A DNA stretch of 24,730 nucleotides from contig CAXTKV010000059.1 in assembly GCA_964244895.1 (NCBI GenBank), positions 1 through 24,730 on the forward strand, given 5' to 3'. Position numbers and translations under genes: made by a program. The notes under the pieces were generated by a model that saw only the letters and a program-made list of their open reading frames with translations, was not told the DNA's origin and searched no databases. The number at the start of each line of letters is the position of its first letter. Position 1 is the first letter of the stretch. The DNA comes from an uncultured Deinococcales bacterium. GTDB lineage: Bacteria > Deinococcota > Deinococci > Deinococcales > JAAFIG01. Shown in pieces: positions 1 through 24,730 of the stretch.

Positions 1-2
1 GA

Positions 3-713
3 CCGTACCTGGTCGGCCAGGAGTTCGGCGACGGCGCGCTGAGGTCGCACCTCGAGAAGGAAGTTGCGAAGGTCTTGATCGGCGCTGGTCCGATCGCGGC
101 CTCGAACCGGATCGAGGCGCACCCGAAGGTCTACCCGGCGTTCAGCGGCCTCCACGCGTTCAGTTACGTCGTGCGCGCGCCAGCCTTGCCGCCGACCGAT
201 GGAACCGGCGCGTTCTTATCGTCCGTGCTGGCCGTCAAATTCCATTTCACGGTTCGCACGGGCGTGGCCGTACAGGTGATCGGGTTCGGCAAAGATTCAG
301 TCAAGGTCTTCGTGGTCATGAACGCTGTGAACTTCAAACCGCCGAGGCTACCGGTGCGCCGCGACCTCAATGTTAGCTTCTCGGATCTGAAGAAAGAGGA
401 ACCGGACACCGCCGATTACATCAACGGTGCGCTGGCGGTGGGCGGGTTCACCAGGGGCGCGTTCGATCTCCTGATCGCGCGGGGCATCCTGACCGACCGT
501 TACGACCCGCCGATCGCGGCGAGCGTCCACGACGGGGAAATCATCAGCACGACCGCGAACGCGCTCGGCGGCAAGCAGTTCTCGGTGGACGACGATCAAC
601 CGTTCCCGATTTACGGTTGGATGAGCCTCGAGTGGAAGACCAAGCGGGTCATCTCGCTGCCCCCTTCACCGCCCGTGGGACCGATTCAGCCCAGCACCCC
701 GCCGAGCCGCTGA
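3..713 (+). CDS. Hypothetical protein, C-terminal part (gene starts before the window)
   Basis: The frame of ORF 75..713 is open from position 3. Codon usage is GC3-rich, and the protein ends in a Pro-rich tail. No family recognised. Confidence 0.7.
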   Translation, partial: PYLVGQEFGDGALRSHLEKEVAKVLIGAGPIAASNRIEAHPKVYPAFSGLHAFSYVVRAPALPPTDGTGAFLSSVLAVKFHFTVRTGVAVQVIGFGKDSVKVFVVMNAVNFKPPRLPVRRDLNVSFSDLKKEEPDTADYINGALAVGGFTRGAFDLLIARGILTDRYDPPIAASVHDGEIISTTANALGGKQFSVDDDQPFPIYGWMSLEWKTKRVISLPPSPPVGPIQPSTPPSR

Positions 714-749
714 GCACTCCTCGGCGCGTGGAGAGCTGAGCATCGCGTT

Positions 750-799
750 TGAACACCAGCAGGAGGCCGACACCGAATTCGGCCTCCTGCCGGTGTTCA
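750..799. repeat. Long hairpin between convergent genes (possible terminator or REP-like element)
   Basis: TGAACACCAGCAGGAGGCCGA (750-770) pairs with TCGGCCTCCTGCCGGTGTTCA (779-799), with 1 mismatch and an 8-nt loop. Confidence 0.75.
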
Positions 800-841
800 C
801 TGGTTCAACCCTCGAGATTCCGCCTGACGTCCGAGCGCTTT

Positions 842-1084
842 TTAGTCCCAGTGCTCGTCCAGCGCGCAACCGTTCGCCTCGAGTTCGGATGGCTCGAAGT
901 CGCCGAATTTCGTTTCAAACCCGGCCACCAACCCGAAGTCCACGCTCGAGCCAGCGAATTCCGTCACGTGAAAGACCCAGCTCGAGCGCGGGTGTGTGAA
1001 CCGCGCGAACACCAACGGTTCCTGCTCGTGTTCGGTCGTGTACAACGCCGGGATTCCCTCGAGCGCACACTCTAGAATTTTCAT
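842..1084 (-). pseudogene. DUF2958-like small protein, probably C-terminally truncated or frameshifted
   Basis: GGAGGT RBS before the ATG. The pattern 'IPALYTTEHEQEPLVFARFTHPRSSWVFHVTEF..FGLVAGFETKFGDF..SELE' resembles DUF2958, a family common on plasmids/ICEs. It stops abruptly at HWD*, next to an A-run. Confidence 0.55.
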
Positions 1085-1605
1085 ACCGTCACCTCCTCGG
1101 TCCTGCTGCGCACGGCGGCGACCTCGAGTGCCATCGCTACGATCTCAGGCCGACAAAGTTCGTGCTGGACGGTCTCGAGTGCGCTTTGAAACGCAAAACG
1201 CCCGCGCAGATCGCTAGGCGCGAGCATCGGGCCTCGGAGCTTGTGGGTGCTTGAGCGGTTGCTGTTTACGTCGAAGTTCGTGGTTGTGACCGAACTCGAG
1301 GTTCGGTCAGCAGAGTTTTATAGCAGAACAGTGATGTCACCGCGTGGCGCGCCGACCACCGAACCGCCAGCCTGGCTGTGGTGTTCGGGGCGCCGAAGCT
1401 GTAGGGTGATCAGCGAGCTTGAAAACACGGCGATGGATCGCACGAGAGGCTGACGTCCTCCGTGTCGCGGTTGCGCGCCGCTCAGCTTCTCGCACGCCAC
1501 GAAAAATCGGCATTCCCCAGATTCCCCCCGAACAGGAGGACGCGCCAGCACGAACCTGAGCCATTCACACTCGAGTGCGCCATCAGCCGATCACGGAGGT
1601 TCCAG

Positions 1606-3564
1606 ATGCGACACGAACGCGACAGGAAAGATCGCCTCACGCCGAGCCTTGAGCGCGGGTTTTCGCGCCGCCAACTCACCACAACGCCAGTGATTGCCCT
1701 GCTGACGAGTTTGATCCTCGCCCTGAGCGCCTGCGGTCAACAAGCGGTTCCAGCGACCTCAACCCTGACCGGCGACCAACAACCGGGCCTGGCCGCCACC
1801 GGCGTTCAGTCACCCGACTTCGGCCCCAACGTCAAGATCTTCGATCCCTCCATGCCGACGGCGCAGATTCAAGCGACCGTCGACGCGATCGCCAACCAGC
1901 AAGTCTCCAACCAGTTCGGCTCAGCGCGCTACGCGTTGCTGTTCAAGCCCGGCACGTACGGCTCGAGCAGCGCTCCGCTGAACTTCCAGGTCGGCTATTA
2001 CACCACCGTATCGGGCCTCGGCCTCTCCCCGAACGACGTGGTGATCAACGGATCCGTTTACGTCCACAACCAGTGCGAGGCGACTGGCAGTTGCACGGCA
2101 CTCAACAACTTTTGGCGGTCTTTGTCGAACCTTTCGATCAACGTGACCAATCCCAACGGCTGTTACACCGGCGAATTCTGGGCGGTTTCGCAAGCTGCGC
2201 CGATGCGTCGGGTTCACGTCCTCGGCAACGGTCAAAACATCACGTTGATGGACTATTGCACCGGCCCGTCGTTCGCCAGCGGCGGCTTCATCGCCGATTC
2301 GCAGTTTGAAGGCCAGGTCATCAACGGCTCGCAACAGCAGTGGCTGGTTCGGAACAGCAATCTGAGCGGCTGGACCAACGGCGTCTGGAACCAGGTTTTC
2401 TCCGGCGTGGCGGGCGCACCCGCCCAGTGCTTCCCGGCGCAGGCCTCGTGCGGCGGCCCGTACACCACGCTCGCCGCCAGCCCAGTGTCGCGAGAAGCGC
2501 CCTACCTGTACCTCGACGCGAAGGGCCGTTACAGGGTCTTCGTGCCCGCCGTGCGGCGCGACGCCACCGGCACGACCTGGAGCGGTGGGCAGACGGCTGG
2601 CACGTCCATCGCCATCGACGAGTTCTTCATCGCCAAACCCACGGATAGCGCGGCGAGGATCAACAATGCGCTCGCTCGGGGGCAGCACTTGATCCTCACA
2701 CCCGGCGTCTACCAGCTCGAGCAGACCATCAAGGTCAAGCGCCACGACACCGTCGTGCTGGGCCTCGGGATGCCGACGCTCGTGCCGAACAACGGGGTCG
2801 TGGCGATGTCCGTCGCCAACGCGCGGGGCGTCAAGCTGGCGGGCTTGATGTTCGACGCTGGAACCCTCAACTCTCCGGTGCTGTTGCGCGTCGGAAGCCG
2901 CTCGGGGGATGAAGGTGAGCGCGACGAGGATGGTTCGCGAAGCGACCCGAGCGACCCAACCTCGCTCCAGGACGTGTTCTTCCGCATCGGCGGCGCGACC
3001 CCCGGCAAGGCCACGACCAGCCTGATCGTGAACAGCGACAACGTGGTGCTGGACGACATCTGGGCCTGGCGGGCGGATCACGGCAACGGCGTCGGCTGGA
3101 CAGCCAACACCGCCGACACCGGCGTGATCGTCAACGGCGACAACGTTACAGCCTACGGCTTGTTCGTCGAGCACTACCAGAAGTACGAGGTGATCTGGAA
3201 CGGCAACGGCGGCACGGTTGTCTTTTTCCAGAACGAGATGCCCTACGACCCGCCGAGCCAGGCGGCCTGGACCCACGACGGTATCAACGGCTGGGCCGCT
3301 CTCAAGGTGGCCAACAGCGTGACTAGCTTCTCCGGGTACGGCATGGGCAGCTACAGCTTCTTCAACCAGGGTGTCGACATCTTCGCTGCGCGCGCGTTCG
3401 AGGTGCCCACGACGCTGCCCGCCTCGAGCCTTCACGATCTGCTGACGATCTTTCTCGACCCTGGTGTCGGGAAAGGTGGCATCCTCAACGTGGTCAACGA
3501 TACGGGGGGGGCGTCGACGGCTGCCAACGCGGATGTGCCAGTGACCGTGGTGAGCTACCCCTGA
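1606..3564 (+). CDS. Glycoside hydrolase family 55 exo-beta-1,3-glucanase (SacteLam55A-like), lipoprotein
   Basis: GGAGGT RBS before ATG 1606; lipobox LSAC. Motifs PDFGPNV, RYALLFKPGTYG, NFWRS, WAVSQAAPMRR, SGGFIADS, SQQQW, WAWRADHG and FFQNEMPYDPP are typical of bacterial GH55. Confidence 0.85.
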   Translation: MRHERDRKDRLTPSLERGFSRRQLTTTPVIALLTSLILALSACGQQAVPATSTLTGDQQPGLAATGVQSPDFGPNVKIFDPSMPTAQIQATVDAIANQQVSNQFGSARYALLFKPGTYGSSSAPLNFQVGYYTTVSGLGLSPNDVVINGSVYVHNQCEATGSCTALNNFWRSLSNLSINVTNPNGCYTGEFWAVSQAAPMRRVHVLGNGQNITLMDYCTGPSFASGGFIADSQFEGQVINGSQQQWLVRNSNLSGWTNGVWNQVFSGVAGAPAQCFPAQASCGGPYTTLAASPVSREAPYLYLDAKGRYRVFVPAVRRDATGTTWSGGQTAGTSIAIDEFFIAKPTDSAARINNALARGQHLILTPGVYQLEQTIKVKRHDTVVLGLGMPTLVPNNGVVAMSVANARGVKLAGLMFDAGTLNSPVLLRVGSRSGDEGERDEDGSRSDPSDPTSLQDVFFRIGGATPGKATTSLIVNSDNVVLDDIWAWRADHGNGVGWTANTADTGVIVNGDNVTAYGLFVEHYQKYEVIWNGNGGTVVFFQNEMPYDPPSQAAWTHDGINGWAALKVANSVTSFSGYGMGSYSFFNQGVDIFAARAFEVPTTLPASSLHDLLTIFLDPGVGKGGILNVVNDTGGASTAANADVPVTVVSYP

Positions 3565-3592
3565 GCTAAGATGAACTGGGCAGTTTTTGGTT

Positions 3593-4000
3593 GGTCTCCG
3601 GCGTCCTCGGCGCATTGGTTCAAACCGCGAGCAGCACGCGTTTCCTCAACAACTCGAGCGAACCACGCCCGCGCATCTGTTGCTTGATGAGCTTGATCTG
3701 ATTCCCATTTTCTTCTACCGGCCCGTTGCTGAACGGTAAACAGAACGCGTTCAGCAACGCCTGCCCCACCCGTTCGAGCCCGACCGCGAACGTTTTTTGG
3801 TCGGGCCATTCGCTCGCCGCAACCGCCATCAACCACGGCGCAAGCCTTATGGCGCGGCGTTCGCGGATCCAAGCCGTAAAGCTTCGCGTCGGCGAATGGG
3901 AACCTCAACCTGCGATCAACCCTGCAGGATTGGACAAAATCATCTGGTTTCTCGAGGCGCACCTTCAAGCTTGAAGGCCCGAGGATGGATTTTGAAGCGG
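3593..4000 (-). mobile_element. ISL3-family transposase C-terminal remnant with candidate terminal IR; upstream boundary approximate
   Basis: ORF 3620..3832 reads 'FAVGLER..ALLNAFCLPFSNGPVEENGNQIKLIKQQMRGRGSLELLRKRVLLA', a degenerate ISL3 C-terminus (LPWSNGPVEG.N.LK.IKRQMYGRA.FDLLRKRVL). Upstream part is frameshifted. Candidate end GGTCTCCG at 3593. Confidence 0.8.
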
Positions 4001-4116
4001 GAGGAATAAACCACGGCAGGTGAGATAGACTTCGCTTCAGGCGCATTGGATGACACCGACATCGACGCGTCAAAACCTGCCGGACGGTTGTTTAACGCGA
4101 CCTCAGGAGACTCGAA

Positions 4117-4402
4117 ATGCAACCCGAAGGCGCGGACACCATAAACGCGGTCGGCTTTCGACGCCACGGCCCGCCGAGCGTACTCGCGTCCGCAAACCGC
4201 AACCAGGCGCAAATCAAGTTCTTGTGCGGGTCGTCGCGGCGGGTCTGAATCCAGCCGATGCGAACATCCGGGCCGGACGGTTCAAGCAGATCATGCGCCA
4301 ACCCTTCCCCATCGTGCCGGGTTCGGATATGGCGGGTCAGATCGAGCGCGTCGGCGGCGATGCTATGCGCTTCAAAACCGGAGACGCCGTCTACGGCTTG
4401 AC
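4117..4402 (+). pseudogene. NAD(P)-dependent oxidoreductase (MDR/quinone oxidoreductase) N-terminal fragment
   Basis: AGGAG RBS and ATG 4117 give 'MQPEGADTINAVGFRRHGPPSVL'. After a frameshift it reads 'KPQPGANQVLVRVVAAGLNPAD..IRAG..FPIVPGSDMAGQIERVG..FKTGDAVYG' (GroES-like ADH_N), then runs into IS sequence. Confidence 0.8.
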
Positions 4403-5112
4403 GAAGACCTACCGATGCTGGTCACGAACGTCGAGACGACCGTGGCGCCCACGCAGGACTTCTTGCTCGCAAAACACACCTGACGGGCGCTCACGCTTCG
4501 ATGTTGTGAGCGGCATTCACGCGTCACTGCACGAACGCGAGTTACTACCGGACGAGGATCTCGTCGACCTGGGTGATATCGGCGCGACCCAACTCGACGA
4601 GGCCACGCGCGAGTACGGCATCGGTCTCGTCGGTTCGCCCCGGCAGGATTAGCACCGGCAAGCCTGAGGGGGCAAGGGCTTCGCCACGAAGGACTTCAGG
4701 ATCGACTGGGAGGCCCAGCGCGTGACATGGCCGGCGGGACGCTCGAGCCAGATTTGGACGAACGCTGAGGACTTCCGGTGTAGACCAATGGTGAAGATCT
4801 AGTTCTCGAGCCGCGATCGCAAACAGTACACGTTCAAGCGAGATTGCACGACGGCCCTGAGGCGCACGGTGACGTTGCACGCGAAGCGCGCCGGGATCGA
4901 GGGAACTGTCTCGGTCGGCGTTCGCTCATTCGGCCTGAGACGCTCGAGGTACTTGGGTCTCGAGAAAACGCGGTTGCAGCATCTGGCGACGGCTTCGGCC
5001 TCGAACTTGCGGCGGGTGGCGGATTAGCTAGCGCGGGAGCCTCGGGCGGTGACGCGTTTAGCGCGGTTCGAGCGGGCGATGCAGCAGGCTGCTTGATTAA
5101 GCCAGCGGTATC
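4400..5112 (+). mobile_element. IS1182-family transposase remnant (C-terminal half) with right end
   Basis: Fragments DEDLPMLVTNVETT, IHASLHERELLPDEDLVDLG, GKGFATKDFRIDWEAQRVT, AKRAGIEGTVSVGVRSFGLRRSRYLGLEKTRLQHLATA. Several in-frame stops and an internal deletion. Ends TTAAGCCAGCGGTATC, resembling an IS1182 terminal IR. Confidence 0.8.
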
Positions 5113-5199
5113 AAATCTCGGTCAGAGCCGGAACTTCATACACCCTCACTGTCGAAGCCGCGCGCCTGGGCGCGAGAGGGGCACGAAGACCTGGATCGT

Positions 5200-5228
5200 T
5201 TGCGCTTTCGCACGCGACGTGATACATT
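5200..5228 (+). promoter_or_regulatory. Sigma70-type promoter for the LacI/ABC operon
   Basis: TTGCGC (5200-5205), 17-bp spacer, TACATT (5223-5228), with an extended -10 TG at 5220-5221. Confidence 0.55.
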
Positions 5229-5230
5229 CC

Positions 5231-5245
5231 ATGTAACGTTTACAT
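5231..5245. promoter_or_regulatory. LacI-family operator
   Basis: ATGTAACGTTTACAT, a near-palindrome with central CG typical of LacI/GalR sites. It overlaps the predicted transcription start upstream of a LacI gene. Confidence 0.75.
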
Positions 5246-5302
5246 TGCTGTTCCAGAGGTACTTTTCGGTCTTGGGCGAGTCTGTCCAAGAGGGGGTGTC
5301 TG

Positions 5303-6316
5303 GTGTCTGTACGCCGAACCGACCGAAGCGCCAGCGCGCGCCAGATCGCCGAGATGGTCGGCGTGTCCATCGCCACCGTTTCGAGGGCGATGAACGCGCC
5401 GCACCGCGTCACCCCTGAAACACGAGAGCGGGTGCTCGCCGCAGCGGTGCGGGTCGGATACCGTCCCAGCCCACTAGGACGCAACCTCGTGGTGGGGCGC
5501 AGCCATCTGGTCGGATTGATCGTGCCGAACATCGGCTTTCCGCTCTACGGGTCGATGGCCCGCAGCCTCGAGGAGGTGCTCGAGCCGCTCGGTTTGCGCG
5601 CCCTGCTTGCCTCGAGCGACGATGACGAGAATCGCGAGATCGAGGCCGCGCACTCGCTCCTGAGCCACGCCGTGGACGGCGGCATCGTGATCAACTCTCG
5701 CGCCAGCAGCCGACTGCCGAACGGCCCCCGTTTCCCGTGGGTTCACATCGCACCGGAGGCGGCTGGGCTGGCCGGTGCGGTGGAGCTCGACAACCGCGCC
5801 GGAGGGCAACTGGCGGCCGAGCACCTGATCGCCACCGGACGCCGCCGGCTGGCGCACATCGCAGGCCTCGGCCGCGAGGGCGCAGACCGCGAGGCAGGCT
5901 GGCTGGCGGCGATTCGCGCCGCCGGGATGAAACCGGTCGGACGCGCGCTCGGCGACTATTCCGAGGCGGCGGGTCGAGCCGCAACCCGCGCGATCCTCGA
6001 GCGCTCCGGGCGAGCAGGGCTCGATGGCTTGTTCCTGGCGGGCGATGTGATGGCGGCCGGGGCGATGCGCGAGCTGCGCCAGCTCGGATTGCGCGTCCCG
6101 GAGGACGTGGCCGTGATCGGCTTCGACGACGCCGAATTCGCCGGAATGCTCGAGCCGCCCCTGACCACCGTACGCCAGCCGGCCCGCGATATGGGCGCTG
6201 CTGCCGCCCGCGTTTTGCTGCGCGCTTACACCCTCGACCCACCCCAACTCCAGGCCTCGCCGATCCTGTTCGAGCCCGAACTGATTGTGCGGGGCTCGAG
6301 CTCCGCGCGTTCCTGA
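5303..6316 (+). CDS. LacI-family transcriptional regulator
   Basis: HTH 'IAEMVGVSIATVSRAMN..VTPETRERV..GYRP' and sugar-binding domain ending 'VPEDVAVIGFDD..PPLTTVRQP..PELIVRGS'. Confidence 0.95.
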   Translation: MSVRRTDRSASARQIAEMVGVSIATVSRAMNAPHRVTPETRERVLAAAVRVGYRPSPLGRNLVVGRSHLVGLIVPNIGFPLYGSMARSLEEVLEPLGLRALLASSDDDENREIEAAHSLLSHAVDGGIVINSRASSRLPNGPRFPWVHIAPEAAGLAGAVELDNRAGGQLAAEHLIATGRRRLAHIAGLGREGADREAGWLAAIRAAGMKPVGRALGDYSEAAGRAATRAILERSGRAGLDGLFLAGDVMAAGAMRELRQLGLRVPEDVAVIGFDDAEFAGMLEPPLTTVRQPARDMGAAAARVLLRAYTLDPPQLQASPILFEPELIVRGSSSARS

Positions 6317-6386
6317 GGCCCATCGTCCCAAGCCCTCGGCTCCACCCGAACGAACCCGTCGTTTGCAAGGCAAGAAAGAGGTGCGT

Positions 6387-8060
6387 ATGAAATGGAACTC
6401 GAGCCTGTCGAAGCCAATCATCGCCGTCGGTTGTCTGGCGCTCGCTGTGGGGGCGGCGCTCTCGCCGGGTGTGGCGCAGGACAACGCCAAGAGCGGTGGG
6501 ACTTTCATCGTCGTGCGCGACAACCAGTGGGGGGCGAATAACCTCAACCCCTTCTTGCCCGGCGACCAGCACCTGCTGCCGACGCTATCAGCCATCTATG
6601 AAACGCTGTTCTTCGTGAACAGCATCTCAGGCGATGTGACGGACGTGCTCGGGACGGACTACAAGTGGAGCAAGGACGCGCTCTCACTCACGGTCAATAC
6701 CCGCAAGAACGTCAAATGGAACGATGGGCAAGGCTTCGATGCCAAGGACGTGGAGTTCACTTTCAACTACGTCAAGAAGTACCCGGCCCTCGACACGTCG
6801 GGCATCTGGAACAACGGCCTCTCAGGCGTCAAGGCGACCGGCGCGGACACCGTAACTTTTACTTTCAGCAAGGCCAATACCCCGATCTTCACGTACATCG
6901 CCCACCTACCGATCATCCCCGAACACGTCTGGTCCTCGATCGCTGATCCGTTGACCTTCACCAACCAGAAGCCGGTCGCCACGGGGCCGTTCGTGTTCGA
7001 CACCTATTCGGTGCAGGCGCTCAAGGTCACGAAGAACCCGAACTACTGGATGGCCAATAAGCCCGCCGTGGACAGCGTCGTCTGGACGGTCGCCGGTGGC
7101 AACGACGGCGCGCTCTTGCGGCTGCTCAAGGGCGAGGTGGACTTCGGCTACGTCGGCGTCACGAACGTCAAGGCGGACTACGCCGACAAGAACCCCGCCC
7201 TGAACCTCTACTGGTGGCCGGTCAACAACGCCAACTTCTTGTACATGAACAACGCCAAAGCCCCCTTCAACGACGTCAACTTCCGCCGCGCCATCGCCAT
7301 GGCCATCGACACGAAAGATGTGGCGCAGAAGGGTTACAACGGAACCGTGGCCGCCGCCGACCCGAGCGGCGTGATACCCGCGCAACGCGCGAAGTGGCTG
7401 ACCCAAGCCGCCACCCAGAACGCCTACACCTTTAACCTCGAGAAGGCCAAGGCGGGCCTTGAAAAGGCCGGCTACAAAACCGGTTCCGGTGGTGTGCTGC
7501 TGGGCAAAGACGGCAAGCCGTTGGGCACGCTGAAAATCCTGGTGGGCGCGGGCTGGACGGATTTCATCGCCATGGCGCAGGTCATCTCCGAGAACCTGAA
7601 GAAGATCGGGCTGACCACGTCCATTGACCAGCAGCAGTGGAGCGGCTACGCGGGTGCGCTCCAGACCGGAACCTACGACATGGGCATCTCGTGGGGCTGG
7701 GGCAACGGCGACACGCCGTACGACCTGTTCTACAAGTCTTTCTCGCCGGAACTCTCGGCCCCCGTGGGCAAGCAAGCGGACTCCAACCTGACGCGCTACA
7801 CGAACGCGACCGTGACGAAGGCCCTTCAGACCTTCCGCGCCACGAGCGACGCGGCGGCTCGCAAGACCGCAATCAACCAGATGGTCGCGCAGGTTCTGAG
7901 CGACGTGCCGTTCGTGCCGCTCACCGACCGCTCGCAGTTCTGCCTGTTTAACGCCACGCGCTTCACCGGCTTCCCGTCCGACAAGGACCCGTACAACGAC
8001 GGCAGCCCGGACGACGGCATCGGTGCGCGGTTGATGTACCTCAACGTTCACCTGAAGTGA
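6387..8060 (+). CDS. ABC transporter substrate-binding protein, family 5 (Opp/Dpp-type, probably oligosaccharide-binding)
   Basis: GAGGT RBS before ATG 6387; signal peptide (GVA-Q); motifs IYETLF, VKWNDG..F.AKDVEFTF, PVATGPF, KNPNYW, APFNDVNFRRAI. Confidence 0.92.
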   Translation: MKWNSSLSKPIIAVGCLALAVGAALSPGVAQDNAKSGGTFIVVRDNQWGANNLNPFLPGDQHLLPTLSAIYETLFFVNSISGDVTDVLGTDYKWSKDALSLTVNTRKNVKWNDGQGFDAKDVEFTFNYVKKYPALDTSGIWNNGLSGVKATGADTVTFTFSKANTPIFTYIAHLPIIPEHVWSSIADPLTFTNQKPVATGPFVFDTYSVQALKVTKNPNYWMANKPAVDSVVWTVAGGNDGALLRLLKGEVDFGYVGVTNVKADYADKNPALNLYWWPVNNANFLYMNNAKAPFNDVNFRRAIAMAIDTKDVAQKGYNGTVAAADPSGVIPAQRAKWLTQAATQNAYTFNLEKAKAGLEKAGYKTGSGGVLLGKDGKPLGTLKILVGAGWTDFIAMAQVISENLKKIGLTTSIDQQQWSGYAGALQTGTYDMGISWGWGNGDTPYDLFYKSFSPELSAPVGKQADSNLTRYTNATVTKALQTFRATSDAAARKTAINQMVAQVLSDVPFVPLTDRSQFCLFNATRFTGFPSDKDPYNDGSPDDGIGARLMYLNVHLK

Positions 8061-8073
8061 CCCCCGCATCTCG

Positions 8074-8106
8074 TGGGACTCGAGAAATATGGTTTCTCGA
8101 GTCCCA
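8074..8106 (+). terminator. Perfect 14-bp stem-loop after the SBP gene (attenuator or mRNA stabiliser)
   Basis: TGGGACTCGAGAAA-tatgg-TTTCTCGAGTCCCA, 13 nt after the stop. No U-tract on the + strand. Confidence 0.65.
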
Positions 8107-8149
8107 AAGGGTGAGAACGACCGGATGATTCAAGGGTTCACTCGCGGAG

Positions 8150-8205
8150 TAAACCGTCCCGCACGCGATTTTGCTATCAATCAGAATACTGTCTGGGACG
8201 GTGTT
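8150..8205. repeat. 56-bp palindromic element, degenerate copy 1
   Basis: TAAACCGTCCCGCACG-N24-TGTCTGGGACGGTGTT; arms match those of copies 2 and 3 at 12/16 and 13/16, with the same 24-bp spacing. Confidence 0.7.
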
Positions 8206-8475
8206 CCCACGATGTCTCCCCTCGAGTCGAGGACGCGCCGCTCGGCTTCGAGAGACGTTTAGGCGAGCTGCAAGAGCCAGCCCTCTCTAGCTCGAGGGAG
8301 ACCGGCGCGACCGATCCGCCCATTCGAGATGCCTCACAGATCGATTTTTTGCGCTGCATAAGACGAGACGACGAACGCGAGGCCAAGAATCGACCGTTAC
8401 GTTTGAAGACGCGCTGGACGATCTCTCCCGATGCGGAAGCGTACAGCGCAAGCCCGAATTCAAGAGAGGTCTCCT

Positions 8476-9465
8476 GTGCTTTACCTTCTGCGAAAGCTCG
8501 CGCTGCTTTCACTGACGCTCTGGGCGGCGCTGACCATCAATTTCTTCCTGCCGCGCCTCGTGCCGGGCAACCCGATCGGGGCGATGATCGCCAAGTACCA
8601 GGGGCGGCTCGACCCGAACGCCGCCAAAGCGCTGATGATCGCCTATGGCCTCGAGGGCCACGATAAGAACGTGCTGACCCAGTACGGCGATTACCTGGTG
8701 AAGCTCTCGCACGGCGACCTGGGGCGCTCGATCAGCTTCTTCCCCGCGCCCGTGACCGAGATGATCGGGCAGGCCGCGCCGTGGACCATCGGGCTGGTCG
8801 GGGTCAGCACGGTGCTGTCGTTCCTGCTCGGCTCGGGGCTGGGCGTGTACACCGCCGCCCGGCGCGGCTCGAGGCTGGCGGATTTGCTCGTGCCGGTGTC
8901 GCTGTTTCTGAACTCCGTGCCGTACTTCTGGTTCGCGCTGATCGCGCTGTACCTGTTCGCGTTCCTCTTAGGCTGGTTCCCGCTCGGTGGCGGCGTGGAC
9001 ATCATCACCGGACCGCCGTGGAGCCTGAGCTGGATCGGCTCGATCCTCTCGCACGCCGTTCTGCCGGGCGCGACCATCGTGATCACCGCGATGGGCGGCT
9101 GGCTGATCGCCATGCGTAACAACCTGGTGTCCACGCTCGGCGAGGACTACGTGGCGTTCGCTCGGGCCAAGGGATTAAGCGACTCGACGGTGCTGTACGG
9201 CTACGGCGTGCGCAACGCCATTCTTCCCAGCCTGACGGCCTTCGGGATGGCGCTCGGCTTCGTGCTTGGCGGCTCGATCCTGACCGAGGTGGTCTTCGGC
9301 TACCCCGGCCTGGGGACACTCCTGTACCACTCGGTCACGAGCCTCGACTACCCGCTGATGCAGGCGATCTTTTTGTTCATTTCCCTGGCGGTGCTGGCCG
9401 CGAACTTCCTCGTGGACGCAACCTACACGCTGCTCGACCCTCGAGTGCGCGAAGGGAAGGGCTGA
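8476..9465 (+). CDS. ABC transporter permease (DppB/OppB-like)
   Basis: GAGGT RBS before GTG 8476; 'INFFLPRLVPGNP', 'GDLGRS', EAA-type loop 'EDYVAFARAKGL', ending 'LLDPRVR'. Confidence 0.92.
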   Translation: MLYLLRKLALLSLTLWAALTINFFLPRLVPGNPIGAMIAKYQGRLDPNAAKALMIAYGLEGHDKNVLTQYGDYLVKLSHGDLGRSISFFPAPVTEMIGQAAPWTIGLVGVSTVLSFLLGSGLGVYTAARRGSRLADLLVPVSLFLNSVPYFWFALIALYLFAFLLGWFPLGGGVDIITGPPWSLSWIGSILSHAVLPGATIVITAMGGWLIAMRNNLVSTLGEDYVAFARAKGLSDSTVLYGYGVRNAILPSLTAFGMALGFVLGGSILTEVVFGYPGLGTLLYHSVTSLDYPLMQAIFLFISLAVLAANFLVDATYTLLDPRVREGKG

Positions 9466-9466
9466 G

Positions 9467-11368
9467 ATGGAAACCCTTAAACGCGCCTTTCACGACCGCC
9501 GCGCCGTAGTCGGCGCGGTCATCCTGATCGCGCTGGCGCTGATGGCGTTTCTCGCGCCGCTGCTCGCCCGACACTCGCCGAGTGCGCTCAGCAACGACAC
9601 CTGGCTGCGCCCGAGCAGCGAACACTGGCTGGGCACGACGGCCCTCGGGCAGGACGTGTTCTCACAGCTCGTCTACGGTGCGCAGCTCTCCTTGCTCGTT
9701 GGTCTCGTGACGGGCCTGATCGCTACGGCGATCTCGGTCGTCGTGGGTCTGGCGAGCGCCTTTTTCGGCGGCGTCGTGGACGACCTGCTCGGCGGCATCT
9801 CGAACATCTTTCTGGTGCTGCCGGGTCTGCCGCTGGTGATCGTGGCCGCCGCGTACTTGCGCGTCTCCGGGGTCGTGCCGGTGATCGCGGTGATTTCCTT
9901 GACCGGTTGGGCGTGGGGCGCTCGAGTCCTGCGCTCGCAGGCGCTCTCGTTGCGCAACCGCGACTTCGTGCAAGCCGCCATCGCCAGCGGCGAGGGGCCG
10001 GGGCGCGTGATCTTCGCGGAGATATTGCCCAACATGGTCGGCCTGATCGCCGCGAACTTCTTCGGCGCGGCGCTCTACGCGGTGCTGGCCGAGGCGGGCC
10101 TCGAGTTTCTGGGCGTCGGTGACGTCAGCCAGGTGACGTGGGGCACGATGCTCTATTGGGCACAATCGAGCCAGGCGCTCCTCCAGGGCGCGTGGCCATG
10201 GATCGCCGCGCCGGGCCTGTGCATCGCCGCGCTGGGGACGGCGTTTGCGCTCCTCAACTTCGCCGTGGACGAGGTCGCCAACCCGCGCCTGCGCTCCGAG
10301 CGGGTCGCCGCCGAATCGAAATCCGTACCCCTCGCGCCCGCCGCGCCAGCGCCCGCGTCCGGGCCGGACGCGCCGCTGTTGCACCTGCGCCGGCTCGAGG
10401 CGGGCTACCTGACGGAGAAGGGCACAGTTCGCGCCGTCAAGGACGCGAACCTGACCATGCGGCGCGGCGAGTTCCTGGGGATCGCGGGCGAGTCCGGCTG
10501 CGGCAAGAGCACGCTCGCCTTCGCGATCGCGCGGCTGCTGCGCCCACCCGGCCAGGTTCTCGGCGGCGAAGTCTGGCTCGAGGGCAATGAACTCGTGCGC
10601 CTGCCAGCGGAGGCGATGCGGCAGGTGCGCTGGCGCGACTTCTCGATGGTCTTTCAGGCGAGCATGAACGCCCTCAACCCCGTGATGCGCGTATCTGACC
10701 AGATCGCCGATGCGATGCACGCCCACGGCGTCACCGATCGGAACGTGATCGAAGCTCGAGCGAGGGAACTCTTCGCGCTCGTCGGGATTCGCCCGGAGTA
10801 CCTGAGCGCCTACCCGCACCAGCTTTCCGGCGGCATGAAACAGCGCGTGGTGATCGCCATCGCGCTCGCCCTCGAGCCAAAGCTGATGATCATGGACGAG
10901 CCGACCACTGCGCTGGACGTCGTCGTCCAGCGCTCGATCCTTCAGGAGATCGACGCGGTGCGGCGGCGCTTGAACCTCTCGATCATCTTCATCACGCACG
11001 ACCTGTCCTTGCTGGTCGAGATGTCCGACCGCGTGGCGATCATGTACGCGGGCGAGATCGTCGAGCTGGCCCCGTCGCGCGACCTCTACGCCAACCCGCT
11101 GCACCCGTACACGCGCCGATTGATGAACGCCTTCCCGCCCCTCGAAGGCGAGCGCACGAGGCGCGATGGCATCGCGGGCCGACCGCCGGATCTGGGCCAA
11201 CCAGTCGCGGGCTGCCCGTTCGCGCCGCGCTGCGACCGCGCCATGGCGGGGCTGTGCGAGGTCGTCGCCCCCGTCAGGCTCGAGATCTCGCCTGACCACG
11301 TCGTGGCCTGCCACCTCTACGATCCCGCCGCCATGAAAGCGAGGGAGGCGAGCCATGCGACCGCTTGA
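9467..11368 (+). CDS. Fused ABC permease (DppC-like) and ATP-binding protein (DppD-like)
   Basis: N-half '[15 protein letters not shown]', '[10 protein letters not shown]', 'NPRLR'. An Ala/Pro linker leads to Walker A GESGCGKS, signature LSGGMKQR, Walker B MIMDEPT and the oligo-HPY motif. Confidence 0.92.
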
Positions 11369-12452
11369 ACGACGTTCCCCGACTGACCCCGCCTCGAGTG
11401 GGCGGCTCGAGGCCAGTGGGCCGTCCGAGCCCGTGCTGCGGCTCGAGGGACTCGAGAAGGTCTTCCGCTCGGGTCGCGCAGGCCGCACCGTCAAGGCCGT
11501 GACGGACTTCAACCTCACCATCGCTCGGGGCGAGGTCGTGGGTTTGGTCGGTGAGTCAGGCTCGGGCAAGTCCACGGTGGCGCGGCTCGTGGCGCAGCTT
11601 CACCAGCCCACCAGGGGTACGATCCGGCTCGACGGTCAGGCCCTGCCCCCCCGCCCCGGCGCCCGCGCACTGCTGGCGTACCGCCGCAAGGTTCAGATGA
11701 TCTTCCAGGACCCGTTCTCGAGCCTCAACCCGACGCACACCGTCGGCTACGCGCTCTCGAGGCCGCTCGAGATTCACGGCCTCGTGCGCGGACGACAGAC
11801 CGCGTCTGCCGTGCGCACGCTCCTCGAGCGCGTGGGCCTTTCGCCGAGCGCGAGCTTCGAACACAAGTTCCCGCACGAACTCTCCGGTGGTCAACGCCAG
11901 CGCGTCGGCATCGCGCGGGCGCTCGCGGTGCAACCCGAGTTGATCCTGGCGGATGAGCCGACCTCGATGCTCGACGTCTCGATCCGGCTCGACATCATGA
12001 ACCTGATGCTGGATTTGCGCGACCAGGAGGGCCTCTCGTACCTCTTCATCACGCACGACCTCGCGGGCGCGCGCTACATGAGCGACCGCGTGGCTGTGAT
12101 GTACGCGGGGCACCTCGTGGAGATCGGACCGAGCGCCGGCCTGATCGGCTCGCCCGCGCACCCGTACACGCGCCTTCTGAAGAGCGCCGCTCCGAAGCCC
12201 GAGTCCGGCCTCGAACCGGATCGCGTCGAGGCTCGAGGCGAGGTTCCGGACCTGACCCACCTCCCGCCCGGTTGCCCGTTCGAGCCGCGCTGCCTTCACG
12301 CCCGCGCCGAGTGCCGAACCGGGTTGCCGAGGCTCGTCGAGGTCGCCCCCGGCCACGAGGCGCGTTGCGTGCTCTATTACCCGGAACTGGGTTCGCCAGG
12401 CATCCCGCCGGACGTCAATGTTCGACCCGCAGGCTCAGGAGCGGTGGCCTAA
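11355..12452 (+). CDS. ABC transporter ATP-binding protein (DppF/OppF-like)
   Basis: GESGSGKS, QMIFQDP, LSGGQRQR, ILADEPT, HPYT, and Cys-rich C-terminus GCPFEPRC. Confidence 0.93.
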   Translation: MRPLERRSPTDPASSGRLEASGPSEPVLRLEGLEKVFRSGRAGRTVKAVTDFNLTIARGEVVGLVGESGSGKSTVARLVAQLHQPTRGTIRLDGQALPPRPGARALLAYRRKVQMIFQDPFSSLNPTHTVGYALSRPLEIHGLVRGRQTASAVRTLLERVGLSPSASFEHKFPHELSGGQRQRVGIARALAVQPELILADEPTSMLDVSIRLDIMNLMLDLRDQEGLSYLFITHDLAGARYMSDRVAVMYAGHLVEIGPSAGLIGSPAHPYTRLLKSAAPKPESGLEPDRVEARGEVPDLTHLPPGCPFEPRCLHARAECRTGLPRLVEVAPGHEARCVLYYPELGSPGIPPDVNVRPAGSGAVA

Positions 12453-13756
12453 TGGCGCGCTTGAAGATCGCCTACGTCGGCGGCGGCAGCACCCGCGCCC
12501 CCGGCACGGTCGCGGCCTTGATCGAGCGCGGCGCGGACTTCGCGGGCTCGGAGATCGTGCTGATCGATCTCGAGCCGGAACGCCTCGAGATCGTGCGGAC
12601 CATTGCCGCGAAGATGGTGCGGGTCGCGAGCGTCGACCTGACCATCACCGCGACCACGGACCGCCGCGCGGGCTTGGCGGGCTGCGACGCCGTGCTGACG
12701 AGCTTTCGGCCTGGCGGCTTCGAGGCGAGGCGGCTGGACGAGCGCATCCCGCTTTCGCAGGGCGTGATCGGGCAAGAGACGCAGGGGCCGGGCGGCTTCT
12801 TCATGGCCTTACGCTCGATCCACGTCATGCGCGGCATCGTCGAGGACATCGAGGCCGTCGGTACGCGGGCGCGACTTTTCAATTACACCAACCCCGTCAA
12901 CATCGTTTCGCAGGCGGTGACGCTCCACTCGAGCATCCCGACGGTCTCCCTGTGCGAGGGGCCGCTCGTCTTCCCGTCCGAGCTCGTGCGTGGCGTGGGC
13001 CTCGAGCCGGAGCGCCTGGACACGGTCATGATCGGCCTCAACCACGGCTCGTGGACGGTGCGCCACCTTTACGGCGGCGAGGACCTGATGCCGCACCTCG
13101 AGCAATCCCTCGAGCGCGACCGTGCCGAACCGCGCCTGCCCACGGACACGCGCCGTTGGCTCGAGCTGGCGGTGACGATGGGCTCGATTCCGGCGTCCTA
13201 CATGCGCTATTACTATTTCAAGGATGAGGTTCTTTCTGAACTCCGCGCCAAGCCCACGACCCGCGCCGAGGACATTCTGGCGGACGTGCCCGACTACTGG
13301 GCGCACTACCGCGAACAGGCCGCGTCCGAGCGCCCGGTTCTCGACCCGGCCCGCTCTCGTGGCGGGCTGTTCGAGCTGGAACTGGCGGTGGACGTGATGA
13401 GCGCTGTGTTCAACGATCGCCGCGAAGTCTGGCCCGTCAACGTGCCCAATCGCGGGGCCATCCCCGGCTTCCCGGACGACCTCGTGGTCGAAGTTCCCGG
13501 ATTCTGCGACCGGCACGGCGTCACGCCGCTGACGCAACCGCCGATGCCGCGCCACGTGACGGGCCTCACACAGATGCTCGCCGAGTACCAATGGCTGACC
13601 GCCGAGGCGGCCTGGTGCGGCTCGAGGCGCGACGCGGTGCGTGCGCTGGCCTCGAACCCGCTCGTGATGTCCCTGTCTAAGGCTCAATCGCTCTACGACG
13701 AGATGAGCGCCGCCCACCGCGCCTACTTGCCGCCCAGATTGCTGGACAACCGATGA
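12452..13756 (+). CDS. Glycoside hydrolase family 4 (6-phospho-beta-glucosidase-like)
   Basis: Start coupled to upstream stop (TAATG). Motifs KIAYVGGGS (NAD-binding), DERIP..GVIGQETQGPGG, NYTNP, LC, GLNH, VNVPNRGAI..VVEVP. Confidence 0.9.
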   Translation: MARLKIAYVGGGSTRAPGTVAALIERGADFAGSEIVLIDLEPERLEIVRTIAAKMVRVASVDLTITATTDRRAGLAGCDAVLTSFRPGGFEARRLDERIPLSQGVIGQETQGPGGFFMALRSIHVMRGIVEDIEAVGTRARLFNYTNPVNIVSQAVTLHSSIPTVSLCEGPLVFPSELVRGVGLEPERLDTVMIGLNHGSWTVRHLYGGEDLMPHLEQSLERDRAEPRLPTDTRRWLELAVTMGSIPASYMRYYYFKDEVLSELRAKPTTRAEDILADVPDYWAHYREQAASERPVLDPARSRGGLFELELAVDVMSAVFNDRREVWPVNVPNRGAIPGFPDDLVVEVPGFCDRHGVTPLTQPPMPRHVTGLTQMLAEYQWLTAEAAWCGSRRDAVRALASNPLVMSLSKAQSLYDEMSAAHRAYLPPRLLDNR

Positions 13757-14493
13757 TGGACTCGAGCGCGAACATGCGGATCGTCATCGTGGAGGACGCC
13801 TCCGCGCTCGCCCTCCGGGCAGCCGACTGGATCGCCCTCGAGATCGCCCGCACCCCGAACCTCCTCCTGCTGGCCGCAACCGGGAACACGCCGATGGGCG
13901 CGTATGCAGAACTCGCCTCGCGGCGCTGGGCGGGAACGCTCGAGACCTCGCGCCTGAGGGTCGCCCAGTTGGACGAATACCTCGGCCTACACGACGACGA
14001 TCCGCGCTCGCTCTATCGCTGGCTCGCGACGAGCCTGACTGAGCCACTCGGCGTGACGCCGGACTGGATCGTCCGCTTACACGGAGACGCCGAGGATTCT
14101 GCCGAAGACTGTCGCGCCTTCGATTCGCGCGTCGCTGACTGGGGCGGCATCGATCTGGCGGTCCTCGGTTTGGGTCCGAACGGACACCTGGGCTTCAACG
14201 AGCCGCCGTCCACGCCGGATGCGCCCACGCGAACGGTCGATCTGACCCCCGAAAGCCTCGAGAGCAACGCGCCCTACTGGGGCGGGCTGGAGGTTCCGCG
14301 CCGGGCGCTCACAGCGGGCATGAACCTGATCCTCGCCTCGAGACGCGTGCTGCTCCTCGTCTGCGGTGAGCGCAAGCGCGCCATCCTGCGCCGCGCCATG
14401 CTCGAGCCGCCCACGCCCGACGTGCCCGCCTCGTTGCTACGCGGCACGAACCTGACCGTGATCGCGGATCGCGCGGCCTGGGGTGAGCCGTGA
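13753..14493 (+). CDS. nagB: Glucosamine-6-phosphate deaminase (NagB-like)
   Basis: ATGNTP, QLDEY.GL, GGIDLAVLGLGPNGHLGFNEP, ALTAGM..IL, PASLL; ATGA overlap with the GH4 stop. Confidence 0.85.
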   Translation: MMDSSANMRIVIVEDASALALRAADWIALEIARTPNLLLLAATGNTPMGAYAELASRRWAGTLETSRLRVAQLDEYLGLHDDDPRSLYRWLATSLTEPLGVTPDWIVRLHGDAEDSAEDCRAFDSRVADWGGIDLAVLGLGPNGHLGFNEPPSTPDAPTRTVDLTPESLESNAPYWGGLEVPRRALTAGMNLILASRRVLLLVCGERKRAILRRAMLEPPTPDVPASLLRGTNLTVIADRAAWGEP

Positions 14494-15482
14494 CCGCGCC
14501 CACCGCCTCACTGTTCCTGGGGGTTGACGCGGGCGGTACCAAGACCGTGGCGCTCCTCGCGGATGCCTCGGGACGCGTCGTCGGGGCGGGGCGGGCGGGC
14601 GCGTCTAACATCTACGCCTCGGCGCGCTCGGCGTTCAGGGCGCTGGACCGGGCGGTGGGCGAGGCGCTGGCCTCGGCAGGTGTCGGGCTGAGCCGCGTGG
14701 CCGCGACCTGCCTGAGCGCCACGGGCGCGGACTGGCCGGAAGACTTTGCGCTCCTCGAGCACGGACTTTATGAGCGCGGACACAGCTGTGTGCGCGTGGT
14801 CAACGACGCGATGGGCGCGTTGCGGGCGGGTTCATCGGATGGAACTGGCGTGGTCGTGGTCTGCGGAACCGCCGCCGGGATCGGCGCGAAGTCCCAGAGC
14901 GGTCAGGAGTGGCACTCGAGCTTCTGGCAGGAGCCCGAGGGGGCCGAACAACTCGGACGCGCAGCGTTACGGGCCGTCTATCGGGCGGAACTCGGGCTCG
15001 ACCCGCCAACTTCGCTGACCGCTCGGATGCTCGAAGTTCACGGCGCGATCAGCGTCGAAGCCCTGTTGCACGCGCACACGGCCCGCGACGAGCGTGACAA
15101 ACAGCGCACCGGAAGCCTCGCGCGGTTCCTGCTGGACGAGGCGGCGGGCGGCGACCCGACCGCTCGCAGAATTGCGCTCGACCACGGCACAGCGCTGGGC
15201 GATTACGCGATCACGGCGGCGCGCAAGGTCGGCCTGCTGAACCATCCCTTTGCGCTCGTGACCGCCGGGGGCGTGATGCGTCACCCGTCGCGTCTCATGG
15301 CCGAGGCCCTTTTCGCTCGCGTGTTCGAGGCTGCACCAGGGGCCAAGCTCGTGCATTGCCCGCTCGAGCCGGTGGCGGGTGCGGTGTTTCTCGCCCTCGA
15401 GCGGTCAGGCGCGGTCGTGACGGACGCCGTGCGGGAGAACACGGCCTCGAGCCTGCCGGACGAAGCCCTCTTCCAGACCTGA
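14490..15482 (+). CDS. BadF/BadG/BcrA/BcrD-type sugar kinase (N-acetylglucosamine/glucosamine kinase-like)
   Basis: LGVDAGGTKT, GRAGASN, GAD.PED, VVNDA..ALRAG, VVVCGT; GTGA overlap with the upstream stop. Confidence 0.85.
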   Translation: MTAPTASLFLGVDAGGTKTVALLADASGRVVGAGRAGASNIYASARSAFRALDRAVGEALASAGVGLSRVAATCLSATGADWPEDFALLEHGLYERGHSCVRVVNDAMGALRAGSSDGTGVVVVCGTAAGIGAKSQSGQEWHSSFWQEPEGAEQLGRAALRAVYRAELGLDPPTSLTARMLEVHGAISVEALLHAHTARDERDKQRTGSLARFLLDEAAGGDPTARRIALDHGTALGDYAITAARKVGLLNHPFALVTAGGVMRHPSRLMAEALFARVFEAAPGAKLVHCPLEPVAGAVFLALERSGAVVTDAVRENTASSLPDEALFQT

Positions 15483-15516
15483 CCCGCCAGACCAGAATCA
15501 TCACGCGGAGGAGACC

Positions 15517-16314
15517 GTGAACGGACTCGAATTGAGCAGGCTGTTTGTTTACCCGATCAAATCAGCTCGGGGCATCGAGGTCACGGAAGCCCGCGTCCTC
15601 GAGCGGGGTCTCGAGTACGACCGACGCTTCATGCTCGTCGACGAGGGCGGCAACCTGGCGACCGCGCGCCAGCACCCGAGCTTGCTAACGGTTTCCACCG
15701 CGTTTTCGGCGGACAGCTTGATCATCAGCGCCACCGGAATGCCCGAGTTACGCGTGCCGCTCGAACCGGAGGGTGAGGAGCGACGGGTGCGGGTCTGGTA
15801 CGACTGGATGCCTGGATTGGTCGTCGGTGAGGGCGCGAGCGGCTGGTTCAGCGACTTTCTGAGCGCGCGCCTGCACCTCGTCTGGATGCCGGAGCACTCC
15901 GAGCGTCGCTTGAACCCCGCGTTCGGACCGTCGCGCTTGAGCTTCGCCGACGGTAACCCGTTGCACCTCGTGAGCGAATCGTCGATGGCTGATCTTGAGG
16001 CGCGCGTCGGCGCGGCGGTGGGGGTCGAGCGCTTCCGCCCGAACCTGGTGGTGCGTGGCGCAGAAGCCTACGCAGAGGATCATTGGATGGGCGTGCGGTT
16101 CGGTTTGCTCGAGTTCAAACAGCACGAAGGCTGCGCGCGCTGCATGGTGGTGAATCTCGAGCCGACGAGTGGACGAATCGGTCTGGAACCACTTCGGACG
16201 CTGGCGCGCTACCGTCGTCAAGGCAAGGCCGTGCTGTTCGGACAGCACCTGCACGCGCTGAATGGCGGTTTGCTGCGTGTGGGCCAACGCGGGATCGCCG
16301 TCGGTGAAACTTGA
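15517..16314 (+). CDS. MOSC domain protein (YcbX-like, MOSC_N + MOSC)
   Basis: GGAGG RBS; YPIKS.RG, GLEYDRRFML, SFADG.P, ERFRPNLVV, AEDHW, conserved CARC. Confidence 0.9.
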   Translation: MNGLELSRLFVYPIKSARGIEVTEARVLERGLEYDRRFMLVDEGGNLATARQHPSLLTVSTAFSADSLIISATGMPELRVPLEPEGEERRVRVWYDWMPGLVVGEGASGWFSDFLSARLHLVWMPEHSERRLNPAFGPSRLSFADGNPLHLVSESSMADLEARVGAAVGVERFRPNLVVRGAEAYAEDHWMGVRFGLLEFKQHEGCARCMVVNLEPTSGRIGLEPLRTLARYRRQGKAVLFGQHLHALNGGLLRVGQRGIAVGET

Positions 16315-16494
16315 GCACCAGCTTCGACCTGGACTCTCGGCGCGGATCGGCGTAGATCAACACCTCTGATTGGTTTAACCGCGCAACAAACTCGACTGCT
16401 TGGTGGCTCTCAAGAGCGTGCGCTGGACGGTGTTCTCGAGCGAACCTTGATGGCTCGCCCTTGAGGCTCGTGATCGGCGCCCGTGCGCTCCCGC

Positions 16495-16617
16495 TCGCCG
16501 GTGCGGTGGGCGCACGTCAATATGCTCGGGCGGTACGAGTTCTCGCTCTCGGAGGTGGTGGCTGGGGGTGATCTCAGGCCGCTACGCGACCCGGATTTCG
16601 TGCAGTTCGTAGGTTAG
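16495..16617 (+). mobile_element. Tn3-family transposase extreme C-terminal remnant
   Basis: Translates SPVRWAHVNMLGRYEFSLSEVVAGGDLRPLRDP..*, matching the Tn3 TnpA C-terminus (SP..H.NMLGRY.F....G.LRPLR). Upstream sequence is broken by stops. Confidence 0.8.
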
Positions 16618-16844
16618 GCGGCCCGATTGGGGGAGCTATCAGCCGCGACATCACCGTCGGGGTTCTCAGGTGCGGCTGATGCCCGTTGGTCTATCGGTTG
16701 CGGTCGCTCGGGACGGATGAGGTCCAACGTGCCGTGACTCCTCGAGCAAACGGCCCCGGCGAGCTGCCCGAGCGCCTCTTCAGTGTGCGCGAGATAGCGC
16801 AACCACTTTCGTAGGGAGAAACGAGCCGTCACCCACGGGATCAA
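16614..16844 (-). CDS. Possible small hypothetical protein divergent from the regulator
   Basis: AGGAGG 5 nt before the TTG start; no family recognised. Confidence 0.3.
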   Translation of the reverse strand: MIPWVTARFSLRKWLRYLAHTEEALGQLAGAVCSRSHGTLDLIRPERPQPIDQRASAAPENPDGDVAADSSPNRAA

Positions 16845-16936
16845 TCTCTCCTCCTGAACAAGAAAGAAAGCCGGGGCTTATGATCGTATCATTCGCCCCC
16901 GACCGGGCCGTCGCAGCATTCAGATGACTCCGTGAG

Positions 16937-19900
16937 GTGCGCGTGGACATGGAATTCCAGCAGGTCTCGAGGCGGCTCGCCGGACTGGCCGCGAAGCGTT
17001 CGAGCGTTGTGCTGGGGCTATGGGGTGAACCGGGCATCGGCAAAACGCACAGGGCACTCGCCTTGCTGGGCGGCGCGCCCTGCCAGTCGTTGACGGTGCA
17101 CGCCACCCAAACACCTGAGAGCTTCATCGGCAAAATCCAGCGTCCGAAGAAAATCTCCGTCTGGCTCCAGCGATCCCTGGAACGCGCTCATCGCGGCGAA
17201 GCCCGGGATGTTGCGGCGCTCGTCCAGACCTTGGCTGCGCTCTTGACCGCGAACGCGCCGATGATTTTGCACGTCGAAGACTTGCACGAGGCCACCGCCG
17301 AACGTCTCGAGTTCTGGACGCAACTCGCGCCGATGGTTTCCAGGACGCGCGGGGTCGGGTTGATCGTCACCAGCCGCGCGAATCCACCGGATGGCTTCGA
17401 AGCCGTCCGGCTTTCACCACTGAGCCGCCAAGCCTCCGACGCGCTGCTCGAGGCCGAGGTCAGCGCGACGCTGCCGGGAGAGGCGCTGTCGTGGTTGTTC
17501 GAGCGCGTGGCTGGGAACCCGCTCTACACGCTCGAGTTCTTCCGCTTCCTGGCGCGGCAGGGCTTTGTGTGGAACGACGGCCATCGCTGGCGCTGGCGTG
17601 CGCCCGAGCGCGAGGTCATGCCGATCACGGTCGAGGGGCTAATCGAACGGATGCTGCGCGAGGCGACAGGCGCGCCCGCGCTCGAGGATGCGATTCGGGC
17701 GAAAGCGGTTCTCGGGCTGGGTGCGAACGATGACGTGTGGGCTAAGGTCGCGGAACTCACACCCGAGAACCTGAGCGAGTCGAAACGAGAACTCGAGCGC
17801 CAGGGAATACTTGTAAGAGGCGAATTCGCGCACCCGTTGTACCGAGAGGTGATCGCACACAGCCTGACACCCGAATGCCGCCAGACGTTCGCACGACGCG
17901 CACTTCAGGCGCTCGAGGCTGATCCTCAACGCGCCGCTTCGTTTATCGAGGACGCCCAACTCGAACCCGCACAGGCGCTCGCATGGCTCGAGCGGGCCGT
18001 TGGAGCCGCGACAGAGGCAGGAAATGAAGTCCAATCCTCACGTTTTAAAGCCAAAGCAGTTGCGTATGCGAACGGCGAGGTGCGGGCAAGGCTGGCGCTC
18101 GAGGCGGCGAGGGGATTACGTCGTGCTGACATTCCCGAGGCACTGCGTCTCGCCGAATTAGCGGAAGCTGGTTCTTCCGACGACTTCAAAACAATTGAAT
18201 TGCTCGCTGACCTTTTAGCTTCTCAAGGCAGGTTGGAGGACGCGGACTGCGTTCTCCAACGCTTACCGGAGCAGGAGCGATCTGGACCAAGCTGGTGGCT
18301 CCGACGCATGAAAGTACGAGCCGCTGCGCAAGACCACACCGCTGTCATCGAACTCTGGCGAGAACACCCGGAAGTGGGCGAACTGCACGACCCCGAGATT
18401 GCCTACGCGGTGGCGTTCGCGCTGACGATGCGTGGAGTCAATCAGGAGGCTCACGCCATCGCATCAAAGACACTCAAGCAGCCGGGACTCGCGCCTGAGG
18501 ATCGTTCTCGACTGATCGGTGTGCTCGCAAGCCTGCGGTACAGCGCCAATGACCCTTCAGGGGCCGAACGTTTTGAAGATCAAGCTCTGGAAGCAGCGCG
18601 TCAAGCGAACAGGCCAGACATGATTGCGGTTTACCTTCACAACCGTGCGCTATCACGCGGCGACCAGGGTCGCCGCGACGAACAAATCGCCGACTTGAAG
18701 GAGGCAATCAACCTGCACGCCGAGATCGGCAACGGCGTGCAGGTCATTCGTGCTCAGGTCTCTCTGACCGACGCGCTGCTCGACTTAGCACAGTACGAGC
18801 AGGCCGAAGAACTGCTGCTCGAGTGCCGCGACGTATTGAAAAGGTCCCGTCTGGCCGATGATTTCTTGATCGAGTGCGAGTATCGCTTGAGCCAGCTGTA
18901 TCGAGATTGGGGAATGATCCACGGAGGCATCCTCGCCATCAAGCACGCACACGCCGCGCTGGAAATGGCAAAGCGGGCAGCGAGTCCGACAAAAATTGGC
19001 TGGAGCTTGTGCTACGTCGCCATCGCCGAGGCAAAATTTGGCGACGCGAGTCAAAGTAAGCAATTCGCATCCGAGGCCATTAGGCTCAGTTCAGAGCTAC
19101 AGTTCATGGGCGTAATCGGGATGGCCCGTCTGGCCCAAGCACTCGCTCTTGAAGCGCTGGGTGAACGGGAGAGGGCGCGGAATGAGCTTCGGGAACTCGA
19201 AATGAACCTGATTGAGCAGGGGCTAACCGAACCCGCTCAAGAGGTCGGACTCGAGCTTGATCGTCTGCTCGGGGATGCTGTGAGCGGTGCCTCGCGCCTC
19301 GCGTGGTTCGAGCTAAGCGGCCTCAAAAACATGGCGAACGTCACCCGCCGATACTTTCCTGGACTCACCGAGCGTCAAGCTCAAACCTCGGACTCCACAA
19401 CGCGAGCCGACGGTATTCGACTCGAGGTCTTGGGGCCGATGCAGCTTCGTCAAGATGGCGTCATCACGCCCCTGCGCGGCGGCAAGCGCAAGGAATTACT
19501 GGCATTGTTGCTCGAGGCCCGCATCCGGGGCCGTACTGAAGTCTCGAGCCTGGATCTGTGCGACGCGCTCTATCCTGACGGTCCTGAAGACGTTGCCCTG
19601 GATGCGCTCAAAGCCACGATCTTCAAGATCCGCTCGAGCCTGGGCACAAGCTTGATCGCCACCACCCCGAACGGGTACGGGCTGGGTGCAGTTGCGACCG
19701 ATGCAGAGGACTTCCTGCAAACGGGTGACGCGGGCCTGTGGCGCGGCCCGTACCTCGAGGATGCAGCGCTCGAAGGGCGCGACGAGAACGTGCGCGAGGC
19801 GCTCTATCACGCCCTCGAGACGAACGCGAGGGCGCACCTCGAGACCATCCCGCACGAGGCCGAGCGGCTGGGCCGAATCCTGATGCTGGCCGAACCCTAC

Positions 19901-20059
19901 GACGCGCGCGCCCTCGAGATCACCTGTCGGGCGTTGCTGACGGACCAGAACCACAAAGGTCTCTCGCGGTTCTACTCGGAGGCCTGGGCGCGAATGCTCG
20001 AGGTGGGCGAGACCCTGCCGGAACGCTGGGAGGATTTCTTGGAAGCGCAAATCGTCTGA
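16937..20059 (+). CDS. STAND-type AAA ATPase / TPR / C-terminal winged-helix + BTAD-like transcriptional regulator (start may be ATG 16949)
   Basis: Walker A GEPGIGKT, Walker B LHVEDLH, GNPLY, FAHPLY; helical TPR-like centre; C-terminal SARP-like 'LEVLGPM..LLALLL..DALYP..IFKIRSSLG..TPNGY.L..TDAEDF..LWRGPYL..EPYD'. Confidence 0.85.
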   Translation: MRVDMEFQQVSRRLAGLAAKRSSVVLGLWGEPGIGKTHRALALLGGAPCQSLTVHATQTPESFIGKIQRPKKISVWLQRSLERAHRGEARDVAALVQTLAALLTANAPMILHVEDLHEATAERLEFWTQLAPMVSRTRGVGLIVTSRANPPDGFEAVRLSPLSRQASDALLEAEVSATLPGEALSWLFERVAGNPLYTLEFFRFLARQGFVWNDGHRWRWRAPEREVMPITVEGLIERMLREATGAPALEDAIRAKAVLGLGANDDVWAKVAELTPENLSESKRELERQGILVRGEFAHPLYREVIAHSLTPECRQTFARRALQALEADPQRAASFIEDAQLEPAQALAWLERAVGAATEAGNEVQSSRFKAKAVAYANGEVRARLALEAARGLRRADIPEALRLAELAEAGSSDDFKTIELLADLLASQGRLEDADCVLQRLPEQERSGPSWWLRRMKVRAAAQDHTAVIELWREHPEVGELHDPEIAYAVAFALTMRGVNQEAHAIASKTLKQPGLAPEDRSRLIGVLASLRYSANDPSGAERFEDQALEAARQANRPDMIAVYLHNRALSRGDQGRRDEQIADLKEAINLHAEIGNGVQVIRAQVSLTDALLDLAQYEQAEELLLECRDVLKRSRLADDFLIECEYRLSQLYRDWGMIHGGILAIKHAHAALEMAKRAASPTKIGWSLCYVAIAEAKFGDASQSKQFASEAIRLSSELQFMGVIGMARLAQALALEALGERERARNELRELEMNLIEQGLTEPAQEVGLELDRLLGDAVSGASRLAWFELSGLKNMANVTRRYFPGLTERQAQTSDSTTRADGIRLEVLGPMQLRQDGVITPLRGGKRKELLALLLEARIRGRTEVSSLDLCDALYPDGPEDVALDALKATIFKIRSSLGTSLIATTPNGYGLGAVATDAEDFLQTGDAGLWRGPYLEDAALEGRDENVREALYHALETNARAHLETIPHEAERLGRILMLAEPYDARALEITCRALLTDQNHKGLSRFYSEAWARMLEVGETLPERWEDFLEAQIV

Positions 20060-20123
20060 GGGAAACCCATCCCTCGAGACTGATCCGCGCAGAACACCAG
20101 AACCGAACAAGCGAATCCCTCAC

Positions 20124-20181
20124 GAACACCGTCCAGGACGCAAATTCTCGATCTTGAATTCTTGCGTCCTGGACGGTGTTC
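20124..20181. repeat. 56-bp palindromic element, copy 2 (perfect 20-bp inverted repeat)
   Basis: GAACACCGTCCAGGACGCAA (20124-20143) and TTGCGTCCTGGACGGTGTTC (20162-20181). The 16-bp core arms (20125-20140, 20165-20180) are 24 bp apart. Confidence 0.95.
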
Positions 20182-20278
20182 ATGTCTTGGCGCAAGACAC
20201 GATCGGCATGACCCTCAAAAGTTGACCGCCGGTTTACCAGACCCCGCGCACCTTGGAGGGGAAAGGGGGGGCAGTCTT

Positions 20279-20554
20279 GTGGAAGATCTCGAGGACGTTT
20301 GGGAACACCGAGCAACACTTCGCTATCGGCTGTGCCCACGCTGCTTCCGGGCGGTTCAGGCCACCTCGAGCGAGCGCTATTGCATCAACGACGGAAGCTG
20401 GTTGCTCGAGCGTTGCCCGTTGTGCGGCGCAGAGATCACCAACCCTTACGCCCATTACTGCGCCACGTGCGGACTCGAGTTCTCGGGCGCGAACTTGATC
20501 GAAAGCGAGCTCAGTCCCCGATTGAGACTCGAGGGGGTGACGAATGAAATCTAA
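20279..20554 (+). CDS. Double zinc ribbon small protein
   Basis: G-rich RBS before GTG 20279; CPRC, YCINDG, CPLC and YCATCG metal-binding knuckles. Confidence 0.8.
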   Translation: MEDLEDVWEHRATLRYRLCPRCFRAVQATSSERYCINDGSWLLERCPLCGAEITNPYAHYCATCGLEFSGANLIESELSPRLRLEGVTNEI

Positions 20555-20912
20555 ACACTGCTTTACCGCATTCCTGGTCGCGTCACTCGCCGCGCCAAGC
20601 GCGTGCACCCCAGCACCAAAATACAAGCTGCTGCCCCCGACCGAGCCACTGATCATCACCCGAGGCACGAGCCACACGATCACGCTCGGGGTGCAACGCT
20701 ACGACGGGTACGCGAGCGCCGCCGTCGTGACCGCGTCAGCCGAGCCGGACGGTGTGACGATCACGCCTGCACAGGCGAGCATCACCGGGAGTAGCTAGGA
20801 GTACACCGTCAGCGTCTCGAGCAGCGTTTCACCGGGCCGGGCTTCCGTTTTCTTCGAGCCGGATGTCGCCGGGCTTGGCTCGGGTGGACGCATCCCCATC
20901 ACGGTGCAGTAA
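20544..20912 (+). pseudogene. Small exported Ig-like (lipo)protein interrupted by an in-frame TAG
   Basis: Signal-like N-terminus ending PSAC and beta-rich body. After TAG 20796-20798 the frame continues 37 codons (EYTVSVSSSVSPGRASVFFEPDVAGLGSGGRIPITVQ) to TAA 20912. Confidence 0.65.
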
Positions 20913-21026
20913 CCCGATCACCCACATCTAGCTCGGCACGTCTTGCTCGAGGAAAACACTCTATCAGTCGCACGAACAGTTTTTCGCAGACGCGAAACCC
21001 TTCACCATCTCCTACGAGGTCACCGA

Positions 21027-23771
21027 ATGAACCATCTCTGGATCAAAGCGTTGTTTCTTCCACTGCTCACGGCGGCGCTGGTCGCCTGCCCGACTGATAC
21101 GACGCCAGCCGAAACGCTATTCACGCAGGCCAATACGTGGAAAGGGGACATCCCCGCGAGCGCAGAACAGGTCAGTCCGACAGAGTTTAGGAATCGCATC
21201 GCGTCTGGGGAACTGATACTGGCGAGCGCCAACACCATTGCAGCCCAGAAACAAACCCGCGAGAAACAGTACCAGGATGACAAGGCGTTCTTGCAGACCG
21301 TCCCGGACAAGGACCCCAACACCACCGCATTGTTAGCTGAAGCCGCCTCGAGCCCGAACTTCGACGGTGACCGCTCGGTGATCGGGCCGGATGGTCAGCG
21401 CGTGATGGTCTTTGGGCTTGGTACGGAACTTCGCAACGCCGCTGATTCGTACAGACGCTCGCAGAGTGTGGACAACGCATTCGCAGGCTACAGCCAAATA
21501 TACGACCTGCTACCCGCTGATCTGAAGGTCCAAGCGCCGACGTCAGACAGCCTCAAAGGAGCTTCACTGACCGCGATCAAAGCTGCCCTCAACCAAGTCA
21601 ACGGTTTGCTGGGTGCAAATCCCAGCACCCTCAAAGTGGCGCGGCTCGAGGTCGGCAATCTGGCGGGCGGCGGTGTCGGGCCACAAGCCTTCAACGCGGG
21701 CAATGGGACGGACAACAACGGTGTTTGCAGCCCCGCAAATTTTGCTCAGCGCTACTGGTTCCCACTGAAAAATTTTACCGGCCCCGTGAAAAGTCAGGGC
21801 GGACGCAACACCTGCTGGGCGTTCACTGCGATCGGCGCGGTGGAGAGCCGCGAGCGTGTGCAGTACAATAACCCCGTCAATCTCTCGGAGCAGTTTCTGG
21901 TGAACAAAGTTAAACAAGCCTGGTCACCGAGCGACTACTGGGAGGGCGGCTCGGCGGATTACGCACTCGATACTGCGCTCAGCCAAAATCAAGGGCTGCC
22001 CCTCGAAACCTTCTGGACGTACAACCCAGCCCTGGGTCGCGCTAGCCCCAAGGATGGTGAGGATGCGTCTTATTTTTTCACCTGCGTCAGTGGGATTCCC
22101 CGAGCTGGGGGCGGATTCGATCCTTACACCGGGACGTGTTCGGACACCGCGCACCAGAGTAAGCAAGTTTGCACGCTGGTGGATGGAGCCAAATATTGCA
22201 GTTCGGTTGCGGTGACGTACAGCGGCGTTGGGGTGTCTTCGGGCAAGACCACGCAACTCTGGAAAAACGGGGAAGTCTTCGCCCTCGAGGTTTACCGCAC
22301 GCTGCTCGCGCAAGGCCACGTGCTGATGGCCAGCTTTCCCGTCTACAAGGGTTTCCAAGACGATGTCAAAGGAAGCAGCGAAGCAGACATTACCAAGCGC
22401 GGGGTGGTCAGCAATTACGGCAGAACCATGCTGAACCCTAAAGGTAAAGAGGTGGACGGCGCGTACGGCGGTCACGTCGTGCAGATCGTCGGTTTTCTCA
22501 GCAACGACGACCTGAGGAACGTCGGTATCACGCCTAACATTGGCGGTGGCGGGTACTTCATCGTCAAAAACTCGTGGGGCTGCTTCGCGGGCGATGGAGG
22601 TTACTATTACGTCCCCGCCGATTACGTCAGTGGTATTTTCGATACGCTCAGCATCCTCAACTTCAATGGTCAGCGCAGCGACGCGTGGGTGCGCGAGCAG
22701 GCCACGCCCGGCGGCGCTGAGTCCCCTAAAATCAACATCAAGTCCTTCCCAGCCCGCCTCGAGCGCGTTGACCTGCGCGTCGAAACTGACCTCGCCAAGT
22801 TCTTCACAGTCACGCATCCCCTCGCCAAAAGCGTCACGTTGAGCATCACCTCCGACCGAGACGGCAGCCTGTACAACGGCCCGTGGAGTACAGACACCAC
22901 CGCCTTAATCGGCCCAATCCTCAAACGGACGTTTGCAAGCCCCGGCAACCGCACGCTGAGCTTCCTCGCCACTTATGGCAGCGGCCAAGCCAGAGACACA
23001 CTGACGATCAATGCCGTCAATACCCCGCCGACCCTCGAGCTGCAAACGAGCGGCGATGCGCGTCAGGGGGAAGATTATTTGATCAGTGCCGCGATTAAGG
23101 ACATCAACGAGTCAGACCTGAGCAAGCTCTGCGCCAGCACGGTCTGGGCGGTGGACGCGCCGGACATCCTGTCAAGCACTACGGGCTGCACAGTCAAGGT
23201 TAAGTTTGGAGCGCAAGGCGCGAGAACCGTCAAGGTCAGCACCACCGATAGCGATGGCGCGACTGGCTCGCGCCAAGTGACGCTGAATGTGCTGCCTCCG
23301 CCCGAAAATCCCTTTCCCCGCATGGTCAGCAGCGGCGTGTACTCCAGAGAGTTCCGTGGTGGTGGCGCATTCGTGCGTACTTGCTCCGATTTTGCCGTCA
23401 GCGGCGGCACGATTGATCTGCGGGAAGACGGTTGCACTTTCAGCATCGCGTCAACGCCACCACCACGCTACTCGGCTGCTGTATCCGTGGAAAACCCCAC
23501 GGGTGAAGCGCTGACCTACGACTGGAAACTGCTGGTCAAAGACTTTTACGGTGTCGAATCCGAGTTGATTGCTACCAATGCTTCGATCAAACCCTCGTTG
23601 GGGATGAAGTACATCCTTTTGGACTCGAACGGCGCACCGTTCGAAGGTCTTTTGACCAATCGAGGCTGTAAGGTCACCCTCAAAATCAACGCCCCTGACC
23701 CAAATCGCAGCAAGGGACCATTCACGATATGGAGCGGGAAGTGTTCCTACGAGGTTCCTAGACCGCGTTGA
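21027..23771 (+). CDS. Papain-like cysteine peptidase (family C1) lipoprotein with C-terminal PKD/Ig-like domains
   Basis: GAGGT RBS before ATG 21027; lipobox LVAC; VKSQGGRNTCWAF (Gln/Cys), LSEQFLV, GGHVVQIVGF (His), FIVKNSWG (Asn); beta-sandwich tail 'TVKVSTTDSDGATGSRQVTLNV'. Confidence 0.88.
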   Translation: MNHLWIKALFLPLLTAALVACPTDTTPAETLFTQANTWKGDIPASAEQVSPTEFRNRIASGELILASANTIAAQKQTREKQYQDDKAFLQTVPDKDPNTTALLAEAASSPNFDGDRSVIGPDGQRVMVFGLGTELRNAADSYRRSQSVDNAFAGYSQIYDLLPADLKVQAPTSDSLKGASLTAIKAALNQVNGLLGANPSTLKVARLEVGNLAGGGVGPQAFNAGNGTDNNGVCSPANFAQRYWFPLKNFTGPVKSQGGRNTCWAFTAIGAVESRERVQYNNPVNLSEQFLVNKVKQAWSPSDYWEGGSADYALDTALSQNQGLPLETFWTYNPALGRASPKDGEDASYFFTCVSGIPRAGGGFDPYTGTCSDTAHQSKQVCTLVDGAKYCSSVAVTYSGVGVSSGKTTQLWKNGEVFALEVYRTLLAQGHVLMASFPVYKGFQDDVKGSSEADITKRGVVSNYGRTMLNPKGKEVDGAYGGHVVQIVGFLSNDDLRNVGITPNIGGGGYFIVKNSWGCFAGDGGYYYVPADYVSGIFDTLSILNFNGQRSDAWVREQATPGGAESPKINIKSFPARLERVDLRVETDLAKFFTVTHPLAKSVTLSITSDRDGSLYNGPWSTDTTALIGPILKRTFASPGNRTLSFLATYGSGQARDTLTINAVNTPPTLELQTSGDARQGEDYLISAAIKDINESDLSKLCASTVWAVDAPDILSSTTGCTVKVKFGAQGARTVKVSTTDSDGATGSRQVTLNVLPPPENPFPRMVSSGVYSREFRGGGAFVRTCSDFAVSGGTIDLREDGCTFSIASTPPPRYSAAVSVENPTGEALTYDWKLLVKDFYGVESELIATNASIKPSLGMKYILLDSNGAPFEGLLTNRGCKVTLKINAPDPNRSKGPFTIWSGKCSYEVPRPR

Positions 23772-23809
23772 GGTTTCAAAAGACCGAGTGTTCGTGAGCC
23801 ATTCCGCAA

Positions 23810-23866
23810 GAACACCGTCCAGGACGCAAGTTTTCAAGTCAGATAAATCACGTCCTGGACGGTGTT
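23810..23866. repeat. 56-bp palindromic element, copy 3
   Basis: GAACACCGTCCAGGACGCAA (23810-23829) is identical to copy 2. Right arm CGTCCTGGACGGTGTT is at 23851-23866, after a different 24-bp spacer. Confidence 0.95.
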
Positions 23867-23896
23867 GAGTGCATCGCTCGGGCCAAAGGAGGCATC

Positions 23897-24595
23897 GTGC
23901 TCAACCGGAATTCTGTGACCGTCGCCCTCGCCATCACGTTCCTCGGCCTCGCCGTGGCCGCACGCACAGGCTACAGCCTGGTGGTCAATGGGCGAGTCTT
24001 CGGTGATCAGGCCATCGTGGCGAACGGCAAAACCTACGTGCCGCTTTCCGCCCTCAAATCCCTCGGCGTCAACTCGAGCCTCAAGGGAACGACGTTGACG
24101 TTGGGGAAATCGGGCAGCACCGCACCGAGCGTCACGGCGGGCGGCACAAATCAACGCGCCTCGCTCGAGGGCTGCATTAATGAGACGCTCTTCAACGGTA
24201 TCTGGCGGTTGACCGTGAAATCCACGAAACCGATCAGCCGCTACGACGGTCAGCAGCCCGGTTACAGCCTGAGCCTCGAGTGGAAGAACGGCGCGAAGGT
24301 CACTGCCGACGCCCTCAACACGGGCATCAAGAGCCTCGACCTGGTGCTCGAGGACGGTACGGTCTTGCAGACCGAAGACGCCCAGAACCTGACGGGCAAG
24401 CGTCTGCCGCAGGGGGCCGGGGTCACGTTGGACCTCACGTTCTACGCGGCGTCGGGCACGGGTGCGGACAAGATCGGTCAGCCCAGCAAGTTCCTGGTCG
24501 AGATTGACCCGAAGGTGCTATTGAACACCGGTGTCGCGGCGGCCTACAGCGCACCCAACCCGAGCTTCCGAGTGCGGCTGGATTGCCAGAAGTGA
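23897..24595 (+). CDS. Exported hypothetical protein with a copper-amine-oxidase-N/stalk-like N-terminal segment
   Basis: AAGGAGG RBS before GTG; signal peptide (LAVA-A); 'YSLVVNG..AIVANGKTYVPLSALKSLGV'; Cys near the start and end of the second domain. Confidence 0.8.
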   Translation: MLNRNSVTVALAITFLGLAVAARTGYSLVVNGRVFGDQAIVANGKTYVPLSALKSLGVNSSLKGTTLTLGKSGSTAPSVTAGGTNQRASLEGCINETLFNGIWRLTVKSTKPISRYDGQQPGYSLSLEWKNGAKVTADALNTGIKSLDLVLEDGTVLQTEDAQNLTGKRLPQGAGVTLDLTFYAASGTGADKIGQPSKFLVEIDPKVLLNTGVAAAYSAPNPSFRVRLDCQK

Positions 24596-24713
24596 CGCGC
24601 CCCGAACACCCGAACAAAACCGAGACCTCGGCGGTAGGCTCGAATTCAGAAATTCACACACGTCGAGAGCGGCAGCTATCAACCCAAAGCCTGGAACCGC
24701 AAGGAGAACTCCG

Positions 24714-24730
24714 ATGAACTCGACGTTGAT
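24714..24730 (+). CDS. Start of next gene (truncated by the window edge)
   Basis: AAGGAG RBS followed by ATG AAC TCG ACG TTG. Confidence 0.5.

Follow-up and report, generated by a model that had tools for sequence, protein, structure and literature searches.

Palindromic sites bound by dimeric proteins shape the bacterial chromosome in the ParB/parS, Noc/NBS, MatP/matS, SlmA/SBS and KorB/OB systems, which number tens of sites, most of them confined to chromosome regions. To our knowledge, few sequence-specific nucleoid proteins have been described in the Deinococcales, and we know of no DNA-uptake specificity in this phylum. The cause of the 11-bp A/T periodicity of bacterial genomes is debated, as is what REP-like repeats do. 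For the REP/REPIN-RAYT and BIME elements our comparison draws on PMC3733652, PMC3116915, PMC6006769 and PMC6379681; E. coli RIB/BIME-1 is associated there with IHF and BIME-2 with gyrase, and the last of these papers presents the E. coli gyrase motif, obtained by Topo-Seq, as a degenerate 130-bp pattern with a period of 10.75. DNA-uptake sequences of the Neisseriaceae and Pasteurellaceae were compared from PMC2397512, PMC1939737, PMC2817400 and PMC1852404.

The palindromic element described here was first noticed as two copies in the window (the whole 24,730-nt stretch of DNA analyzed), which holds the following features:

1161..1176, minus strand: single intergenic core, 20.3 bits
4461..4497, minus strand: degenerate 39-nt mobile hairpin unit, of a kind found inserted in cores at other places in the genome; here it lies outside any core
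8150..8205, unstranded: pair 3, 35-bp class, with degenerate arms; overlooked in the first pass
16419..16434, minus strand: single intergenic core, 19.1 bits
19841..19856, plus strand: weak core within the STAND-BTAD gene, 12.7 bits, possibly a chance match
20125..20180, unstranded: pair 1, 35-bp class; arms 20125-20140 and 20165-20180, A/T-rich 24-bp spacer 20141-20164
21294..21309, plus strand: weak core within the protease gene, 14.1 bits
23811..23866, unstranded: pair 2, 35-bp class; arms as in pair 1, spacer different

Pairs 1 and 2 have the coordinates, arms and 24-bp spacers given in the first-pass annotation, with inner palindromes centered at 20135/20170 and 23821/23856, 35 bp apart. 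Both are intergenic, as described there, at roughly 40-65 bp after a stop codon: pair 1, whose complementarity reaches 20121-20143/20162-20184, begins 65 bp past the stop of the STAND-BTAD gene, and pair 2 lies 39 bp past that of a papain-like protease gene, the next start being 30 bp further on. Pair 3 is found 89 bp past the stop of an ABC substrate-binding gene. No intrinsic terminator was called at the window pairs, and the Rfam search that had been suggested matched no RNA family to the window at E<=1. The two original copies are real but are only a sample of a genome-wide family; the window also holds a third pair and four single cores. Identical arms are exceptional in the family, and the two window copies are the genome's sole instances of this arm pair around a 24-bp spacer. 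Two earlier descriptions do not stand: the geometry is not invariant, centers lying 25, 26, 35 or 36 bp apart genome-wide, and "direct repeats" bracketing three genes is a term without meaning for a palindrome.

The genome (5.12 Mb, 91% complete) contains about 5,100 interrupted palindromes of the form AACACCGT-N5-ACG, with 1,727 pairs. The unit is a 21-bp palindrome with a strict 5-bp center. The scan for further copies proposed at the outset yielded thousands of cores, far above chance: the motif model gave 6,298 strand-hits, against approximately 102 in a Markov-3 simulation. Sites are spread over most contigs (134 large contigs) at a density of about one core per kb; 68% of cores are paired, 15.5% lie within called genes, and paired cores are better conserved than singles (mean 21.9 versus 19.9 bits). 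The centers of pairs are 25 bp (813), 26 bp (123), 35 bp (502) or 36 bp (185) apart, classes that step by one helical turn. Counted as adjacent cores, the same distances hold 818, 127, 548 and 199 cases over a background of 1.6 per bp, and 45-47 bp holds 3 altogether. Nearly every pair is unique (810/813 in the 25 class, 502/502 in the 35 class). The proposal that arms and spacing are selected while the spacer drifts finds support in these spacing classes, in the uniqueness of pairs and in the codon-level wave presented below. Point substitution appears to be the origin of singles, while second arms seem to derive in part from templated copying of the first arm.

De novo word counts revealed no comparable repeat family in six relatives, each sampled over 14-100 kb. 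An excess of CTCGAG, at 5-7 per kb in five relatives, is family-wide, and CTCGAG was rejected as part of the element since this excess is common to the family. The strict 46-bp pattern had no match in metagenome contigs and blastn against plasmids returned four chance matches; 21 of 24 metagenome matches and the sole viral match fall outside the lineage and may be chance hairpins. Among the literature matches listed, we found no description of the motif, literal 8-mers included, which does not prove its absence from print; PMC5217627 presents motifs other than that of the family.

The placement of pairs among genes is far from random. One pair occupies 1,530 of 3,412 intergenic gaps and more than one is found in 31, where 763 and 327 are expected at random. 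Convergent gaps are the richest (61% hold a pair), 33% of divergent gaps hold one, and the stop-codon side is crowded, with 390 of 736 pairs in the first fifth of the gap. Pairs precede leaderless promoters more often (26% versus 10%), but their distance to the leaderless start is neither significantly fixed nor phased (n=289). Within genes, the frequency of strong singles roughly doubles where every other site is more than 1 kb distant (n=191, p=8e-9). Pair density is not correlated with the proportion of genes that match G006, a relative of another genus of which only 41% is sampled (rho 0.11, p 0.21, 134 contigs), and inflation of tripeptides is slight (ENT 29 versus 11, TPS 64 versus 51, NTV 56 versus 51).

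An A/T wave with a period of 11.5 bp extends about 100 bp outward from pairs. Its amplitude is 0.13 in the 25 class and 0.09 in the 35 class, against 0.004-0.026 for four anchor controls, and its phase is identical in all classes and around cores within genes. The wave is specific to this lineage's codons: beside 541 pair ends, aligned codons show an amplitude of 0.0245 here and 0.0036 in G006 (null 99th percentile, 0.012), and at third codon positions the values are 0.0355 and 0.003 in the orthologous G006 codons. The periodicity here keeps a fixed phase relative to a defined site and demonstrably originated in one lineage, which links the signal to a binding event. A mutational footprint, instead of selection, could account for the periodic flanks.

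Throughout the order, the N5-spaced palindrome is found at low copy behind tRNA genes. Of 264 other genomes of the order, 15 contain one copy of the full palindrome (control, 1). Two families have a sister form, in 47 of 99 genomes and 20 of 57 genomes respectively, with a 5-nt center in 49 of 56 such palindromes and a center of 3 or 4 in none. The site thus occurs in three families; among the 64 genomes of the other two it was found only in a repeat of the distant genome G152. In 8 of 11 copies read, that repeat has a second core at a distance of 36 bp. In the closer relative L290, one orthologous gene end retains a same-class pair whose spacer differs. Most cores in aligned genes (115/144) stand without a gap relative to G006, at positions where local identity is 0.53 versus 0.65.

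We propose, with moderate confidence, that the pairs are sites for a conserved, putative DNA-bending host protein acting at transcription-unit ends. This proposal is based on the spacing classes, the phased flanks and the limit of one pair per gap, on the greater abundance of isolated singles within genes and the gapless origin of in-gene cores, and on the conservation of the site, as seen in its order-wide low-copy form, the 36-bp partner in G152 and the pair in L290. One dimer of the putative protein would occupy each core, and two dimers on one helical face would bend the A/T-tract spacer. The flanks may then follow a right-handed path, suggested by a period above 10.5 bp, as at the apex of a supercoil loop or on a wrapping surface. 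Such complexes, about one per 2.4 kb, could pin or relieve transcription-generated supercoils at transcription-unit ends, possibly by handing DNA to gyrase.

More tentatively, we entertain the possibility of a sequence-encoded, nucleosome-like lattice, in which an old tRNA-end site of the Deinococcales was multiplied into thousands of phased pairs that position particles of approximately 250 bp, bound by a conserved putative organizer and serving as a landing pad for a 39-nt element. If true, a wrapped or looped particle would sit at nearly every second gene boundary, positioned with enough force to alter the choice of synonymous codons; its cognate factor would be a conserved sequence-specific chromosome organizer obtainable from cultured Deinococcus, and the 39-nt mobile hairpin would land on the organizer's site. 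The presence of the 5-bp-center palindrome at low copy in genomes of the Deinococcus family makes it possible to look for the candidate protein in a cultured host, even though the organism studied here is uncultured.

Several observations count against the pairs being protein sites. Searches for a binder found none: no histone fold in the genome; no topoisomerase IB, which had been considered for the cut position; four ParB homologues, rejected as binder as they show no link to the motif and no canonical parS occurs within two mismatches; and three HU paralogues. Ranking proteins by codon bias also yielded no candidate binder. In the 25 class, the two arms have rare variants in common (identical center in 303 of 813, 142 expected), and their folding is 1.6-1.9 kcal/mol better than that of chimeras, which is hairpin-like behavior. 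Pairs within genes tend to lie in lineage-specific insertions, which hold 16 of 144 cores versus 2.2% of controls, and pair-holding gaps exceed those of G006 by a median of 75-88 bp (62 pairs), versus 0-5 bp for pairless gaps; both are suggestive of insertion. Finally, a family-wide 39-nt mobile hairpin, whose insertion point in the core is a single exact bond, targets REP loops in relatives as well as the cores described here. A loose re-count of this unit gave mostly false positives, so that 31 clean cases and the background rate were retained; Rfam on 12 loci carrying it gave one chance match (E=1). The 39-nt unit, a mobile element of very small size that hits its target precisely, deserves a study of its own.

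Spread of the REP/BIME type is the main rival of the protein-site reading, and one that we consider rather unlikely. The pairs would be non-autonomous elements whose single-stranded hairpins are spread by an HUH nuclease, with gyrase or HU later imprinting the flanks. This would account for their intergenic position behind stop codons and abundance between convergent genes, for the covariation of 25-class arms, for the longer gaps and for the targets of the 39-nt unit, and BIME-2 elements are strong gyrase sites according to PMC6379681. As in HUH elements, there is no excess of target-site duplications of 2-8 bp at seven boundary positions of 1,726 pairs. The genome also has one intact RAYT-like gene (C12:40664-41188), missed by the PF01797 profile and found by motif scan, but this gene is flanked by and contains GTAGGGGC-type GTAG repeats different from the family, and about 1.5 kb separates it from the closest intergenic core of the family. 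The family consensus has no GTAG, and its CGTC is inside the palindrome instead of at a hairpin foot. Whereas REPINs are random in extragenic space, as stated in PMC3116915, pairs here are strongly dispersed and almost all unique; in the 35 class the arms covary little and the spacer is less self-complementary than chance, singles originate in place within coding DNA, and a hairpin gives no reason for helical-turn stepping. Of the REP/MITE-like identity first suggested, the copy number and intergenic position hold good, while the lack of target duplication, clonal copies and tag, the limit of one per gap and the association of the RAYT with another repeat speak against it. A MITE proper is not supported: there is no target duplication, near-identical copies are lacking, and screens for IS110, TnpB and Y2 transposases gave no match (the Y2 control gave no signal).

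That the motif accumulated through uptake bias, pairs forming where A/T-rich extensions overlap, seems improbable to us. A density near Neisseria and Haemophilus counts (as given in PMC2817400), even, gap-filling spacing, the origin of cores at poorly conserved residues, the presence of ComEC and major pilins, and five element-poor contigs that we read as carrying defense, CRISPR or mobile genes would all fit. Known uptake sequences, however, are non-palindromic, with about 10% in inverted pairs and 35-65% in genes (PMC1939737), unlike the largely paired and intergenic cores of this family. Genes with and without a G006 homologue carry cores at the same density (7.5 versus 8.7 per 100 kb), no ComP domain was found (with a weak control), and the 200-bp phased footprint and low-copy post-tRNA sites would be left unexplained.

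We assign a similarly low probability to RNA 3'-end hairpins, that is, a tRNA-terminator stem-loop amplified into tail-less terminators or mRNA-stabilizing hairpins. In its ancestral low-copy form the site is a hairpin with a T tail that follows tRNA genes (6/19 tRNAs in the sampled G006, 15/70 here), the crowding behind stop codons and before leaderless promoters is as would be expected, and window pairs 1 and 2 fold at -43.1 and -31.9 kcal/mol. Against this, a hairpin with a U tract characterizes only the minority of full palindromes that follow tRNA genes; transcription-oriented profiles of pairs are symmetric, with neither U tail nor strand asymmetry; a third of divergent gaps hold a pair; and the commonest core center allows no local pairing. 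G-U and A-C in the stem number 614 and 611, a comparison lacking a working positive control (GTAG repeats, 8 versus 7). Replacement of terminators by pairs was not seen: orthologous G006 gene ends have a terminator in 22 of 303 cases opposite a pair versus 26 of 439 cases opposite none. Helical steps and phased flanks are properties of DNA.

A STAND-BTAD operator or an attC-like cassette boundary, both raised in the first-pass annotation from proximity in this window only, is extremely improbable given 1,727 pairs genome-wide, the lack of a fixed distance to leaderless promoters, 14 BTAD-like paralogs with 5 upstream and 8 downstream pairs (versus 29% and 38% of all genes), both R boxes (RYYYAAC...GTTRRRY) in 0 of 1,727 pairs, and a best integron integrase (TIGR02249) score of 32.7 bits against a cut-off of 265.

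Compared with known systems, the family resembles REP/REPIN/BIME elements in its copy number of hundreds to thousands, in consisting of intergenic palindromes that mostly form inverted pairs behind genes, in lineage-specific amplification without target duplication, and in being targeted by other mobile DNA. Unlike REP/REPIN elements, it has neither the GTAG/CGTC foot (PMC3733652) nor a linked RAYT, uses two spacings one turn apart with nearly never two pairs per gap, and shows in-gene singles arising by point substitution and an 11.5-bp wave in flanking codons. With uptake sequences it shares about one site per kb, even spacing, permissive coding origin, pairs after genes and A/T-rich extensions, but it is palindromic, 68% paired at fixed spacing, 15.5% in genes, and not depleted in genes without a homologue. 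A parS/ParB-type site (few, near the origin, 16-bp and unspaced) was rejected in view of thousands of sites, 134 large contigs and a 5-bp center; unlike the chromosome organizers, the family counts thousands of sites over most contigs, in phased pairs, and it differs in sequence from the D. radiodurans segS, cisII and cisMP elements given in PMC7671480. It resembles the gyrase motif in its symmetric center, two periodic A/T versus G/C flanks and enrichment downstream of transcribed genes, and departs from it in being a specific 21-bp palindrome in pairs, with a period of about 11.5 and a reach of about 100 bp per side.

Re-reading the window returned exactly the arms, spacers and coordinates that the first-pass annotation had reported for both 56-bp copies, each of which folds well, like any long palindrome. 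Its features are as follows:

3620-3832: fragment of an ISL3 transposase
4461-4497, minus strand: copy of a 39-nt hairpin found elsewhere throughout the genome
20125-20180: first 56-bp copy
20544-20911: small lipoprotein-like frame with a stop at 20798, past which coding apparently resumes
23811-23866: second 56-bp copy

Contig C59, the window, comes from a genome (G000; 5.12 Mb, 62.7% GC, 91% complete) whose proteins and relatives assign it, within the Deinococcus order, to an uncultured family, f1. A 16-position model, trained on the arm sequence, scored 6,298 strand-hits in this genome; the Markov-3 simulation that served as null gave about 102. The hits merge to 5,093 cores. The core is an interrupted palindrome, AACACCGT-N5-ACG, whose outer half is strong and whose inner half is weak or full; no description of this motif was found in the literature searched. 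Inward-facing cores make up 1,727 pairs, taking in 68% of cores, with centres 25 bp (813 pairs), 26 bp (123), 35 bp (502) or 36 bp (185) apart; in the spacers, A/T amounts to 59%, including tracts of T and of A. Minor classes of mixed orientation occur at 30-31 and 41 bp, and only three adjacent cores at 45-47 bp. By our own gene calls (4,795 genes, 83% coding), 15.5% of cores lie inside genes, and, of intergenic gaps of at least 46 bp, 61% between convergent genes, 45% between tandem genes and 33% between divergent genes contain a pair, at a median of 23-29 bp from the stop codon. Where a gap held a pair, the gene that follows carried a leaderless -10 in 26% of 732 cases; where it held none, in 10% of 380. 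No fixed pair-to-promoter distance was seen in G000. Pairs thus placed mark boundaries of transcription units.

The sites are also spaced relative to one another. One pair is present in 1,530 of 3,412 gaps and more than one in 31, where 763 and 327 would be expected from random placement; the shortage of multi-pair gaps persists within gap-length bins. Strong singles (unpaired cores) occur in 53 of 857 gaps of 150-400 bp with a pair and in 272 of 777 without; in genes, they are about twice as frequent more than 1 kb from other sites. REPINs, unlike these pairs, are randomly spread (PMC3116915).

Outward from the sites, A/T tracts recur every 11.5 bp, the signal fading by about 100 bp. This wave has an amplitude of 0.13 and 0.09 around the two main pair classes and of about 0.06 around singles. 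Four anchor controls gave 0.004-0.026 and jittering left 0.005-0.026; the phase is one and the same for all classes. Periods longer than 10.5 bp mean that the DNA follows a right-handed path. When codons were aligned to those of a relative, G006 (541 anchors; 2.1 of its 5.1 Mb sampled), the wave measured 0.0245 in G000 vs 0.0036 in G006 (null 99th percentile 0.012) and, at third positions only, 0.0355 vs 0.003 (null 99th percentile 0.019); the difference was not significant for singles. Since the wave is missing from the aligned G006 codons, coding DNA beside pairs has been repatterned in the G000 lineage. Position and period suggest that pairs may help to manage supercoils.

Among 144 cores in genes aligned to G006, 115 showed no alignment gap and local identity fell from 0.65 to 0.53, so that sites form in place, even at amino-acid cost; 16 lay within insertions, vs 2.2% of controls. 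Across 250 syntenic gene pairs, pair-holding gaps had medians 75-88 bp longer than their G006 counterparts, a difference partly built into the comparison, but 13 of 59 gaps tight in G006 hold a pair in G000. Rare variants are common to both arms in the 25-bp class and barely so in the 35-bp class. We infer that singles originated by point changes, and some pairs by templated copying or by insertion. With 810 of 813 pairs unique in the 25-bp class and 502 of 502 in the 35-bp class, and no target duplication at pairs in G000, the family is not a recent mobile burst, though its spacers are somewhat more alike than a column model predicts. IS110, TnpB and Y2 searches of G000 were blank, the last with no responding positive control. 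Pfam model PF01797 overlooked a RAYT-like gene associated with a separate GTAG repeat, not with cores; this intact HUH gene (contig C12:40664-41188) has one GTAG repeat upstream and another in frame, about 268 loose copies being present genome-wide. G000 further contains a longer MITE-like family around GACCCCTCCGTC (35 matches) and, in its gaps, short tandem 7-mer repeats.

The mobile 39-nt hairpin, whose stem covaries through compensatory variants, is present in 19 of 19 f1 genomes and builds tandem and nested arrays. When it was deleted in silico, 29 of 51 evaluable G000 junctions regained a core, in every case at the bond that joins the 5-bp centre to the strong half, and 21 regained a 25/26/35/36 spacing; the background rate is 1.3% among noncoding A positions. 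Several subtypes lie in several pair classes, so the insertions were independent. In relatives, 98% of 60 junctions have it just before an A, and REP loops and other repeats are frequent sites of entry; neither an Rfam match nor an enzyme was found. These insertions show that the core is recognised to the base, which fits a REP-like element as well as a protein site.

Exact core matches number 2,322 in G000, 0-3 in 18 other f1 genomes and at most 45 in 300 genomes from across the order. In metagenomes, three CTCGAG-rich loci of closer relatives bear the core, two of them with 35-36-bp pairs, and one orthologous gene end holds a pair in both lineages with differing arms and spacer; the family is thus no artefact of assembly. 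CTCGAG itself, a family-wide feature at 4-7 per kb in G000 and five relatives (21,883 copies in G000), resembles a highly iterated palindrome. Among 264 other genomes of the order, 15 have the full palindrome as a single copy; where its surroundings were read, it directly followed the 3' end of a tRNA in four genomes, and in one it lay at a partial copy of a tRNA. A sister form occurs in 47 of 99 genomes of f3 and 20 of 57 of f2, and in 0 of 64 of f4 and f5; 49 of 56 such palindromes from 61 f3 genomes have the 5-nt centre. An assembly marked unpublished (G250) was counted only in the order-wide tallies of exact core, full palindrome and sister form. We take f3 to be Deinococcus-like, f2 Truepera-like and f4 and f5 thermophile families, partly from topoisomerase IB (26 of 28 f3 genomes). 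The core site is old. Part of its distribution could reflect tRNA terminators inherited from a common ancestor. In G006 the core apex lies downstream of 6 of 19 tRNAs and in none of the 56 listed terminators that follow orthologous protein genes. About 21 tRNA genes cluster at C151:8000-11700 of G000, several followed by cores or pairs. Two other genomes embed the core in dispersed intergenic repeats:

L229, L234, L239, L244, L249, L264, L265: repeat of G152, with a second, degenerate core 36 bp off in 8 of 11 copies
L230, L240, L250, L255: another repeat, of G019, with a degenerate partner about 30 bp away

In two f3 genomes, core clusters stand ahead of genes of a conjugative-looking element. 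A Deinococcus-family element (L256, L242, L252; genomes G036 and G024) carries outward-facing core pairs, 79-89 bp from each other and immediately ahead of ribosome-binding sites; their arms could fold to form a single-strand promoter of the kind found in conjugative leading regions. In one unrelated assembly (L269, L271, L279, L282-L284, L289) the interval between paired CGTC-type repeats is filled by the complete 21-bp palindrome, perhaps by chance.

In the pairs of G000 neither a U tail nor strand asymmetry was seen. Stems hold as many G-U as A-C, in a comparison whose positive control failed; relative to chimeras, the 25-bp class folds slightly better and the 35-bp class not consistently. 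By the tests of membership the pair element does not qualify as an attC, contrary to the attC-like reading of the first-pass annotation, or as an uptake sequence or parS. The dnaA-parAB region (C58) has no canonical parS within two mismatches near chromosomal parB; other parts of the assembly have three weak matches. The C-terminal wrapping domain of GyrA (C149:1443-3890) has two small insertions, absent from eight aligned relatives, the nearest relative's copy being truncated at that region.

The helical steps, the strict centre, the phased codons peculiar to this lineage, the mutual exclusion and the conservation across the order lead us to prefer, with moderate confidence, a putative conserved dimeric protein that would occupy cores two at a time, its paired dimers bending or wrapping about 250 bp at transcription-unit boundaries. 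The pair element works like a BIME or chromosome-organising site but does not qualify, by the tests of membership, as REP/REPIN or MITE. The E. coli gyrase motif has flanks (PMC6379681) periodic at 10.75 bp that reach about 65 bp, compared with 11.5 bp and about 100 bp at the sites of G000.
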